A DNA stretch of 64,000 nt from Mucilaginibacter sp. Its GTDB lineage: Bacteria > Bacteroidota > Bacteroidia > Sphingobacteriales > Sphingobacteriaceae. Both the position numbers and the translations under genes were made by a program. Where the stretch lies: NCBI RefSeq assembly GCF_028287845.1, contig NZ_JAQBOW010000005.1, positions 393 through 64,392 of the forward strand. Reading direction: 5' to 3'. A model generated the notes under the pieces. That model did no database searches. It was not told the origin of the DNA and worked only from the letters and a program-made list of their open reading frames with translations. Below, piece after piece: positions 1-64,000 of this stretch; the stretch's first letter is position 1, and every line of letters begins with the position of its first letter.

Positions 1-63
1 CTAACGTGGGCCACTGCCTTGTCTGAATCAAGATTGGTAGGATAGACGGGATTAACAGGATTA

Positions 64-118
64 TTTTGCCTTGGTAGTTATTTTCAGGTTGTACATGAAA
101 ACAACTACCAAGGCAAAA
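64..118. terminator. Long hairpin, probable intrinsic terminator downstream of the ester cyclase gene
   Basis: TTTTGCCTTGGTAGTT (64-79) pairs with AACTACCAAGGCAAAA (103-118); the stem extends inward through TTTTCA/TGAAAA. Confidence 0.6.
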
Positions 119-134
119 CCTGCTTTAATCATTT

Positions 135-560
135 TCAGGAAAGCGGTATCTTGCCCAGTTGCTGCATCAATTCCATTGTATCCATCTGTACCCAATTTTC
201 CTTTAGTTTGCCATCCTCAACTTTCCAGATATCAATAAAATGTACATTTACTTTTTTATTTGTCGCTGTAATTCCCATGTAGTCGGCTTTTTGTGTACCT
301 GTCCAGGTGCCACGGGTTACTACTTCATTTCCCGCTTCTCTCATATCTTCTATCTTTATATTGATATCAGGAAATGCCTTAATCATCGCATTCATCCCAT
401 CTTTTAATGACTCTCTGCTATTATTGATATGGGGCTTAGGGTAATCATGGCTAACAAAATCGGTGCTCAGAAGTTGGTCTAATACTTCCGGTTTGTGCAA
501 GTTAATTACCTCGTTGAAAAACCTTTCAACAGGGGCTGTGTTTTTTGATTGTGTTTGCAT
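135..560 (-). CDS. Ester cyclase / SnoaL-like (NTF2-fold) protein
   Basis: 141 aa with the family pattern 'AFPDINIKIEDM..AGNEVVTRGTWTGTQKADYMGITATNKKV....IDIWKVEDGKLKENW'. Confidence 0.85.
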   Translation of the reverse strand: MQTQSKNTAPVERFFNEVINLHKPEVLDQLLSTDFVSHDYPKPHINNSRESLKDGMNAMIKAFPDINIKIEDMREAGNEVVTRGTWTGTQKADYMGITATNKKVNVHFIDIWKVEDGKLKENWVQMDTMELMQQLGKIPLS

Positions 561-993
561 TTTTTTAAAAATTATGGTTAGTGCCTACATTTATTGGGGT
601 AGGCATTTCCTTTAATGTTTTTTGGCCTCGTTGTTTTTATAGCCTACAAATTCTGAATAACTTTATTAGTTGTTGAAAATGCTAATAAGGGCTAAATAAT
701 ACCTAACATTTAAATTGTTTCTTTTCAATAATTTATCTCCTTTCAATTTTTTAGATTTATTTAATAAATTTTATATGCGGTTTGATAGAAAGGTTATTGG
801 CTGAAATAGCGCTATGGTAGGTGTGAGAATGAAAAAACATGAAAGCTTCTCTAATTAAACACAGCTTAAAAGTAATATTGTTTTAAAAATATCCTGATCT
901 TCCTAATAATTTCAGAGCGGGATAGTCACGTTTTGAGTCCATTTTCAAGTCGAAAATCTTTGCTTTTTTGTTTTAGAATGGAGCAAGATGTGG

Positions 994-1052
994 CTGACCT
1001 ACCTGATCTACCCTGACCTACCTGATCTGACCTACCTGACCTACCCTGACCT
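994..1052 (+). repeat. Degenerate 9-10 bp tandem repeat (CTGACCTAC/CCTGACCTAC)
   Basis: About six units visible at 994-1052. The repeat continues degenerately at 1260-1290 on the far side of the inserted element. Confidence 0.85.
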
Positions 1053-1259
1053 CAATGTCATTAAGTTAAGAGAAACCCCATCGGGGTTCAAGGTCGGTAG
1101 AAGAATAAATACCAAAGAAATGCCCGTGCCGTCAGGTACGAAACCTCGCCGATGTTGCGTACCTGACGGCACGCCAAATAATTTATATGATATTTTCTAC
1201 CGACATTTTGCCCCTACGGCGCATTTTTTAAAATGATCTCTCTTAACTTAATGACATTG
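1053..1259. mobile_element. Non-autonomous MITE/REPIN-like element, 207 bp
   Basis: Perfect terminal inverted repeat CAATGTCATTAAGTTAAGAGA (1053-1073) / TCTCTTAACTTAATGACATTG (1239-1259). Nested IRs: GTCGGTAGAA (1093-1102) / TTCTACCGAC (1195-1204) and CGTGCCGTCAGGTACG (1125-1140) / CGTACCTGACGGCACG (1158-1173). No transposase. Confidence 0.7.
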
Positions 1260-1377
1260 ACCCTGGCCTACCATTGACCTACCTTGAACCACTTGCCTGT
1301 ACTTTTTGCATTACCCGGCGTTTATCAAATAAGCAGCCTGCGGCGAAGCGTGCCGGTAGCTAACCTCTGGAAAACTC

Positions 1378-3975
1378 CTATTTATTTTCAAGAGTTACTA
1401 TTTGCCCTGACCGTCCCGCAGGGTTAAATAAACCTATTTTTAAGTGCCCGGTTTTGACAGAATCTTTAAAAACAGCGCTTTTTAGGGTTGGTGTTTTACC
1501 GTCGGTAGTATAATGAATTTCAAAACCGGGCAAACCGGAGTTTGCAATGATATGGCCGTTGGCCCTATTTACGCCCGCACTTGGTATGCGATAATTAAAC
1601 CCGCCCGCGTAATAGGTTAAGCGGGGAAGTTCACGCTGGCCTAATATATTTACAAATCTCGCCCAGCTATCATCATACAAGACGCTGTTAATTGTATCAG
1701 CTGCTGTTGCCCAGGCAGGCTCCCTGGCCCATGCCCGTTCTGCTAATCCCAATAATTTGGGCAATAACATATATTCCATTTTTGCGGCGCTGTGTAAATT
1801 CTCGCCCCACAGAGCTCCCTGCAAACCGATAATATTATTTTTTCCTGCAGCGGTTAATTTTTCTTTATTTAAAAAAAACAATGGGTTTACTGTATTACCC
1901 ATCCTATCTTTTGCCGGGTTTTTAAAATAATCATAAGGTATAAAGCGGAATGAACTAGCTACATCCGAATACCCTCCCCAATAATAGCCGGGCTCATCAA
2001 ACGCTTTCACATAGGCAAGGTCAAAATAAAGATTGGTCACACATGATAATATAACTTTGTAACCCCGGTTGGCCAATTTATAAGCCAGATCCTCTGAACC
2101 CCAACCCAATACATTGTTCCACACTTCCAGGTGTACGTTTTTATCCGTCAGCTCTGTATCAATAACACTTGTCATTTTGCCGTTTTGCACAATTTTGTTT
2201 GAGCCCGCTTCTTCCCATGCGGTGAGATATAAACCATTTGCGTTTAACATATGAACTATTTTGCGGTAATAATAGGGCCATAAGTCATCCGTACGTTTTA
2301 TCGCTGTATCAGCTTTCTTTAATCTGAAAAAAGCCGGCGATCTTTCCCATACACCGGCGGGTACTTCATCACCGCCGAAATGTATGGTTTGGAGCGGGGC
2401 TCGTGCTGCGGCATACATTTCTTTTATCTCCCGCGTAACTATTTCCATAAAATTATACGTTGATGGTAAGGAAACATCAATCACATTATCGTTCCAATAC
2501 TGTACAGAAGTATATTTCGAGCTATCCATCCTGTCATGCAGCAAGTATTGGTTTGCCTGCACCATTTTACCCTGCCTGGCATAGCGATTATATCGCGCAT
2601 CCATTGCCTTTATTGCAGCACGTGCATGTCCCGGGCTTTCAATTTCAGGAATGATTTTTATATGCCTCGCGGTAGCGTATTTCAACAGCTCAATAAAATC
2701 GGCCTTAGTGTAAAATCCACTACCTGAACGGTTACTAGTGAAAGGACCGGATCCGAATGACGGCTGCAACTTTTGGTTATTATCAAGTGTATGGCCTCTT
2801 TTAGCTCCAATGGCTGTCAGCTCAGGCAGGGCAGGTATTTCCAGCCTCCAACCTTCGTCATCAGTAAGGTGAAAGTGGAGTACGTTCAATTTATACAAAC
2901 CCATCAGGTCAAGCAGTTTTAGTAGTTGCTTTTTAGACTGAAAGTTGCGCGCCACATCTATCATAACGGCCCTGTAACCAAAGCGCGGTTGATCAGCAAC
3001 TTTCACCCCTTGTATACGGATAACTTTTTGGGCGCTGCCGTAGGCCAACGGCGATATCAATGTTTTAAGTGATTGCAACCCATAAAAAATACCAGCGCCT
3101 GATGCTGCTGCGATCGTTATTCGATTATTGGTTATTTCCAGTTCATAAGCCTCTTCCGGCATTTGTTTTTTTACCAGGTTTATGGTATTTTTTGATGGGG
3201 TAACCGTAGGTAACAATAACCTGGCTAGCTCCTCTTTTAAATACAAGGCTTCTGCTTTAAACCGGGCATCGGCAATTACCTTAACGCCTCTGTCCAACTT
3301 GAATTTAACAGCACTTAGCTGATATGTTTGGGGTGTCGGGAATATTTTTATCAAACTATCAGCGGGTATATAGGGGATGGTTTTGTTTTGTTCAAATACT
3401 AATTGAGGTGTGCTTACTTCAATTTTATCTAAAGGCGAACGTAAAAATTGTCCTGGCCCGGTAGATGGTTTTAAAATAACAGGCCTTATAGCATAATACC
3501 TGGTCGGGGTATTGTCCCATATCAAATAAAACCCTTCCGGAGCATCTGTTTTATTAATTAGCCAGTTGGATGCCACGAACCGGATTTTTAATGAATCATT
3601 TTTATTGATTCCTTTGAAATCTGTTGTAGGCGAAAGGTAAAAAAGATCGCCGTTAACAGGAGTAATATTGACATTGCCTGTTGAAGAAAGTGGAACAACC
3701 GGCGCTGCAAAATTGAAATACAATTTCCAGCCTTTTGCCGGTAACGCAAATTGATGCCGCGTAATCAGGGTCAGTTCTGAAAGAGATTGTGCTTTATTCC
3801 CATAATTATTTTCAATTACCCCCCATTTAATACTCAGATCTACGGCTCTTACTTGGGCAAAAGCGTTAACTGTTAACAGCGTGGCCAGTAAAATTAAAGA
3901 GCTGATACGGCCTGTACCACAGGCCCGCACCCGGTAACGCGGCCATATCGCTATAATCATTAGCTTAAAATTCAT
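1378..3975 (-). CDS. GH20 beta-N-acetylhexosaminidase (chitobiase-type, N-terminal CHB_HEX domain)
   Basis: Motifs 'PRFGYRAVMIDVARNF', 'HFHLTDDEGWRLEI', catalytic 'HFGGDEV', 'GLQGALWGE'. Start set at ATG 3975 (or 3960), overlapping the nagB stop; the ORF-track start at 4137 is probably an over-extension. Confidence 0.93.
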   Translation of the reverse strand: MNFKLMIIAIWPRYRVRACGTGRISSLILLATLLTVNAFAQVRAVDLSIKWGVIENNYGNKAQSLSELTLITRHQFALPAKGWKLYFNFAAPVVPLSSTGNVNITPVNGDLFYLSPTTDFKGINKNDSLKIRFVASNWLINKTDAPEGFYLIWDNTPTRYYAIRPVILKPSTGPGQFLRSPLDKIEVSTPQLVFEQNKTIPYIPADSLIKIFPTPQTYQLSAVKFKLDRGVKVIADARFKAEALYLKEELARLLLPTVTPSKNTINLVKKQMPEEAYELEITNNRITIAAASGAGIFYGLQSLKTLISPLAYGSAQKVIRIQGVKVADQPRFGYRAVMIDVARNFQSKKQLLKLLDLMGLYKLNVLHFHLTDDEGWRLEIPALPELTAIGAKRGHTLDNNQKLQPSFGSGPFTSNRSGSGFYTKADFIELLKYATARHIKIIPEIESPGHARAAIKAMDARYNRYARQGKMVQANQYLLHDRMDSSKYTSVQYWNDNVIDVSLPSTYNFMEIVTREIKEMYAAARAPLQTIHFGGDEVPAGVWERSPAFFRLKKADTAIKRTDDLWPYYYRKIVHMLNANGLYLTAWEEAGSNKIVQNGKMTSVIDTELTDKNVHLEVWNNVLGWGSEDLAYKLANRGYKVILSCVTNLYFDLAYVKAFDEPGYYWGGYSDVASSFRFIPYDYFKNPAKDRMGNTVNPLFFLNKEKLTAAGKNNIIGLQGALWGENLHSAAKMEYMLLPKLLGLAERAWAREPAWATAADTINSVLYDDSWARFVNILGQRELPRLTYYAGGFNYRIPSAGVNRANGHIIANSGLPGFEIHYTTDGKTPTLKSAVFKDSVKTGHLKIGLFNPAGRSGQIVTLENK

Positions 3976-5884
3976 AGCGCACAAAAGCCTCCATCGCTTC
4001 ATACTCGGCCAGACCCAGCTGGTCATAACAATGTGCTGTTTCCCGGTTCCGGTCACCGGCCCTGACCCAAAACTCGCGGGCATCCTCGCCAGGAAAGACC
4101 GGCCTGTCTTTTTGCGACTGATGCTTGAAAATAGCATTGCGTTTGCTGATTACTTGCTGCGGAGATAAAGGCACGGCCATCTCAATTTCATAAGTAGCAA
4201 ATTCATGCCATGCGCCTCTATACAGCCATAGCCAGCAATCTCTCACCCAATCTTCGGTTTCTTTTAAACGGTTCAATGCAGCAAGCAGAATATGAAAACA
4301 TGCCACGTGTGTTCCGTGTGGGTCGGCAAAATCGCCGGCTGCAAATATTTGATGTGGTTTTACCTGCTGTAACAGTTCTATCGTTAATTTTATATCTGCC
4401 TCACCTGCTGTATCTTTCCTGGTTTTGCCGGTTTCATAAAAAGGCAGCGCCATAAAATGAATATGATCATCTGGTAAACCTGCATAACGCGCTGCAGATA
4501 TTGCTTCGCTTTTTCGAATAAATCCTTTAACCTCACGTATTTCGGCAGTATCAATTTGATTTGGTAACTTACCTGCAAAGAATTGACGCATATCGTTATA
4601 AATACCCGTCAGCCTATTATGATCATCGCCTATACTTTTATTAAAATCAATTGCAAACTCCATATAACGCAACACATCGTCATCCCAAACCGCAGTATTT
4701 CCTGAAGTTTGATAGGCTACATGCACCTCATGTCCCTGATCAACCAAACGGATAAATGTGCCGCCCATTGATATAACATCATCATCCGGGTGAGGCGAAA
4801 ATATGATCACTTTTTTAACCGGAGGCTCGGCCCTTTCCGGTCGTTGCGAATCATCAGCATCCGGCTTGCCGCCGGGCCAGCCGGTAATGGTATGCTGTAC
4901 CCGGTTAAAAATATCAATATTAATATTATAAACGGGGCCTTGCTGCACGGCCAGCTGCGCCATGCCATGATTGTTATAATCCTCTTCGGTAAGCTTTAGT
5001 ATGGGTTTACCAAGCGTATCAGCGAGCCAAATAATTGCTTTCTTTTTAAGCCTGTTCGTCCACTCACAATCTTTAACCAGCCAGGGTGTATCAAAACGTG
5101 TAAGTGCAGTTGCCGCGCCCTCATCTAAAATAATCTCTACATGGTCTGATAGCTGGAGATAGGTAGCCGGCACTATGCCGGATATTTCGCCTTCAACTGC
5201 TTTTTTAATAATATCAGCTTTCTTTTGGTTCCAGGCCATCAAAATAATCTCGCGGGCTTTAAATATGGTGCCAATACCCATGGTAATCGCTTTATCCGGC
5301 ACATTCTCTTTGCCACCAAAATCCCGCGAAGCGTCGCTTCGGGTAAGGTCATCCAAAGTAACCAGGCGCGTGCCTGAATTAGGTGCAGACCCCGGCTCAT
5401 TAAAGCCGATGTGCCCGGTACGGCCAATACCCAAAATCTGGATATCAATACCATCCAACGCAGTAATTTTCTGCTCATACGTTAGGCAAAATTGGGCAAT
5501 TTCGTTTTGTGGTAAAGTTCCATCCGGGATATGAATATTCTCCTTGTCAATATCAATATGGTTAAACAAGTTCTCGTTCATAAAGGTCACATAGCTTTGC
5601 GCGGCTGTAGGCTTCATGGGGTAATACTCGTCCAGGTTAAAGGTGATCACATTTTTAAAGCTTAAACCTTCTTCGCGATGCATACGCACTAACTCCGCAT
5701 AAACACCAACAGGGGTTACCCCTGTTGCTAGGCCCAATACAGCGGGCTCACTATTTTCTTGTTTATTGATGATAATTTTGGCTATACGCTTAGCCACTTG
5801 TATAGCGGCTATATTCTGATCAGGATATACTGTTACGGTTAGTTTTTCGTAGCGGGTTTCTTCTAGTAGATTTAGTTTGGGCAT
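3965..5884 (-). CDS. nagB: Glucosamine-6-phosphate deaminase, long Bacteroidota form fused to a C-terminal PIG-L/LmbE-like domain
   Basis: 'VLGLATGVTP', 'TFNLDEYYP', 'ILGIGRTGHIGFNEPGS', 'AITMGIGTI'; C-terminal 'IFSPHPDDDVISMGGT' and 'DPHGTH'. Likely start MPKLNL at 5884. Confidence 0.92.
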   Translation of the reverse strand: MPKLNLLEETRYEKLTVTVYPDQNIAAIQVAKRIAKIIINKQENSEPAVLGLATGVTPVGVYAELVRMHREEGLSFKNVITFNLDEYYPMKPTAAQSYVTFMNENLFNHIDIDKENIHIPDGTLPQNEIAQFCLTYEQKITALDGIDIQILGIGRTGHIGFNEPGSAPNSGTRLVTLDDLTRSDASRDFGGKENVPDKAITMGIGTIFKAREIILMAWNQKKADIIKKAVEGEISGIVPATYLQLSDHVEIILDEGAATALTRFDTPWLVKDCEWTNRLKKKAIIWLADTLGKPILKLTEEDYNNHGMAQLAVQQGPVYNINIDIFNRVQHTITGWPGGKPDADDSQRPERAEPPVKKVIIFSPHPDDDVISMGGTFIRLVDQGHEVHVAYQTSGNTAVWDDDVLRYMEFAIDFNKSIGDDHNRLTGIYNDMRQFFAGKLPNQIDTAEIREVKGFIRKSEAISAARYAGLPDDHIHFMALPFYETGKTRKDTAGEADIKLTIELLQQVKPHQIFAAGDFADPHGTHVACFHILLAALNRLKETEDWVRDCWLWLYRGAWHEFATYEIEMAVPLSPQQVISKRNAIFKHQSQKDRPVFPGEDAREFWVRAGDRNRETAHCYDQLGLAEYEAMEAFVRYEF

Positions 5885-5928
5885 AGTAATATAAGGCAAT
5901 TAAATTTTTATGGTAAAATTAACAGAGT

Positions 5929-5958
5929 TAAAACCCCCGCCAGGCGGCAGGGGTTTTA
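5929..5958 (-). terminator. Intrinsic terminator between susD and nagB
   Basis: Minus-strand stem CCCCTGCC/GGCGGGGG (T.G wobble valid on this strand) followed by TTTT. Confidence 0.7.
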
Positions 5959-5967
5959 ATAAATCAA

Positions 5968-7578
5968 CTATTGGGCATCCCACCAAACACGGGATGTCAA
6001 AAGATCGCCGCCGACTACAGCATTATGCGCTGCATTATAATTGACGGTGTTATTTCCGGCCTCGGTTAGCGGATAAGGGAACCGGCGCGGAATAGTACCA
6101 CCGGTATTATTACCCGGATAATTTACAGGAGTTAAAACAGGAAAACCCGATCTTCTCCAGTTTGACCATGATTCATAAAAATCAAGCATTGTATTGGTAA
6201 GCGCCCAGTACTGGGTATTTATCATTTGTAAACCCGTAGCCGGCACATAAGGGTGGGCAATTACATAAGCTTCAGCGCTCGCAACAGTAACTGCTGCTGC
6301 CGGATCATATTCGCTTAAATAAGTCATCGCTGCTACCATGCCGTCATGATAATGGGTTGCAGCGCTACCGGCTATACCAAAACGCTCTGCAGCATCGGCC
6401 AACAACAATTCAGACTCGCCATAAGTAAGTACGAAGGTTGGACCGTTCCTTTTTATTAAAGCCGGGCTTGGTGATGAGTAATCTGTAAATGCCGTGAAGC
6501 TTGGGTCCTGGCGCACATCCTGGGCGGCTATACCGCTTAGGTCTTTACCATTAGGCATACCTTTTTGTATTGCAGCGTTAGAGTTAGCAGCAGGATTTTG
6601 ATCTTTAGTAACATCAGTTACATATAAATTAGTTACGGCTATTTTTGATAAACGCGGATCATTATTGGTCTTTAAAAAATCAATAAAAGTTTTTGACCAC
6701 CGGGTATAAAAGTTTTCCTGGCCGCCGTCGCCTAAAAGTATCTGGCTGTTACGGTTAACTGTAGTTCTGCCACCTGTGGCATCGCCCAGTAAAAAGGCAT
6801 CATCTGCATTACTGGTCATGGTATTTCCAATAGCTTTTGCTACATAAATTTTAGCCGTAGCCGGATCAACTTTGCTTAAACGCATAGCTACGCGTAACAA
6901 TAGGGTATTACCAAATTTTTTCCATTTGGCAATGTCGCCATTATAGTATTTATCTCCTGTTGGTTTATCAGCAGCAGGATCCAGTTGTGCTGTAGCATCT
7001 GCTATTTCCGTTAGCAGGTCTGTATAAATGGCCTGTTGCTTATCATACACCGGAAAATATGTTTTAGTATAATAACCTACACCGGCTTGCGTGTACGGCA
7101 CATCGCCATATAGATCTGTAATACGTTCAAAAATAAGCGCCTTCATTATACGGGCCATATTGTGCAGATTTTTATATTGTGCCTTACCTGTTGTTGATTG
7201 TACAATATCAACTATTGGCCTTACCTGTTCAGGGTAAGCGCCGTCACCCCCTGTTGGTGTTGTACCAGAGAATCCCCAATAAGCTGCAGTATAACCAGAG
7301 TTGAGTATATATTTATCCCCGGCCCAGTAACCAATAACGGTTGATAATCCCTGAATCATGGTGGAACAATAAATTAAATTTGCCCTCCAGGTATCATAAC
7401 TAAAATCTGTACTGCCCGAGTAACCCAACTGGGCACTGGTTAGCAAATAATTAGGATCAAAAGTAGATTGATTATAGGTGGCCGGGTTCGTATTAATTTT
7501 TTCAAAATCCTTTCTACAGCTCGTTGAAAAAATTATGCCCGCCAAAGCTAACAAAGCGTATTTAAATATCTTTTTCAT
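5968..7578 (-). CDS. SusD/RagB-family outer-membrane lipoprotein
   Basis: Lipobox 'FSTSCRKDF', 'ITDLYGDVPY', 'WSNWRRSGFP', 'IPRRFPYP', C-terminal 'RVWWD'; lies directly downstream of SusC. Confidence 0.93.
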   Translation of the reverse strand: MKKIFKYALLALAGIIFSTSCRKDFEKINTNPATYNQSTFDPNYLLTSAQLGYSGSTDFSYDTWRANLIYCSTMIQGLSTVIGYWAGDKYILNSGYTAAYWGFSGTTPTGGDGAYPEQVRPIVDIVQSTTGKAQYKNLHNMARIMKALIFERITDLYGDVPYTQAGVGYYTKTYFPVYDKQQAIYTDLLTEIADATAQLDPAADKPTGDKYYNGDIAKWKKFGNTLLLRVAMRLSKVDPATAKIYVAKAIGNTMTSNADDAFLLGDATGGRTTVNRNSQILLGDGGQENFYTRWSKTFIDFLKTNNDPRLSKIAVTNLYVTDVTKDQNPAANSNAAIQKGMPNGKDLSGIAAQDVRQDPSFTAFTDYSSPSPALIKRNGPTFVLTYGESELLLADAAERFGIAGSAATHYHDGMVAAMTYLSEYDPAAAVTVASAEAYVIAHPYVPATGLQMINTQYWALTNTMLDFYESWSNWRRSGFPVLTPVNYPGNNTGGTIPRRFPYPLTEAGNNTVNYNAAHNAVVGGDLLTSRVWWDAQ

Positions 7579-7604
7579 CTTAATAAGATTAGTAGTGGTT
7601 AATA

Positions 7605-10600
7605 TTAGAATTTAACATTAAGGTTCAAACCATAGGTCCTGGTTGCAGGTACACCACCTAGTTCAAGGCCTTGCGCATTAAAACTGTAATCAGATTCCGG
7701 ATCAATGTTATCCGTTCTTTTAAGCAAGTAAAATAAATTACGTGCTACCAGGCTTATTGATGCTGATTTAACAGCACCATGGAACAAATTTGCCGGTAAG
7801 CTATACCCAAGTGTTGCCTGACGCAGTTTAATAAAGGTGGCATCCTGAACAAATAAGCCGGATACATTATTTGCAAGTGTTTGATAATAAGTAGCTGCCT
7901 GTGTACCCAGTGCATCACGATTAACCAATGTAGCCTGATGCAGACCTAAAAAATAACCATAGTAATCTGTCGCAGAGAATAATTTTCCGCCAAATTTACC
8001 GTCGATCAGGAATGACAGTGTGAATTTCTTATAAGAGAATTCGTTGCTCCAGCCCGCAACCCATTTAGCATAGGCAGAGCCATAGGCTCTCAGGTCGCCT
8101 TGTACCGGTACGTTATTTGCATCCTTAAGAATATTGCCGCCGGCATCGCGCTTGTAATCAAAGGCCATGACCTGATTCACCGGCAGGCCCACAATATCCT
8201 GCGTAAAACCGTTGCCTGTGCGTGAGGTAGCCCCCGGCAATGAAGTTTGGCCGGCTGCTAAAGCAATAACCTTGTTATTATTGATGGATCCGTTAAGTGA
8301 GGTTGTCCAATAAAAGCTGGTTGATTTAAGTGGCCTGCCGGATATTAACACCTCAACACCCCTGTTTTGTAATTTACCAATGTTTAATATAGCACCTCCA
8401 TAACCTGAAGTAATTGATGCCGGGGCAGCAACAATCTCATCTTTTGAATTTTTGTTATACCAGGTGACATCTAAACTTAAACGATCGTTAAAGAAACGTA
8501 GTTCGGTACCAATTTCAAGCTCTGTCGCCAACGAGGCTACCAAACTACTGTTGGGAATATTTACATTGGCAATTACACCAAGCGGACTGCCGTTTAATAA
8601 TGAGTTAAAGTTATAGCCCAGCTGGGTCTGGTAGGGATTGGTAGCTTGCCCCACTTGTGCAAAGCCTGCACGCAGTTTACCAAAGCTTAACCAATCGTTA
8701 TGTACAAATTCTGTGAATACAAATGATCCATTTACTGATGGGTAAAATTTATTTAAAGGATTATTTATTCCCGGTGTTGCCAGCGTAGAATACCAGTCAT
8801 TACGTGCCGATCCGGTAAGGTACAGGTAGTTTTTATAAGCCAGCTCCAGGGTACCGTATAATGATTGTACTTCCAGATCAGAAGGGGTATAGGTGGTAGG
8901 ATTTGCCTGGCCTATATTTGATATGACGTAAACGCCAGGAACAATAAAGTTATTACCGCCCATTAAAAACGACTCTGATTTTGTACGCCTGTAACTTCCG
9001 CCGATATTAGGAGTTAACGTAAAATCCTGTATTTTGAATGTTTTTCCAAATAATACATCGGTGTTCAGGTCAGAAAAATTAGTGGTGGTTTCTCCTAACG
9101 TGCCCAATGGACGATACGCTGTTCCGGTAGGTACAACAGCGGTATATCGGTCATTATAAGCATCTCTGCCGGCGCGTGCCTGTATAAAATAACCATTATC
9201 AAAGCTATAACGTAAAGTAGCTGATGATATTAACCTTTCTCTATTGGTATTATTAATGAAGTTATTTGCAGCAAACCATGGGTTTGTTGCAAACGTATTG
9301 CCTGAATAACTATACTCACTGCCATCAGCATTAATTGTTTTTTTCAAAACATTCACATCAACGCTTGTAGGCAATAAGGTAACGTTAAAATTAGAGTTAC
9401 CCGGCCCGTCACTTAAAAACGGCCTGTTATGCGCTTGTTCAAGTATATAATTATTACGCACATCAACTGTTAATTGCTTAGTAATATTATAGTTAGCCGT
9501 TAAGTTGAATGTTTGCCTGTTTAAGCCGGAATTAGGCGTAATGGCCCTGTTGGTCAGATCACTGGCCGAAAAACGGATCGATCCGCCGTCAAAACTCCTG
9601 TTTAAGGCAATGGTGTTTGTTGCCGTTCCGCCGGTGCGGTAAAAATTCTTTATATTATTTCGTTGTGCAATGTAGGGACGTGAAACGCCGTCAAATTGTA
9701 CAACATTAGTTCCATCTAATCTTCCGCCCCAGCTTGACTGGCCCGATTGAAAAGCTGTAGTAACATCGGCGGGTTTAATATTATTCGCACCCTGGCCATA
9801 CACATATTGCCAGTTGGTTGAATTGATAACAGACTCGGCAACGTAATTGGAGTTAAACTCAATGCTGTTGCCTTTACCGCTTTTGGTGGTGATCAAAATC
9901 ACACCTGCTTTACCGCGATAACCATACAATGCAGAAGCTGCAGCTCCTTTTAATACGGATATGGATTCAATATCATCCGGGTTAATATTACCAATGGCAT
10001 CACCTAAATCGGGCTGGTTATCATATTGGGTACCCATAGCACTGTTTGGATTGTTTTCCATAGGCACGCCATTAATTACATATAATGGCTGCGATGTTTG
10101 GGTTAAACTTGACACACCACGAATAATAACGTTTGATGATGACCCCGGACCGCCGGCTGTACCGCTGACATTCAATCCGGCAACTTTGCCTTCTAAAGAG
10201 TTCATCAGGTTTGGCTCCCGTGCCTGGGTAAGCTCATCGCCTTTAATTTCTGTGATAGAATAGCCTAATGCTTTTCTTTCTTTTTTTATACCTAAAGCGG
10301 TCACTACAACTTCACTAAGTTGTTTAGAATCTTCATCCAGTAATATGCTCATTGGAGCCGGTGAGGTAATGATAACTTCCTTTGTTATATAGCCAACATA
10401 ACTAAATGCCAGTACATCACCAATATTAGCATCAATGGTAAACTGCCCGTTTTCGTTAGTTTGCGTACCCGTTTGTGTGCCTTTTAATAAAACAGTTACC
10501 CCAATAATCGGCTGTCCGCTTGCATCGCGCACAGCACCACTTATTTTAATGGTGGATTTTACTTCGGGGTTGGCTAATGTAAGTACGGGCATACTCCCTG

Positions 10601-10949
10601 AGTTTTGCGCGACACCTATAAAATTACCAACCAGCTTATATTGTAAATGGGTTTTTTCCTGCAACTCGGTTAAAACTTCGGAAAGGGGTTGTTTGGTAAT
10701 ATGCAGGGTAAGTGCCGGTAATTTATTAATTACCTGCGCATCGTAAACAAACGTTACATTCGCCTGTTGCTCAATACGTTTAAACACCTGTTTAACACTT
10801 GCATTTTCAACATTTAAATTCATTTCCTGGGCGCGCGTGCCCATTGCTGCCAACATTGCGGTACAACATACTTGAATTCCAATAATAATTGTAGTAATGC
10901 GCATGCATTTTCGAAGTATAGGCAATAATTTGCCGTAAAAATTCTTCAT
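7605..10949 (-). CDS. SusC/RagA TonB-dependent transporter with N-terminal STN signalling domain
   Basis: STN-like 'NVENASVKQVFKRIEQQAN', 'EVVVTALGIKKE..ALGYS', 'INPDDIESISVLKGAAASALYG..G..GVILITTK', C-terminal 'YGLNLNVKF'. Confidence 0.95.
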   Translation of the reverse strand: MKNFYGKLLPILRKCMRITTIIIGIQVCCTAMLAAMGTRAQEMNLNVENASVKQVFKRIEQQANVTFVYDAQVINKLPALTLHITKQPLSEVLTELQEKTHLQYKLVGNFIGVAQNSGSMPVLTLANPEVKSTIKISGAVRDASGQPIIGVTVLLKGTQTGTQTNENGQFTIDANIGDVLAFSYVGYITKEVIITSPAPMSILLDEDSKQLSEVVVTALGIKKERKALGYSITEIKGDELTQAREPNLMNSLEGKVAGLNVSGTAGGPGSSSNVIIRGVSSLTQTSQPLYVINGVPMENNPNSAMGTQYDNQPDLGDAIGNINPDDIESISVLKGAAASALYGYRGKAGVILITTKSGKGNSIEFNSNYVAESVINSTNWQYVYGQGANNIKPADVTTAFQSGQSSWGGRLDGTNVVQFDGVSRPYIAQRNNIKNFYRTGGTATNTIALNRSFDGGSIRFSASDLTNRAITPNSGLNRQTFNLTANYNITKQLTVDVRNNYILEQAHNRPFLSDGPGNSNFNVTLLPTSVDVNVLKKTINADGSEYSYSGNTFATNPWFAANNFINNTNRERLISSATLRYSFDNGYFIQARAGRDAYNDRYTAVVPTGTAYRPLGTLGETTTNFSDLNTDVLFGKTFKIQDFTLTPNIGGSYRRTKSESFLMGGNNFIVPGVYVISNIGQANPTTYTPSDLEVQSLYGTLELAYKNYLYLTGSARNDWYSTLATPGINNPLNKFYPSVNGSFVFTEFVHNDWLSFGKLRAGFAQVGQATNPYQTQLGYNFNSLLNGSPLGVIANVNIPNSSLVASLATELEIGTELRFFNDRLSLDVTWYNKNSKDEIVAAPASITSGYGGAILNIGKLQNRGVEVLISGRPLKSTSFYWTTSLNGSINNNKVIALAAGQTSLPGATSRTGNGFTQDIVGLPVNQVMAFDYKRDAGGNILKDANNVPVQGDLRAYGSAYAKWVAGWSNEFSYKKFTLSFLIDGKFGGKLFSATDYYGYFLGLHQATLVNRDALGTQAATYYQTLANNVSGLFVQDATFIKLRQATLGYSLPANLFHGAVKSASISLVARNLFYLLKRTDNIDPESDYSFNAQGLELGGVPATRTYGLNLNVKF

Positions 10950-11033
10950 ATTTGTAATGGTTTAAAATTAAATATTAAACTGAGCCTGTGCTGTTTATGG
11001 GTATCAAGCATGTTTACAGCCGGCTAATCTATT

Positions 11034-11060
11034 CCGGGGGCATTTATGTTCCCGGTTTTT
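11034..11060 (+). terminator. Intrinsic terminator oriented antisense to the PUL (fecR-susC gap)
   Basis: CCGGGGGCA-TTTA-TGTTCCCGG then TTTTT. Two G.U pairs form only on the + strand. Confidence 0.6.
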
Positions 11061-11088
11061 CTTTCTTAGCTACTAAGAAAGGAATGCC

Positions 11089-12075
11089 TTATTTAACAAC
11101 TACTGTACTGTCATTGGCCATTTTATAATTAAAGTGTTTAGTAAAACTTAATATTTCCATTATTGTATCGAGGCGCTGGTTGCCCAGTGTTATTGATATG
11201 TGCTCTTTTAAAAGGTCCTTATCCATTACCGTTATTTTGGTATTATACTTTTTTTCTATCGCTTTAAATACGTTGCCCAAATCTTCCTGGTCAAACACCA
11301 GCACGTTTTTACACCATAAGTTTACAACAGCTTCTCTTGTAACTGCCTTAACCACGCGTTTGGTAGCCGTACTTAAAACAACTTCCTCTTTAGCTATAAG
11401 CATAATAGCCGGTTTAGCGGGCTGGTTAGGTATTGTGATACCAACCTTACCGGTAACTACACTAACTTTAGTGGTGCCTTCGCGTTTATAAGCACGAACA
11501 TCAAAGGAGGTACCGAAAACTGTTACATTTAAATTATTGGTTTTAACCACAAACGGATGATTATCCATGTGCTTAATGTCAAAAAAGGCCCGGCCCTCTA
11601 CCAGTTCTACTTCACGGGTTTTGGCACTAAAAGTTTTGGGATATTTAAATACAGACCCCGCGTTCAGCCAAACTTTTGATCCATCCGCGAGTATGATCCG
11701 GATAACTTTGTTTGATGGTGCCTTAACAATTTGTTTTTCAACAGGCAATATTTGCTTATTATATAACTGTAAAGCAAAAAAGCCAATTAATAAAATTGCC
11801 GCTACGGAAGCTGCCGGCCATAAAAAGCGTCTTAAAGGATAATCCGCCTTCATTATTGGGGGCTGTGCTACTTTATCAAGCTGTATCCGTTGTTGCAGGT
11901 TTTTAAATATACGCTGCTTTACCTGCTCCTCAGTTTCGGGTACGCTGGTATCAACTATTTCCACCCAGCCCTTGCTGGCAGCGTCATACCATTGATGAAG
12001 CATTTCTTTTTCTGCTACGGATGCGGTACCTGCAAAATATTTTTTCGCCAGGCGCTTTAGTTGGTTTATGCTCAT
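11089..12075 (-). CDS. FecR-family anti-sigma factor
   Basis: TM segment then 'RIILADGSKVWLNAGS.FKYP..F....REVEL.EGRAFF', 'VFGTSFDVRAY', 'LVFDQEDL'. Confidence 0.93.
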   Translation of the reverse strand: MSINQLKRLAKKYFAGTASVAEKEMLHQWYDAASKGWVEIVDTSVPETEEQVKQRIFKNLQQRIQLDKVAQPPIMKADYPLRRFLWPAASVAAILLIGFFALQLYNKQILPVEKQIVKAPSNKVIRIILADGSKVWLNAGSVFKYPKTFSAKTREVELVEGRAFFDIKHMDNHPFVVKTNNLNVTVFGTSFDVRAYKREGTTKVSVVTGKVGITIPNQPAKPAIMLIAKEEVVLSTATKRVVKAVTREAVVNLWCKNVLVFDQEDLGNVFKAIEKKYNTKITVMDKDLLKEHISITLGNQRLDTIMEILSFTKHFNYKMANDSTVVVK

Positions 12076-12202
12076 TTCAAACTTTTATAACCTTATTTTA
12101 TATTATAGAGACAAGTCGGAGCAAAACACCCTCGGTACGAAATGCTTTTTTTTGAAATTAAAGGAATGGATTTAGGAAAAAGACGAAATTATAGGGAGGT
12201 AC

Positions 12203-12760
12203 CTAGAATAGCAAAGCCATGAAATTACCCATGCTGGTTCTAATTATTTTTAAGGCTTTTGTCAAATGCCCTTCCGCAGTTTTCCGCGACATATTTAATT
12301 GCACAGCGACATCAGCAAGCGATCTGTCCTGTAATTTATTATATTGAAATACCAGGCGGCATTTCTCGGGCAGTTTATTCGATAACAGGGTAATGATCTC
12401 CAGTAATATTTTGTTATCGACATTCATCTCGGACATAGCCGCTACCCCTAACAAACCGGCAATATTTTCTTGTTTTTTTATGTTTTTTTCTTTCGAGATC
12501 AAACGATAAACCGCATAACGGGTCATTGAGGCCAAATAAGCAGCTAAGGATTTAATGGCCAGGGTCTCTCTTTTTTTCCATAAAATAAAAAACACGTCCT
12601 GAACTATCTCTTCGGCCGCGTCTGTATCTTTTAATAATTTATAAGCTGTGTAATACAATTTATCCCAATACCGGTTATAAATCTCTGTAAAAGCCAATTC
12701 ATTTCCATCCCGCAGCAGCCCGGCCAATTGATCATCATCAAGTAAATGAATAGCGCTCAC
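12203..12760 (-). CDS. ECF sigma-70 factor
   Basis: 'AFTEIYNRYWDKLY', 'AEEIVQDVFFILW', 'LPEKCRLVF', 'A.QLNMSRKTAEGHLTKALK'; adjacent to FecR. Confidence 0.93.
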   Translation of the reverse strand: MSAIHLLDDDQLAGLLRDGNELAFTEIYNRYWDKLYYTAYKLLKDTDAAEEIVQDVFFILWKKRETLAIKSLAAYLASMTRYAVYRLISKEKNIKKQENIAGLLGVAAMSEMNVDNKILLEIITLLSNKLPEKCRLVFQYNKLQDRSLADVAVQLNMSRKTAEGHLTKALKIIRTSMGNFMALLF

Positions 12761-12954
12761 AAGTTGTTAATTTAAAACGAATATAACATAAAGTTAACGA
12801 ATACGCATCATCGCCCTGCAAACTACCGGTATAAAAAGCAACTCTTAAAATATCAGTAATCAGGTCCTTATCCCTTTTATGTTGCCATGCGAATGACAGC
12901 AGGCCTGGCCGGATAAACACCTGCTCATATACAACTTAGAAATAACTGTTTTGT

Positions 12955-14679
12955 TTATTGAACTATCGTGAAATTCTCAGATACATTCTTCATTTCCCGA
13001 ATATTTGATCGCTTAACATTTAAGCTACCATAGGCACCATTAGAGATGTATAGGCCATATCTGCCTTTTACACCAATTCCATAGTTTGAAATATTTATAT
13101 TTTGCAGGATAGTATTTGTTAACACACCGGTTTGCCCATCACCGTTTTTAGCAATTACACTTAATCCGTTCGACAGGCTGTTATCAATATTTAAGTTACG
13201 CATGTTAATACCTGCAATGCTACGCTTATCAATACATATCTCAACAGCGGCACGCCAATCCCATTCATGATCAAAGCCGCCGCTTGTTTTTATATCGCAG
13301 TTTTCAACAACCGTAGTACCGCTGAAATTATTATTGATGCGTTTGTCTTTACTTTCGGTTGGAAAGGTGGTGCTGATCAAAATAGCCGACCCCGGCGAAA
13401 TATCAACAAATGAACAATTACTTATTTTATTGCTTTCGCCCCCGTAAATAGCTGCCCCATTGGCCAAAAATGGCAATTGAGCGGTACAATTGATTATCAG
13501 ATTTTGCCCCGGCGAAAATTTTTGTACCTTAAACGTAGCGGGCCAAATGGCAAAGCAATCATCTCCTGTACCGCGCGCGGTGCAGTTTCTTATAGTAGAT
13601 TGGCTCATACCAACACAAAAATTTATACCATCGGCCATTGTATTCCGCATACGGCAATCGGTAATTTTTAAGTTTTGTGAATTTTCTACCCACATTCCTA
13701 CTTTCGTATGTTCGATCCAAATCCGTGAAATAGTGGAGTTTGTTCCATAAGATCCCACAATACCATCATTGGGTTCATTGTCTTTTCTATAATTCAGTTT
13801 TCCAACAATAGCAAAATCAGCAAGATGGATGTTACTGCCATCGCCTGTTAATCTTACCCGCCTGTTCATATTGGTATAAAGTGTTTCATCACCTGCCAGT
13901 ATGGAGTACCACATGCCTGCGCCCTGAATGGTTAAATTTGCCGGTACAATGATGTCACCAGTAATTTTAAACGTTCCGGCAGGGATCCAGACACTCTTGC
14001 CGGTTTCTATAGCCTTAGCTATGCAGTCTTTAAGCGCTTGCGTATAGTCCGTTGTAAGGCCACTTTCTGTAAAGGCTTTGTCAGTAATTGACAGGGAATT
14101 AACGGGCGCCTTTAATGGTGGTGCAATATCTTCAAGATCAACCAAATCAATTATGCTGTAACCAGCATCGTCGCCTTCCTGATCTTCGCGTTTTATGCTG
14201 ATCAGGTCGCCTTTGCGAACTTTCAAATCCTTTATTCGTACTTCGTCATAAAAGTGCCTGGGCACCCCTGCATCCGGGCTATTTGTAAACGGATATTTTC
14301 CATATAGCCAAGCATAATTCGATCTGATTTTACAATTCTTAATAAGTTTTCCATTAACGTATAGGCAAAGTGTGGAATTTGTACCGTTTCCATTCTTACT
14401 ATCGGGAAGACTGAAACGTATTACCATACTGTTAGCATTTGTATTGGATGTAAATACAATAGATTGTCCTTTTTCGCTCAGTTTTACACATTTTTGTCCT
14501 GACGATTCTGTTTCAACCTGGTATGGACCGTATTTGGGCCCCATGACAGTTCCGGTTGTTTTCATATCTTCTGCCTCGTATGTTGTCCAGGGAATAGTAG
14601 CACCACGGTTTTCCTGCGCCGGGCTAATAAATGTTTTAAAAACCAAAATAATGATGATGCAATTAAATTTGATACTCAT
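12955..14679 (-). CDS. GH87-like alpha-1,3-glucanase/mycodextranase (beta-helix)
   Basis: 'GATIPWTTYEAED', 'ANSMVIRFSLPD', 'NYAWLYG', 'PRHFYDE', 'WIEHTKVGMW', 'CRMRNTMADGINF', 'ARGTGDDCFAIW' match GH87 catalytic modules as I recall them. Signal-peptide start likely at 14679. Confidence 0.75.
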   Translation of the reverse strand: MSIKFNCIIIILVFKTFISPAQENRGATIPWTTYEAEDMKTTGTVMGPKYGPYQVETESSGQKCVKLSEKGQSIVFTSNTNANSMVIRFSLPDSKNGNGTNSTLCLYVNGKLIKNCKIRSNYAWLYGKYPFTNSPDAGVPRHFYDEVRIKDLKVRKGDLISIKREDQEGDDAGYSIIDLVDLEDIAPPLKAPVNSLSITDKAFTESGLTTDYTQALKDCIAKAIETGKSVWIPAGTFKITGDIIVPANLTIQGAGMWYSILAGDETLYTNMNRRVRLTGDGSNIHLADFAIVGKLNYRKDNEPNDGIVGSYGTNSTISRIWIEHTKVGMWVENSQNLKITDCRMRNTMADGINFCVGMSQSTIRNCTARGTGDDCFAIWPATFKVQKFSPGQNLIINCTAQLPFLANGAAIYGGESNKISNCSFVDISPGSAILISTTFPTESKDKRINNNFSGTTVVENCDIKTSGGFDHEWDWRAAVEICIDKRSIAGINMRNLNIDNSLSNGLSVIAKNGDGQTGVLTNTILQNINISNYGIGVKGRYGLYISNGAYGSLNVKRSNIREMKNVSENFTIVQ

Positions 14680-15073
14680 AATTTTATTTTTTAAGTGGTG
14701 GGTTATATACCGTTTCGCTGTAATTAAATCTAAAAAACACGCATAAAAATTGATCAGATTTTTTGATCCGATTTCATGGTTTATAATTGACAATTACATT
14801 GTGGTGTGGGCCATTAAACGACCTATCAAAGAAAAGGGATAAATAAGGTAACTGCTAATTCCAAAGTCAAAATATAAATGGAAACGCAGCGCTGTTTACT
14901 GTAACTATTTATAAAACATGAGTTTATATTTAATTGAATGTTGACATAATATAAACCAAGTATAACTGGAAGTAAAAAATTAAAGCTATGGAGCCCCTTT
15001 TATAAACGGGCTGAATCAAAATTGATCAGCGATTTTTTTTAAAAATCATGTATCTGATCTTTTCCCGTTAAAT

Positions 15074-15856
15074 TCAATTAAATATTTTTTGAGCGAAAAT
15101 ATTCAGCACTTCCACAAGGATCAGGATAATGATCACTAATTCGAGCCTGTAGCTGTTTCGATATTGCAACAGGTCCTTAAAAAGTTCGTAGTTATCTTTA
15201 ATAATATTTAACCCTTCCTGTATATTCCTAAACCTTTCCTTCAAGTCAAAGGTCCGTTTAAGATCGTTGTGGATTTTATTTAGATTTTCATCTTCCCATG
15301 TTTCGGGAGGAGAATCAAAAATATAGAGGTTTTCAGCTATTCGGTTTTTTAATACCAGTGTTCTGCCTATATATTTTTTTAGGTTTATACCTGATAGATC
15401 AAGTCGACCCCTGGTTTCCAGTATCTGGGTATGATAATTTGTTTCCTCCATCAGTTTAGTCGTTTGCTCATGATAATAATCAAGTGCGACTGATTGTGAA
15501 ACATTCAGCATTATTAAACGCAACACTTCAATATCTTCTCCTATGATCTCTATTGAATTGAAACCTATTTTGTTTTTAACCGAGTTCGTTTGTATCTTAA
15601 ATTCCTCTTCAAAACTTTGGTCAAATTTGTTTTTGCAATAAGAGGATATTAACCTTAAAAATTCAGATATCTTGACCGCATCATAGTTTAAAAAACAAAC
15701 AACCCCGTATTTAAAAACATAAATATATTGGCCTTCATCTATTATATAAAATAATTCATCAGTATCGCTAAAATACAAATCAGACTTAAAGGCAGATTTG
15801 AACATTTTTATATCAATACTGTCAGCTATCTGATATGATAAAACCTGTTGTAACAT
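15074..15856 (-). CDS. RMD1/YagE (DUF155) family protein
   Basis: 'YQIADSIDIK', 'YIYVFKYGVVCFLN', 'SQSVALDYY', 'PPETWEDENL', 'LELVIIILILVEV'. Confidence 0.85.
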   Translation of the reverse strand: MLQQVLSYQIADSIDIKMFKSAFKSDLYFSDTDELFYIIDEGQYIYVFKYGVVCFLNYDAVKISEFLRLISSYCKNKFDQSFEEEFKIQTNSVKNKIGFNSIEIIGEDIEVLRLIMLNVSQSVALDYYHEQTTKLMEETNYHTQILETRGRLDLSGINLKKYIGRTLVLKNRIAENLYIFDSPPETWEDENLNKIHNDLKRTFDLKERFRNIQEGLNIIKDNYELFKDLLQYRNSYRLELVIIILILVEVLNIFAQKIFN

Positions 15857-16011
15857 ATATTTGTTATTCTTAACTCATTAAACTTACCGCTTATAAATTA
15901 ATAGCATTGAATAGTAAATGGAAAGGGTATATAAACATTTTTATATTAAAACTACGCAAATACTTTATGACACAATGTATAGCGGTTTTTATCAAATATC
16001 GTTATTAAATT

Positions 16012-16045
16012 AAAAAACCTCTCCAAATTTCTTTGAAGAGGTTTT
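16012..16045 (-). terminator. Intrinsic terminator
   Basis: Minus strand AAAACCTCTTCAAA-GAAA-TTTGGAGAGGTTTT followed by further T; the T.G wobble is valid on the minus strand. Confidence 0.7.
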
Positions 16046-16166
16046 CCGATAGCTCACTGTGGTGATTTACCCGCCGCATCGGTTATTTTTATTTTCAGGT
16101 ATTGCTACCGGTAAATGTTACGCCTGATAACGACCAGGTATTGCTGCCCACCGAGTGAGTGGTCGT
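16046..16166 (-). ncRNA. Candidate structured intergenic RNA of unknown class
   Basis: Three consecutive closed stems. Two carry an identical AGCAATACCTG (plus-strand 16096-16106 and 16135-16145). Directly followed by a terminator. Confidence 0.35.
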
Positions 16167-16205
16167 CTTTTTATTTGATTTATTCGGATAGTGATGAGAT
16201 CTCAC

Positions 16206-18632
16206 TTAATCCTTGTCAGTTTTTGTTTCTTTAAAAAATGCAGCTCTGGTTGGGCTGGGTAACTGTGAATTTTCACCCTTAACAGCTTTCCAGATAATTT
16301 CGTTTAATACTTGATCCGGCGCAAGATCTTCCTTCGAAAAATCAAGCTTGTTCGATATCGCGCTGAATTTATTTTGTACCACATTTTTGTCATTCAGATT
16401 TACCTTATTTGGTCTCACAATAAAAGTACTGCTCTCTGCCTTATTGGTAAAACAGCGCCACATAGGCGTTGCGGCGGCATCATACTGGGTTAAGGGTGGC
16501 ATACCTAAAATAAGTTCAATAGTGCGCAGCACTGATGAAGTTGAATACATCGTATGGTCAACAAACCCCCTTTTTACAAACCCACCGGCAACAAACGCAG
16601 GGCTACGGTGAGCGTCAACATGATCCGGGCCATTTTGAGCATCATCTTCAACAATAAATACAGCGCTTTCGTTCCAGATAGGGCTTTTGCTTAAATGATT
16701 TAAAAACATACCAACAGCCAGGTCATTATCTGCAACGTGAGCAAAAGGAGTAGGCCTGCCCGTAGCGGTCCCTTCTGTATGATTGTTGCTTAATCTGATA
16801 GTATTTAAATGAGGCACAGCGTGTGCAACAATCAATGAATCAAACTCTTTCATCCAGAAATTTATCCTTGTTGTATCTCTCACACGAAAATTAAGAGTGG
16901 GGTAATAGGTACAGAAATGGTTTTTTAACACGGGTATGTTAGCTTTGCCATTATTGGCAAATTCTCCGTAGGTTCTGTAACTCACTCCCGATCTGCTGGC
17001 TTGATCCCAGATATAGCCGTCTTTGTTGTTTGCGGTAGCATTATATCCAGAAGATGCCTCAGTTCCGCCTCTCCTGCCGTACATGGTGGGCCAGGTTTTT
17101 TCCAAAAAATCTGTTGCATAAGCACCCATGCTCCAGTTATGCCCGTCAGAACTAACCTCTCCATCCACATAAAAATTATCCAGCGTAACAAATTCGTGGG
17201 CTAAAGCATGTTGATTAGGAGTTACTTTCTCACCAAATAATACCAGGCTGGTATCTCCGTTGGCTTCCTTAACATCGCCTAAAACCTGGTCATAAGTGCG
17301 GTTTTCCTTTATAATATAGAATACATATTTAATAGGTGAAGGCGCACCAACCTTATTAGGTATTGGATTTCCTGCTTCTTCGCCTGATACCACAAGCTCT
17401 TTTGCTTTGCTATAAGGAGTATTATGATATACAGCCTGCGAATAAATTGATAATAATTGCGTTGACGGAACATCAATAATACTTAATGTGCCCTTAAATA
17501 AACCGCCTATATATTGTACGGGAACCGGACTCTCTGTCGCTCTATGTAATACCACGGTTTGCTTTTTGCTGGCAGGATTAGGGCCATGTGGATTAGCCAT
17601 TGAAGAAAACCCTTTCCCATTTGATACATAAATTTTCTTATTAATTACCCTAACACAAGTAGGATACCAACCTGTAGGAATAAAACCCATAGACTTACTG
17701 AAACCGGGTTTGCTAACATCAAATACGGCCAGGCAATTATTATCAGCATTAGCAATATATAGTTGTTTTTCGTTTGATGATAAGGCTAAACCATTAGTTG
17801 TTGACCCGCTAAGCACACTTGAATATAAAGCCGCGTTTAATGTTTCCAGTACCTTTCTTTTTTTTATGTCAATTACAGAAACCGTATTATCATTAGCGTT
17901 GGCTACAAACAAGTATTTTCCGTTATGGGTAAGACAAATATCATTGGGGTTATCTCCTACCTTAACACTATCAATAAATTTGTTTTTATTAGTATCGTAA
18001 ATTAATATTTTATCACCTCCCCAAACGCTTACATACAGCTCATTTCTATCAGGCGAAAGCATACAGGTATACCCTTCAGCTCCTAATGGCAATTGCTGCA
18101 GAACTTTTTTGGTTTGCAGATCAATAACATATAGCGAATTGTTTTCCTTGGTTACTACATATAATATTTGCCTGCTATCATCAAGTTCAATTCCTGTCGG
18201 CGAAATTTTATTGGGCCAGGGGATTCCTAATTTAATCGTATCTGCCGTAACCAGCTTATTGTTTTGTATAGTGTATTTTAAGATCCAGTTGTCGTTCCCG
18301 CCTGATGCATAAAGGCTTTTTTCGTCAGCGCTGAATACTATCCCGCCCCATGATTTGGGGATAGTAACTTCATCTGCAAGCTTTCCCGAAGCAACATCTA
18401 TTAATTGGATAGACTGTTCACTTTGCCCGTTATTGGTTACAGCCATATATTTTTTCTGCTTGCTGACAGCAATATTTAAAGGCAGATCGCCCAGGGGTAA
18501 GCTTTCGCCAACTTTTGTTATGCCCCATCCATTTGGCAACATGATTCTTTGCTTCTCTATGTCAGCTAAGCTTTGCGCGCCTGCTTTGAACGAAACAAGC
18601 ATTGCAAATGCAATAAAAAGTTTTTTTTTCAT
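16206..18632 (-). CDS. Exported YVTN/YncE beta-propeller + alkaline-phosphatase-superfamily phosphoesterase
   Basis: Repeats 'VKVGDNPNDICLT..GKYLFVANANDNTVSVID', 'GFIPTGWYP'; catalytic part 'KYVFYIIKENRTYDQVLGD', 'DNFYVDGEVSSDGHNW', 'VEDDAQNGPDHVDAHRS'. Confidence 0.88.
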   Translation of the reverse strand: MKKKLFIAFAMLVSFKAGAQSLADIEKQRIMLPNGWGITKVGESLPLGDLPLNIAVSKQKKYMAVTNNGQSEQSIQLIDVASGKLADEVTIPKSWGGIVFSADEKSLYASGGNDNWILKYTIQNNKLVTADTIKLGIPWPNKISPTGIELDDSRQILYVVTKENNSLYVIDLQTKKVLQQLPLGAEGYTCMLSPDRNELYVSVWGGDKILIYDTNKNKFIDSVKVGDNPNDICLTHNGKYLFVANANDNTVSVIDIKKRKVLETLNAALYSSVLSGSTTNGLALSSNEKQLYIANADNNCLAVFDVSKPGFSKSMGFIPTGWYPTCVRVINKKIYVSNGKGFSSMANPHGPNPASKKQTVVLHRATESPVPVQYIGGLFKGTLSIIDVPSTQLLSIYSQAVYHNTPYSKAKELVVSGEEAGNPIPNKVGAPSPIKYVFYIIKENRTYDQVLGDVKEANGDTSLVLFGEKVTPNQHALAHEFVTLDNFYVDGEVSSDGHNWSMGAYATDFLEKTWPTMYGRRGGTEASSGYNATANNKDGYIWDQASRSGVSYRTYGEFANNGKANIPVLKNHFCTYYPTLNFRVRDTTRINFWMKEFDSLIVAHAVPHLNTIRLSNNHTEGTATGRPTPFAHVADNDLAVGMFLNHLSKSPIWNESAVFIVEDDAQNGPDHVDAHRSPAFVAGGFVKRGFVDHTMYSTSSVLRTIELILGMPPLTQYDAAATPMWRCFTNKAESSTFIVRPNKVNLNDKNVVQNKFSAISNKLDFSKEDLAPDQVLNEIIWKAVKGENSQLPSPTRAAFFKETKTDKD

Positions 18633-18730
18633 GGTAGTATTAAGTTAATTTATTTGAGTTTCAACAAATGCATCACACGAAAACACGTATGATGCATATT
18701 GCTTAAGAGATTTTTAAATTGCAATTGAGT

Positions 18731-20515
18731 TTACCAACCAGGATTTTGCTTTAATTTTGGATTTAATACCAATTCTGTTGTTGGAATGGGATAATAATAA
18801 TATTTATCATTCCACTGTCTCTGTGCATCATAGTTTGGCAGCCAATGAATGTTACCAGTGGTGCCATTTGTAAGATTTGCCGAAGTAACCGGAACCAGAT
18901 AATAAAACACTCCTTTTACTGTAGGTGTAGGTACTGTTGAAACAAAGTTAACATTCAAAACCCCATCTCCGTTTGTAGCATAATTTGTGTTCATTTTAGG
19001 AACATATATACCCAGATAAGGCAAAGACATCATCTGTCCTGTTTTCCATCTTTTAATGTCATCAAATCTCAATCCTTCGCAAAAAAGTTCTACTCCCCGT
19101 TCTCTTCTTATTTCTAATAATACCGGGTCTGATATATTTTGAAAATAAGTGGAAGTTAAATAAGGATCTGCTATTGTTGGATAAGGCGAATTAGTAATGC
19201 CGGCTCTTTGTCTTATTTGCTGTATTGTGGCAACCCAGTCTGAATTGGTAAACTGGCCCAACTCTGCTTTTGCTTCTGCATAATTTAAAAGAATTTCTGC
19301 ATAACGGAATATAGGAATGGAGTTATTATTTAATGAACTATAATCCAAAGTTTTATCATCGAGTGTGAATTTTAAAATATCATACCCGGTGTAAGTATAA
19401 GAAAAGTCTGGAGGAGCTGCCGAGCCGTCTGCTCTTTTATAGCCATTGCAACGGATGGTTTGTTGTAATCTGGGATCTCTGTTCTTCATTTCATTTACAA
19501 ACGAAATCGTATCAAAGCTGCCTTTATCAGTGAACCTGCTTCCATCTGCATTTAAATAACAGTCAACAAACTGCTTGTTTAAACTGCTTCTGAAGCCCAG
19601 GGTTGGACTTGTAAAAAGCGAGTTTAATGAACTATACAATTTTAATGTACTGCTGTAAGCAGAAGCCTGCAAAACTTCATCACTCCAGGGTGCTTGAGTT
19701 GTGAACAGCACTCTGTAATCTGATAAAGGGTTACCGGTGTTGTGTAACTTGTAATTACCCGAAGCTATAATTTGATTCGATGCATCTAATGATGCACTTA
19801 AAAAAACAGAAGCTGTCGAAGTTAAATTTAATTCCGTATGGTACTTTCTAAAAGTACCTTCAAACAAGCAAAATCTTGATTTAAGGGCCAAAGCAACCCA
19901 CTTGGTAATGGTTGTACTGCTTGGATCTTTTGTTGCCGTTAAGTTATTAATGGCAAAATTCAAATCAGCTACAATAGAATCTGCTACTAAAGTTCGCGGA
20001 TCTCTTGGCTTATACAAACTACTGTCTCCTGGGGAAGCTGCATGACTGTACCAGGGTACATCACCATATTGCTTAAGCATTTTGAAATAAAATAAAGCTC
20101 TAAAATATTTTGCTGTACCATTGTAACTATTTCTAACACCTACAGGTATTTTACTACTCGTGTTGTTGTCCAAAAAATAATTAATGTTCCTTAAAATTGT
20201 CCATGACCACCCTCCGGCATTATTTCCATTAGTAGCAGGATCAGCCACAGGATTATTTGCATTAGTAGATGCAGCCATAAGGGGAGGAATGGTGTTGCCG
20301 GTAATATAATCAGAAGTATTATCTGCAGTGGCAAGAGTTGCAGCGGAAGGAACCTGATCTACGTAAAAAGAATTTACGTATAGTGCCAAATCACCACTGT
20401 TTTGAAATACCTGCGGGGGAGTTAGATTAGAGAACGGCTGTTCATTTAAAAATTTTTTACAACTCGTAAACCCGAGGATAGAAAGGATGGTGAAAAATAA
20501 AATGAACTTTTTCAT
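18731..20515 (-). CDS. SusD/RagB-family lipoprotein
   Basis: Lipobox 'GFTSCKKFL', 'MLKQYGDVPWY', 'DPRLQQTI', 'FRYAEILLNYAEA', 'IRRERGVELFCEGLRFDDIKRW', 'LKQNPGW'. Confidence 0.95.
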   Translation of the reverse strand: MKKFILFFTILSILGFTSCKKFLNEQPFSNLTPPQVFQNSGDLALYVNSFYVDQVPSAATLATADNTSDYITGNTIPPLMAASTNANNPVADPATNGNNAGGWSWTILRNINYFLDNNTSSKIPVGVRNSYNGTAKYFRALFYFKMLKQYGDVPWYSHAASPGDSSLYKPRDPRTLVADSIVADLNFAINNLTATKDPSSTTITKWVALALKSRFCLFEGTFRKYHTELNLTSTASVFLSASLDASNQIIASGNYKLHNTGNPLSDYRVLFTTQAPWSDEVLQASAYSSTLKLYSSLNSLFTSPTLGFRSSLNKQFVDCYLNADGSRFTDKGSFDTISFVNEMKNRDPRLQQTIRCNGYKRADGSAAPPDFSYTYTGYDILKFTLDDKTLDYSSLNNNSIPIFRYAEILLNYAEAKAELGQFTNSDWVATIQQIRQRAGITNSPYPTIADPYLTSTYFQNISDPVLLEIRRERGVELFCEGLRFDDIKRWKTGQMMSLPYLGIYVPKMNTNYATNGDGVLNVNFVSTVPTPTVKGVFYYLVPVTSANLTNGTTGNIHWLPNYDAQRQWNDKYYYYPIPTTELVLNPKLKQNPGW

Positions 20516-20534
20516 ATATATTTTTTTAAAAGAT

Positions 20535-23500
20535 CTAAAAAGTTAAATTGATACCTAAAGAATAAGACTTTAACATTGGATAAGAGTACCCGTTACCGAT
20601 ATTAACGCCGGGATTAACCTCGGGGTCTGAACCATAAATCACTTCCGGATCGAAATTCGAGGCGTACTTGCTCAATGGAGTAAAGGTTAAAAGATTTTGA
20701 CCGGTGAAGAAAATTTTCGCGTTGGTTATTTTTAATTTTGATACCAAGCTTTGAGGGATATTGTAAGTAAGGTTGATGTTTTTCAATCTTAGGTAAGCAG
20801 CATTTTGCAAATACCTGGTTTGTACTACAGCTAATTCCCTTGTACCACTTAAAGCAACATATCCCCTGTATCTTGGCCAATAGGCATTAGGATTACTATC
20901 AGACCATACATTTGCCATCATATTAGAAGGTATCGATCCGTAAGGGCGGTTGTATTGCCCCCAAAACAGGCCCGCATCTGTTCCCGGCCACCAGTCTAGA
21001 TGACTAACTCCCTGAAGGAAAGCACTAAATGAGAAATTTTTAACAGTTAAACCAAGATTAACGCCATAAGGAAGTTTCGGTGTTGAATTTCCAATAACGC
21101 TCAAATCGCCGTGATTTGCTAAAGTACCCTTACCTATATTAATTGCATTGTCTCCATTCAAATCTTTGAACATAATATCTCCTGGTAATGGAATATTGGA
21201 GTTAGAAACATTGATATAAGATGTTTGATTTGGATGAGGCGCCGCAAGCTGCGCAGCAGTATACAAACCCTGGGTGGTAAATCCCCAAATTTCTCCAACT
21301 TTTTCGCCTTTATAGTAGGTGTTCACGCCGCCATAAGGAAGAATCCCATTTGGATTGTTGTACTGCGTAATAGTTGAAGTATAATTAGACAAAACAATCC
21401 CTACTGAATAACTTACTGATTTTGAAATATGATCGCTCCAATTTAAAGAAAGGTCCCAGCCGTTAGTTCTTAGATTAGAAAAATTGCCATTAGGAACCGC
21501 TGCACCAAAGGTTGCCGGCAAGGGCTGACTAGGCGTAAACATTCCGGTAGTGGCCCTTGAATAATAGTCAAAAGATCCTGTTAACCTATCGTTTAACATA
21601 GAAAAATCTAATCCACCATCAATAGTAGTTGAAGTTTCCCAGGTTAAGTTTGTAGGTAAAACATTAGGATTTTTTGTATAAGTGGGATAAGCGCCATTGA
21701 TACTTGTTGAAGTTGATTGAGCTACAGCCATTTGAGGAATAAACTGATAAGGATTAATATTACCATTTCCTAAGCTGCCGTAGGAAGCTCTGAACTTGAA
21801 ATTATCCAACCAGCTTGATGCAAACGACATGAAATGCTCTTTAGACATTACCCAACCTGCAGAAACAGAAGGGAAAAATCCGAATTGAGAATAGGACGGA
21901 AACTTTGATGAGCCGTCATATCTTCCATTTACTTCAAATAAATATTTCTCGTCAAAATTATAGTTTAACCTCGCAAAAAAACCGGCAATGGTCCACTCGT
22001 TACCACCCCCTGTAATGGTATAGTTTGTTCCGTTTAATAAATTGAAATTAGGTAATGAAGGATCTATCAACCCGTCTCTCTGGTAACTATTTGTATTTAT
22101 TTTATTGTCTTCAATATTTGTTCCCGCAAGGAGTTTAAATGAATGTTTTCCAAAATTCTTTTTTCCCTCTGCGTAAACGTTAGTAGCCCAATAATTAGTA
22201 ATTGAACCGGAATTATTCAAATAATTATTTACGCTAGTGCCAGAAAGACCAGGGCCTGCGCTGTAGCTCACAGGGTAAAATTGTGACAATACGTTATAAT
22301 TCGTGTATGCGTAAGAAAAATCAGCCTTAACGTTTAAATAATTTTTAATTACATCCGCATTTAATGATACCGTATTTCTTATATACAATTGGTTGGTGTT
22401 GGAATTATTGTTTCCTGTAGCTAAATCACCAACTGCCAGATAAGATGACGGAGTTAACGACCCATCGGGGTTGTACATTACCCCCACCGGAGATGCAGCA
22501 ATATCCAGGTATCTTGTAACTGGTGCGTTGCCATTTGTAAGAGGATAGAAATACTTATAAGAATTAAAATCCAGGTTATCTGACAGGGTTAACCAGGGCG
22601 TCATATTTATAGTACCTTTCATACGAAGATTATACCGGCTAAAGTCATCAGGATTATAGGTATATATTCCTTTTTGATTATAAGCGCGGCCAGATATATA
22701 GAAGCTGGTATTTTTAGTGCTGCTTGCAATATTTAATGAATAATCTGTTGCAGGCATTGACTGTCTATATAATTGTTTATACCAATCGGTATTGCCATAA
22801 TAAACATACTTTCCGGTAGCGGGATCTACTGTTACCTGTGGCAGTGAGGGATTGGTGGTTCTTGCTTTTAAAGAATCTAAAAAAGACGGACTGTAAGGTA
22901 AAACCCCATTTATTGTTGTTGGCTGCGAACGATAGTCATACCAACCCATGTAAGAGTCTGCAAAGTCCTTTGTCCATTCATATCCATTGCTTACTACAGA
23001 AGGATTTATCGTCTTTTGATTAATGGTATAACTGGCACTAAAATTAATAGTGGTTTTTTCCTTTTTTGGATTTTTTGTATTGATCAGCACCACTCCATAA
23101 GCACCTCTTGCTCCATAAATAGCACTTGATGCGGCATCTTTTAAAACAGATATGTTATCGATATCATTAGGATTTAACAAGCCCGGATCACCAGGTACAC
23201 CATCAATTAATACCAATGCCGATCCTCCACCTCCAATAGAAGTAGTTCCCCTGATATTAAATGAAGGAGACCGTATGGGCTTACCATCAGTCATCACAAT
23301 ATTTAAGTTAGGAACTACCCCTTCTAATCCTCTTGCAACGTTTGGCGTGGGCCTGTCAGCCAAGACTTCGCCGCTAACCGTTGATATGGCACCTGTTAGG
23401 TCTATCTTTTTTTGAGTGCCATATCCTACCACAACAACTTCATTAAGCCCGTTATTAGCAACTTTCATGGATATGTTCATGGTTACTTCTTGTCCTGTTA

Positions 23501-24110
23501 CCTTCACAGTTTGATCCTGTGCAGCGTAACCAATAAAACGGAAGTTAAGCACTGCATGATCAGGCACATTGATACTATATTTTCCGTTATTATCTGTCGA
23601 GGTGGAATTTTTACCTTCTTTTTCGGATACTAATACTCCAGGTAGCGGTTGCCCCATCTCGTCAGTTACTTGTCCTGTTACTTTAACTACCGGGATATTT
23701 TCCTCTACAATAAAACTTTCGTTAGATTCAATTCGCTTTACTTTCAGAAAAATATTGCGTTCATTCACCTGGCTAATTTTTCCTTTATAACCTTTAAGGA
23801 GTTTTTTAAGGATAACAAGTACAGGTTCATCCATGGCAGTAATGTCCACCTTTTGGTCGGCATTAACATCCTTCGCGTTATAACCCAGAGAAAAATCCGT
23901 TTTTTGCTCTATGGCATAAAAAGCGGCCTTTAAAGAAACATTATGAGCACTTAAGCTTATCCTGGTATCATTCATCGTTTGGCCTTTTATGGTACCGGCC
24001 ATGCACATAGTTTGAAATAACAGGATGATAATAAATTGAATACGCATAAACTTAAAAAGAAAATTAATGGTATATGGTATGGCTATATTTTTGTAAATAT
24101 TTATTCGCAT
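20535..24110 (-). CDS. SusC/RagA TonB-dependent transporter with STN domain
   Basis: 'LNEVVVVGYGTQKK..LTGAIS', 'LNPNDIDNISVLKDAASSAIYGARGAYGVVLI.TK', 'RYDGSSKFP', 'LTWETSTT', C-terminal 'SLGINLTF'. Confidence 0.95.
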   Translation of the reverse strand: MRINIYKNIAIPYTINFLFKFMRIQFIIILLFQTMCMAGTIKGQTMNDTRISLSAHNVSLKAAFYAIEQKTDFSLGYNAKDVNADQKVDITAMDEPVLVILKKLLKGYKGKISQVNERNIFLKVKRIESNESFIVEENIPVVKVTGQVTDEMGQPLPGVLVSEKEGKNSTSTDNNGKYSINVPDHAVLNFRFIGYAAQDQTVKVTGQEVTMNISMKVANNGLNEVVVVGYGTQKKIDLTGAISTVSGEVLADRPTPNVARGLEGVVPNLNIVMTDGKPIRSPSFNIRGTTSIGGGGSALVLIDGVPGDPGLLNPNDIDNISVLKDAASSAIYGARGAYGVVLINTKNPKKEKTTINFSASYTINQKTINPSVVSNGYEWTKDFADSYMGWYDYRSQPTTINGVLPYSPSFLDSLKARTTNPSLPQVTVDPATGKYVYYGNTDWYKQLYRQSMPATDYSLNIASSTKNTSFYISGRAYNQKGIYTYNPDDFSRYNLRMKGTINMTPWLTLSDNLDFNSYKYFYPLTNGNAPVTRYLDIAASPVGVMYNPDGSLTPSSYLAVGDLATGNNNSNTNQLYIRNTVSLNADVIKNYLNVKADFSYAYTNYNVLSQFYPVSYSAGPGLSGTSVNNYLNNSGSITNYWATNVYAEGKKNFGKHSFKLLAGTNIEDNKINTNSYQRDGLIDPSLPNFNLLNGTNYTITGGGNEWTIAGFFARLNYNFDEKYLFEVNGRYDGSSKFPSYSQFGFFPSVSAGWVMSKEHFMSFASSWLDNFKFRASYGSLGNGNINPYQFIPQMAVAQSTSTSINGAYPTYTKNPNVLPTNLTWETSTTIDGGLDFSMLNDRLTGSFDYYSRATTGMFTPSQPLPATFGAAVPNGNFSNLRTNGWDLSLNWSDHISKSVSYSVGIVLSNYTSTITQYNNPNGILPYGGVNTYYKGEKVGEIWGFTTQGLYTAAQLAAPHPNQTSYINVSNSNIPLPGDIMFKDLNGDNAINIGKGTLANHGDLSVIGNSTPKLPYGVNLGLTVKNFSFSAFLQGVSHLDWWPGTDAGLFWGQYNRPYGSIPSNMMANVWSDSNPNAYWPRYRGYVALSGTRELAVVQTRYLQNAAYLRLKNINLTYNIPQSLVSKLKITNAKIFFTGQNLLTFTPLSKYASNFDPEVIYGSDPEVNPGVNIGNGYSYPMLKSYSLGINLTF

Positions 24111-24176
24111 TTTTGTTAATATTTAATGATTCAGTAATCTTTGAATTACTGCGGCTGCTACAGCGGCAGGTTATTG

Positions 24177-24212
24177 TACAGGAAATGTTGGCGCATTTCC
24201 TGTATTTTTTTT
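24177..24212 (+). terminator. Intrinsic terminator oriented antisense to the PUL (fecR-susC gap)
   Basis: Perfect 11-bp stem TACAGGAAATG/CATTTCCTGTA, loop TTGGCG, then T8 on the + strand only. Confidence 0.65.
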
Positions 24213-24261
24213 GAGTTCCTTTCTACATATATTATTATTTTAAATACGGTTACTGTGCATC

Positions 24262-25257
24262 TTATCTGCAATTTTGAATATTTATAGTCAGTTGCTGCCT
24301 TTTTAGCTCATAAGTTATCCCAGACAAGTTTGCCAGCAAGGGTAACAGCTTTTCAAGTGAATAATTATCAAATGTTACAGTATACAGACCCGGCTTGCGG
24401 GGCTGGCCGATAAGCACAACTGATATATTATAGTTCCTTTCAAGCACGTGGGCTATCTGTGTTATAGGAGCTTGACTAAATACAAGCTTGTTTGTCTTCC
24501 AGGCGCTCAACGTGTCGGCATCAGCCAGTGTTTGGCGGTAAGTATCTTTTTTTAGATCATATACCAGCAGGTGATTATGCGTAAGATTTTTACCAATCAG
24601 TGTTTTATCGCCAACATCTTCTTTTTCAACCTGAACCTTGCCCGTGGCTACCGCTATGCTTACAGAATTTTCATCAGCATAAGCATTGATATTAAAAGAT
24701 GTTCCTACAACACGGGTATATATTTTCCCTGTTTTAATAATAAAAGGCCGGGTTTTATCCTTACTTACCTGGAAAAACGCCTCCCCCTGCAACAGTACGT
24801 CTCGTTTTTTTACACCAAAATCCGAAGCGATTTGAATAGTTGAGGCCGCATTAAGCGTAACCACAGACCCATCTGAAAGCTGAATTTCTCTTCGCTCGCC
24901 TTTCCGTGTACTAAATTTGCTATAAGTAATTAAGCTGGATTGTGATTTTTTAAATTTACCAACCATGAAGTAAATCATGCACCCGGCTATTAAACAAGCG
25001 GCAATTCGTAATAAGGTATAAACGAGGCTTCTTTTATTATCGCCGGGCTGCTTCGTATTGTTTTCGCCAAAAAGTTTAATCAGCGTTTGTTGAGCAGCCT
25101 CGTCTGCAGCCAATTGCACATCATCGAAATTGAAGTCGTATGCCTTAAAAGAATTATACCACCGCCTGATGCGGGCTGTTTCATCCGGAGTGCATTGGTC
25201 GGCTTTATATTTTTGAAGAAGCGCTATAGCCTCTTCCTTTTCTGATGATATATCCAT
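24262..25257 (-). CDS. FecR-family anti-sigma factor
   Basis: 'REIQLSDGSVVTLNAASTI', 'LQGEAFFQVSKDKTRPFII', 'VVGTSFNINAY', 'AWKTNKLVF'. Confidence 0.93.
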   Translation of the reverse strand: MDISSEKEEAIALLQKYKADQCTPDETARIRRWYNSFKAYDFNFDDVQLAADEAAQQTLIKLFGENNTKQPGDNKRSLVYTLLRIAACLIAGCMIYFMVGKFKKSQSSLITYSKFSTRKGERREIQLSDGSVVTLNAASTIQIASDFGVKKRDVLLQGEAFFQVSKDKTRPFIIKTGKIYTRVVGTSFNINAYADENSVSIAVATGKVQVEKEDVGDKTLIGKNLTHNHLLVYDLKKDTYRQTLADADTLSAWKTNKLVFSQAPITQIAHVLERNYNISVVLIGQPRKPGLYTVTFDNYSLEKLLPLLANLSGITYELKRQQLTINIQNCR

Positions 25258-25360
25258 TCATCAGTATAGTCTGAAAAAGAGCCGGGGCGTACCGTTAACA
25301 AATCGCTATGTTTATATTAAGCCTTCGTTAAGAAGCCAGGATCAGAAAATTATCAGCACT

Positions 25361-25948
25361 TTAACAAAATATTTTGATCAGGACACAAAAAAGCAGCAGG
25401 GAGAGGTTATTGCTAACCATTCGCTTACGAAGCTGCTTAAGCGCTATAGAGATATTGTTTTTCACCGTCTGTTCAGATAAATTCAGGACCACAGCTATTT
25501 CCTTTACCGATTTTTGATCAATCCGGCTCATACGAAAAACTGTTCTGGTTGTGTCAGGCATTTTTTCTACTTCCTCCATCAGCTCCTGTCTTAGCTCATT
25601 TGCAATTACTTGATTTTCAATAGGAAACACAGACGGCTCGTCTTTTTCAAGCAATAAATGGTGCCTGGATATATTCTTCTTATGAAGTATTTGCCAGTCG
25701 ATAATGGCATAAAACGCAGATTTGGACAGATATGGATATAAGGTTGCAGACTGGATCTGGTGACGGTTATTCCAAAGGGAAATAAATATTTCCTGTATAA
25801 TATCCTTTGCATCGTCTTCCATCCGCACCCGGCTTTGCACAATCTTGTAAAGCCTGATATTATACCGGTAAACTATAACCGAAAAGGCTTGCTGGTCATC
25901 CATTTGAATCCTCCTCAATAATTCCTCGTCCGTCAAACTTCTAATCAT
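25361..25948 (-). CDS. ECF sigma-70 factor
   Basis: 'DDQQAFSVIVYRY', 'AKDIIQEIFISLW', 'MPDTTRTVFRMSR', 'IAVVLNLSEQTVKNNISIALK'. Start likely MIRSL at 25948 because a -7 box lies at 25956-25963. Confidence 0.92.
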   Translation of the reverse strand: MIRSLTDEELLRRIQMDDQQAFSVIVYRYNIRLYKIVQSRVRMEDDAKDIIQEIFISLWNNRHQIQSATLYPYLSKSAFYAIIDWQILHKKNISRHHLLLEKDEPSVFPIENQVIANELRQELMEEVEKMPDTTRTVFRMSRIDQKSVKEIAVVLNLSEQTVKNNISIALKQLRKRMVSNNLSLLLFCVLIKIFC

Positions 25949-25955
25949 AGCACTG

Positions 25956-25963
25956 CAAAGATA
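25956..25963 (-). promoter_or_regulatory. Bacteroidota housekeeping promoter -7 box for the ECF sigma gene
   Basis: TATCTTTG matches TAnnTTTG just upstream of ATG 25948. Confidence 0.55.
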
Positions 25964-26076
25964 AGGGTGCAATGTAAATCAGATGTTAAATGTTCTACCA
26001 ATGAAAAAGAAAATTAGTGGATATAATTTTCCGGGATCGGTCCGAAAATCTGGAGGGAAATTATTGAAATAATCAT

Positions 26077-26112
26077 AAAAAAAACCCTCTAAATCTTACA
26101 ATTTAGAGGGTT
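26077..26112 (-). terminator. tRNA-Pro terminator
   Basis: AACCCTCTAAAT/ATTTAGAGGGTT stem followed by a T-run on the minus strand. Confidence 0.8.
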
Positions 26113-26136
26113 CTGATACTAGTGGTATCGCTGGTG

Positions 26137-26210
26137 TCGGGATGGCAGGATTCGAACCTGCGGCCTCCACATCCCAAATGTGGCGCGATACCGGGCTACG
26201 CTACATCCCG
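26137..26210 (-). tRNA. tRNA-Pro (anticodon TGG)
   Basis: Acceptor CGGGATG/CATCCCG, anticodon arm CCACA-TTTGGGA-TGTGG, T-arm GCAGG-TTCGAAT-CCTGC. CCA is not encoded directly after the discriminator. Confidence 0.97.
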
Positions 26211-26220
26211 ATTGGGATTG

Positions 26221-26251
26221 CAAAGGTAAGCTTTAAAATTACTGTTGCAAA
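26221..26251 (-). promoter_or_regulatory. Bacteroidota sigma-A promoter of tRNA-Pro
   Basis: TTTG (26248-26251), 19-bp spacer, TACCTTTG (26221-26228): the canonical -33/-7 arrangement. Confidence 0.8.
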
Positions 26252-26462
26252 TATTTTTTAAAGAACTTTATAGATGCTTTTTTTCTTGTTTTAAGGCTGT
26301 GAATAAACCCTGCAGCCCATAAGTTACAATGCATAATCTAACTCATTGTGCAACAATCACATGATATTTAAGCAACAATTATATGACATTAAAATTTTTG
26401 TTAAACTTCCACGTAATTTCACAGTCAATAACCAATATCGCCAAAAACTAATTCTAAATAAA

Positions 26463-27407
26463 ATGAAAAAATATCTTCCCCTGGCCATTATAATGGTGTT
26501 TTGTTTTGCAAAAACATTTGCTCAATCAAAATTAAAAGAAGTACAAACTAACAGTTTATGGGCTGCTACTGCAGTTAAAGTTGATGGTAACCTTAGCGAA
26601 TGGAAAAATGATTTTCAGGCCTATAATAAAAGCACCAAACTGTATTACACAATGGCTAATGATGCAAAATATCTTTACCTGGTAATACAATCAACAGATG
26701 CTACTAACAAGGCTAAAATTGCAGCAGGCGGTATAACCTTTACTATTAACACTGCTGATAAGAAAAAAGATAAAGACGCATTCATTCTTACTTATCCGGT
26801 AGTAAACAGGGCAAATGGCCGTGGGCAGCGCGGACAAAGAGGAGGCGGTGGATTTGGTGGCGGCAGAAATGGCGGAGTAGCACTGTCAGACTCGGCCATT
26901 AAAGCGGCTGCAGATTTACAGCACCAACAATTTATTGCTGCAAGCAAAGAGATAAAAGTTTTTGGATTTAAAGATATTACAGATTCACTTATTTCTATTT
27001 ATAACGAATACAGCATAAAAGCCTCCATTGGTTATGATGCCCAGGGAAATTTCACTTACGAAATGGCTGTACCGCTTAAGGTGTTAGAACTTTCGGCAGA
27101 TGCGCCCAGGGAATTTGCTTATAATTTGAAGCTTAATGGCATACAAATAGCACCAAGAAACAATGATGGTACGCCTGGTGCCGACCGGGGCAACGCTGGC
27201 GGTAATGCAGCCGGCGGATTTGGTGGTGGTGGCGGCGGATTTGGCGGCGGCGGTGGTGGTCGTGGAGGAAATGGTGGTGGTCGTGGCGGTAATGGCGGCG
27301 GCGGTAATGGAGGCGGTGGCGGCAATGGCGGGAGAAACAATATAGATTTCCAGGAACTAGCTGCGCCAACCGATTTTTGGGGGAAATATACCTTAGCAAA
27401 ACAATAA
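26463..27407 (+). CDS. Exported hypothetical protein with Gly/Arg/Asn-rich low-complexity segments
   Basis: Signal peptide MKKYLPLAIIMVFCFAKTFAQ from ATG 26463, globular 'VKVDGNLSEW...YYTMANDAKYLYL', poly-Gly tract near 27175-27335. Confidence 0.8.
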   Translation: MKKYLPLAIIMVFCFAKTFAQSKLKEVQTNSLWAATAVKVDGNLSEWKNDFQAYNKSTKLYYTMANDAKYLYLVIQSTDATNKAKIAAGGITFTINTADKKKDKDAFILTYPVVNRANGRGQRGQRGGGGFGGGRNGGVALSDSAIKAAADLQHQQFIAASKEIKVFGFKDITDSLISIYNEYSIKASIGYDAQGNFTYEMAVPLKVLELSADAPREFAYNLKLNGIQIAPRNNDGTPGADRGNAGGNAAGGFGGGGGGFGGGGGGRGGNGGGRGGNGGGGNGGGGGNGGRNNIDFQELAAPTDFWGKYTLAKQ

Positions 27408-27458
27408 TACAACAGCTAAACACCAATAACCAACCCGTTATTTACCTAACCCCACAAC

Positions 27459-30344
27459 ATGAAGAAAATATTTACCCTAACTATTTTTATAGTATTGTCA
27501 TGCCAAATTTTCGGCCAGTCGAGCCAGGCCCGCAGGGTTGGCGGGGCCGGTACGGCAGCAGCAGTGCCACCTCCCGTAGCTTCACGCGAAGTAAGTGGTA
27601 TTATTAAAGATGAAAGCGGCCAAACTGTTATTGGCGCGTTAGTAACCTTAAAATCAAAAATGGATACCATCCGTACATCTACTAACGAGGACGGGGTGTT
27701 TATCATAAAAAATGTAAAATACAATGTTTTTAATATTACGGTATCAAGCATTGGCTCTGTAACTTTTATAAAAAAATTCAGTTATAGTGATGCCACAAAA
27801 AGATTGGTTTTAGACCCCATAATACTTAAAACCAAGACTAACGAGCTTAATGAGGTGAAAATTAACGGCACCCCAAGTGTAGTCTATAAAACAGACACGG
27901 TTGAATACAGGGCAAGCGACTATAAGGTTCATGAAAACGCCACCTTAGACGAACTGCTGAAAAAAATGGAAGGTATGGAGGTTGGCTCGGACGGTACATT
28001 AACCCACCAGGGGCAGCAGGTAATGAAAGCCAAACTCAACGGTAAAGAATTTGCGGGAGGTAGCGTGGCGCAGGCCATTCAGAATTTACCGGCTGATATA
28101 ATTGACAAAATACAGGTAGTTGATGATTATGGCGACATGGCCGCCAGAACAGGCGTTAAAGACGGTGACCCGCAAAAAGTATTGAATATTACAACAAAGG
28201 CCGACAAATCAGTAGGCACTACGGGCCGGGTGATAGTACAAGGAGGTAATGATGACCGATATAATGCACAGCTTTTTGTAGAGCGAATAAATGCCAACCA
28301 GGTGTTAGGCATAATTGGCAACATGAGAAACACTGTAAACGGTGTGGCTTCAACTGGTGTGCAGGGCGGCGCTACTAATGGCGGAGGCGGCGGCACAGGA
28401 GTTGGCGCGGGTGCCGCGAGTGGTGGCACCCCGGGTACCACCCAATCGGGGGCGCCTACATTCAATTATCGCGACCAATGGAGTAAAAAGGTACAGGTTA
28501 TATCAAGCTATGCCTATAGTTTTAATAATAATAACTCTATAAATAATCAATATGGACAGCAATATACCAACCTTGGCCCGGATAATTTTACCAATAATAA
28601 TACCAGTCAGCGTAATACTATAAGCCATACGGTGCGCTTTGAAATGGATGTTGAATTGGACAGCGCCAACTATTTGCAAATAAACCCTACTTTTGGGTAT
28701 ACCAATACATCTACTGCAACCAACATATCACAAGATGATGTAAAGGATTTTACCCCTCCAAATTTCGAGCATCTGCTGCAAACGGGTACAACAAACAATT
28801 TAAGTACTTCTACCAATTATGGACTTACCGCCCTTTTGGTGCACGTGTTTAAAAAACCTCATAGAAACTTTTCGGTGCAATTTAGTGTTACTCAAAACAA
28901 TAGCGTAGCAAATGGTGGTTCTGATAAGGATTACAAGAATTTTACTGACAGTACGCATAACACTGTGATAAAAGATTCTACAGCAAACGTATTAACCAAC
29001 CGAACCAATAAAAATACAGTTTACAGCACCCGAATAACTTATGTAGAGCCACTTAGCTCCATTTCTCAAATTGAATTCAGCGGAAATATAAACCAGTCTA
29101 CCAATAATTCTAAATCTATACAGGATACCGTACTGGCTAACGGTCAGTTAAAGGAACTTACCGCCCGAGACAATATCTACAATTATACAACCACGCAATC
29201 GCGCATTATGCTTAATTACCGGTATAACGGTACCAAAGTTAACTTAACACTTGGCGCCACCGCTATACCTTATGTTTTAAATGGTACTAAGGTTGACGAA
29301 ACTACCCTTCAAAACATATCAACAACGCGCTCCTACTTCCGGGTAATACCTTCATTCAGGTTTGCCTACTCGTGGTCGCAAACAGAAAGGTTTACCATAA
29401 CTTATTCAGGTACAAATACCGACCCCTCTTTCCAGGAAATTCAGCCGTTTACGGATAATTCGAATCCAAAAAATTTAATAGTGGGCAACCCTGACCTTGG
29501 CCCGGCATTTACCAATTCAATAAACGCCCAGTTTAATGATTATATAGCTAACTCTAAATTTAATTTATCATTTGGCATAAATGCAACCTCTGTCGATAAC
29601 CAGATAACCACCAATACCGTTCAATTACTGGTACCGCTTGTTGTAACCCCTACAAAAACCACTTATGAAAATATAAATGAGACCAATTATATTAACATGA
29701 ACGGGACACACGCCATAGTGGGCCGGTATAATATTTCCAAACAATCTGATGATCGTGAGTACAATTTCGCGTTAAACGGAAACATAACCTACAGTTATAG
29801 CCCTGCAATGAGTAATGATGCTATATACCATCAAACAGACTGGAGATTTGATGAGCGTTTTGGGCCCAGAATAAATCCGAATGAGAACATCGAATTTAAT
29901 CCGTATGTAGGATATGATATTGACAGAAATTTCACAACGCTGCTTGGCGCAAAACCAACTGTTTATAAAACAACCCTTTTAGCCGTTGACGGAAAGATGT
30001 ATTTTATTAAAACCTTCCAGGTAAACTATAGCGCTACAAAAAGCTTTGTTACCAGTTCAAGCGGCCTCACAACAAACCCTTTGGTTATTAATACGGGTTT
30101 TCAAAAGGAATTTCTAAAAAGAAAGAACCTGGTAATAACATTTGATGCTTATGACATCTTGCATCAAAACAAGTTTATACAGCAAACTGTAACACCAACC
30201 GGGGTAACCAATACATTGTCAAACAGCCTGAGCAGATATTTCATGGTTGGCTTACGCCTTAACCTGCAAAAATGGAGCGGTTCGCCACAACATAACGGAC
30301 GGGCAATGCAACGCAGAGGAGATGGTAGTTTTATTTATAACTAA
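27459..30344 (+). CDS. Outer-membrane beta-barrel protein (CarboxypepD_reg-like N-terminus, TonB-receptor-like plug, OMP barrel)
   Basis: 'LNEVKI', 'KTDTVEYRASDYKV..NATLDELLKKMEG', 'NLPADIIDKIQVVDDYGD', 'NPDLGPAFTN', 'DAYDILHQN', 'RYFMVGLRLNL'. Confidence 0.8.
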   Translation: MKKIFTLTIFIVLSCQIFGQSSQARRVGGAGTAAAVPPPVASREVSGIIKDESGQTVIGALVTLKSKMDTIRTSTNEDGVFIIKNVKYNVFNITVSSIGSVTFIKKFSYSDATKRLVLDPIILKTKTNELNEVKINGTPSVVYKTDTVEYRASDYKVHENATLDELLKKMEGMEVGSDGTLTHQGQQVMKAKLNGKEFAGGSVAQAIQNLPADIIDKIQVVDDYGDMAARTGVKDGDPQKVLNITTKADKSVGTTGRVIVQGGNDDRYNAQLFVERINANQVLGIIGNMRNTVNGVASTGVQGGATNGGGGGTGVGAGAASGGTPGTTQSGAPTFNYRDQWSKKVQVISSYAYSFNNNNSINNQYGQQYTNLGPDNFTNNNTSQRNTISHTVRFEMDVELDSANYLQINPTFGYTNTSTATNISQDDVKDFTPPNFEHLLQTGTTNNLSTSTNYGLTALLVHVFKKPHRNFSVQFSVTQNNSVANGGSDKDYKNFTDSTHNTVIKDSTANVLTNRTNKNTVYSTRITYVEPLSSISQIEFSGNINQSTNNSKSIQDTVLANGQLKELTARDNIYNYTTTQSRIMLNYRYNGTKVNLTLGATAIPYVLNGTKVDETTLQNISTTRSYFRVIPSFRFAYSWSQTERFTITYSGTNTDPSFQEIQPFTDNSNPKNLIVGNPDLGPAFTNSINAQFNDYIANSKFNLSFGINATSVDNQITTNTVQLLVPLVVTPTKTTYENINETNYINMNGTHAIVGRYNISKQSDDREYNFALNGNITYSYSPAMSNDAIYHQTDWRFDERFGPRINPNENIEFNPYVGYDIDRNFTTLLGAKPTVYKTTLLAVDGKMYFIKTFQVNYSATKSFVTSSSGLTTNPLVINTGFQKEFLKRKNLVITFDAYDILHQNKFIQQTVTPTGVTNTLSNSLSRYFMVGLRLNLQKWSGSPQHNGRAMQRRGDGSFIYN

Positions 30345-30356
30345 TTGCCGCTAAAC

Positions 30357-30390
30357 AGATTTACGAAGTTTATATAAACTTCGTAAATCT
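30357..30390. terminator. Perfect 34-bp palindrome between convergent genes, probable bidirectional terminator
   Basis: AGATTTACGAAGTTTATATAAACTTCGTAAATCT is its own reverse complement. Confidence 0.6.
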
Positions 30391-30401
30391 TAGTTACCAA
30401 A

Positions 30402-32006
30402 CTATTTAGTAAAGGTGATCTTAAAGTTTGAAAAACAAGCTTGTTCATCTGTTTTCCCGTATTGATGTAACCCCGGCCTGGCGCTCCTGTCCCATGCGGG
30501 TAATGATTTACCATCGTATAGTTGACTTGCAGGATTAAGCTCATTCCATGTACCTGCATCCCGCCTCCAGTAAAATTTAAAATTGGTTCTGTCCTGCACT
30601 GTCATTTTAAACCATACGTAACCACCTGCTTTTATATCGGCTGTACTCCATATTTTACGTTCTTTAGGTGTTACCTCCCATAGTTGTACGGTGCTGCCGG
30701 TTACACCGATACCGATAGCATGATTAACATCCCCATACAACACTAATCCTTTAAGTGATGAATTAGTATTTAATACCCGGGCCATAAATTCATAGGTGCC
30801 CGATTGTGGGCGTACTGTTAATGCCATACCTGTATGATTAACCGAGTCAACTTCTCCTGTTAAACATAATTCGCCCTTTTTAAATTTTATAATTGGCCGT
30901 GAATGCCTGTAATCCCATTGCCAAAAATCAGATAATACCGATTTGGTAAAATTATCAGTTAAGCCATTTTGTAAAACCTGTCGCGTGTCTTTTACAGGGA
31001 CTTCGGCATATATAGACGGACTGTTTCCATTTTTAAAATATGGCCAGCCGGTTTTACCATCCCATGCCAGTTCATCCAACATACCCTCTCTCCCGGTGAA
31101 AATATTATCTTTAACACTATAGGCATGATATAAAAAATAATACTTACCCGCCGGGGTTGTAGCAAATGTGCCATGACCAGGGCACTTCCATTTTTCGTTA
31201 GCCGTTAATATAGGATTACCTTCAAAATAAGTGTACGGACCCTCAAATGCAGTTGCCCTTGCTACCCTTACATTATAGCTGCACCGTAGGCCACAACAGC
31301 CACCTGCCGAATAGAACAGGTAATAATAGCCATCCTTTTTTATCATGCTTGCCCCTTCCATTAACTTATGCGCGTCATCGCGCAATAAAGTAAATGGCTT
31401 GCCTTCCATTTTTAAACCGTCGGCTGTTATTTTGCTTGCCAGTAATTCTATTGGGCGCTTATCCAGTCCATATGCTTTCCAGATAATGTATAGTTGCCCC
31501 TTGTCTTCAACAACAAACGGATCTATTGATTCTGTACCAAAATCAACAATAACACCATGATCTGTAAATCCTTTTTCCGGGTCGGTGGCTGTTGCCACGC
31601 CAATGCAGGCAACTTTATCGCTGGCCCGTTTGGCAACATAATACACATAGTAGGTTTTGTTGTGATAGAAAAGTTCGGGCGCCCAAAAAGATGACAAGGC
31701 CCAGCCGGGTTTGTTTTTAAAGATATACCCTTTCTGTTTCCAGTTGATCAAGTCCTTCGACACAAATAATGGGAAATGCGGTCCAAACTCTGATGATGTA
31801 CCCGAAGCATAATAAGTACTGCCTACGCGTATTACCGATGGGTCAGGAAAATCGCCCGGTACTACCGGATTAGCGTAGGTATTTTTTGTAGTATCGATTT
31901 TGGCTTTGTTTGATTTTTTTATTGGATGCGCAGGGCTTATCCATAGTAAAACAGGGATAAACAGTACCAAAATACTTTTTGAAATAACAGAGGATACACC
32001 AATCAT
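30402..32006 (-). CDS. GH43 glycoside hydrolase with C-terminal ConA-like domain
   Basis: 'NPVVPGDFPDPSVIRVG', 'FWAPEL', 'ESIDPF', 'LMEGA', 'CPGHG'. Confidence 0.9.
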   Translation of the reverse strand: MIGVSSVISKSILVLFIPVLLWISPAHPIKKSNKAKIDTTKNTYANPVVPGDFPDPSVIRVGSTYYASGTSSEFGPHFPLFVSKDLINWKQKGYIFKNKPGWALSSFWAPELFYHNKTYYVYYVAKRASDKVACIGVATATDPEKGFTDHGVIVDFGTESIDPFVVEDKGQLYIIWKAYGLDKRPIELLASKITADGLKMEGKPFTLLRDDAHKLMEGASMIKKDGYYYLFYSAGGCCGLRCSYNVRVARATAFEGPYTYFEGNPILTANEKWKCPGHGTFATTPAGKYYFLYHAYSVKDNIFTGREGMLDELAWDGKTGWPYFKNGNSPSIYAEVPVKDTRQVLQNGLTDNFTKSVLSDFWQWDYRHSRPIIKFKKGELCLTGEVDSVNHTGMALTVRPQSGTYEFMARVLNTNSSLKGLVLYGDVNHAIGIGVTGSTVQLWEVTPKERKIWSTADIKAGGYVWFKMTVQDRTNFKFYWRRDAGTWNELNPASQLYDGKSLPAWDRSARPGLHQYGKTDEQACFSNFKITFTK

Positions 32007-32013
32007 AGTTATA

Positions 32014-33183
32014 CTATTTACGTACCGAAAACTTATAATATGATGATGTTTTATAAACTTGTCCCGGTTTTAAAGTTGTTGATGGAAATGATGGCTGATT
32101 TGGAGAATCAGGAAAATGCTGGGTTTCCATCGCAAACGCGGTTCTAAAATCGTCTTTAGCGCCGCCTTTAAAGGTGTTCTTACCTTGCATAAAATTACCG
32201 CTGTAAAATTGCAGGCCCGGCTCCCGGGTATAAATATCCATTATAACACCACTTTTATCGCCTATAACAGTTGCCGCGTTTACAAACTTATCAGCAGCAG
32301 CACCTGTTAACACAAAATTATGATCATATCCATTACCATTTTTTAGTTGCTGATTTTTTTGAGTGATGCGCAATCCAATAGCAGTGGGCTTGTTAAAATC
32401 AAAGGGCGTACCAGCAACAAGTACTAATTTTCCGGTAGGAATCAACGTAGAATCAACCGGTATGTACTTATCAGCGTTTATTTGTACAACATGATTAAGT
32501 ATGGTACCACTACCCTCTCCATTCAAATTAAAAAATGCATGATTAGTTAAATTTACTACCGTAGTTTTATCCGTAGTAGCCTCATAGTCCATATGTAATT
32601 CATTGTCATCATTTAGGGTGTAGGTAACTTTCACCTTAACATTCCCGGGGAAGCCGCCTTCCATATCAGGCGATAAATAGCTCAATTGCAAGGTATGCTC
32701 ATCAGGCTGTACCGCATCAAAAACCACATTCTGATAGCCTGATTTGCCCCCGTGAAGCGTGTTAACACCGTTATTAATTGTAAGCGTAACCTGTTTACCA
32801 TCAAGCATGAATTTACCTTTAGCTATACGGTTACCGTAACGGCCAATGGTAGCACCAAAATAGGGTTCGGTAGCGTTTTTATAATCGGTTACGCTTTTAA
32901 AACCAACTACCACATCAGTTAGTTTACCATTTTTATCGGGCACCAATAAACTTACTAACCTGCCACCATAATTGGTAAAAGCCGCTTGTAAATGGTTCTT
33001 ATTTTTGAGGATATAAAGACTCGTTTTTTTACTATTAATTGTTGTATCAAACGCGGTTTTTGAAAGCGTATCTGTTTTACTGGTTTTAGTACTATCCGCT
33101 GTTTGTTTATGGGTTGATGAATTGCACGCTGCCAGCAATAGCAAACAAGCAGGCAACAGGCCGATGGCTGATTTTAGTTTCAT
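32014..33183 (-). CDS. galM: Aldose 1-epimerase (mutarotase), lipoprotein-type N-terminus
   Basis: 'YFGATIGRYGNRIAKG', 'NTLHGG', 'GFPGN', 'VVNLTNHAFFNL', 'GYDHNF', 'PGLQFYSGN', 'ETQHFPDSPN'. Confidence 0.93.
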   Translation of the reverse strand: MKLKSAIGLLPACLLLLAACNSSTHKQTADSTKTSKTDTLSKTAFDTTINSKKTSLYILKNKNHLQAAFTNYGGRLVSLLVPDKNGKLTDVVVGFKSVTDYKNATEPYFGATIGRYGNRIAKGKFMLDGKQVTLTINNGVNTLHGGKSGYQNVVFDAVQPDEHTLQLSYLSPDMEGGFPGNVKVKVTYTLNDDNELHMDYEATTDKTTVVNLTNHAFFNLNGEGSGTILNHVVQINADKYIPVDSTLIPTGKLVLVAGTPFDFNKPTAIGLRITQKNQQLKNGNGYDHNFVLTGAAADKFVNAATVIGDKSGVIMDIYTREPGLQFYSGNFMQGKNTFKGGAKDDFRTAFAMETQHFPDSPNQPSFPSTTLKPGQVYKTSSYYKFSVRK

Positions 33184-33261
33184 AATTTAAGCTTAATAAA
33201 TATATTCTAGCCTCCGGGAGGCTGTATTAAAAGTCATTAACAATACTATATGCTGCTCTTC

Positions 33262-33468
33262 TGTTTCATCAAAAAAAAAGTGTTTCACCCTAAATTTGCA
33301 AAAATCGATAAAATAGCATAAAATTCTTATTACAAGCAATTAACACTACTTTACCTAAAGCTTTTGTACTGTTTCAAAGTGTTTCACTCATTTTATCAAA
33401 TTACTATATATCAATAAGTTAACCCAAAAGAGTGTTTCATGTGTTTCATATTTTTGTGAAACACCCCA
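33262..33468 (-). repeat. Dispersed ~200-bp element with arrayed TGAAACA heptamers (copy A)
   Basis: TGTTTCA at 33262, 33281, 33370, 33380, 33433, 33442 and inverted TGAAACA at 33457. Confidence 0.6.
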
Positions 33469-33476
33469 TAGCCGTA

Positions 33477-35804
33477 TTATGGACGATTAGCCGCTTCCGT
33501 TCCAAAATTATAATTAGGCTTACTACCCATCGTCATAATCATTGTACCACCCTGCATCATTTGTTTATGGGTGATAAAGCTGTTTTTATAATTCTTACCA
33601 TTAAGGCTAATGCTTTGAATGTAAATGTTTTTATCGCTGTTATTAACGGCCTGTACAGTAAATGGTTTACCAGAGGTAGTTTGGATAGTTGCTTTGTTAA
33701 CCACCGGGCTGCCAATAACATATTGGCCTGATGCCGGGAACACCGGGTAAAAGCCCATTGATGAAAACACATACCAAGCCGACATTTGCCCGCAATCTTC
33801 ATTACCAATAATTCCGTCGGTATTGTCAGGATAAAAATTCTTGGTGATATAACGCGATTTTTCTGCGGTTTTCCATTGCTCGCCGCTAAAGTCATAAAGA
33901 TAAATTGTAGCGTGGCTTGGCTCGTCGCCATGTGCGTACTGGCCTATTTCGCCTGTAAGATCAGCTAATACGCCTTCTGATGCCGGGGCCTTAGCAACAA
34001 AAAGACTATCAAGCTTATTATTAAATTTCTTATCGCCGCCCAAAAGTGAGATCAGCCCTTTTACATCCTGTGGCACCAGCCAAAGGTATTGCCAGCCATT
34101 ACCTTCTGAATAAAGGTTATTTTTGGTACTGGTTGGCGAATAATTAGCTACAAACTGGCCATTGGCCAATTTGCCTTTAAAAAAGCCGTCCGCAGGATCA
34201 TAATATTGTTTATACTCCTGTGCCCTTTTGGCGAAATAGTCGTAATCATCCATTTTGCCCATTTGTTTTGCCATTAAAGCCGTGCTACCATCGCTAACCC
34301 CATACTCAAGCGCCGAGGCAACAGGGGCCTTTCCCCCTTTTGCATCCGACGGTATATACTTAAAGTCTTTCACATAATTAAGACCCCTAAAATCCTGACT
34401 GGCCGTACCTTTGATAGCATTATACGCCCTTTGCGCGTCAAAACCTTTAATGCCTTTCAGGTAAGCTTCGGCAATTACCTGCATGCTGCTTATACCCACC
34501 ATAGTGCCCGTTTCATTTCCATCCAGGTGCCATATAGGTAATTTACCCTGCTGATCATAAATAGCCAGCATGGTGTTGATCATATCAGCGGTTCTTTTAG
34601 GTTGTGTTAAAATGTAAAGAGGATTTGCCGCACGATAAGTGTCCCACAAAGAAAATATGGAGTAGTTGGTAAAAGGAACGTTTGTATATACTTTTTTATC
34701 GGTACCACGGTAGTCGCCGTTATGGTCATTGAACATAGCCGGATCAATCATCGTATGAAATAAAGAGGTATAGAATATCCGCTTATCTGATAAGCTCCTG
34801 GTTTCAACACTCAGGGTTGATAGTTCTTTGTTCCATTTGGCATCTGCTTGTTTTACTACACTTTCAAAATCCCAGCCGGGTATCTCGGCTTTAATATTAT
34901 CCAACGCGTTCTCCGGACTAACAGGTGATATACCAACCTTTAACATCACGGTTGATGGCGCCTTATCAAAGCTTATTAAGCCTTTTATTGCATCGGCTGT
35001 ACCGTCTGTACCTTCCATTAATTGGGTATCATTATATACATTGAACTTGGTAAGCGGCACTGATGATTTGATGGCAAAAAATATCCACCTGTCTTTAGCC
35101 CAGCCTTTTGATTTGCGGCGGCCCACTAATGTATATGGATCTAACTGTTTAATATTACAATCGAAAGATTTAGAGTTAATGCCTGTTTTCAAATCAATTA
35201 TAATATGCCCTTCTTTTCCTGCCGGGAAATGGTAGCGGTGAAAAGCTACCCTTTCGGTTGCGGTAAGCTCCACATCAACACCATAATTTAGCAGTTTTAC
35301 CGAATAATAGCCGGGTTTTACTTTTTCTGATTGATGCGAGTAACGTGATGAATAAGAATCGTCGGTTACCTGCTCCACGCCTGCCGTTCCGTTTACTACT
35401 ACCATGTTGGCAGTTGCGGGCGTTTTCACTACGTTTATGCCTTCACTCAGACGCACGCGACCGGTATAAGGCATAATCAATATATCAGCCAGGTCACCAA
35501 TACCTGTACCGCTAAGGTGGGTTTGGGCAAAGCCTATCATCAGGCTATCGGCATAGTTATAACCCGAACACCAGTCCCAGCCTTTATAATGATTATCCGG
35601 ACCAACCTGTACAGCGCCAAAAGGCACACTGGCGCCCACAAATACATGACCGTGGCCACCTGCGCCTATCATAGGGTCGACAAACGAGGTTAAGGCTGGA
35701 ACTGACTTTGCCTTTTTTTGCGCATCTGCAATATTTAAATTGATAAACAGCATTATGCAAATACTTAAAATGCTGAAGGCAATTTGTTTTATTAAAAGTT
35801 TCAT
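33477..35804 (-). CDS. GH92 alpha-mannosidase
   Basis: 'FVDPMIGAGGHGHVFVGASVPFG', 'FSLWDTYRA', 'YSEGNGWQYLW', 'YAHGDEPSH', 'GNEDCGQMSAWYVFSSMGFYPV'. Confidence 0.93.
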   Translation of the reverse strand: MKLLIKQIAFSILSICIMLFINLNIADAQKKAKSVPALTSFVDPMIGAGGHGHVFVGASVPFGAVQVGPDNHYKGWDWCSGYNYADSLMIGFAQTHLSGTGIGDLADILIMPYTGRVRLSEGINVVKTPATANMVVVNGTAGVEQVTDDSYSSRYSHQSEKVKPGYYSVKLLNYGVDVELTATERVAFHRYHFPAGKEGHIIIDLKTGINSKSFDCNIKQLDPYTLVGRRKSKGWAKDRWIFFAIKSSVPLTKFNVYNDTQLMEGTDGTADAIKGLISFDKAPSTVMLKVGISPVSPENALDNIKAEIPGWDFESVVKQADAKWNKELSTLSVETRSLSDKRIFYTSLFHTMIDPAMFNDHNGDYRGTDKKVYTNVPFTNYSIFSLWDTYRAANPLYILTQPKRTADMINTMLAIYDQQGKLPIWHLDGNETGTMVGISSMQVIAEAYLKGIKGFDAQRAYNAIKGTASQDFRGLNYVKDFKYIPSDAKGGKAPVASALEYGVSDGSTALMAKQMGKMDDYDYFAKRAQEYKQYYDPADGFFKGKLANGQFVANYSPTSTKNNLYSEGNGWQYLWLVPQDVKGLISLLGGDKKFNNKLDSLFVAKAPASEGVLADLTGEIGQYAHGDEPSHATIYLYDFSGEQWKTAEKSRYITKNFYPDNTDGIIGNEDCGQMSAWYVFSSMGFYPVFPASGQYVIGSPVVNKATIQTTSGKPFTVQAVNNSDKNIYIQSISLNGKNYKNSFITHKQMMQGGTMIMTMGSKPNYNFGTEAANRP

Positions 35805-35836
35805 GTTTTGGTTTATTATAATTGGTTATAGTTAGT

Positions 35837-36622
35837 TTATTTTTTCGTTTGTTTTTTAAGCCATACGGTTAGCTCCCTTGCTGCAATATCGTTTTGATAT
35901 ATTGCCGGCAACCGCCCGTTCACATATTCATTATACAACCACGGGTCGCCAACGGCAAATACTGCACCCTTGCCATACTTTACGGTCGCGGCTATTACAG
36001 AAGCTCCATCAGCCGATTTGAAAACGGCTTTTGCTGCCGGATCATTTAAACTAATACTGCATACATCTTTCAAAAATATCTTCGGATTTGATTTAAATAT
36101 CGCGTTATCAACATACACGGCTTCGCCATCCTTGAAATGATTATCATCAATAACATGGTTTGGCAAATCGTTATTAAAATGAAGGCCAAACTTTGCGGCC
36201 AGGGTATTAAAATGCGGTAATTCTACGTTGGCACTGTCATTCGCCATTAAAACCAATACGCCCCCTGCTTTTACCCAAAGCGCAATTTGCTCTACATCAT
36301 TTGCCTGAATATAGTTGGGATTGGCTGTTTCCTTTTTAGTGTCAGGATCAACAATAATATAAATACTGCTGTTGCGCAGGTTTGCCAAAGTTGGTGCTTT
36401 ATCCAGCGTGTCCAACACAAAACCATTTGCTTTAAAAATTGCGCCCCATATAGAAAAGCCTGTATTTTGCTCATCGTCCCATAAGTAATGGAAGCGTTTT
36501 ACACCATCTTTGGTTTTGTGGGTTTCGTGGTTAAAGTAATAATCAAGCGTTACGATTTGCGCATGGGCAGCCGGTGTAATTTTTAATAAAATTATTAGCG
36601 CGCAAACAAAAAATCTATTCAT
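35837..36622 (-). CDS. Exported DUF4350-like (class I glutamine amidotransferase-like fold) protein
   Basis: 'VTLDYYFNHE', 'FHYLWDD..NTGFS', 'IYIIVDPDT.KE', 'WVKAGGVLVLMAND', 'GKGAVFAVGDPWLYNEY'. Confidence 0.7.
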   Translation of the reverse strand: MNRFFVCALIILLKITPAAHAQIVTLDYYFNHETHKTKDGVKRFHYLWDDEQNTGFSIWGAIFKANGFVLDTLDKAPTLANLRNSSIYIIVDPDTKKETANPNYIQANDVEQIALWVKAGGVLVLMANDSANVELPHFNTLAAKFGLHFNNDLPNHVIDDNHFKDGEAVYVDNAIFKSNPKIFLKDVCSISLNDPAAKAVFKSADGASVIAATVKYGKGAVFAVGDPWLYNEYVNGRLPAIYQNDIAARELTVWLKKQTKK

Positions 36623-36826
36623 AATAATTGATTAACTATTATTTAAACGATTAATAAAAGGGTTATAATTTGGCTGATAACCATGCCGGTTATCTATTTA
36701 TCAAAACTATCAGGATTAGTTCGTTTTTTACTATTCGATATGATTTTATTTACGAAATCGTTATCGGGTATCACCCTCAATCAATAAGCAAAAACCTTTT
36801 GATTATTAATATATTAAACGATTATA

Positions 36827-37858
36827 TTATTTTTTTCCGGTAGAATCCCGTAAAAAAAGCTGTGTAGGTAACACAATTGTTTCAAAATCAGTAACAGTTT
36901 GCTTAGTTTTAATTAAGCTGATAAGCATTTTAGTGGCTTCCTGCCCCATTTCAAAACCGGGCTGGTAAACGGTAGATAACGAAGGATTTAAAACATCGGC
37001 AAGTACGGTATTGGTAAAGCCAAGCAGAGCAATATCCTGCGGAATTTTTATTTTTAGCTGGTGCAGCAAACCTAAGGTTACCGTTGTTATCCTGTCAAAT
37101 GCGGTAAATATTGCATCTGGTTTTACAGGGTTGGTTAACAGCTCGTTCAGTATACCTTTAATTTCGTTTTGATCCCTGCCGCCAAGCTCACAATATTTAA
37201 TAAGTTGCTCATTTATGAGGATACCATTATCGGTTAATGCCTGTGTGTAACCTGATAATCTTTCGCGGGTAACATAAGTATTGGCGGTACTGGTAATATG
37301 TGCAATATTTTTATAACCTGATTTAATTAAATGAACAGTAGCCTCATAAGCGCCTTTAAAATTATCTACAATAACCTTGTGCGTATCCATCTCATCACTC
37401 ACCCTGTCAAAAAACACAATAGGCAGTCCCTGTTCTTGTAGCTTTTGTAAATGCTCAATGTTTTGGGTTTCTGTTGATAAGGATATAAGCAAACCATCAA
37501 CCGACCGGTGCGCCAGGTGGGTTACATTTTTAACCTCCAGATCATAAGATTCATGGGTTTGAGTAAAAATAACATTGTAGCCTTCCTGGTAAGCAATAGA
37601 TTCGATGCCGTTTATTACCTGCGAAAAAAAGTGATTATCTATATTTGCAACAACAATACCAATGGAATTACTGTGCCCATGTTTTAAACTTTGGGCAATC
37701 AGATTAGGGCGATAATTGTTTGCCTGCGCGTATTCAAGAACCAGCTTTTTGGTTTTTTCGCTAATCTCATAGCTATTACTTAATGCCTTTGATACCGTAG
37801 ATGCTGAAAGATTCAGCGCCTTTGCAATATCATTCATTGTAATAGCTTTAAAATTCAT
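36827..37858 (-). CDS. LacI-family transcriptional regulator
   Basis: 'ITMNDIAKALNLSASTVSKALS', 'YRPNLIAQSL', 'PIVFFDR', 'PSLSTVYQP'. Confidence 0.95.
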   Translation of the reverse strand: MNFKAITMNDIAKALNLSASTVSKALSNSYEISEKTKKLVLEYAQANNYRPNLIAQSLKHGHSNSIGIVVANIDNHFFSQVINGIESIAYQEGYNVIFTQTHESYDLEVKNVTHLAHRSVDGLLISLSTETQNIEHLQKLQEQGLPIVFFDRVSDEMDTHKVIVDNFKGAYEATVHLIKSGYKNIAHITSTANTYVTRERLSGYTQALTDNGILINEQLIKYCELGGRDQNEIKGILNELLTNPVKPDAIFTAFDRITTVTLGLLHQLKIKIPQDIALLGFTNTVLADVLNPSLSTVYQPGFEMGQEATKMLISLIKTKQTVTDFETIVLPTQLFLRDSTGKK

Positions 37859-37938
37859 AGAGGATTTGAATTATACAAATAATACCTGCTAAAATACAAA
37901 TTTAAATTTTGATGAGATACGACCTGGTATAATTACCG

Positions 37939-38154
37939 GGGCAAACGCATTAAAATAACTCAAGGAGGCTCCAATAGGAGCCAAAAAGAATTTGTCTTGT
38001 CTCGCTATAAACAGGGAGCTCCTCCGGAGCCAATATTTGCTGAAACAAAGCGGACACTTGACTCCGTAGGACCTGTTTATAAAAATAAGCTGTAAAGTTA
38101 AAAAGGCTCCCATGGGAGCCCCCTAACGGTATGTATTACTTAATGCGTTTGCCC
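37939..38154. mobile_element. Second TIR-bounded REP cassette, 216 bp
   Basis: Perfect 15-bp IR GGGCAAACGCATTAA (37939-37953) / TTAATGCGTTTGCCC (38140-38154). Internal palindromes GGCTCC-AATA-GGAGCC, GGCTCC-CATG-GGAGCC and TATAAACAGG/CCTGTTTATA. Confidence 0.6.
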
Positions 38155-38198
38155 GAATTAAGGGCCGTCAAATTATAAGTTTATATTTATAACAGCTA

Positions 38199-39017
38199 TT
38201 ATACGCCACTAAAAATAGAAAAACCGCCATCCACGCAAATCATTGATCCGGTTACAAATGCCGATGCATCACTTAATAACCATACCAATGCGCCTATCAG
38301 TTCATCAGGATTGCCAAAGCGTTTAAATGGTGTGTTTCTAATCACTTTTTCGCCCCTCTCTGTATAGCCACCATCGGGCTTTGTCAATAAATTGCGGTTT
38401 TGCTCGGTAAGGAAAAATCCCGGAGCCAACGCGTTCATCCTGATAGCATCACCATACCGGTTAGCCAACTCGACCGCGAACCATTGATTATAGCAATCAA
38501 CAGCAGCTTTACCCATGTTATAACCCAATACACGGGTTACAGCACTTTTAGAGTTCATGGATGATATATTGACTATGCTGCCCCTGCCACTTGTTTTAGC
38601 AATAGCTTCGCCAAATATTTGCGTAGGTATAACTGTGCCCCATAAATTAAGTTCGGTTACTTTCTTCATACCGGCCATGTTCATTTTAAAAATATCCTGG
38701 TCGGGCATTAAAACACCTTCGGGCATATTGCCACCGGCTGCATTTACCAAACCATCTATTTTGCCATAGGCAGCCAATACTTTATCCTTTGCCGCTACAA
38801 GCGCATCTTCATCCAAAGCATCGGCAATTAGGGCTATAGCTTTGCCCCCGTTTTTATTGATAGCATTTGCCCGCTCTTCGGCAACATCTTTATTTCTCCC
38901 TAATATACCAACTGTACCGCCTGCCTCAACAATACCATTTACAAATGAGTTTCCCAAAATACCGGTACCGCCGGTAACTACAATCACTTTGCCTTCTAAC
39001 GAAAATTTATTTTCCAC
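38199..39017 (-). CDS. SDR oxidoreductase (D-mannonate oxidoreductase-like; possible KduD role)
   Basis: 'VVTGGTGILG', 'LVNAAGGN', 'IVNISSM', catalytic 'YNMGK', 'NALAPGFFLTEQN'; follows kduI. Confidence 0.8.
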   Translation of the reverse strand: MENKFSLEGKVIVVTGGTGILGNSFVNGIVEAGGTVGILGRNKDVAEERANAINKNGGKAIALIADALDEDALVAAKDKVLAAYGKIDGLVNAAGGNMPEGVLMPDQDIFKMNMAGMKKVTELNLWGTVIPTQIFGEAIAKTSGRGSIVNISSMNSKSAVTRVLGYNMGKAAVDCYNQWFAVELANRYGDAIRMNALAPGFFLTEQNRNLLTKPDGGYTERGEKVIRNTPFKRFGNPDELIGALVWLLSDASAFVTGSMICVDGGFSIFSGV

Positions 39018-39034
39018 TTTTTAATTTTTATAGC

Positions 39035-39106
39035 TGTCATTTCTAACGAGAGAGAAATCTTATCTATTATGCAAGGAGTATAATATTTCTCCTCGTCGAA
39101 ATGACA
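39035..39106. repeat. REP/REPIN-like imperfect inverted repeat
   Basis: TGTCATTTCTAACGAGAGAGAAAT ... ATTTCTCCTCGTCGAAATGACA between kduI and the SDR gene. Confidence 0.6.
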
Positions 39107-39130
39107 ATTGTTGTTAGTTAATTATTATAT

Positions 39131-39961
39131 CTATTTTATATCTCCAATATCAAAAACATCCATATCGGTATAATCCAGGTTTTCGCCGGCCATGCCCCAT
39201 ATAAAACTATAGCTGGCCGTTCCGCTACCCGAGTGTATGCTCCATGGTGGCGACACTACGGCCTCGTAATTATCTACCAGTATGTGCCTTGTTTCCTCCC
39301 CTTCGCCCATATAATGGAATACACGTTGCCCCTTCGGTACATCAAAGTAAAAATAAGCTTCCATGCGCCTGTCATGCACATGCGCGGGCATGGTGTTCCA
39401 AACACTCCCTTCAGCCAAAATAGTAAGCCCCATTACCAGCTGGCAGCTTTGTATACCTGCTGAATGTATATATTTATTTATAGTACGGCTATTTGCTGTT
39501 GAAGCGTCGCCGGCATTTACTTTAACTGCTTTTTCATTGGTTAGCAAAGTAGTTGGATAATTGACGTGAGCCGGGCATGACAGCATATAAAACACCGCCG
39601 GATTAACCTTATCCTTACTTGAAAACTTTACGCTTTTTACACCTTTACCAATATAAAGGCAATCCAGTTTATTTACAGTGTAAACTTGTCCGTCGGCAAT
39701 AACTTCACCATCACCGGCTACGTTTATAATGCCTATTTCCCGGCGTTGTAAAAAGTATTCGGCTTTTAGATTAGGGTAATTTTCCAGTTCTAACTGCTTA
39801 TCAACAGGGTTTGCCACTCCAACAATCATCCTATCATAGTGCGTGTAAACGCAATTGATCTCATTTTGCTTAACTATGCCATCAAGCAAAAACCGCTCGC
39901 GTATAACAGCTGTTTGGTAGGATTTAAAATCCCCGGGGTGTACACTGTATATTAATTTCAA
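39131..39961 (-). CDS. kduI: 4-deoxy-L-threo-5-hexosulose-uronate ketol-isomerase
   Basis: 'YTHYDRMIVG', 'FLQRREIGIIN', 'SCQLVMG.T', 'WNTMPAHVHDRRMEAYFYF', 'SPPWSIHSG', 'GENLDYTDMD'; TTG start. Confidence 0.95.
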   Translation of the reverse strand: MKLIYSVHPGDFKSYQTAVIRERFLLDGIVKQNEINCVYTHYDRMIVGVANPVDKQLELENYPNLKAEYFLQRREIGIINVAGDGEVIADGQVYTVNKLDCLYIGKGVKSVKFSSKDKVNPAVFYMLSCPAHVNYPTTLLTNEKAVKVNAGDASTANSRTINKYIHSAGIQSCQLVMGLTILAEGSVWNTMPAHVHDRRMEAYFYFDVPKGQRVFHYMGEGEETRHILVDNYEAVVSPPWSIHSGSGTASYSFIWGMAGENLDYTDMDVFDIGDIK

Positions 39962-40036
39962 GACAATTTAGCTATGATTATTTTCAAGACAATTTTACAA
40001 TTTATCAATCAATTAAAAGCGATATGCAGGCATATT

Positions 40037-40175
40037 TTTACGCAAACGATGTAATCAATGAGTGAATGAGTAATTGAGTGAATGAGTGAATTTTAAATTT
40101 GTAAAGTAGGATTACATTCAATCATTCAAAACTCACTCATTCACTCATTGAAATTAATTACATCGTTTGCGTAAA
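40037..40175. repeat. 139-bp inverted-repeat structure in the divergent kduI/yhcH promoter region
   Basis: Perfect 19-bp IR TTTACGCAAACGATGTAAT (40037-40055) / ATTACATCGTTTGCGTAAA (40157-40175) enclosing complementary GAGTGAAT and ATTCACTC octamer arrays. Confidence 0.75.
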
Positions 40176-40276
40176 TTTTAATGCTGTTGTTATATTATAT
40201 AGCCAAATACTTGTAATATTGAATTTTAAACCAATTACGCCATCACTATTAGGCTGGCTCTAAATTATTTATTTAA

Positions 40277-40897
40277 ATGAAAAAGATACTCTACTACAAG
40301 TTGATGGTGTTAATTATGATTTGTTTTATCAGTAAAACAACCATTGCGCAAACTACTGATAACTGGACCGAAAAATCTGCCAAAGAGTGGGTTGATAAGG
40401 GCGAATGGAGAAATGGTTTTAAAACAAAACTATATGCCGGTATTGATAATGTTGAGTTTGCCAAACAATATCATAAAAATAAAGCAGCGTGGGATAAGGC
40501 ATTTGCTTTTATAAACAATACAAAGCTGGATACCTTATCGCCGGGAAAGCATTTAATTGATGGCGATAATGTTTTTGCTACTATAACTGATGCTAATACT
40601 AAAGAATATGATAAAACGATGTGGGAGTCGCATCGTAAGTATATTGATCTGCATTTAATGATACGCGGAAAAGAGCGCATAGGTGTAATGAACCCGGCAA
40701 CCGCTGTGGTTACCGACCCATATGACGAAGCTAAAGACATTGCACATTACGATGCTAACACTAAAGGCAATTATTATATAGCAGACCCGGAAACATTGAT
40801 GATATTTTTTCCGCAAAACTCGCATCGCCCGGTTATACATGTTGACGGGTACGACAAGGTGAAAAAATTAGTTATAAAAATTAAAGTTGCACAATAG
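40277..40897 (+). CDS. YhcH/YjgK/YiaL-family protein with signal peptide
   Basis: 'GKHLIDGDNVFATI', 'WESHRKYIDLH.MI.GKE', 'YD..KDIA.Y', 'IFFPQNSHRP', 'VKKLVIKI'. Confidence 0.85.
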   Translation: MKKILYYKLMVLIMICFISKTTIAQTTDNWTEKSAKEWVDKGEWRNGFKTKLYAGIDNVEFAKQYHKNKAAWDKAFAFINNTKLDTLSPGKHLIDGDNVFATITDANTKEYDKTMWESHRKYIDLHLMIRGKERIGVMNPATAVVTDPYDEAKDIAHYDANTKGNYYIADPETLMIFFPQNSHRPVIHVDGYDKVKKLVIKIKVAQ

Positions 40898-40899
40898 TT

Positions 40900-42108
40900 A
40901 TGCGTATTAAATACCAATTGCTGCTGGTAATTTTTATCAGTTCATTTACTTTAAAAGTGAATGCCCAAAGTGATGTTGCCGGCGCCTTTAATTTTGCAAC
41001 CTCACAAACTTCATTAATGTTAACAGAGGTAGCTAATACAAAGGCTCAAACTACAAATAACAGTTTAGTAGTTCCGCGCACATTAGATAAAAACGGCAAT
41101 CTTTTATTGATTAACTCAAGAGACTGGTGCAGCGGCTTTTTCCCCGGCGAGCTTTGGTATTTATATGAGCATACTAAAGATGCAAAATGGCTAAAAGAAG
41201 CAAAAACTTATACAGATTTTATTGAGCGGGAAAAAACCAACACTACCACCCATGATCTGGGTTTCGAGATATATTGCAGTTTTGGCAATGCTTATCGCCT
41301 TACACAAGACCCTGCTTACAAAGCGGTAATTGTACAGGCAGCACAATCTTTAATTAAACGTTTTAACCCGGTAGTTGGCGCAATTAAGTCATGGGATAAT
41401 GTAAAGATTGGCAAATACCCGGTGATAATTGACAATATGATGAACCTGGAGCTGCTATTTGAAGCTACCCGCTTATCCGGTGATTCTACTTTTTATAAAA
41501 TAGCGGTTACCCATGCTAATACAACACTAAGAAATCATTTCAGGGCCGATAACAGCTCTTACCACGTAATTAATTATGATGCCGAAACCGGAAAGGTGGT
41601 TAATAAAGTAACCGCACAGGGGTATGCGGATGAGTCTGCCTGGGCCCGTGGCCAGGCTTGGGGACTATATGGCTATACGCTATGTTACCGGGAAACTAAG
41701 GACAAAAAGTATTTACAACAGGCAGAAAACATTGCCAAATTTATTTTGAATGACCCCAATATGCCTAAGGATTTTATACCCTATTGGGATTATAATGTGC
41801 CGGATAAGGCTAATCAACCTCATGATGTTTCGGCTGCGGCAATTACAGCATCGGCTTTATATGAGTTGGGTACATATAGTGTTAATGGCAAATCATACAC
41901 TTCAACAGCCAATAAGATAGTAAGCAATCTATCCAACTACAGGGCAAAAGAGGGCGAAAGCAAAGGGTTTTTATTATTGCATAGCATCGGCCATCTTCCG
42001 GCCCATAGCGAGATAGATGTGCCGATAATTTATGCGGATTATTACTACCTGGAAGCATTAACACGCAAGCAGCGCCTGCACGATCATCAACCGGTTATTA
42101 AACAATAA
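40900..42108 (+). CDS. GH88 unsaturated glucuronyl hydrolase
   Basis: 'DWCSGFFPGELW', 'TTHDLGF', 'VIIDNMMNLELL', 'SAWARGQAWG.YG', 'YWDY', 'IYADYYYLEAL'. Confidence 0.92.
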   Translation: MRIKYQLLLVIFISSFTLKVNAQSDVAGAFNFATSQTSLMLTEVANTKAQTTNNSLVVPRTLDKNGNLLLINSRDWCSGFFPGELWYLYEHTKDAKWLKEAKTYTDFIEREKTNTTTHDLGFEIYCSFGNAYRLTQDPAYKAVIVQAAQSLIKRFNPVVGAIKSWDNVKIGKYPVIIDNMMNLELLFEATRLSGDSTFYKIAVTHANTTLRNHFRADNSSYHVINYDAETGKVVNKVTAQGYADESAWARGQAWGLYGYTLCYRETKDKKYLQQAENIAKFILNDPNMPKDFIPYWDYNVPDKANQPHDVSAAAITASALYELGTYSVNGKSYTSTANKIVSNLSNYRAKEGESKGFLLLHSIGHLPAHSEIDVPIIYADYYYLEALTRKQRLHDHQPVIKQ

Positions 42109-42330
42109 CCATTAATTTTGCTTTTGAAACAGCTTCGTTTTCACGTGTATTACTTCAAGTGTCCCAGGTGTATTCATGTGTCCCTGGGACAGCACATGTG
42201 CCCGGTCATTACAGCATTACGGTTCTTTACCGGATAACTAATTGCTAAACCACAGTAACGATTATATTATATATAGCCCGCAGCCGACATATTATTTATA
42301 TTTGAATTACCAATTTAAATAACCTTACCG

Positions 42331-44718
42331 GTGAAACCAACTTATAATATCATGCTAAAAAAGACATTTACTCTTTTGCTAATAATTGGCGCAATACAAA
42401 GCAAAGCTCAATCTTTTCAAAAAACAGATCTTGGATTACAAACCGTGGTTAACGGAAATAACATCGAAATACAGTTCTATAACCCTGATGTAGTACGGAT
42501 AATAAAATACCCTGTTGGTGCAAAGTTCTATAAGAACAGCTATAGTGTGGTAGAGCGTCCTGCAAAAACAGAATTTACGGTAACTAAAACCAATAATAAT
42601 TTAGTACTTACAAGCAATGCCTTAAAAGTACAGGTTGATGTAAATACCGGTAAAATTCAATACCTCACTCCTGCTAATAAACTATTGCTTGCCGAAAAAG
42701 ATAACGGCGCACAGTTTACATCGGTTGTTGATACCGGTAAAAACTCTTATTCAATTTCGCAGGATTTTACATTAGCAAATAATGAGGCGGTATATGGTTT
42801 GGGCCAGCATCAAAAGGGCATAATGAATTATCGTAATAAAACCGTAGTGCTAAGAAACCTTAATATGGATATCGCTGTTCCGTTTTTTCAAACATCGGGC
42901 GGTTATGGCGTTTTTTGGGATAACTATTCTACTACTACTTTTAAAGATAATGCCGGCACTACTACGCTTCAATCTGTATTAGGCGATGGCATTGATTATT
43001 ACTTTATGAACGGCGGCAATGCCGATGGCGTTGTTGCAAAAATGCGCACACTTACCGGCGATGCTCCTATGTTTCCACGCTGGGTATTTGGCTTTTTTCA
43101 AAGCCGCGAACGTTACAAGAGTCAAACAGAAGTGGTAGGTATTGTAAAAAAATACAGGGCGCTAAATGTGCCGCTTGATGGTATAGTACAGGACTGGCAA
43201 TATTGGGGAACCAAGGAAACCTCATGGAACTCGACCGAATTTGGCAACCCGCTGTATCCCGAACCTAAAAAAATGATTGATAGTGTTCATGCCTTAAATG
43301 CGCATATTATTATTTCTGTATGGCCATCATTTGGGCCCAATACGGCTATACTTAAAGCAATGGATAATATTAAAGCTTTGTTTGATTTTAAAACCTGGCC
43401 AACAACACAAGGCGTAAAAGTTTATGATCCGTTTAACCCCATAGCACGCAATGTTTACTGGGATTTTATGAACAGGAACATATTCTCGCTGGGTATGGAC
43501 GGCTGGTGGCTTGACGCAACCGAACCCGAGCAAGCTAATACTAACAATACCGATAAAGTAAGAACTTATGCAGGCAGCTTTAAATCAGTAAGTAATGCAT
43601 TTCCGCTATTAACTACTGGCGGGGTGTATGAGCATCAGCGCAGAACATCGGCAGATAAAAGAGTTTTTATTCTTACCCGCTCGGCTTTTGCAGGGCAACA
43701 GCGTGATGCAACAGCTACGTGGTCTGGCGATATACAGGGTACCTGGCAATCATTCCGCAACCAAATTTCGGGTGGGTTAAATCTTTCTTTAAGTGCTATC
43801 CCCTATTGGAATACGGATATAGGCGGCTTTTTCTCGGCTACAAAATATCCAAAAGGTATAAAGGACGCTGCATTTCATGAACTTTATACCCGCTGGTTTG
43901 AATTTGCAACGTTTACTCCGTTAATGCGGTCGCATGGTACCAGTACACCGCGCGAAATTTTTCAATTCGGCGCAAAAGGCTCATGGGCTTATGACGCACA
44001 GGAAAAATTCATCAACTTGCGTTATCGCTTGCTCCCTTATAACTACTCAAATGCATGGCAAATTACCGCGCACCAATCTACAATGATGCGCGCATTAGTA
44101 ATGGATTTCCCTAAGGATGAAAAGGTATTTGATATCAACAATGAATATATGTTCGGTAAAGCTTTCCTGGTGGCGCCTGTTACAGATTCTTTATACGTTA
44201 GCAGGGCAACGGGCAACGCGGTAACTGATTTCGGCACTGTAAAAACTCAGCATGTATACTTACCAAAAGGCAGTACCTGGACAGATTTCTGGACCGGCGA
44301 AACCTATACAGGTGGTAATATTATAGCAAGTAAAGTACCTATAGACCAAATACCACTATTTGTTAAAGCAGGCTCAATTATACCATTCGGGCCCTTCCAG
44401 CAATATACTTCTGAGAAAAAAGCAGATAAGCTGGAAATAAGAATATACCCCGGTGCAAACGGAACTTTTACTTTGTATGAGGATGAAAACGACAATTACA
44501 ATTATGAAAGCGGTGTTTATAGTACTATTGATTTTAAATGGAACAATCAAACAAAAACCCTTACTATAGATAACAGAAAAGGCACGTTCCCCGACATGCT
44601 AAAAGACAGGGTGTTTAATTTAGTACTGGTGAATAAGACTAGCGGAACAGGCTTGGCAATTGGCAAAACAATAAAAACTATTCGCTATTCCGGCGCACAG
44701 ATCCAAACTAAATTATAA
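42331..44718 (+). CDS. GH31 glycoside hydrolase (alpha-xylosidase-like)
   Basis: 'DGIVQDWQYW', nucleophile 'WWLDATEP', 'WSGD', 'YWNTDIGGF', 'RSHG', 'LYEDENDNYNYE.G'. Confidence 0.92.
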   Translation: MKPTYNIMLKKTFTLLLIIGAIQSKAQSFQKTDLGLQTVVNGNNIEIQFYNPDVVRIIKYPVGAKFYKNSYSVVERPAKTEFTVTKTNNNLVLTSNALKVQVDVNTGKIQYLTPANKLLLAEKDNGAQFTSVVDTGKNSYSISQDFTLANNEAVYGLGQHQKGIMNYRNKTVVLRNLNMDIAVPFFQTSGGYGVFWDNYSTTTFKDNAGTTTLQSVLGDGIDYYFMNGGNADGVVAKMRTLTGDAPMFPRWVFGFFQSRERYKSQTEVVGIVKKYRALNVPLDGIVQDWQYWGTKETSWNSTEFGNPLYPEPKKMIDSVHALNAHIIISVWPSFGPNTAILKAMDNIKALFDFKTWPTTQGVKVYDPFNPIARNVYWDFMNRNIFSLGMDGWWLDATEPEQANTNNTDKVRTYAGSFKSVSNAFPLLTTGGVYEHQRRTSADKRVFILTRSAFAGQQRDATATWSGDIQGTWQSFRNQISGGLNLSLSAIPYWNTDIGGFFSATKYPKGIKDAAFHELYTRWFEFATFTPLMRSHGTSTPREIFQFGAKGSWAYDAQEKFINLRYRLLPYNYSNAWQITAHQSTMMRALVMDFPKDEKVFDINNEYMFGKAFLVAPVTDSLYVSRATGNAVTDFGTVKTQHVYLPKGSTWTDFWTGETYTGGNIIASKVPIDQIPLFVKAGSIIPFGPFQQYTSEKKADKLEIRIYPGANGTFTLYEDENDNYNYESGVYSTIDFKWNNQTKTLTIDNRKGTFPDMLKDRVFNLVLVNKTSGTGLAIGKTIKTIRYSGAQIQTKL

Positions 44719-44740
44719 GTTTAAATACTCATCGCTTTTT

Positions 44741-45124
44741 TTATAGCACCAGTTGCAAGTGCAATCTAATCAATGTTTGTAACGGATCAACACATAGCCC
44801 CGGATGAACTTTCGAGGCCTGTACTACGGTACTGCGTGTTGCTGTAAGCCAACGGAAACGAGAGGCTTCATCCAATTCGCCTATTGGTCCGCTTTCCTGT
44901 CCGCCATGACATATTTGGTCAAACGCATGTAGGTTGGTTTTTATTTCTTCAACAGCATCCCCGTTTGTAAAACAGCAAAGCTTGTCTTCATCTACAGTAA
45001 TTATCGCCCGTAAAAAATTCAGTTTTTTACAATACAGAACTACACCAACATTCATAAATTCTTCGCGTTCTACCCTGGGCACAACACGAATTACTGCGTA
45101 CTCAAAAACGTACTTCCCCGGCAT
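44741..45124 (-). CDS. DUF3037-family protein
   Basis: 'FEYAVIRVVPRVEREEFMNVGVVLYC', 'RFRWLTATRSTVVQ.S.VHPG'; overlaps the upstream kinase by 23 bp. Confidence 0.85.
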   Translation of the reverse strand: MPGKYVFEYAVIRVVPRVEREEFMNVGVVLYCKKLNFLRAIITVDEDKLCCFTNGDAVEEIKTNLHAFDQICHGGQESGPIGELDEASRFRWLTATRSTVVQASKVHPGLCVDPLQTLIRLHLQLVL

Positions 45125-45890
45125 TTTGTGCTTCTTTTATAAAGATGTCAGATGCTGCAATACGCAGCAATAAAAATTGAATATATACCTCCCGGCGTTC
45201 TGTGGCTGATAATGTTTCATCAGTGAGCCATTCATCCGGTATTAACCCTACAATATTGCGTATTACCTCTTCATTTAAAATCAACTTAAACTCTGCGTCA
45301 ACCAACTCCAGCTGGGTAGCGCGAGGTAATAATACATGGTCTTTAACTTGTACAAAGGGGCGCGTAGCCTGTTCTTTCCAATTATCCCATGAATGATGAA
45401 AGTATAAAGATGCACCATGATCTATCAGCCACAATTCTTTATGCCATATCAGCATATTGGTATTACGCGGTGTACGGTCAACATTGGTAAGTAAACAATC
45501 CAACCAAACTATCTGAGATGCCAGTTTTGCATCGGTTACCGTAACTGTAGGATCAAACGTTATAGCACCCGAAAGATAATGCAGGGCCAGGTTAAGCCCC
45601 ACGCTTGCTTTCAGCAGGTCCTGTATTTCTTCGTCAGGTTCAGTGCGACCAAAAGCCTCATCTAAATTAGCGAAAACAATTTCGGGTACTTTTAAGCCTA
45701 AATAACGTGCCAGTTCACCGCCAAGCAGTTCGGCAATTAACGCTTTTACACCCTGCCCTGCCCCCCTAAATTTTAACACATATAAAAAGTCATCATCAGC
45801 CTCGGCAATAGCGGGCAATGAGCCGCCTTCGCGTAAGGGGGTTACATAACGTATTACATTTACTGTGCGTAGTTGAGGGTAGATGTTCAT
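45102..45890 (-). CDS. HipA-like (PI3/4-kinase-related fold) kinase
   Basis: Gly-rich 'REGGSLP', 'YVLKFRGAGQG', alphaC 'AELLGGELA', catalytic 'TNVDRTPRNTNML', 'WLIDHG'. Confidence 0.85.
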   Translation of the reverse strand: MNIYPQLRTVNVIRYVTPLREGGSLPAIAEADDDFLYVLKFRGAGQGVKALIAELLGGELARYLGLKVPEIVFANLDEAFGRTEPDEEIQDLLKASVGLNLALHYLSGAITFDPTVTVTDAKLASQIVWLDCLLTNVDRTPRNTNMLIWHKELWLIDHGASLYFHHSWDNWKEQATRPFVQVKDHVLLPRATQLELVDAEFKLILNEEVIRNIVGLIPDEWLTDETLSATERREVYIQFLLLRIAASDIFIKEAQNAGEVRF

Positions 45891-45963
45891 ATTATTTTAG
45901 CCTTTAAAACTACTCATTTATCCCAAAATTGATGCAGTTATTTGGGGATAAAAATAAGGATCT

Positions 45964-46168
45964 TGTTTCACGCGAATGTGAAACAAAATGTAACAAGTGA
46001 AACAAGATTTTGACTTAACCTATTGAAAATAAAACAACTACGAAAAAGTGATGTAACAAAATGTAACAACTTATTCGTCTGTTTTTTTAGGTATAATTTT
46101 CTATATTAAACTGATAATCAAATAATTGCAAATAGGCTAATTTTAATGTGATGAAACAAAATGAAACA
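45964..46168 (+). repeat. Dispersed ~200-bp element with arrayed TGWAACA heptamers (copy B)
   Basis: Inverted TGTTTCA at 45964; TGWAACA at 45979, 45989, 45998, 46052, 46062, 46152, 46162. Confidence 0.65.
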
Positions 46169-46197
46169 AGATTTTTTACATGCAATGATTTCATGTT

Positions 46198-47058
46198 TTA
46201 TTTGCCATTTTTATTAGCCGTACCTAACCATAATAACGCGTCAATTATAAATTTATCCTGCTCACGGCTGGCGAAGCTTGACGATAGCGAAGTAGTAAAC
46301 TTGTTGTATTGATGCTCATAATCCATATCATTATGCCCCATGTTTACATACACCATATTGTAGTTTCTATTACTCCAGGCTACAGGATAATAACCGCTAT
46401 GCCATATTTCATGAGGCTTAGGGCCGGTACCTAACGGGAAACTGGTAGAATCGATAGCCAGCAGTATATCAATATCCGGATTTTTAGTCAAATCATTCTC
46501 CCATCTATACCACTCGTTTGGCGACGATTTAAATCTTTTAGGCAAATGTTTGGTTGCTGGGTGCTTATTATCTTCAACGCTTAAAATTGCAGCTGTTGGG
46601 CGCCAGGTATTGCTTTTATATTGGCCCGATCCTAAAAATGTGTTGTGGTACCAGTCCCAATTTTGTGGTATTCCTGAAGGGGTAAGCGCAAATGCCGCAA
46701 AATGAAAACCCATCCATCCGCCACCATTATCCATATAGGTTTTAAAGGCTTCCCGTTGTTCGGGATCTTCGGGGCGGGTATCCAAAAACAAAACCACCTG
46801 GTACTTTGCCAGGAATTGGGCATTCAAATTTTTCCAGTTACTGGTAGAATCATATGCAAAATGATATTGCTTAGCCATTTCGGGGAACCAACGATTGGCT
46901 TCATGCACATAGCTTATGTGCGCCTCGTCATTCTTGGCAGTGTAAAATGCTATAACGCTGAATTTTACAGGCTTGGTGCTTTGTGCATCAGCGCCAAAAA
47001 AGAATAGATTTACTATAAAAAGTATTACAAGCTTTTTGTTTAATGGTCTTTTGATCAT
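46198..47058 (-). CDS. ThuA-like domain protein, exported
   Basis: 'YQVVLFLD', 'YMDNGGGWMGFH.A', 'WDWYH', 'HPAT..LP', 'NEWY.W', 'PVAW', 'YVNMGH'. Confidence 0.8.
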   Translation of the reverse strand: MIKRPLNKKLVILFIVNLFFFGADAQSTKPVKFSVIAFYTAKNDEAHISYVHEANRWFPEMAKQYHFAYDSTSNWKNLNAQFLAKYQVVLFLDTRPEDPEQREAFKTYMDNGGGWMGFHFAAFALTPSGIPQNWDWYHNTFLGSGQYKSNTWRPTAAILSVEDNKHPATKHLPKRFKSSPNEWYRWENDLTKNPDIDILLAIDSTSFPLGTGPKPHEIWHSGYYPVAWSNRNYNMVYVNMGHNDMDYEHQYNKFTTSLSSSFASREQDKFIIDALLWLGTANKNGK

Positions 47059-47177
47059 AATTAATTCAGGTAAATTTATTCTTTGGCCTAAGTAAATCTA
47101 TTACAAAGCAAGCAATATTAACTTAAATCAGCTTTGTTTATTCCCTGTTATTTTGCTTTCTTTACCGCTACCTATTT

Positions 47178-48653
47178 TTGAGAATGATTTTTCAACAACA
47201 CTCCTTATACCGCAAATTACTATTATTAGGTTTATTGGTACAATTAATAGCAGCCTGGTTTAGCTTGGGCTATAACCAATGCGACGAGCATTTCCAGGTG
47301 TTAGAGTTTTGCAATTATAAACTTGGCCTTTCGCCGGCAACAGATCTGCCGTGGGAATTTGCTGCACATTGCCGGTCGGCATTGCAGCCCTTTGTTGCTT
47401 ATATTATAAGTAAAGCATTATTAATACTGAATTTGTATAACCCATTTTGGGTAAGCTTTATAATGCGGTTAATAATGGGCATAGCTACCTGGTTGCTAAC
47501 CTGCCGCGTAGTAATACTTATGCTGCCCCAATTTACTACCGAAAAAGGCAAACAGGTGTACGTGTGGTGCAGCTTCCTGCTGTGGTTCATACCCTATATA
47601 GGTGTTCGTTTTTCTGCCGAAAACATTGCCGGTTTATTGTTTTTAACAGCACTCACTTTATTACCGGGTTTACTTGCGGCAAATTCTTATAAACGCTATT
47701 TTAAAATAATAGTAGCAGGTATATTACTCGGCTTTGCTTTAATGATACGCCTGCAAATGGCTTTTGCTTTTATACCGCTAATAATATGGATAATAGTTTA
47801 TGCCAAATGGCCCTTAAAAAACTGGCTGGTTGTTATATTGTCTGGCCTGGTGGCAATTGGGTTAGCTGTACTGGCAGATAAGTGGTTATACGGCGCCTGG
47901 GTTTTTTCGCCTTATAATTATTACCGGGTAAATATTGTTCAGCATGTTGCTGATAATTATGGCACATCCCCTTGGTGGTATTATTTAAAGTTGTTTTTTG
48001 ATTATGCTGTACCGCCAATAAGTTATTTTTTGCTGCCGCTATTTTTAATAGGCCTATGGAAAAACCCACGACATTTATTTAGCTGGATATGCATAGTTTT
48101 TATACTGGGACATAGCGTAATAGGCCATAAAGAAATTAGATTTTTATTACCACTTATATTTCCTTTGATATTTTTGGCTTGTCAAGGTTTTGATCTGTTA
48201 CTAAAACAATATCCCGCTAAAAAAATATTTCGTTGGGCGCTACCTATACTGGCCGGATTTAATATTGCTTTGCTTAGCGTAAAAATATTCATGCCTGCTC
48301 ATGAGGCTTTTGCCTACTATAAATTCATGTACAATTTTGCGCAAAAACAGCCTGCTACTTTGGTGAGCTTTGAAACCTCGCCTTACCATATCCTGGGATT
48401 GGAGATAAATTTCTATAAGCCAAAAAACATGAACATTGAAGTTGTGCATAGCACGCATGAACTTGATACCATTTTAAAGCGGACCAATGGGCGGGCCGTT
48501 ATTTTTGTTGATCCCAAAATAGATCCTACACCTTTTATAGCCGGCTACAAGAAAACAAAAGTGTACTGTCTTGTACCAGACTGGATACATCTGTTTAATG
48601 TTAATAACTGGATAAGCAGATCGTATATATGGACTGTATACCGGTTGAAATAA
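47178..48653 (+). CDS. GT-C integral-membrane glycosyltransferase, PIG-B/Alg9-like (GT22)
   Basis: Multiple TM segments; first-loop 'DEHFQVLEF', 'WEF..HCRS', 'YG.SPWWYY', 'HS.IGHKE.RFLLP'. Confidence 0.75.
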   Translation: MRMIFQQHSLYRKLLLLGLLVQLIAAWFSLGYNQCDEHFQVLEFCNYKLGLSPATDLPWEFAAHCRSALQPFVAYIISKALLILNLYNPFWVSFIMRLIMGIATWLLTCRVVILMLPQFTTEKGKQVYVWCSFLLWFIPYIGVRFSAENIAGLLFLTALTLLPGLLAANSYKRYFKIIVAGILLGFALMIRLQMAFAFIPLIIWIIVYAKWPLKNWLVVILSGLVAIGLAVLADKWLYGAWVFSPYNYYRVNIVQHVADNYGTSPWWYYLKLFFDYAVPPISYFLLPLFLIGLWKNPRHLFSWICIVFILGHSVIGHKEIRFLLPLIFPLIFLACQGFDLLLKQYPAKKIFRWALPILAGFNIALLSVKIFMPAHEAFAYYKFMYNFAQKQPATLVSFETSPYHILGLEINFYKPKNMNIEVVHSTHELDTILKRTNGRAVIFVDPKIDPTPFIAGYKKTKVYCLVPDWIHLFNVNNWISRSYIWTVYRLK

Positions 48654-48731
48654 TAGCTTTTTTGCTTTTAGAACGTATTAATTAATTTAGGCATAAATCA
48701 TAATTTTCATATATAAAATCTGATTCTATCT

Positions 48732-49259
48732 ATGAATATTACTAACATCCAACTAACACAAGTTACGTTAGCTAACCTTAAAGCGTTACACCAAATAAGC
48801 AGGAAAACATTTATAGATTCTTTTGCCCACCTCAACACAAAAGAAAATATGGAAGCTTATCTGGCTGATCACCTCACTGAGCAAAAACTAAGTGAAGAAC
48901 TCAATCAACCGGGATCAGCATTTTATTTTGCCGAGAATAACGGTGAACCTATAGGCTATATAAAGATCAATACCGGCGCGACGCAAACTGAATTATGGGA
49001 AGAACAAGGCTTAGAGATTGAACGCATTTATGTTATTAAAGAATATCAGGGTCAAAAAATTGGACAACTTCTTTTCAACAAGGCATTTGAGCTGGCTAAG
49101 AAAGCAAACCGACCCTACATCTGGCTTGGTGTATGGAATAAGAATGAAAGCGCCATACAGTTTTATCAAAAAATGGGGTTTATAGCATTTGACAGCCATC
49201 CTTTTAAATTGGGCGATGATGTACAAACTGACATTATGATGAAATTGGAATTGATATAA
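48732..49259 (+). CDS. GNAT N-acetyltransferase (PaiA-like)
   Basis: 'EIERIYVIKEYQGQKIGQLL', 'IWLGVWNKNESAIQFYQKMGF', 'F.LGDDVQTDI.M'. Confidence 0.88.
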   Translation: MNITNIQLTQVTLANLKALHQISRKTFIDSFAHLNTKENMEAYLADHLTEQKLSEELNQPGSAFYFAENNGEPIGYIKINTGATQTELWEEQGLEIERIYVIKEYQGQKIGQLLFNKAFELAKKANRPYIWLGVWNKNESAIQFYQKMGFIAFDSHPFKLGDDVQTDIMMKLELI

Positions 49260-49287
49260 AAGAAAAATAATTTTCTAAATTGCCACG

Positions 49288-49974
49288 ATGAAAAACAGCA
49301 TTATTTTACTTTTCCTGCTTGTTACGGTAGCTGCTGAGGCACAAAACCCTGACTGGCCAAATATTAAACGTTTCGAGCAAGCCAACAGCAAAGTACCATC
49401 GCCAGCCAAAGGCGAAAAACGCGTGGTATATATGGGCGATTCTCTTACAGACTTTTGGATAAATAAAGATTCGACCTTTTTTGCAGGCAAGCCTTATTAT
49501 GACCGTGGCATAAGCGGCCAAACAACAGGGCAAATGCTGGTGCGTTTTAGAGAGGATGTGATCAACTTAAAACCTGCGGTAGTGGTTATATTGGCGGGTA
49601 TCAATGATATAGCCGAAAATAACGGCCCTTCAAAACTAGAAGATGTAATGGGTAATATTATATCAATGGCCGAATTGGCTAAAGTTAACCATATAAAAGT
49701 TGTGCTTTCATCGGTTTTGCCTGCAGCAGCATTTCCATGGCGGCCATCTATCGATCCTAAACCAAAAGTGAAGGCTTTAAACGATATGATGAAGGAGTAT
49801 GCTCAAAAAAACAATTTTGTTTACCTGGATTACTTCACTGCAATGGTAGATGAGAACCAGGGTTTACCTAAAAATCTTGCAAAAGATGGTGTTCATCCAA
49901 CGCTTGAAGGTTATAAGATTATGGAGCCACTGGTTGAAAAAGCAATAGCAGAAGCTTTAAAAGCAAAACAGTAG
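49288..49974 (+). CDS. SGNH/GDSL hydrolase, exported
   Basis: 'VVYMGDSLT', 'RGISGQTT', 'ILAGINDI', 'DGVHP'. Confidence 0.92.
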   Translation: MKNSIILLFLLVTVAAEAQNPDWPNIKRFEQANSKVPSPAKGEKRVVYMGDSLTDFWINKDSTFFAGKPYYDRGISGQTTGQMLVRFREDVINLKPAVVVILAGINDIAENNGPSKLEDVMGNIISMAELAKVNHIKVVLSSVLPAAAFPWRPSIDPKPKVKALNDMMKEYAQKNNFVYLDYFTAMVDENQGLPKNLAKDGVHPTLEGYKIMEPLVEKAIAEALKAKQ

Positions 49975-50079
49975 GACGTTTTTTTTTGCTCGTGATAAGT
50001 ACGTAAAATAAAGAGAATAAGCTATTATAGTGTTTTCTTTATCACTTTCAATTAGTTACCTTGTTCATAAGGAATTTGA

Positions 50080-50129
50080 CTAAAACACAAAAGCCTGCAA
50101 TCAAATGATTGCAGGCTTTTGTGTTTTAG
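50080..50129. terminator. Bidirectional intrinsic terminator
   Basis: Perfect 24-bp stem CTAAAACACAAAAGCCTGCAATCA/TGATTGCAGGCTTTTGTGTTTTAG between convergent genes. Confidence 0.85.
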
Positions 50130-50148
50130 ATATTAATATCAACAGTAA

Positions 50149-51702
50149 TCACCTAATTGGTGTTGCTTTTTCGAACGATTGCTGCTTATTACAACGATCT
50201 TGATAACTCATCGTTTCAGTAATATCCTGGAATATGCCGCGTATTTTTTCGCACTTTCCGTTAATAAATTCGGGGAAGCCGATAGATCTGACTCTAATAG
50301 GGTTACCCTTTCCGGTTATTATATCCATTTCAATATCAAAAGGGGTACAATTTTCAATTGCGTCTTTGCGTAGTTTTATAATCATATCTGAGCTGGCATC
50401 GTCTTTAAAAAACACAAAGGTATCATCCAGAACCGGATCAAAATCTTCCGGTACTTCCAATATTTCTTTCAATACTTTACTCCAGGTACCTGTATTGTTT
50501 TTAAAATCACGCTCCCAAGTCCCTATTCGTGTTATCGTAGTCGTTTTATTGAGCGCTGTGGATATTTGTTTATACTCTTCTTCTTTAAATTTAGTGTTTT
50601 TAAGCTCTTCGGTATATATTAATAAACCGCCAATAATGGTATCGCTTTTATACCATGGCCGTATGTCCCAACGTGCCCAGCCTAACGATCCGTCAATTTT
50701 TTCTATAAGATCCCCTTCCGAATGATCTATATTTCCTTTTAAACATAAATTAAGTTTGTGCTGATATTTTTCTTTTATTCGGGGCCACAGATCATATAAA
50801 CATTTGCCTATGTAACCTTTGTTTTGCAGCTTATATTCTATAACAAATTTCCGGGAAGCAGTTAAAAAACACAAGTCATTATCAACCATAGCGATAGCGA
50901 ACGGTGCCTGCTCAATGAAGGTTCTGTGCTTTTCATCATTTTCTGATTGAAGCTTATTTATAGATTTTTTAGCCGATAGATCATCAATATATTTATGATA
51001 GCAGGCTGAGAAATTTGAGGGGTTGGAAAAATTAAGCATGAGAGCCATCTGCCCTTTGTTTGCTCTTTTTGAGGTGATATAATCATGAGCCAGTTCCATT
51101 TGCAAAGTGCGGTAATACGCAAAAATAGTTTCGCCATACCGTTCTTTAAAATCTCTTTTCAATTTAGATTCAGAGATAAAATATTTTTTGGCAAGTAATT
51201 CAATACCAGGGAATCCGTCAAAAAGGTGTGATTTTAAATTTTCTACAACATCATTCAATATGTCTTTTATGGGTTTTAAGTCTTTGATCCTGTTATCAAG
51301 AACATGCTGTGGGTTGGTAATTGGTTTTTGGTTTAAATCACTAACATCCAAAACATTTACGTAAAACCCTTTTACTTCGCCGTCCTCAATATCCGGGAAG
51401 TAAATAGTCCTTGCTATTTTTTTCTGACCATTTGGCAATTCAATATTGCGGTCAAAAACACTAACTTTTCCACCTAATGCAGTATTAACATACCCTAAGT
51501 TTTGTTGATACAAAGGGCCCAATAATTCTCGTATATGTTTTTTATCAATTGGCCCTGTATGTTCAATACCAAACCAGTACATATAGGCTTTATTGGCATA
51601 TTTGCAAACCAAATCCTTGCCCCAGTAAGCCAGCATTGTATTTGTGTTTTCAGCCGCATTCAATCTTAACTCAATAAAAGTTTTATCGGTCTCAAATGAC
51701 AT
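50149..51702 (-). CDS. PAS-AraC HTH-PAS-PAS transcriptional regulator, paralog 1
   Basis: N-terminal PAS ('MLAYWGKDLVCKYANKAY..WFG'), central AraC double HTH (50989-51213), PAS ('FIEQAPFAIAMVD...RWDIRPW'), PAS/PAC ('RIGTWE...GIFQDIT'). No kinase or receiver domain. Confidence 0.8.
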   Translation of the reverse strand: MSFETDKTFIELRLNAAENTNTMLAYWGKDLVCKYANKAYMYWFGIEHTGPIDKKHIRELLGPLYQQNLGYVNTALGGKVSVFDRNIELPNGQKKIARTIYFPDIEDGEVKGFYVNVLDVSDLNQKPITNPQHVLDNRIKDLKPIKDILNDVVENLKSHLFDGFPGIELLAKKYFISESKLKRDFKERYGETIFAYYRTLQMELAHDYITSKRANKGQMALMLNFSNPSNFSACYHKYIDDLSAKKSINKLQSENDEKHRTFIEQAPFAIAMVDNDLCFLTASRKFVIEYKLQNKGYIGKCLYDLWPRIKEKYQHKLNLCLKGNIDHSEGDLIEKIDGSLGWARWDIRPWYKSDTIIGGLLIYTEELKNTKFKEEEYKQISTALNKTTTITRIGTWERDFKNNTGTWSKVLKEILEVPEDFDPVLDDTFVFFKDDASSDMIIKLRKDAIENCTPFDIEMDIITGKGNPIRVRSIGFPEFINGKCEKIRGIFQDITETMSYQDRCNKQQSFEKATPIR

Positions 51703-51941
51703 AGCAATCCTTTAAGTCTAAAAATTTAGGTATTCTTAAAATTTGTAGCGGCTTTTTGAACTTGAATCAGCTTTAATATAACAAAGCTGCAAAATTAATA
51801 TTAAAAAAATGCGGTATCTCGTCATTATTTTTAAAAGATATAGAACATATCTCTTATTTCCTGTGTACGAATGTGCAAAGTTATCCCCTCTTAGGCATAG
51901 CCAGGACGGTTTTTATGGTTGTTAAATTGGTATTAATTTTA

Positions 51942-52388
51942 TTAAACAGTAATTTCGCCATTGTTTTTTTGCTCGTGGCTTAGCAATTCATTAAATTTTT
52001 CTAATAATTTAATGTACCTGTCCATCCAATAATAAATGGGGTCTTTGGGTTTATCGCCGGGCTCGAGCAAATCGGCCATAACCTCGCCACTAAATAAGTT
52101 TGTTTTTTTTGCAAACTCTTCCGGAAAGTCCCTGGCAAAATCATGTCCTATTATAAAGCCTATTTTACAAATAATGTCAAGGCCTAATTCTTTTGTTTCA
52201 AACCAGTTGTACAGGGTTCGCCTACTAACATGTAGTCTTCTGGCTATTTCGCTAATGCCCATTCGGTCACAGCGTACCACACGCTCCAAAATCCGTCCCT
52301 GGTGCAATTCCGGTTTTTCTGCGGCATTTTTTGCAGATATTGTTTCAAACGCCGAATAATTTGCAGGATAATCGATATGGTTATGCAT
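51942..52388 (-). CDS. XRE/Cro-like helix-turn-helix protein
   Basis: 'MGISEIARRLHVSRRTLYNWF', then 'IGHDFARDFPE' and C-terminal helix 'YWMDRYIKLLEKFNELL'. Confidence 0.75.
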   Translation of the reverse strand: MHNHIDYPANYSAFETISAKNAAEKPELHQGRILERVVRCDRMGISEIARRLHVSRRTLYNWFETKELGLDIICKIGFIIGHDFARDFPEEFAKKTNLFSGEVMADLLEPGDKPKDPIYYWMDRYIKLLEKFNELLSHEQKNNGEITV

Positions 52389-52774
52389 ATTATTATAAAT
52401 TAATTGGTGAAAACTATTTTCATATTTACTGCTAAAGTTTTACTCATTAAACTAATTCATTATAAGCCGAAAATTTCAACCGTATTGATCATTTAACCAC
52501 AGTCAATAGAAACATGATCAACTCTATAATAATGGCCTTAAATATTTCTAATATAAATTTCGCTCGTATTGCACTATGAAACAACCTATTAGCGACCAAT
52601 TAATACCTGAAAAAGGTATTAATTTAATATTTTTTTTTCTTTTTTTATACTTTTTATAACCAGCAAGCACATGAAATTTGCTCAATATCAAGTAAAACCG
52701 AATAAAATTTAACAAATACTACTTGATTTACATCATATATTATGTTTATTAATTGAAAGTAAATAATAATATTT

Positions 52775-54244
52775 TTAATAACTTATATCATGAAATATTC
52801 CCGATATTTTTTCGCATTGGTCATTTTTAAATTCTGAATAGCAAATTAACCTTATCCGTTTTAAATTTTTCTTAGCTGTAATTAATTCCACTTCGATATC
52901 GAAAGACCCTCTTTTTTTGAATACATTATTTAATGAGCTTTTAACCAAATCGCGATTTTTACCTTGCTTGTAAAACTTTAACGAGGCTTCGAGGTTGGCT
53001 ATAACATAATCATCATCAACTTCTAATATTTCTCTTGTAATTTTACTCCAGACAGCTGTGTTTGTTATTGAATTTTGGTACCATGTACCTATACGTTCAA
53101 TTTCATTGGTTTTATTTAATATCTCAAAAAATTGTTTGTCTTTTTCTTCTGCCTGCTTTAAAGCTGTTATATCCTTGGTAAATATCAACACACCTCCCAC
53201 TTCATCAATATTTTTGTACCAGGGCTGTATATCTAATCTTATCCATCCCGGCGTTCCGTCTTTTTGTGTAACAGCAAGGTCAGCATAGTTATTAACTATT
53301 CCTTTTAACGAGTCGAGCTGAAGCGCTCTGAATTTTTCTTCAATGTTGGGCAAAACCTCGTTAAGACTTTTACCAGCCAATTCTGTATCGCTTAAATTGT
53401 ATTCGTTAAGCCATTTTTGTGAGGTTGTTATAAAATGCATGTTTATATCAAACAGAGCGACTGCAGCAACAGACTGTTCGACAAAATCCTTATAGTTTGC
53501 AAGGTTATAATTATTGATATCGCTTATATGCCTGTGTTCTAAATACTTTTTATAGCACGCTGAGAAGTTTGATGGATTTGAAAAATTGAACATCAAAGCC
53601 AACTGGTTTTTATTATACTTTTTGGCACTTAGATACTTGTTTGCCAATTCCATCTGCAAATTGCGATAGTACGCAAATATGGTTATCCCGTATTTTTCCT
53701 TAAAATCTCTTTTTAGCTTTGATTCTGATACATAATACTTCTTAGCAAGATTTGATATTCCCGGAAATCCTGTCAATACACTTGCTGCTAAGGCTTGTTG
53801 TATATCTTCAAGACCTTGATGATTGTGAGGCAAGGTCTTTTTTAGGTTATCATTTAAAGTCGGGTTAACAACATTATTCATATCGGCTACATGCACAAAT
53901 ATTCCTTTAACATCGTTTTCATCAAAGTCGGGCACGTAGGTTATCTTCGCATTTAATACCTTACCCGATGGTGTGGGGATCATACTATTAAAAATCTGTG
54001 TTTTACCATCAAACGCTGCTTTTATAAACGGGCCATTTTGTTTGTAAACCGGCCCTAAAAAATCACGAAGATTAATTTTATTTATCATCTGTTCGGGCAG
54101 GATTCCAAACCAATTAAAAACAGCATTATTAACAAAACGACAAATCAAACCTCTATCCCAATAGGCCAGAATTGTATTTTTATTCATATCAAATACTGAC
54201 ACGGAAGGGCTTTCGGTGCTATTGAATGGCATTTTTTTTTTCAT
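52775..54244 (-). CDS. PAS-AraC HTH-PAS-PAS transcriptional regulator, paralog 2
   Basis: Same domain order as paralog 1; AraC HTH at 53543-53767; ends 'SGIFHDISY*'. Confidence 0.8.
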   Translation of the reverse strand: MKKKMPFNSTESPSVSVFDMNKNTILAYWDRGLICRFVNNAVFNWFGILPEQMINKINLRDFLGPVYKQNGPFIKAAFDGKTQIFNSMIPTPSGKVLNAKITYVPDFDENDVKGIFVHVADMNNVVNPTLNDNLKKTLPHNHQGLEDIQQALAASVLTGFPGISNLAKKYYVSESKLKRDFKEKYGITIFAYYRNLQMELANKYLSAKKYNKNQLALMFNFSNPSNFSACYKKYLEHRHISDINNYNLANYKDFVEQSVAAVALFDINMHFITTSQKWLNEYNLSDTELAGKSLNEVLPNIEEKFRALQLDSLKGIVNNYADLAVTQKDGTPGWIRLDIQPWYKNIDEVGGVLIFTKDITALKQAEEKDKQFFEILNKTNEIERIGTWYQNSITNTAVWSKITREILEVDDDYVIANLEASLKFYKQGKNRDLVKSSLNNVFKKRGSFDIEVELITAKKNLKRIRLICYSEFKNDQCEKISGIFHDISY

Positions 54245-54307
54245 GGGAGTATTGATAAATCCCCGGAAGGCGGCGGTAAGGGGTACAAGTAGGTCGGGCC
54301 AGTAAGT

Positions 54308-56263
54308 TTATACGATCTCTGCAGGCATAGAACTTTTATCCAGCTTTTGATATTGAGAATTATTGCTGATAAAATCTGGTAGAATGGCTTTCATTTTACC
54401 AACCATTCCATCTACGTTATTTAGGAGGTTAATATCCAGTAACTCTTTAATTACGGTATTTATCTCGTCATAACAGTTGGGTATGGTTTTAGATATTTTA
54501 ATATCCTTATTATAGGTGGGTATAACAGTCTCGTTATCATTCAACAATTCTTCATAAAGTTTTTCTCCGGGCCTAAGGCCGGTAAAAAGTATTTTTATAT
54601 CCACATCAGGAACAAACCCTGCGAGTTTAATCATGTTAATGGCCAGGTCAGTTATTTTCACGGGTTTTCCCATATCAAAAATAAATATCTCGCCACCGTT
54701 ACCCATAACCGAAGCTTCAAGTACAAGATGCACGGCTTCAGGAATGGTCATAAAATAGCGGGTAATATCGGGATGTGTAACAGTTATTGGCCCCCCGCGT
54801 TCTATCTGTGCTTTAAACCTGGGAATAACAGAGCCGTTAGAGCCAAGCACGTTTCCAAAGCGTGTAGTAATAAATTTAGTTTTACATCTTCGGCTGTCCA
54901 CGCTTTTTGTATAGTTAAGCTGGTTGTATATAACCGAATTATTTAAGGCCTGAATATACATTTCGGCAATACGTTTTGATGCCCCCATAACATTGGTGGG
55001 CCGTACAGCTTTATCAGTAGATATCATGATGAATTTCTCTACACCATAGTCAACCGATATATCTGCCAGATTTTTTGTACCCCAAATGTTTGTCAGCACT
55101 GCTTCGGTAGGATGATTTTCCATCATTGGCACATGCTTGTATGCTGCGGCATGAAAAACAATCTGCGGCTTATAAAGATTAAAGAGTGCTTTTATCCGGT
55201 TTGAGTTTTGAATATCTGAAACAAATATTCGGCTTTTATGTGCATAAATACCATCCTCAAGCTCCAGTTGAATATCGTGCAATGGTGTTTCGGCCCGGTC
55301 GCATAACACAACAAACTCCGGGTTATATCCCATAATTTGCCGCACTATCTCTGCTCCTATCGAGCCGGCTGCACCGGTAACCAAAACCCTCTTGCCTTTA
55401 ACTTCACTGCATATATGCTCTTTACATAGTTGAATAGGCGCACGCTCTAACAGATCTTCGATCTTCAGATCTTTAAATTGATGCGAAGTTGGCATACCAT
55501 TTAGCCACTGGTTTGATGGAGCCACCGTTATCACCTTGATCCCGTACTCAATGCATTTTTCTACAGCACTTCTTTTACTGTCTGTATTAAGGTCCTCGGC
55601 TGTAATAAACATTGTTGATATGGAGAACTTTTGTTTCAAATTTTGGATAGACTTTACAGGGTGAACCTGGGTTTGCTCAATATATTTATACAGCTTATCC
55701 AAACCGGGATCAATAAAACCCTGTACGTTGATTAGCAAGCCTTTTTGGGTTTCGAGCGCCTTTTTTACCAATATGGAATGGTTTCCCGCCCCATATATTA
55801 AAACATTATCTCTCTTTATTGAAAAACCAGGTTCGTCAATGTATTTAAAAAGGTCTTTTATAATGATGCGCACGCCCATAAGCAAAGAGGACGAGATGAA
55901 AAAATTGACGAGTAAAATTGCGCCAAGCCCCGCCACACTAAAATAGGTACCAAATAATGACAAACACAGAAAAACAAACGACATGCTGCTTAGCAATACC
56001 GTAAACAAAACGCGCAGCATATCTCTGGTGTTCGAGTATCTTACAATACGGGTGTGTACTCGCATTAAAGTGAAAATTAAAAGCGCATTGCCGCAATACA
56101 ATGCCATATAAAACAGGTTGTCATGTTTTAGATTCAGTTTTCCCTTTAATGAAAACGATAGACAAATTGATGATATAACTATCAGCATATCTGTAAAAAG
56201 CACCAACCACTTGGAATGGAACTTATCTTGAAATAGTAAGTTTCTGATGTAGATCATAATCAA
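54308..56263 (-). CDS. CapD/PglF/WbpM-type membrane-bound UDP-GlcNAc 4,6-dehydratase
   Basis: N-terminal TM helices, 'IEDLLER', 'VLVTGAAGSIGAE', 'FHAAAYKHVP', 'STDKAV.PTNVMGASKR', 'RFGNVLGSNGSV', 'GLRPGEKLYEEL'. Confidence 0.92.
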   Translation of the reverse strand: MIMIYIRNLLFQDKFHSKWLVLFTDMLIVISSICLSFSLKGKLNLKHDNLFYMALYCGNALLIFTLMRVHTRIVRYSNTRDMLRVLFTVLLSSMSFVFLCLSLFGTYFSVAGLGAILLVNFFISSSLLMGVRIIIKDLFKYIDEPGFSIKRDNVLIYGAGNHSILVKKALETQKGLLINVQGFIDPGLDKLYKYIEQTQVHPVKSIQNLKQKFSISTMFITAEDLNTDSKRSAVEKCIEYGIKVITVAPSNQWLNGMPTSHQFKDLKIEDLLERAPIQLCKEHICSEVKGKRVLVTGAAGSIGAEIVRQIMGYNPEFVVLCDRAETPLHDIQLELEDGIYAHKSRIFVSDIQNSNRIKALFNLYKPQIVFHAAAYKHVPMMENHPTEAVLTNIWGTKNLADISVDYGVEKFIMISTDKAVRPTNVMGASKRIAEMYIQALNNSVIYNQLNYTKSVDSRRCKTKFITTRFGNVLGSNGSVIPRFKAQIERGGPITVTHPDITRYFMTIPEAVHLVLEASVMGNGGEIFIFDMGKPVKITDLAINMIKLAGFVPDVDIKILFTGLRPGEKLYEELLNDNETVIPTYNKDIKISKTIPNCYDEINTVIKELLDINLLNNVDGMVGKMKAILPDFISNNSQYQKLDKSSMPAEIV

Positions 56264-56268
56264 GAGAA

Positions 56269-57312
56269 TTAGGATGTTTGAAAAGCCGGCGTGTACCTGT
56301 ATAATGGGAAGAAGTCTACTTCGGTATTTTTATCAATACCCTTTTGATCAAGTAATTGCTGGTAGATAACCGGATTTGCTATATAGCGCCAGCTTTTATA
56401 GTCAAGAAGCAAATCAGAGAATGCTTTTTTCCAATAAAAAAGCGTGTCGTTTTGAAATCCAAGCCCCCCACCAAGATTATAATAACGCATCTCCAATTTA
56501 CAACCAATTTGTGCTATGCCATCAATTAAAAATTTTGCCGGGCTATCCTGTAGGTATTCGGTCCTTGTACCAATTAAATGCAATTGAATTATTTCATTGG
56601 TAAATACCGCAATTGTGCTGCTAGTAGCTACATCGCCTTTATATGCCGTAAATACCCGGGCGTCATATTCAGTATTGTTAAGCAGTTCTAAATAATAGCT
56701 ATCATCAAAAAAGTACGAGTCGGCAGCTCTTATCCTACTCATATTCTGGTTATAAATTTCGCGGAAAATTTTAATTGCGTCCGGCCCTTTCTCTTCTTTA
56801 ATATAGTAACCCTTTTTTAATGAGTTTCTAATACTGTCCCAGGTTGTATGTCTATAATTCTTTCGGTGCTGTTCAATGCTTTTAGTGAGGTCAATAACTA
56901 CTACCTGGCCATTGTCGTAAATACCGCCAAATTCCTCAAGCAGCAATTGTTGGTTATAAAAGGGGTTCAACCTCAAAAACACTGAAACATAATTTCCGTC
57001 TGATAAAAATTCAAGAAAAGCTTTTTTAAAATTGCTTATCAATGTTGAATCAATACCATCCATTTTTTGGTTTGATAGCGGTCCGGAGTACCCATATACA
57101 CAGGTCAAGTCATAGTAATTTGATTCCGGTATCTCGCGTTGAATAAGCGGTACGGCAATAAAATCAGATTGTTCACTATAAATAAATAAAATTGGCAAGC
57201 CTGTATTATCAAGCGAATGATAATGCCACGTATGATAAAAATCAATTTCTACCGATTGATTTACATGCGCTACCCACTCGGCTTTATCCTTAATAGTTAA
57301 TATTTTGATCAT
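56269..57312 (-). CDS. FemAB-like GNAT-fold acyl/aminoacyl transferase
   Basis: 'DFYHTWHY', 'YDLTCVYGYSGP', 'SVFLRLNP', 'YFFDDSYY', 'YNLGGG', 'LFYWKKAFS', 'FFPLYR'. Confidence 0.7.
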   Translation of the reverse strand: MIKILTIKDKAEWVAHVNQSVEIDFYHTWHYHSLDNTGLPILFIYSEQSDFIAVPLIQREIPESNYYDLTCVYGYSGPLSNQKMDGIDSTLISNFKKAFLEFLSDGNYVSVFLRLNPFYNQQLLLEEFGGIYDNGQVVVIDLTKSIEQHRKNYRHTTWDSIRNSLKKGYYIKEEKGPDAIKIFREIYNQNMSRIRAADSYFFDDSYYLELLNNTEYDARVFTAYKGDVATSSTIAVFTNEIIQLHLIGTRTEYLQDSPAKFLIDGIAQIGCKLEMRYYNLGGGLGFQNDTLFYWKKAFSDLLLDYKSWRYIANPVIYQQLLDQKGIDKNTEVDFFPLYRYTPAFQTS

Positions 57313-57324
57313 AGGTGGATTTAT

Positions 57325-57843
57325 TTAGGTGCTGATTAATTTAAATAAAGGCTCAATTTCGATGAAACGATCCCTGGAAATACTCATCGTAATATTGCCG
57401 TCATCTTTACCTGTTATTTCAAAGCCCGCCCTTTCATAAATAGATATGGCCGCAATATTTGCGGGGTGCACTTTCAGATAAATAACTTCAAGTTTTCTTT
57501 CAAAGAAACCATACCTAAGCATCAACACGGTAGCCTGGAAACCTATACCCTTACCCCAGTAAAGTTTGTTGCCGATAAACAGATGCAGCTCAGCACTCTT
57601 CCCTTGAAAATCAAGCAATTGAACATTTCCTACATAGGTATCAAGCTCTTTAACGCATATCGCAAAACGGCTTTGGTCGGGTTTATTCAAATTATTTCTT
57701 AGCCAATCAAGTTCCATTTCTTTGGTGATAACTCTATTTGGTTTAAACCCGGTATAAGTCCACACCGATGGGTCGTTTCGCCATAAATAAGATACTTCAG
57801 CATCTTCAAGAACCAGTGGCCTTATGTATATTGAAATGATCAT
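57325..57843 (-). CDS. GNAT N-acyltransferase (RimJ/L- or PseH-like)
   Basis: 'IRPL..EDA..SYLWRND', 'YVGNVQL', 'IGNKLYWGKGIG', 'N.AAISIYERAGF'. Confidence 0.85.
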   Translation of the reverse strand: MIISIYIRPLVLEDAEVSYLWRNDPSVWTYTGFKPNRVITKEMELDWLRNNLNKPDQSRFAICVKELDTYVGNVQLLDFQGKSAELHLFIGNKLYWGKGIGFQATVLMLRYGFFERKLEVIYLKVHPANIAAISIYERAGFEITGKDDGNITMSISRDRFIEIEPLFKLIST

Positions 57844-58811
57844 AAAAAAGTGCGTAAAGTATTTAAAATATAAAGCATATCATGTAGGCTATACCTATGG
57901 TCGATAGGCAATGGAACAATACAGCGTGCCAGGTAATTTTCATACATCCGGGTATCAGTCCACTTAAAAACATTCGGCCAATAGGTGGCCACATAAATAT
58001 TATGTTGGATCAAATGCAATTTAAGCTGCTTGTTATTTGACAAAAACGGATAAACCATTGGTGAGTATTCTTCCGGAAAATTAAACTTGAATAAATTATA
58101 TTCCTTCAAATGTTTGTGAAGAAAATTAAAGTTCCGTTTTCTAATCCTGGCGCATTCTGCATAATTAACACCTGCAAGGATCTTCCGCGTTAGGGGTGAC
58201 ATGATCCTAATCGGATTATTCTCCAGGTCTTTATTGTTTTTTACATAATCACTATATCCTTGTTGTACACCCAGATCAATATTTTTAATAAGATGCGAGA
58301 AGCGATTTACCGAACTGTCAACAGCATATTTTTTAGTTGATTTTTTTTTAATTTGCAGATATGCCCCATCAGCAACACCAAAGAATTTCCTGCACGAGTA
58401 AAAGGTATCAATACCGGGCAATGGTTCTGAAAAAAAGGCCTGAGAATTATCTATTATAAGGTTAGTTATCTTAGTACTCAAGCACTTAACTGCGTGCTGT
58501 TTAATGCCAAAATAGTTGGTATACAAAAAAACGGCATCGGGCTCTATCTCAAAATCAATAATTGGTTCCAGGTGATCATCAATTGAGTAAAATTGGTATG
58601 GAATATTCAATTTTTGGATAGGCTCCAGCAATACATCGCATGTAAAATATGGGATATAGATTTTCTTATATCCTTTTTCTCTCAAAATATATTCTAATGC
58701 ATTTCTCCCGGTATTCAACCGTATAAGGTGCGTGTAATACTCACTCCCAGGAGGAAGTTCCAAACCGAAATACCCACCAATTGTTAAGTGTGAAGTTTCT
58801 ATTTTTTGCAT
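57840..58811 (-). CDS. Divergent DegT/DnrJ/EryC1/StrS-like PLP-dependent sugar aminotransferase
   Basis: 'TGRNAL', 'YIPYFTCD', 'YTNYFG', 'IIDNSQAF', PLP-lysine loop 'FYSCRKFFG..DG', 'LPIDHRY'. Confidence 0.65.
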   Translation of the reverse strand: MQKIETSHLTIGGYFGLELPPGSEYYTHLIRLNTGRNALEYILREKGYKKIYIPYFTCDVLLEPIQKLNIPYQFYSIDDHLEPIIDFEIEPDAVFLYTNYFGIKQHAVKCLSTKITNLIIDNSQAFFSEPLPGIDTFYSCRKFFGVADGAYLQIKKKSTKKYAVDSSVNRFSHLIKNIDLGVQQGYSDYVKNNKDLENNPIRIMSPLTRKILAGVNYAECARIRKRNFNFLHKHLKEYNLFKFNFPEEYSPMVYPFLSNNKQLKLHLIQHNIYVATYWPNVFKWTDTRMYENYLARCIVPLPIDHRYSLHDMLYILNTLRTFL

Positions 58812-58845
58812 GATATAAAATGAAAGGTGAAAGGATAATATAAGT

Positions 58846-59649
58846 TCAGCTTTGATCGTGCTTGTACATTCTTAAATGAGGTGGCTGGTAATAGTCGCTT
58901 AAATTAGCCGGTATACATGCGTTGTAGCCAATGATCTGTCGAAGTTCGGGCTTTAAACCGGCAACAAAATCGTAGCCTAAAAACCTTGAATAGTCCATCT
59001 GCTGTTTTAAAAACGGTTGGGTAAAGCCCAGTATTAATGCCCTGCGTGGCTCAGGTGTAACATTTTCTCCATTAGCATACCATAAATTCGAGTTAAAAAG
59101 TATAATGCTTCCTTTTGGTGTAACAACACTGTCTGCATGAGTATAAAAAAACTCTTCATCAGGTTTCAAAGCAGTTTTATGTGATCCTGAAAGAAAATAT
59201 ATTGCCCCGTTTTGCAGCGTAAAGTCATCAAGGGTAATAATCATTTGCAGCAATAATTTTGTTTTGCTTATAAATGTGCTTGCATCCCTGTGCATATTAT
59301 TCTGATAAGGACACTCTTGTTTTGAATATATTGCGCCATTCATTCCATTCAAAATATGCTTACCTCCGAAATATTGGGTTATTTCTTCATTGCAATACAT
59401 TCTTTCAAGAAGGGGAATGCTAAAATTATCGCGATCAAGAAGATGATAATGGATACCATCCATATTTGCACTTATACCATTTCTTTCCTGTATGCTTTTG
59501 CGGCGTATATAACCGTCTTCTATGTCATTGTTGATCCTGTTGATAAAATCCGATTCTATAGCATTTTCGTAAACAACCCATCCATAAGTATCAAGTGATA
59601 CTTTAAAATCGTTTAGTGCCTTTTCGGGGTAATTGAACTTATTTTTCAT
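58846..59649 (-). CDS. PhyH-like 2-oxoglutarate/Fe(II) dioxygenase-fold protein (distal His replaced by Tyr)
   Basis: 'MHRDA', 'TLDDFT..NGA..FLSGSH', 'GSIILFNSNLWYANGEN', 'RRAL'. Confidence 0.75.
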   Translation of the reverse strand: MKNKFNYPEKALNDFKVSLDTYGWVVYENAIESDFINRINNDIEDGYIRRKSIQERNGISANMDGIHYHLLDRDNFSIPLLERMYCNEEITQYFGGKHILNGMNGAIYSKQECPYQNNMHRDASTFISKTKLLLQMIITLDDFTLQNGAIYFLSGSHKTALKPDEEFFYTHADSVVTPKGSIILFNSNLWYANGENVTPEPRRALILGFTQPFLKQQMDYSRFLGYDFVAGLKPELRQIIGYNACIPANLSDYYQPPHLRMYKHDQS

Positions 59650-59678
59650 AATGCAGGCAGGTTTTAATGTTATCAGGA

Positions 59679-60821
59679 TCAGTTTAATTGCATGATCTTT
59701 AACATTTGTGCATTAACCAGGTGAACGTCGAATTTTTTTCTGGCAAGTTTCAGCCCGTTCAAGCCATATTTAAGAACGTCGAGCCTATTATTCAAATAAA
59801 ATTCCATTTTTGAAATTAGTTGGGGTACGTTTTTAATTGGAACCATGAAACCGTTCACAGCCGAATTTGAGTCAATCGTTTCTCTGCACCCCACAGAATC
59901 ACAGGTTATAATGGCTCTTCCCATAGCCATACTTTCTAAAAGACATCGTGGCACCCCCTCGCCATAATAAGAAGGTAATACCACCACCGATGAATTCATT
60001 ATATGCGGGCGCACATCTTCAACCTCCCCAACATATTGAATGGTTTCACCATATCGTATCTTATTATACAGATCCGGGCTTATGGCATCAATATTTTTTT
60101 CATATGCTCCTATTAGTTTAAAATTAACATCAGGGTAACGTGAACGAATGTCTCTGGCAGCTTCATAATATTCATAAATGCCTTTAGCATTTATTAAACG
60201 GGCAACCATAATAAAGTTTATTGGTTCCAGATCTGGCGGGGTATATACATAATGTTCCAGATCTACTCCTGATCCATTTACAAAAAACACCCGATGCTTG
60301 TTGGTTAATATTCTATTCTGAACCAGGGTTTGGTAATCATCTTTGTTTTGAAAAATAATTTTCAAGTTCCTTTTTGGCCTTAAACTAAATTTTAGCAATG
60401 ACCGTGTAATGGCGCTAATCCAATTATTATTTTTTTTATTGGTGAAATTATATCCCAATCCGGTTAACATAGGTATGATACGCTTAACGCCACATATCTT
60501 GGCTAATAAAGTACCGTAGATAACAGGTTTAAAGGTGTAAGGGAAAAAAACATCGGGCCGCACTCTTTTTATCAATCTATATAATTGAAAAATGAACCTC
60601 ATATCCGACAAAACGGAAACGTGACTACCTTCCAAATGGCTTTCATGAATCACTACGCCAAGCGATGTTAACTTTTCGCGTACACTTTGCTGCATTATTT
60701 TCGGTGTAAAAACATCCACACTGTGCTTTTTAAGGAGTTCTTCCATCAGTTTTCCTCTAAAATCAATTAATGATTTCGACGAATCGCATACAATAAGGAT
60801 CTTTTGTCCTGGTTTATTCAT
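59679..60821 (-). CDS. GT4 glycosyltransferase (PglA/CapM-like)
   Basis: 'FRGKL', 'YTFKPVIYG', 'TGLG', 'FQNKDD', 'GSGVDL', 'VARL..AKG', 'LPSYYGEGVPRCLLESMAMG'. Confidence 0.92.
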   Translation of the reverse strand: MNKPGQKILIVCDSSKSLIDFRGKLMEELLKKHSVDVFTPKIMQQSVREKLTSLGVVIHESHLEGSHVSVLSDMRFIFQLYRLIKRVRPDVFFPYTFKPVIYGTLLAKICGVKRIIPMLTGLGYNFTNKKNNNWISAITRSLLKFSLRPKRNLKIIFQNKDDYQTLVQNRILTNKHRVFFVNGSGVDLEHYVYTPPDLEPINFIMVARLINAKGIYEYYEAARDIRSRYPDVNFKLIGAYEKNIDAISPDLYNKIRYGETIQYVGEVEDVRPHIMNSSVVVLPSYYGEGVPRCLLESMAMGRAIITCDSVGCRETIDSNSAVNGFMVPIKNVPQLISKMEFYLNNRLDVLKYGLNGLKLARKKFDVHLVNAQMLKIMQLN

Positions 60822-61060
60822 ATCGGTTTAAATTGTGGCTAACTGTATACCATCGAACAAGTCCGAACGGCACGCAAAAGCATGTTTAAAAACTGTACAG
60901 AAGAAAAAGCAGTAGTAAATAATGATCAGCAAAAAGATGTACGCCGATCTTTTATATGATTGCCAGATCAGAACCGATCCAACAGTATTTGAGAAGATAT
61001 AAAGGCGCAAACGCCTTTAATGGAAAATTGAAGTTCTTATTATACCAGGAACTTCTAGCT

Positions 61061-61101
61061 AAAAAATTCCAAACCGCCATTTATAATAGCGGTTTGGAAT
61101 T
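61061..61101 (-). terminator. Intrinsic terminator after the PL1-like gene
   Basis: 13-bp stem AATTCCAAACCGC/GCGGTTTGGAATT with a T-run on the minus strand. Confidence 0.75.
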
Positions 61102-61130
61102 AAGAATTAATTTAAAAAAAGCCTAAAATA

Positions 61131-62564
61131 TTAGTTGGTTAGTATAGCACCAGAACCTTTTTGAACAACAGAAGGAACATTTGCTGCCGCATCAAGAACA
61201 GCGCTATATGAATATCCTGGCACCCATGATGAAATTGGTGTTGTAATATCGTTAGCACCGCAATTTGAATAAATATTGGTAGTTACACCACTGAAATAAC
61301 CCGGAGGGTCACCGGCAAGATTAGTGGTAAGTGGTTTAGCACATCCTGAAAAATACTCATTATCAGTACGTACATTACCCGCAGCTCTTGCTCCTAATGA
61401 GTAACCGCCGTTGTTTAAGTGATAATCGTTGAATACATGCACGCTACCGTAATTCATATCAGGTTCGCGTTCGCTAACATTATACCAGAAATTGTGGTGT
61501 AATGTAACATGTAAATGGCCTATATCTTCCTCATTACCTGCAATTCCACCACTAATCAGGAAAGATAAGTTTGTATCGTGGAACCTGCTCCATGATACAG
61601 TTACATAATCAGATGCCCGAGTAATAGACATATCCTTGCCCCAATAAGCCCATCCATGATTACGGTCTGTAGCAAAATCGCAATGATCAACCCATACGTG
61701 AGTTGTTGCAAATTTTAGCATTATAGCAGCATCAGTTACATAGTTTCTAAAGGTTATATTTTGAATGATGATATTGTTCATCGTAAAAATATAGAGTGAT
61801 ACGCCCTCAATGATTGCACCCGGTTTCCCTATGATGGATTTATTGGATGATACATAAACCGGAACATCGCCAGAGCCCAGGATATGCCCGCTTACATAGA
61901 TAATTTTAGGCGTGGTACCTGCAACTGCTGTTTTCAAATCGGCCAATGTAGAAACAGTTACGGTTTGGCCACCGGCACCGCCAGTTGTAGTTCCGTTTAC
62001 CATGGCATAGCCCATAAGCGCGCTACTTACACCAGTAGTTGTTGCGGTACCGCTGCCGGTTGTTGTTGTGCCCGTGCCTGTTGTGCCGGTACCTGTTGTG
62101 CCGGTAGTTGGTGTGCCACCCATAGTGAAAGTATACTTTCTGCCGTTTGTTGTCGGATTGGTATTGTCCGAAGCTGAGAAATACAATGTTGTACCCCAAT
62201 GACTGAAACGCCCTTTACCATAATCGCGAATGTCCTGATGAACTGAATGAGCAGGACCTAATTCAACACCGTTTTCAAAAAGCCGTAAGGTTGACACGCT
62301 TGGTGACGTGTTTGAGTCGCCGTTTTGAGACAATGGATAATTAATGTGGTAAGCATATCCACCATCAGATCTTAAACCAGATAAATTTACGTTGTAGACG
62401 GTGGTTGCTGTCGTTGCATAGCTAGTGCTATCCGATAGTGTAGTACCACTTAACGTTGCCGGTGACGTATTCCCATTTTTTTTACAACTACCAAAGAAGA
62501 TAATTGCACTGAAGACCATGCTGATAACAGCCATTTTGTTGTAGAACTTTGTTTGTCTTTTCAT
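61131..62564 (-). CDS. Lipoprotein: uncharacterised N-terminal module, Thr/Gly linker, PL1-like beta-helix lyase domain
   Basis: Lipobox 'FFGSCKK'; 'TTGGAGG.TVTVST', 'VSSNKSIIG', 'NNIIIQNITF', 'VWVDH', 'YVTVSW', 'VTLHHN.W', 'HVFND'. Confidence 0.8.
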   Translation of the reverse strand: MKRQTKFYNKMAVISMVFSAIIFFGSCKKNGNTSPATLSGTTLSDSTSYATTATTVYNVNLSGLRSDGGYAYHINYPLSQNGDSNTSPSVSTLRLFENGVELGPAHSVHQDIRDYGKGRFSHWGTTLYFSASDNTNPTTNGRKYTFTMGGTPTTGTTGTGTTGTGTTTTGSGTATTTGVSSALMGYAMVNGTTTGGAGGQTVTVSTLADLKTAVAGTTPKIIYVSGHILGSGDVPVYVSSNKSIIGKPGAIIEGVSLYIFTMNNIIIQNITFRNYVTDAAIMLKFATTHVWVDHCDFATDRNHGWAYWGKDMSITRASDYVTVSWSRFHDTNLSFLISGGIAGNEEDIGHLHVTLHHNFWYNVSEREPDMNYGSVHVFNDYHLNNGGYSLGARAAGNVRTDNEYFSGCAKPLTTNLAGDPPGYFSGVTTNIYSNCGANDITTPISSWVPGYSYSAVLDAAANVPSVVQKGSGAILTN

Positions 62565-62758
62565 ACTTTTTTATTTTAGGACTTCCAAACGCAGTGGTAT
62601 TTGGAAAATTACGCCCTAAAACTTGTAGAAAAGATTAGACTAAAATCAAAAACGGTTCAAAAAATAGCTCAGTTGTACGTGAGCAACGTATACCTGTAAA
62701 GTAAATGTGTAAAGTAGTTGTATAAAATTGCACACTTCGTGACATTATTATGACAATT

Positions 62759-63862
62759 CTATAAGTGCATTACTAACTTTTTTCGAGATAAAGATACCTT
62801 TTTTATTTTATAATAAGCGTTAAACCAATCAGTAAATTTGGCAACCCCGACATGAACAGACGTTGAAGGTTTATAATTTACTGACCTATCAAGATTCGAT
62901 ACATCGGCGCAAGTTTCGGCAACATCACCTTCCTGCATTGGACGAAATATCTTTTTTGCCTTTATATTTATCTGACCCTCGATTTCGGTAACAAAATCTA
63001 AAAGACTAACAGGTTCTCCCCTGCCAATATTAAATATACGGTATGGTGCATTTGATGTAGCCGGATCAGGTTTTAAAGCATCCCAATTTTTATTATTTTC
63101 TGCAGGATGATCAATAACATGCACAATACCTTCAACAATATCATCAATGTAGGTAAAATCACGTTTCATGTTTCCATTATTGAAAATTTCGATAGGCTTA
63201 CCGGTAAGCATCGCTTTTGTAAAAATAAACAAAGCCATATCCGGCCTGCCCCAGGGCCCGTAAACAGTAAAAAAGCGCAGGCCCGTTGTTCGTAAGTTAA
63301 ATAAATGGCTATAAGTATGTGCCATCATTTCGTTGGCTTTTTTTGATGCTGCATACAAAGAAACAGGATGATCGGCAATATCATGTTCATTAAATGGCAT
63401 TTTCTTGTTTAATCCATAAACACTTGATGAACTGGCATATACCAAATGATCTATCTTATTGTGCCTGCAACATTCAAGAATGTTTAAAAATCCTTTTATA
63501 TTAGAATCTACATAAACTTCAGGATTAGTTAAACTATAACGCACACCAGCCTGGGCTGCAAGGTTACAAACCGCATCGAACTTATGGACTAAAAAAATAT
63601 GCTCCAACTCTACCTTATCCAATAAATTAACTTTGATAAAGGTATAATTTGGATATTTCTGACTATTAACAGATTTTCCATATTTCAATTTGGCGGGCGG
63701 TATCCCCGTTTCGGCCAGTCTTGCATGTTTTAATGCCACATCGTAATAATCATTTATATTATCAATACCAACAACGGTGTCTCCTCTTTCAAGCAAGCGC
63801 TTTGCCAAATGAAAGCCAATAAAACCGGCTGTACCAGTGATTAAAATTTTCATAAAATTCAA
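62759..63862 (-). CDS. NAD-dependent epimerase, UDP-glucuronate 4-epimerase (CapI/Gla-like)
   Basis: 'ITGTAGFIG', '[11 protein letters not shown]', 'YASSSSVYG', 'YAASKK', '[16 protein letters not shown]', 'RDFTYIDD'. Confidence 0.9.
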
Positions 63863-64000
63863 GAATTAAAGGTGAAGAGAAAGATTTTTAAAATGAGTAG
63901 TCGGAAGGAGACATTATTGATAAATGTCAAGTAGTTGGTTACAATGTTGGATAACGCAGTCCGGATATTAAATAAGCGGCACTTATGGTGATTAATAATT

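Follow-up and report, generated by a model that had tools for sequence, protein, structure and literature searches.

PAS-AraC-PAS-PAS regulators and a conserved promoter beside their genes at the 3' end of a Mucilaginibacter polysaccharide locus

Introduction

Soil members of the Sphingobacteriaceae such as Mucilaginibacter and Pedobacter are known for abundant exopolysaccharide (EPS). To our knowledge, the regulation of EPS synthesis in these bacteria is essentially unstudied. A 64,000-nucleotide stretch of a Mucilaginibacter genome (the window) carries, behind the polysaccharide biosynthesis gene capD, two paralogous genes, RegA and RegB, on either side of a small helix-turn-helix (HTH) gene, HTH148. 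In both paralogs an AraC-type DNA-binding domain lies within an array of PAS domains. A preliminary description proposed that these genes form a multi-input one-component circuit that senses redox state, gases or small molecules and controls EPS or capsule synthesis. This raises the question of what such regulators act on, and through which site. The genome is a soil-metagenome bin, and among public runs its sequence was present in soil-metagenome DNA runs and in no RNA runs.

Architecture of the cassette and its regulators

All four genes are on the minus strand, and their ORFs fall exactly where the preliminary description had placed them, confirming two co-oriented paralogs that flank an HTH gene and begin 63 bp after the capD stop (Table 1). 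Profile scanning of the neighbours placed capD last among the biosynthetic genes of a long operon, which occupies the minus strand and reaches the contig end. A terminator scan of the 63-bp spacer between capD and RegA found none, and the RNA fold of the spacer (-7 kcal/mol, z +2.27) is less structured than shuffles. RegA is probably co-transcribed with the polysaccharide operon.

Table 1. Features of the cassette and its surroundings (positions in the window)
Feature	Position	Strand	Remarks
capD-type (PglF-like) polysaccharide biosynthesis gene	54308..56263	-	651 aa; Polysacc_synt_2, E 3.7e-113
capD-RegA spacer	54245..54307	-	63 bp; capD stop to RegA ATG
RegA	52775..54244	-	489 aa; Pfam, AlphaFold model, Foldseek and PDB profile matches
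RegA N-PAS	53882-54175	-	residues 24-121
RegA AraC double HTH	53525-53821	-	residues 142-240
RegA PAS_4	53171-53464	-	residues 261-358
RegA PAS_3-like	52787-53092	-	residues 385-486
Reg-box	52578..52620	-	two direct units, 21 bp apart; upstream of HTH148
Distal Reg-box unit ACCTTTTTCAGGT	52605-52617	-	about -68 to -56
Proximal Reg-box unit GTCGCTAATAGGT	52584-52596	-	about -47 to -35
-33 element TTG	52582-52584	-	overlapped by proximal unit
-7 box GAAATTTA, predicted	52554..52561	-	consensus TAnnTTTG
HTH148	51942..52388	-	148 aa; Pfam HTH_23, AlphaFold, Foldseek, tblastn
RegB	50149..51702	-	517 aa; RegA paralog, PAS-AraC-PAS-PAS order plus 22-residue tail
Perfect 23-bp hairpin	50080..50129		-36.9 kcal/mol, z -11.2

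RegA and RegB share 42% identity along the entire sequence (E 3e-133), as well as the order PAS, complete AraC double HTH, PAS, PAS. In the middle of both proteins HTH_18 exceeds its Pfam gathering cut-off of 33.6 bits (48.3 bits for RegA residues 166-236 and 42.6 bits for RegB residues 170-238), and PAS_4 also scores above cut-off (residues 255-363 and 264-367, respectively); the profile scan bears out the central AraC double HTH that had been read from the translations between one N-terminal and two C-terminal PAS domains. The SoxS, RhaS and AraC models align over residues 146-240. Pfam support is weak for the N-terminal and last PAS domains; both nevertheless match FixL and LOV-HK PAS sequences, and the AlphaFold model (mean pLDDT 82) has clear PAS folds at strands 24-121 and 385-486. 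In total, this model contains three PAS folds, with the five-stranded antiparallel sheet and flanking helices of such domains, and seven AraC helices (142-256), the last of which runs into PAS2, whereas its pTM of 0.38 makes the predicted domain arrangement unreliable. Its best Foldseek matches are tandem-PAS sensors, and a PDB profile search matched PAS2 to 3LUQ (E 2.7e-35) and PAS3 to FixL (E 9e-7).

Both proteins possess the DNA-binding domain of about 100 residues with two HTH motifs that defines the AraC/XylS family. However, they depart from the usual layout of an N-terminal sensor and a C-terminal DNA-binding domain in that about 250 residues, comprising two PAS domains, follow the AraC domain. 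Neither HisKA nor HATPase is present in RegA or RegB, and their classification as kinase-less, cytoplasmic one-component regulators with an unusual PAS, AraC, PAS, PAS order is supported. Both had been described as stopping right after the last PAC strand, which is exact for RegA (...GIFHDISY), whereas RegB has 22 further residues after GIFQDIT.

A small family related to sensor kinases

More than 100 full-length homologs were found, from which it follows that the Reg genes are real and not chance ORFs, and a set of 1.84 billion representative proteins yields about 50 clusters that span both the N-PAS and the AraC domain. Reg is a small, uncharacterised family of Bacteroidota; the preliminary description had recognised no described system of this kind, and indeed no paper on such a PAS-AraC family was found in the literature searched. 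In the phylogenetic tree, RegA falls, as positional ortholog of the Reg beside capD, in an 18-member clade, and RegB belongs to a separate clade. The three-gene cassette is present here, but it represents a lineage-specific duplication; most genomes carry one Reg and one HTH gene. The AraC helices are the best-conserved part of the protein and the DNA-recognition helices (SESKLKRDFK and NFSNPSNF) are nearly invariant among homologs; RegA and RegB have almost identical DNA-reading helices and different sensor domains.

Short relatives of 236-278 aa have the usual PAS-AraC layout. Relatives of 877-1019 aa from Cytophagales and Chitinophagaceae carry the same N-PAS, PAS_4 and PAS_3 domains and then continue into one further PAS domain and a kinase, in agreement with the earlier remark that a sensor kinase would go on where the Reg proteins end. 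These kinases possess HATPase_c and an H-box, lack HTH_18 and have PAS_9 at the position of the AraC domain. The N-PAS module is also common to many small kinases, one of which is encoded in this genome.

The PAS domains of the family contain an invariant cysteine, Cys35, and a nearly invariant one, Cys477. A LOV-like reading of the invariant CRF motif was rejected, since Cys35 sits in the second beta strand (YWDxxLICRFAN), outside the position of the LOV NCRFLQ motif in the E-alpha helix; as for a FixL-type haem, F-alpha has no conserved His. No cofactor (FMN-Cys of LOV, haem His of FixL) could be assigned from sequence or model, and the redox or gas sensing proposed earlier is still a conjecture. 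The conserved cysteines, together with the non-EPS neighbours of the family described below, hint at a redox or stress signal.

A conserved promoter beside the Reg genes

A conserved promoter adjoining the Reg genes is a new observation of this analysis. It contains the Reg-box, which consists of two direct CCTTtTAyAGGT units 21 bp apart, each with a small internal dyad (ACCT...AGGT); the 5' half of the proximal repeat is degenerate in the window. The box was first found in the upstream regions of HTH148 genes, and the matrix derived from these then found it beside Reg genes without HTH148 (loci L008, L013, L015, L022, L040, L047 and L048). Scored with a matrix built solely from other genomes, the box in the window reaches 42.6 bits and is the only strong match in the 3.7-Mb genome (next best 15.4, shuffled maximum 14.3). 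Five complete genomes were also scanned; four relatives (6.3-8.1 Mb) have one Reg-box each, at the known site, and the fifth genome has none. Boxes of at least 30 bits occur in 28 of the 34 long-form loci, always on the Reg strand, 7-528 bp past the Reg stop codon in 26 of them and before an HTH148 gene that precedes Reg in the other 2. None was found in the 6 kinase-type or the 15 N-PAS-only loci. In Pedobacter and Parafilimonas a diverged box is found at the same place and changes together with the recognition helices, a co-variation that amounts essentially to a single clade contrast.

In 27 of 33 non-redundant instances a -7 box follows the proximal AGGTTG by 19-21 nt, and conservation in the intergenic alignment is confined to this element and the Reg-box. 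In sigma-A promoters the -7 box covers positions -12 to -5 (PMC9723704). Transcription of HTH148 is predicted to start near 52549, about 5 nt after the -7 box, with a 5' untranslated region (UTR) of about 161 nt; the distance from box to ATG is generally long for HTH148, at about 160-300 nt. The tandem units, spaced by 21 bp and overlapping the -33 TTG, are candidates for the asymmetric repeats near -35 that are typical of AraC-type regulators. A scan for sigma-70-type promoters, which is unsuited to Bacteroidota, performed no better than on shuffles. Two RNA-based readings of this region were rejected: an ACCT-N5-AGGT hairpin as RegA terminator, since direct repeats and the -7 box are what is conserved and no RNA structure is significant, and a riboswitch or otherwise structured 5' UTR ahead of HTH148, since there is no Rfam match and no conservation beyond the promoter.

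HTH148 and the genomic context

In its AlphaFold model HTH148 consists of a five-helix XRE-type HTH (residues 30-94) and a long C-terminal helix (residues 117-141). The earlier label "XRE-like" is acceptable at the level of the fold, as the best Foldseek matches are the XRE-type proteins HipB, ImmR, ClgR and SinR (probability 0.97-0.99 but E 0.1-0.6) and JGI labels its homologs "XRE-family HTH"; at the sequence level, however, HTH_3 (XRE) reaches only E 0.15, and the Pfam profile passed is HTH_23 (27.2 bits versus a cut-off of 24.6). According to tblastn, the gene is single copy in the genome. It has 94 homologs, and all that are labelled with an organism belong to Mucilaginibacter, Pedobacter or unclassified Bacteroidota.

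The position next to capD, at the end of a polysaccharide locus, proved to be conserved across two genera: the block of a 323-aa gene, GNAT, FemAB-like, capD, Reg and HTH148 is kept in 33 of the 61 family loci (Mucilaginibacter and Pedobacter), and the context label is clustered on the Reg tree (0 of 500 shuffles as low). In relatives, a pair of MBOAT O-acyltransferase genes is often found downstream of HTH148. About half of the family occurs in non-EPS contexts, next to REC, Usp, histidine-kinase or Crp/Fnr-type regulator genes, nitroreductase, BON, FtsH or a nos cluster. HTH148 is predicted to be an output regulator, and its targets, to judge from the conserved synteny alone, are probably the neighbouring genes for polysaccharide synthesis or modification.

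Proposed mechanism and alternatives

The best explanation of these data, and in our judgement a fairly probable one, is that Reg proteins activate one dedicated promoter before HTH148, which would serve as the output. The PAS domains would dimerise the Reg protein and take in one or more signals, and the two AraC domains of the dimer would bind the two direct repeats. With the proximal repeat lying partly over the -33 element, such a dimer would act as a class-II-type activator, and HTH148, with its XRE fold and C-terminal helix, would then act on further genes. RegA precedes the box and is probably transcribed by read-through from capD. RegB follows the box, behind HTH148, and may be under positive feedback, because no terminator separates it from HTH148. 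As the paralogs share DNA-reading helices but differ in their sensors, two inputs might converge on one promoter. A more far-reaching version, offered tentatively, is that a kinase-derived PAS array was rewired into a direct transcription factor by a PAS-to-AraC swap and acquired a private promoter 3' of each gene. In this locus it might form a two-sensor, one-promoter latch, in which RegA is expressed by read-through of the polysaccharide operon, and RegB and HTH148, both located behind the Reg-box, are subject to positive feedback. Such a latch would link transcription of the operon, together with a redox or stress signal, to a second-tier XRE-type regulator.

The original proposal, in which RegA, RegB and HTH148 would each bind promoters within the polysaccharide locus directly, together making up a multi-input EPS or capsule switch, would account for the conserved adjacency to capD, GNAT, FemAB-like and the 323-aa gene and for the MBOAT pair after HTH148, and weaker or different sites may exist. 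However, the only conserved candidate site is the one before HTH148, unique here and in the four complete relatives, and elsewhere the same family and box are predicted to drive REC, Usp, Crp-type regulator and kinase genes, so that we consider direct control unlikely. These non-EPS members and the conserved cysteines would suit a redox or stress signalling unit of general function that just happens to sit at the 3' end of the polysaccharide operon, with HTH148 controlling genes unrelated to polysaccharides. Such a role appears rather improbable in view of the Reg-HTH148 pair beside capD, which recurs in two genera and several clades far above chance, and of the restricted range of named HTH148 homologs.

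It is also conceivable, although very improbable, that the Reg-box serves a different factor as operator or is an alternative-sigma promoter, the Reg proteins working mostly by PAS-PAS contacts with kinases and their AraC domain being vestigial. The internal dyad of each unit could suit a symmetric dimer, and the occurrence of the N-PAS module in many small kinases, one of them in this genome, would agree with this reading. Nonetheless, the box tracks Reg genes with or without HTH148 and is absent at kinase-type loci, the AraC helices are the segment under strongest conservation, and the promoter has the -33/-7 geometry of sigma-A with no sigma gene nearby.

Comparison with known systems

Class II activators of the AraC/XylS family include AraC at I1-I2, XylS at Pm, RhaS and MelR. 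Reg proteins resemble them in their complete double HTH of about 100 aa, in a regulator gene that adjoins its target (predicted here) and in a predicted site of direct repeats with a 21-bp period, the proximal one overlapping the -35 equivalent. They differ in that the DNA-binding domain is central instead of C-terminal, the sensors are three PAS domains instead of a cupin or other N-terminal ligand domain, and the promoter follows the -33/-7 pattern of Bacteroidota. PpsR/CrtJ, a triple-PAS redox-responsive repressor, and tandem-PAS sensors of the NifL type are likewise kinase-less and cytoplasmic, with several PAS domains joined by long helices, and PpsR (4hh2) and NifL are among the Reg fold matches. 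The conserved Reg cysteines suggest a possible thiol chemistry; PpsR, however, carries a Fis-type HTH at its C terminus and lacks an AraC domain, and apart from the shared PAS fold the sequences are unrelated.

Fusion of an AraC-type domain to sensor modules is also seen in the hybrid two-component systems (HTCS) of Bacteroidota and in ChiS-type DNA-binding kinases. The closest solved AraC domain belongs to a "hybrid two-component system protein" (12aw, E 3e-7), and the kinase relatives share the three Reg PAS domains. Unlike HTCS and ChiS, RegA and RegB lack a periplasmic sensor, HisKA/HATPase and a receiver, and their AraC domain replaces a PAS domain inside the array instead of being appended at the C terminus. 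SinR controls an exopolysaccharide operon in Bacillus, and HTH148 resembles SinR-type proteins in combining an XRE-fold HTH with a helical segment at the C terminus, although the HTH_3 and Foldseek E values given above amount to no detectable sequence homology. The Bacteroides UpxY/UpxZ pair, a NusG-like antiterminator and a small inhibitor, lies at the 5' end of its loci, whereas the cassette is at the 3' end; its proteins are of PAS-AraC and HTH types, and a search of them for NusG-type domains gave no matches.

The module offers a testable entry to EPS regulation, with a defined regulator family, a single predicted 43-bp site per genome and a defined downstream regulator. It also clearly illustrates how one domain can take the place of another between sensor kinases and one-component regulators, and an AraC domain in the middle of a PAS array may bear on the way in which signals from PAS domains reach output domains on either side.

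Additional observations at the locus

The polysaccharide locus continues in locus L087. The 491-aa GT-C gene of the window was considered as a homolog of a conserved 483-aa gene that follows HTH148 in relatives, and this was rejected because the latter is an unrelated MBOAT gene. The 23-bp hairpin is the terminator that closes the cassette and is shared with a convergent GDSL gene; it explains the sub-threshold Rfam Thr_leader matches on both strands.

Architecture and relatives of the Reg regulators

RegA and RegB, the paralogous regulators at the end of the polysaccharide locus (42% identity over the full length), both carry a mid-protein HTH_18 domain followed by PAS_4, each over the Pfam gathering cut-off. 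The SoxS, AraC, and RhaS models of NCBIfam cover residues 146-240, which indicates a complete double-HTH domain. In an AlphaFold model built from 53 homologs (mean pLDDT 82, pTM 0.38), PAS folds occupy residues 24-121, 261-358, and 385-486; residues 125-142 form a disordered linker, and seven AraC helices span 142-256, the final one continuing directly into PAS2, which is connected to PAS3 by a long helix (360-382). Foldseek matches were tandem-PAS sensors, namely, a Brucella LOV-PAS-HK, DosP, PpsR, NifL, FixL, and MmoS. At the sequence level, PAS2 belongs to the 3LUQ type (E 2.7e-35), and the AraC domain has its nearest relative in a hybrid two-component system protein. No kinase domain was found in RegA or RegB. 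The cassette of two PAS-AraC-PAS-PAS proteins around an HTH gene, as proposed in the preliminary description, is thus confirmed, with HTH_18 central, PAS folds on both sides, and no kinase; termination at the last PAC strand holds for RegA (terminal GIFHDISY) but not for RegB, which has 22 residues more. The AraC recognition helices are the best-conserved stretch of the family alignment, in which Cys35 (YWDxxLICRFAN) is invariant and Cys477 almost so.

A search of 5.8 billion proteins returned about 100 full-length homologs; those with an organism name are mostly from Mucilaginibacter, with some from Parafilimonas and unclassified Bacteroidota, and are annotated merely as "PAS domain S-box protein." Among 1.84 billion cluster representatives, an exhaustive search with residues 1-245 gave 45 matches at E <= 1e-30; the N-terminal PAS (N-PAS) and AraC domains were both covered in about 50 matches, and N-PAS by itself matched hundreds of kinases. 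Scanning one genome per species identified 215 relatives. The forms are PAS-AraC (236-278 aa), PAS-AraC-PAS (346-404 aa, chiefly Pedobacter), PAS-AraC-PAS-PAS (490-515 aa), and related kinases (877-1019 aa) of Cyclobacterium, Fulvivirga, Imperialibacter, and one Chitinophagaceae bin. These kinases have N-PAS, PAS_4, and PAS_3 in common with Reg (34% identity, 482 aligned positions) and carry PAS_9 at the exact position of the AraC domain, then another PAS and the kinase; the evolutionary link of the family to multi-PAS kinases is clear. Short forms lie inside long-form clades of the family tree, L048 (245 aa) with L022 and L031 (504-513 aa) and L006_9444 (404 aa) within the RegB clade, so that the C-terminal PAS domains have been lost repeatedly. 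Uncharacterized and taxonomically narrow, the Reg family varies the one-component AraC/PAS theme by an unusual order of domains.

RegA and RegB are the only full Reg copies in their genome, which also holds one small kinase-like ORF with the common N-PAS. This 372-aa ORF (G000:C161:131802-132467, outside the window) has the N-PAS module at 43% identity, including a YWD...CRF motif, and its homologs of ~345 aa are PAS-HATPase kinases of small size; a kinase and the AraC regulators are thus fed by one and the same sensor module.

Locus organization and synteny

Four co-oriented ORFs occupy 50149-56263, and the reported capD-RegA spacing of 63 bp was reproduced. The genes upstream on the same strand encode an NAD-dependent epimerase/dehydratase family protein (Pfam Epimerase), a pectate-lyase-like protein, GT4, a PhyH dioxygenase, GNAT, and the 323-aa and FemAB-like 347-aa proteins; the polysaccharide operon extends to the contig end. 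Neither of the latter two ORFs has a Pfam match at E 1e-5, and relatives of the 347-aa ORF show faint FemAB and Acetyltransf_6 matches. In loci of Mucilaginibacter and Pedobacter, both ORFs are conserved alongside capD; they may be amino-sugar modifying enzymes.

Features of the regulator cassette and its surroundings in the window
Feature	Position	Strand	Remarks
323-aa ORF	57840-58811	-	
347-aa ORF	56269-57312	-	FemAB-like
capD	54308-56263	-	651 aa; Polysacc_synt_2, E 3.7e-113
RegA	52775-54244	-	489 aa
Reg-box	52578-52620		units at ~-68 to -56 and ~-47 to -35
Predicted -7 box	52554-52561		
Predicted start	near 52549		5' UTR ~161 nt
HTH148	51942-52388	-	148 aa
RegB	50149-51702	-	517 aa
Hairpin	50080-50129		perfect, 23 bp; -36.9 kcal/mol, z -11.2

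The capD-RegA spacer is without RNA structure (z +2.27), and no significant RNA structure was found after RegA or after HTH148, the HTH gene between RegA and RegB. With the only hairpin past RegB, transcription from the operon may run through the cassette and end only there. This hairpin, which separates RegB from a convergent GDSL-lipase gene, gave sub-threshold Rfam Thr_leader matches on both strands; it is a bidirectional terminator and not a leader.

The block 323-aa ORF-GNAT-FemAB-like-capD-Reg-HTH148 is present in 33 of 61 non-redundant AraC-type loci, from Mucilaginibacter and Pedobacter. The EPS context is clustered on the family tree (0/500 shuffles as low) and occurs in several deep clades. 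The order Reg-HTH-Reg is confined to the window and to L011, L006, and L012, three close relatives; in three Pedobacter loci (L053, L054, L061) two HTH148 paralogs flank one 363-370-aa Reg in mirror image (HTH-Reg-HTH), and L034 has capD-HTH-Reg. HTH148, single-copy in its genome, has 94 homologs; every one with an organism name belongs to Mucilaginibacter, Pedobacter, or unclassified Bacteroidota. The predicted fold of HTH148, a five-helix HTH with a long C-terminal helix, is best matched by the XRE-type domains of HipB, ImmR, ClgR, SinR, and Stl.

The Reg-box as candidate target

K-mer counts in HTH148 upstream regions revealed a motif, the Reg-box, with the consensus CCTTtTACAGGTATAAtTTGaCCTTTtATAGGTTGaa, in which the unit CCTTtTAyAGGT is directly repeated once at a period of 21 bp. 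The search matrix, made from these regions only, also matched beside Reg genes without HTH148 (L008, L013, L015, L022, L040, L047, L048). At >= 30 bits, the box was present in 28/34 long-form AraC loci, 0/6 kinase-type loci, and 0/15 N-PAS-only loci; its occurrence thus follows Reg rather than HTH148, and loci without the AraC domain lack it. In all 28 long-form loci it lies on the Reg strand, 7-528 bp past the Reg stop codon in 26 and ahead of an HTH148 gene preceding Reg in the other 2. With the window's site left out of the matrix, the 3.7-Mb genome contained one Reg-box, that of the window (42.6 bits; runner-up 15.4, shuffled genome 14.3). Four complete genomes (6.3-8.1 Mb) each had exactly one degenerate-pattern match, at the known site, and a fifth had none.

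Bacteroidota sigma-A promoters have the spacing TTG-N19-21-TAnnTTTG. A TAnnTT[TC][GA] box follows the proximal AGGTTG by 19-21 nt in 27/33 instances, and by sequence the Reg-box TTG and this box have sigma-A promoter geometry. AraC/XylS activators classically have sites of tandem direct repeats at 21-bp spacing, in which the proximal repeat overlaps the -35-equivalent. When 12 diverse intergenic regions were aligned, conservation was limited to the Reg-box and the -7 element, which in Bacteroidota covers -12 to -5 (PMC9723704). Members from Pedobacter, Parafilimonas, and Chitinophagaceae have a diverged box (GAGCA...AyAGC / GAGCATCAGTAGGTT) at the same place, and in their recognition helices SVSKLMRDF replaces SESKLKRDF and NPANF replaces NPSNF.

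The Reg-box is a sharply defined candidate target of the family. Since it tracks Reg, is absent without the AraC domain, and has an AraC/XylS-like layout, Reg dimers would bind there and switch on the gene that follows, which in EPS-linked loci is HTH148. In the window lineage, RegA upstream and RegB downstream of the box suggest two sensors converging on a single promoter, with possible positive feedback. The motif-predicted regulon being one promoter, any Reg effect on polysaccharide genes would run via HTH148. The earlier reading of a multi-input circuit controlling EPS/capsule synthesis is therefore retained in part: kinase-less PAS-AraC regulators and conserved capD synteny favor it, but direct control of EPS genes does not agree with a predicted regulon of one promoter before HTH148. 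Hints of the signal come only from the conserved cysteines and the stress/redox neighbors of other family members.

Other loci of the family

In 16-19 Mucilaginibacter loci, HTH148 is followed by an MBOAT O-acyltransferase and a partner of 317 aa, both missing from the window. The MBOAT protein is AlgI/DltB-like (e.g., L018 12692-15100), and the partner has no Pfam match; the two resemble a pair for polysaccharide O-acylation, and the Reg-box promoter may drive their co-transcription.

Non-EPS family members adjoin REC-only, Usp, REC-cNMP-Crp, and PAS-kinase genes, and one is near a nos cluster. Two successive Reg-boxes occur at L008 (11611 and 13618), L013 (11558 and 12048), and L040 (11516 and 12107), each ahead of a REC-only or Usp gene, which suggests small local regulons of signaling and stress genes. 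A weaker Reg-box-like site (20 bits), at L012 13939, closely follows the second, RegB-like gene, in a place equivalent to that of the window's terminator. In L006 (10677-15865 of a GCA_016853205.1 contig; relative 68% identical) and L007, a bacteriophytochrome kinase (PAS_2-GAF-PHY-HisKA) and a 951-aa multi-PAS kinase come directly after the second Reg gene but are encoded on the other strand, and light input is a possibility in this lineage.

What the first reader, a model, noticed from the sequence alone, without database searches (positions are those of the whole stretch)
61131..62000. PL1-fold lyase inside a polysaccharide biosynthesis locus with a remodelled active site
Seen: the first Ca-ligand Asp (TDAAI), VWVDH and the catalytic Arg of RxP are kept. 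The usual DGxxD calcium motif reads YWGKDMSI (61623-61646) and RxPxxR reads REPDMN (61452-61469). The gene lies between UDP-GlcA epimerase and GT4. Established: Bacillus-type pectate lyases need those Asp and Arg residues, and EPS loci often encode a dedicated lyase or hydrolase (AlgL, PslG, BcsZ). Inference: it acts on the cell's own uronate-containing EPS, not pectin, perhaps Ca-independently, or is a non-catalytic binder.
Basis: partly seen in the sequence, partly recalled or inferred. Interest (0 to 1): 0.55.

Follow-up and report, generated by a model that had tools for sequence, protein, structure and literature searches.

The report
Capsule-locus lyase that lost its calcium site
A lipid-anchored pectate-lyase-like enzyme is a fixed part of a sugar-coat (capsule/slime) synthesis gene cluster in soil Sphingobacteriaceae. 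In this Mucilaginibacter lineage its calcium-binding residues have been swapped for a new, strictly conserved set, so it probably cuts the cell's own polymer without metal, but no experiment has tested this.

Summary
The gene is longer than flagged: window 61131-62564, minus strand, 477 aa. It has a lipoprotein signal (Cys27), an uncharacterised ~95-aa beta-sandwich domain, a Thr/Gly linker and a PL1 beta-helix.

- **Active site.** Against solved PL1 lyases, DGxxD reads GKDMS, the conserved Lys is Leu333, and RxPxxR reads REPDMN. WVDH and Arg366-x-Pro368 are kept.
- **Not decay.** In 125 relatives Gly309, Lys310, Asp311, Glu365, Arg366 and Glu367 are 98-100% conserved. The "first Asp" (D278) is not.
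- **Genome context.** This is the genome's only PL1 gene. In 46 of 55 Sphingobacteriaceae loci the ortholog lies between a UDP-GlcA 4-epimerase and a GT4 inside one conserved cluster. The closest complete relative shows that cluster to be a Wza/Wzc/Wzx/Wzy locus.
- **Evolution.** Syntenic orthologs in other genera keep canonical or partly canonical calcium residues. The remodelled form is one clade (support 99), with natural intermediates.

Best reading (about 0.6): a dedicated, probably metal-independent lyase acting on the locus's own GalA-containing polysaccharide. It resembles VexL in role and pectin lyase in active-site logic. A non-catalytic binder or a relocated metal site is not excluded. 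I class it as a new variant of a known kind, of moderate interest.

The parts
61131..62564 (-). Complete gene, 477 aa (P0001): lipoprotein signal, N-terminal beta-sandwich domain, Thr/Gly linker and PL1 beta-helix.
   Evidence: ORF list and translation. Full-length homologs of 455-485 aa in Mucilaginibacter and Pedobacter.
62484..62564 (-). Signal peptide with lipobox FFGSC. Cys27 is the predicted lipidated residue.
   Evidence: Sequence. Cys27 is invariant in the 22-sequence alignment A1. The lipoprotein call is inferred from the motif and was not run through a predictor.
62121..62402 (-). N-terminal domain (residues ~55-148), no Pfam family. Hallmark motif: FSHWG...YFSASDNTNP.TNGRKY.
   Evidence: No Pfam or NCBIfam hit. 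Invariant residues in A1 and A2. A stand-alone paralog 56% identical lies just beyond the window end (L001:46-474). The AF2 model is a beta-sandwich; the best VIA match is Z 8.2 to the accessory domain of GH120 XylC (3vst), which is weak.
62028..62120 (-). Thr/Gly-rich linker (residues ~149-179), predicted disordered.
   Evidence: pLDDT 25-31 in the model. Length and sequence vary in A1. It accounts for the local GC rise to 0.43.
61134..62027 (-). PL1 parallel beta-helix domain (residues 180-477).
   Evidence: PF00544 E 5e-25. PDB hit 7bbv E 4.8e-44. Foldseek hits on 7bbv, 7xks, 3zsc and VexL 6fi2.
61722..61736 (-). TDAAI. Asp278 aligns with the first Ca-ligand Asp of canonical PL1.
   Evidence: Alignment to 7bbv. 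The position is variable in the clade (D/N/Q/S/E/Y/H).
61683..61697 (-). VWVDH, the structural hallmark motif of PL1, retained.
   Evidence: W291, D293 and H294 are at least 99% conserved in the remodelled clade and in its locus-linked relatives that keep DGxxD; in other PL1 they are 99%, 99% and 93%.
61623..61646 (-). YWGKDMSI, which replaces YYDGLLDI. Both Ca-ligand Asp are lost (Gly309, Ser313) and new invariant Lys310-Asp311 appear.
   Evidence: Gap-free alignments to 7bbv and to syntenic orthologs. Conservation in 125 sequences: G309 0.99, K310 1.00, D311 0.98, W308 0.94.
61563..61580 (-). HDTNLS. The conserved carboxylate-binding Lys of HDxxK is Leu333.
   Evidence: Alignment to 7bbv, HDHFK versus HDTNL. 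The clade survey shows L in the remodelled clade versus K in canonical PL1.
61452..61469 (-). REPDMN. The catalytic-position Arg366 and Pro368 are kept and flanked by Glu365 and Glu367. The second Arg is Asn371.
   Evidence: alignment. E365 1.00, R366 1.00, E367 0.99, P368 1.00 in 125 sequences. P. africanus and P. heparinus orthologs still have Arg at position 371.
61065..61101 (-). Intrinsic-terminator-like hairpin (17-bp stem then a T-run), 30 nt after the stop codon.
   Evidence: Terminator scan. Folding gives -26.3 kcal/mol, z -5.6.
62565..62758 (-). 194-nt upstream intergenic region with a block conserved among Mucilaginibacter orthologs (GTAATTTT ... CCGTTTGG ... CCTAAAAT). It is a candidate own promoter and leader.
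   Evidence: Sequence comparison. No exact TAnnTTTG box was found and RNAalifold found no consensus structure. The epimerase-to-PL1 gap has a median of 230 nt in 46 loci, against 27 nt for other gene pairs of the cluster.
62759..63862 (-). UDP-glucuronate 4-epimerase-type SDR, conserved upstream neighbour.
   Evidence: Pfam Epimerase. PDB 5u4q 9e-133 and B. cereus UDP-GlcA 4-epimerase 6zl6 2e-45. Adjacent to the lyase in 46 loci.
59679..60821 (-). GT4 glycosyltransferase, conserved downstream neighbour.
   Evidence: Pfam. Synteny.
54308..59649 (-). Rest of the conserved block in the window: PhyH-type dioxygenase, unknown 323-aa protein, GNAT, FemAB-like protein, and a WbpM/PglF-type membrane 4,6-dehydratase.
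   Evidence: Pfam and NCBIfam. Same order in relatives.

Best explanation
The gene encodes a lipid-anchored, envelope-located PL1-family enzyme that belongs to a Wzx/Wzy-type capsule/exopolysaccharide cluster and acts on the polymer that cluster makes. That polymer is inferred to contain galacturonic-acid-type residues supplied by the adjacent UDP-GlcA 4-epimerase.

In the Mucilaginibacter/Pedobacter lineage of this window, the ancestral Ca2+-dependent pectate-lyase site (three Asp, a Lys and a second Arg) has been replaced. The Arg at the catalytic position (Arg366) is kept. A new invariant Lys310-Asp311 pair and Glu365/Glu367 surround it. Several positions have also switched to aromatic residues in the clade (Tyr275, Trp308, Trp360).

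The most likely mechanism is metal-independent beta-elimination. Lys310 would take over the charge-neutralising role of Ca2+, as Arg does in pectin lyases. Alternatively it could act as the base with a Glu partner, as proposed for RbmB. The substrate would be a modified (acetylated, amidated or otherwise less anionic) uronate. The likely role is to trim, release or clear the cell's own polysaccharide, under its own promoter and terminator.

- Shown: fold, motifs, conservation, synteny, single origin.
- Inferred: catalysis, metal independence, substrate, location, role.
For: 1. PL1 fold and family.
2. The remodelled residues are fixed, not drifting. In 125 sequences G309 is 0.99, K310 1.00, D311 0.98, E365 1.00, R366 1.00, E367 0.99 and P368 1.00, at overall identities down to about 52%.
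3. Single origin. With the trait columns masked, the GKD group is one clade (SH-aLRT 99), nested among syntenic orthologs that keep DGxxD.
4. Natural intermediates occupy the same locus position. Desertivirga: D | DGLID | K | ERQPRIR. Many Pedobacter: Y | DGLLD | I | ERQPSTR. Pedobacter sp. SYSU D00535: DGLID | I | ERAPDMK. P. africanus and P. heparinus: GKD | L | EREPxTR.
5. Locus membership. 15 of 16 loci and 46 of 55 named loci have epimerase-PL1-GT4 inside AsnB...WbpM. Five of the eight exceptions sit about 3 kb upstream of GlmS-Wza-Wzc of the same locus.
6. The cluster in the 70%-identical ortholog's genome carries Wza, Wzc, a NusG/UpxY-like protein, Wzx and a Wzy-like protein.
7. Co-occurrence with the cluster marker unk323 in 301 family genomes: 26 have both, 8 PL1 only, 6 marker only.
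8. It is the only PL1 in the genome and there is no CE8.
9. Lipobox with invariant Cys27.
10. Own terminator and long flanking intergenic regions.
11. Precedents: VexL, a PL1 homolog in a capsule locus, EDTA-insensitive and lacking the DxD motifs (PMC6003464); RbmB, a beta-helix lyase on the cell's own amidated EPS with a proposed Lys base and only partial Ca stimulation (PMC12993940).
Against: - No biochemical or genetic data exist for any member.
- The environment of Arg366 has become more acidic (E365, E367, D311; loss of K, R and Ca2+). This should raise the Arg pKa and argues against Arg acting as the base in the canonical way.
- Asp311 can be aligned, with gaps, to the first Asp of DGxxD of a Bacillus-type lyase (1vbl). 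Together with E365 and E367 it could form a relocated metal site, so metal independence is not established.
- I had no model coordinates, so the geometry of K310, D311, E365 and E367 relative to R366 was not examined.
- The polymer's structure is unknown. GalA content is inferred only from the epimerase.
- Four of 30 genomes with a close unk323 homolog (at least 46% identity) gave no PL1 hit, so the enzyme may be dispensable.
Confidence: 0.6

Rival explanations
1. It is still a metal-dependent lyase on the cell's own polysaccharide. The metal site has moved rather than vanished, with Asp311, Glu365 and Glu367 (all newly fixed or clade-specific carboxylates around Arg366) as the new ligands.
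For: Three invariant acidic residues cluster in sequence around the catalytic Arg. HMMER aligns D311 with the first Asp of DGxxD in 1vbl when gaps are allowed. Canonical PL1 enzymes bind additional Ca2+ ions between enzyme and substrate carboxylates (my recollection of the family literature).
Against: The gap-free alignment to the closest relatives places D311 two residues after the lost ligand. The other two canonical ligand positions, 278 and 313, are variable. Lys310 is gained at the same time, as expected for charge replacement. VexL and pectin lyases show that PL1 can work without metal.
Confidence: 0.17
2. It is a non-catalytic polysaccharide-binding lipoprotein (a pseudo-lyase). It holds or guides the nascent polymer in the envelope or on the surface, perhaps with the N-terminal domain and its stand-alone paralog.
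For: Four canonical active-site residues are lost: two Asp, the Lys and the second Arg. The setting around Arg366 is acidic. The N-domain also exists as a separate lipoprotein in the same locus, which fits a binding or scaffolding module.
Against: Arg366-x-Pro368 is 100% conserved, and the replacement residues are themselves invariant. That pattern fits a tuned catalytic site better than a mere binding groove. Metal-free PL1 catalysis is documented.
Confidence: 0.15
3. It is an ordinary plant-pectin or pectin-ester lyase for nutrition that merely happens to lie in this locus.
For: The best sequence and structure matches are pectate lyases. The genome has two GH28-like genes. Loss of the Ca site with gain of aromatic residues is what distinguishes pectin lyases from pectate lyases (my recollection of the literature).
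Against: The position inside a biosynthetic cluster is conserved across at least 8 named genera. No SusC/SusD or other pectin-utilisation genes flank it. No CE8 was found and there is only one PL1. Presence tracks the cluster, not the genus: 2 of 31 genomes of the window's own genus.
Confidence: 0.05

Closest known systems
VexL (PDB 6FI2), the Vi-antigen lyase of Achromobacter/Bordetella capsule loci (PMC6003464)
   Same: A PL1-fold homolog encoded inside a polysaccharide biosynthesis locus. It lacks the Ca-binding Asp motifs, is exported to the envelope and acts on the cell's own galacturonate-type polymer (poly-GalNAcA). It is a direct sequence and fold hit (E 1.5e-14; Foldseek rank 16).
   Different: VexL is only a distant relative; fungal and Bacillus pectate lyases score far better. 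VexL belongs to an ABC-transporter capsule system, whereas this is a Wza/Wzc/Wzx/Wzy locus. VexL is a soluble periplasmic protein with disulfides and has no N-terminal beta-sandwich domain. VexL keeps an electropositive groove with R232, R235, K195 and R172. Here the second Arg and the Lys are lost and Glu/Asp are gained.
Canonical PL1 pectate lyases (Verticillium PelB 7BBV, Bacillus 7XKS/3VMV, BsPel, PelC)
   Same: Same Pfam family and fold, the WVDH motif, and Arg-x-Pro at the catalytic position. About 35% identity to 7bbv over the domain.
   Different: DGxxD reads GKDMS, the conserved Lys is Leu, and the second Arg is Asn. The first Asp is not conserved in the clade. The protein is lipid-anchored with an extra domain, and it is encoded in a biosynthesis locus rather than a degradative one.
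Syntenic 'DG-type' orthologs in Desertivirga, Daejeonella, Sphingobacterium and many Pedobacter
   Same: Same architecture (lipoprotein, N-domain, PL1) and the same position between epimerase and GT4 in the same cluster. They share the clade-specific residues W305, E365, Y388 and W447.
   Different: They retain DG(L/I)xD and the second Arg, and in some cases also the Lys and the first Asp. They are predicted to be still Ca-dependent. The window's clade is the derived state.
Pectin lyases A/B of Aspergillus (PL1; 1IDK, 1QCX)
   Same: PL1 enzymes in which the Ca site is abolished and a basic side chain takes its place. Their cleft is rich in aromatic residues and they act on charge-neutralised (methyl-esterified) galacturonan (from my recollection of the literature). 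They are fold hits (ranks 22-28).
   Different: They are much more distant in sequence and the substitutions differ (Arg at the first ligand position, versus Gly-Lys-Asp here). They are secreted fungal enzymes for plant cell-wall degradation.
RbmB of Vibrio cholerae (PDB 9OZL; PMC12993940) and AlgL-type locus-encoded lyases
   Same: Lyases encoded with, and acting on, the producer's own exopolysaccharide. RbmB is a beta-helix enzyme that cleaves next to a glycine-amidated uronic acid, has a proposed Lys base activated by Glu, and is only partly stimulated by Ca.
   Different: These are not PL1 members. RbmB is only a weak fold hit (Foldseek E 3.6e-3). AlgL has an alpha/alpha fold (my recollection).

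Membership tests
Polysaccharide lyase family 1 (Pfam PF00544) | [quoted passage not shown] | tested here: met
   PF00544 E 5.1e-25, 88.8 bits against a cut-off of 24. 7bbv E 4.8e-44. Foldseek top 28 hits are all PL1-fold proteins.
Polysaccharide lyase family 1 (Pfam PF00544) | vWiDH motif and Arg-x-Pro with the catalytic Arg | tested here: met
   VWVDH 290-294 and R366-E-P368. 99-100% conserved in the clade.
Ca2+-dependent pectate lyases within PL1 | Three acidic Ca ligands (first Asp plus DGxxD) | tested here: not met
   DGxxD reads G309-K-D-M-S313. D278 is present here but variable among relatives.
Ca2+-dependent pectate lyases within PL1 | Conserved Lys (HDxxK) and second Arg (RxPxxR) that bind substrate carboxylates | tested here: not met
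   Leu333 and Asn371. L is the norm in the remodelled clade, whereas 89 other PL1 sequences mostly have K and R.
Ca2+-dependent pectate lyases within PL1 | Ca-dependent beta-elimination of polygalacturonate | not testable with these tools
   Needs an enzyme assay with and without EDTA.
VexL-like capsule-locus PL1 lyases | PL1 homolog encoded within a polysaccharide biosynthesis and export locus | tested here: met
   Synteny in 46 of 55 loci. Wza/Wzc/Wzx/Wzy are present in the cluster of the 70%-identical ortholog's genome.
VexL-like capsule-locus PL1 lyases | Absence of the Ca-binding Asp motifs; metal-independent activity | tested here: inconclusive
   Motif loss is shown. Activity and metal independence are untested, and a relocated site (D311/E365/E367) is not excluded.
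VexL-like capsule-locus PL1 lyases | Close sequence kinship to VexL (same subfamily), with the R232/R235/K195 groove | tested here: not met
   VexL is only the 6th-best PDB sequence hit (E 1.5e-14, against 4.8e-44 for a fungal PelB). The residue at +3 from Arg366 is Asp, not Arg. I could not print the residue-level alignment to VexL.
VexL-like capsule-locus PL1 lyases | ABC-transporter-dependent (group 2-like) capsule system | tested here: not met
   The locus has a Wzx flippase, a Wzy-like polymerase, and Wza and Wzc.
Pectin lyases (Ca-independent PL1) | A basic residue occupying the Ca position and an aromatic-rich cleft | tested here: inconclusive
   Lys310 is gained next to the lost ligand, and the switches V->Y275, Y->W308 and F->W360 are fixed. 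No coordinates were available to check that Lys310 reaches the Ca position.
Bacterial lipoproteins | Signal peptide ending in a lipobox with an invariant Cys | tested here: met
   MKRQTK...FFGS-C27, with Cys invariant in alignment A1. Motif-based only; no dedicated predictor was available.

The most novel reading that the evidence does not exclude
Within one orthologous, syntenic gene family, nature has preserved a stepwise series. It runs from a canonical Ca2+-dependent PL1 lyase (Desertivirga), through partial states (many Pedobacter; P. heparinus/africanus), to a form with a different catalytic chemistry. That chemistry could be Lys310 working with Glu367/Asp311 and Arg366, with no metal, acting on an amidated or otherwise non-anionic (possibly zwitterionic) galacturonan-type capsule. 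This would be a new mechanistic subfamily of PL1 with a new substrate class. Less likely, it could be a switch from lyase to hydrolase on the beta-helix scaffold.
Probability: 0.3. Interest if true: 0.65.

Novelty: new variant of a known kind. Interest (0 to 1): 0.5.

Why it matters
Polysaccharide-synthesis loci that carry their own depolymerase (AlgL, PslG, BcsZ, VexL, RbmB) are central to how bacteria control polymer length, release and biofilm dispersal. No such enzyme turned up for Bacteroidota Wzx/Wzy capsule loci in the literature I could search.

This family offers three things:
- a likely dedicated lyase for an uncharacterised, widely conserved Sphingobacteriaceae polysaccharide;
- a second, independent case besides VexL of a PL1 enzyme recruited to biosynthesis and stripped of its calcium site;
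- a ready-made set of natural intermediates for asking how a metal-dependent lyase site is converted to a metal-free one.

It is also a candidate tool enzyme for cutting an unusual, probably modified, galacturonan. These are soil bacteria, so the interest is enzymological and ecological rather than medical.

Tried and rejected
I obtained genomic context through the genome search, the fetch from genomes and the search for related loci instead.
- **N-terminal domain.** Pfam and NCBIfam gave nothing. The ESM Atlas returned only unnamed 'hypothetical protein' clusters. A wide VIA fold search gave a best Z of 8.2 to an accessory beta-sandwich of GH120 XylC and 6.5 to BT_1002, too weak to assign a function.
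- **5' leader.** RNAalifold found no consensus structure despite hairpin-like segments in single sequences. No exact Bacteroidota TAnnTTTG box was found upstream in the window, and the sigma-70 scan was at background.
- **Active site versus locus gene content.** I looked for a link between the remodelled site and gene content (GINT1_N-like plus GT4_b, versus a second AsnB paralog). The pattern is not clean: L020, L022, L042 and L043 lack GINT, while L055, L057, L058 and L061 have it with DG-type lyases. The trait arose only once, so no test is possible.
- **GC rise (0.43)** as a sign of foreign origin: rejected. It coincides with the Thr/Gly-rich linker.
- **Literature.** Searches for Mucilaginibacter EPS composition or a described PL1 in such loci found nothing relevant. 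The scan's earlier notes hold nothing on this protein.
- **Residue geometry.** The positions of Lys310, Asp311, Glu365 and Glu367 could not be examined because model coordinates are not exposed by the tools. The VexL residue-level alignment could not be printed because it ranked below the five alignments shown.
Full report
**What is there.**
The finding's coordinates (61131-62000) cover only the C-terminal part of a 477-codon gene on the minus strand, window 61131-62564. The protein (P0001) has four parts:
- a signal peptide ending in a lipobox (FFGS-C27);
- a ~95-residue domain with no Pfam or NCBIfam family (residues ~55-148);
- a Thr/Gly-rich linker (149-179);
- a PL1 pectate-lyase domain (180-477; PF00544, E 5e-25).

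The window is contig C29:393-64392 of a 3.7-Mb, 95%-complete genome. The closest protein (89% identity) is from a Mucilaginibacter.

**Checking the observation.**
HMMER aligns the domain to the solved lyase 7bbv (E 4.8e-44) without gaps across the critical segments:
- YYDGLLDIT pairs with YWGKDMSIT;
- HDHFK pairs with HDTNL;
- RNPSVRFG pairs with REPDMNYG.

So both Asp of DGxxD are lost (Gly309, Ser313). The second Arg is lost (Asn371). VWVDH and Arg366-x-Pro368 remain. An AlphaFold model has a beta-helix core with pLDDT mostly 80-95. It matches PL1 structures first (7bbv, Foldseek E 4e-16, TM 0.80 on the target), and VexL also appears.

**The remodelled site is selected, not decayed.**
I surveyed 125 homologs that carry the GK motif. 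Conservation is Gly309 0.99, Lys310 1.00, Asp311 0.98, Trp308 0.94, Glu365 1.00, Arg366 1.00, Glu367 0.99 and Pro368 1.00. Whole-protein identity falls to about 52%.

Positions 278 (the 'first Asp') and 313 vary: D/N/Q/S/E/Y/H and S/T/A/G/C respectively. So none of the three canonical ligand positions is maintained.

Other fixed switches relative to the sister group include V->Y275, F->W360 and N->E403. The PL1 domain is somewhat more acidic than in relatives that keep DGxxD, with median pI 6.2 against 7.5.

**It belongs to a polysaccharide cluster.**
The neighbours are a UDP-GlcA 4-epimerase-type SDR and a GT4. The epimerase's best PDB hits are 5u4q (9e-133) and the B. cereus UDP-glucuronate 4-epimerase 6zl6 (2e-45).

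Downstream in the window lie a PhyH-type dioxygenase, an unknown 323-aa protein, a GNAT, a FemAB-like protein and a WbpM/PglF-type dehydratase. Upstream, on the 4 kb of contig beyond the window (L001), lie four further genes plus a truncated one:
- a stand-alone paralog of the N-terminal domain;
- a GT4;
- a GINT1_N-like protein;
- an unknown protein;
- a truncated AsnB-type amidotransferase.

In the complete genome holding the 70%-identical ortholog, the same block continues upstream. It includes GlmS, Wza, Wzc, a NusG/UpxY-like protein, a UDP-HexNAc dehydrogenase, Wzx, two aminotransferases, GT2, GT4, DUF2334 and a Wzy-like protein. This is a Wzx/Wzy-dependent capsule/EPS locus.

- **Synteny.** In 15 of 16 loci from unnamed relatives, the lyase sits between the epimerase and the GT4 of this cluster. 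The same holds in 46 of 55 named Sphingobacteriaceae loci. The genera are Mucilaginibacter, Pedobacter, Sphingobacterium, Daejeonella, Desertivirga, Arcticibacter, Pelobium and Pseudopedobacter.
- **Exceptions.** Eight loci form one Mucilaginibacter subclade, and a ninth holds two tandem DG-type copies (L072). In five of the eight, the gene lies about 3 kb upstream of GlmS-Wza-Wzc of the same locus. In two of the genomes concerned (SMC90 and M. pineti) the cluster was fetched without the lyase, about 25 kb away (L079, L081).
- **Co-occurrence.** Across 301 genomes of the family, 34 have the lyase and 32 have the cluster marker unk323. Twenty-six have both, and only 2 of 31 genomes of the window's own genus have either. 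The gene therefore travels with the cluster. These genomes are not independent, so I attach no statistic.
- **Pectin repertoire.** The window's genome has no other PL1, no CE8 pectinesterase and only two GH28-like genes.

**A separate transcription unit.**
The gene is followed by a 17-bp hairpin and a T-run (61065-61101; z -5.6). It is preceded by a 194-nt intergenic region. Across 46 loci the median gaps are 230 nt before and 102 nt after the lyase, against 27 nt for other adjacent cluster genes. A sequence block upstream of the start is conserved among Mucilaginibacter orthologs. It is not an exact consensus promoter, and RNAalifold found no consensus fold.

**Evolutionary trajectory.**
Orthologs in the same locus position show a graded series:

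| Lineage | First Asp | DGxxD segment | Lys position | RxPxxR segment |
|---|---|---|---|---|
| Desertivirga (tandem copies) | D | DGLID | K | ERQPRIR |
| P. gandavensis, Sphingobacterium | Y | DGLLD | K | ER.P..R |
| Many Pedobacter | Y or G | DGLLD | I | ERQPSTR |
| Daejeonella | Y or G | DELLE | I | ERQPSTR |
| Pedobacter sp. SYSU D00535 | D | DGLID | I | ERAPDMK |
| P. africanus, P. heparinus | Y | GKD.S | L | EREPxTR |
| Window's group | variable | GKD(I/M)x | L | EREPxMN |

A maximum-likelihood tree with the trait columns masked, rooted on PL1 proteins from other phyla, recovers all GK-type proteins as one clade (SH-aLRT 99). The SYSU D00535 protein is its sister, with weak support (81). 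An unmasked tree agrees. The remodelling thus happened once, inside a lineage already tied to this locus.

At 50% clustering of about 15 billion proteins, only four representatives carry the GK motif. The 3,381 hits overall are dominated by canonical motifs.

**How it probably works.**
- **Shown.** A PL1 beta-helix with the catalytic-position Arg, no conserved Ca ligands, new invariant Lys/Asp/Glu residues, a lipoprotein signal, and locus membership next to the enzyme that makes UDP-GalA.
- **Inferred.** It cleaves a GalA-type linkage of the locus's own polymer by beta-elimination without Ca2+.

Two published systems make this plausible. VexL is a PL1 homolog in Vi-capsule loci that lacks the DxD motifs, is unaffected by EDTA and requires the O-acetylated polymer (PMC6003464). 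RbmB is a beta-helix lyase that cuts V. cholerae's own glycine-amidated polysaccharide, with a proposed Lys base activated by Glu and only about 50% stimulation by Ca (PMC12993940). From my recollection of the literature, pectin lyases replace a Ca ligand with Arg and line the cleft with aromatic residues to handle esterified, uncharged substrate. The Lys310 gain and the Tyr/Trp switches here follow the same logic.

Several features hint that the substrate is a modified, less anionic uronate. These are AsnB-type amidotransferases, FemAB-like and GNAT enzymes in the locus, and the acidic turn of the site. This is the weakest link in the argument.

The absence of acidic residues right after Cys27 (CKKNG) suggests retention on the periplasmic side. 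That rests on my recollection of the Bacteroidota export-signal literature and is low confidence.

The role could be trimming, release or clearance of polymer. The separate promoter and terminator suggest regulated use.

**Caveats and rivals.**
- The acidic surroundings of Arg366 argue against a canonical Arg base.
- Asp311, Glu365 and Glu367 might form a relocated metal site. HMMER can align Asp311 with the first DGxxD Asp of 1vbl if gaps are allowed.
- A non-catalytic binding role cannot be excluded.
- Ordinary pectin degradation is unlikely, given the synteny and the gene repertoire.

**Comparison and novelty.**
The protein is a member of PL1 by fold and profile, but it fails the defining residue tests of the Ca-dependent pectate lyases. 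In role it resembles VexL, but it is not a close VexL relative and sits in a different export pathway. I class it as a new variant of a known kind, with moderate interest (0.5). The natural series of intermediates and the unknown substrate are its most attractive aspects.

Noticed in passing
L001:46-474 (minus strand; would be window 64046-64474, just past the window end): A 142-aa stand-alone lipoprotein (P0270) is 56% identical to the lyase's signal peptide plus N-terminal domain. It lies immediately upstream of the epimerase. About 60 similar ~140-aa 'hypothetical proteins' exist, mostly in Mucilaginibacter. Some lyases carry two or three copies of the domain (P0038, P0109, P0120). The fold is a beta-sandwich with only weak matches; function unknown.
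   Followed up: partly
window 62565-62640 (minus strand), and the equivalent regions of L002, L021, L023, L024, L077: A conserved block lies upstream of the lyase start (GTAATTTT ... CCGTTTGG ... CCTAAAAT). In individual sequences a short hairpin precedes the A-rich leader (for example CCAAA-N10-TTTGG in the window and GAAACGG-GCAT-CCGTTTC in L024). RNAalifold gave no consensus structure. It could be a promoter, an operator or a leader element.
   Followed up: partly
window 56269-59649 (minus strand): A sub-block of PhyH-type dioxygenase, unknown 323-aa protein (no family hit), GNAT and one or two FemAB-like proteins is conserved in order across genera, next to a WbpM/PglF-type dehydratase. 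It suggests an unusual, possibly amino-acid-decorated or hydroxylated sugar in the polymer.
   Followed up: no
L001:1589-2503 (minus strand) and orthologs in L002, L004-L006, L021, L023-L031: A bacterial protein matches PF24793 (N-terminal domain of the eukaryotic glucosamine inositolphosphorylceramide transferase GINT1; E 2.5e-33). It is present in most GK-type loci, absent from many DG-type loci, and the correlation is imperfect.
   Followed up: partly
L062:7729-11395 and L066:8188-11368 (Desertivirga); L015, L016: Tandem duplicated, fully canonical (Ca-ligand-bearing) lyase copies occupy the slot where other genera have one gene. In D. xinjiangensis the two PL1 domains are nearly identical, but one copy has an extra N-domain (572 aa against 464 aa).
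   Followed up: no
L032, L033, L036, L039, L048 (Mucilaginibacter pineti, gossypiicola, angelicae, SMC90 group): In this subclade the lyase has moved from the epimerase-GT4 slot to about 3 kb upstream of GlmS-Wza-Wzc at the 5' edge of the same locus. Its motif variant is GKDIG / EREPTLV.
   Followed up: partly
window 50149-54244 and the ends of L014, L021, L023, L024, L046, L047, L050, L056, L065: PAS-AraC regulator homologs recur at the distal end of the cluster in several genera.
   Followed up: partly
L043 and L072 (Pedobacter heparinus S10_4.1); L056 and L070 (Pedobacter sp. KBW06); L057 and L073 (P. polysacchareus): Some genomes hold two loci with lyase paralogs of different motif state. 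Examples are a GK-type lyase in the cluster plus two tandem DG-type copies elsewhere, or two copies of the whole cluster. These are natural material for comparing specificities within one organism.
   Followed up: no
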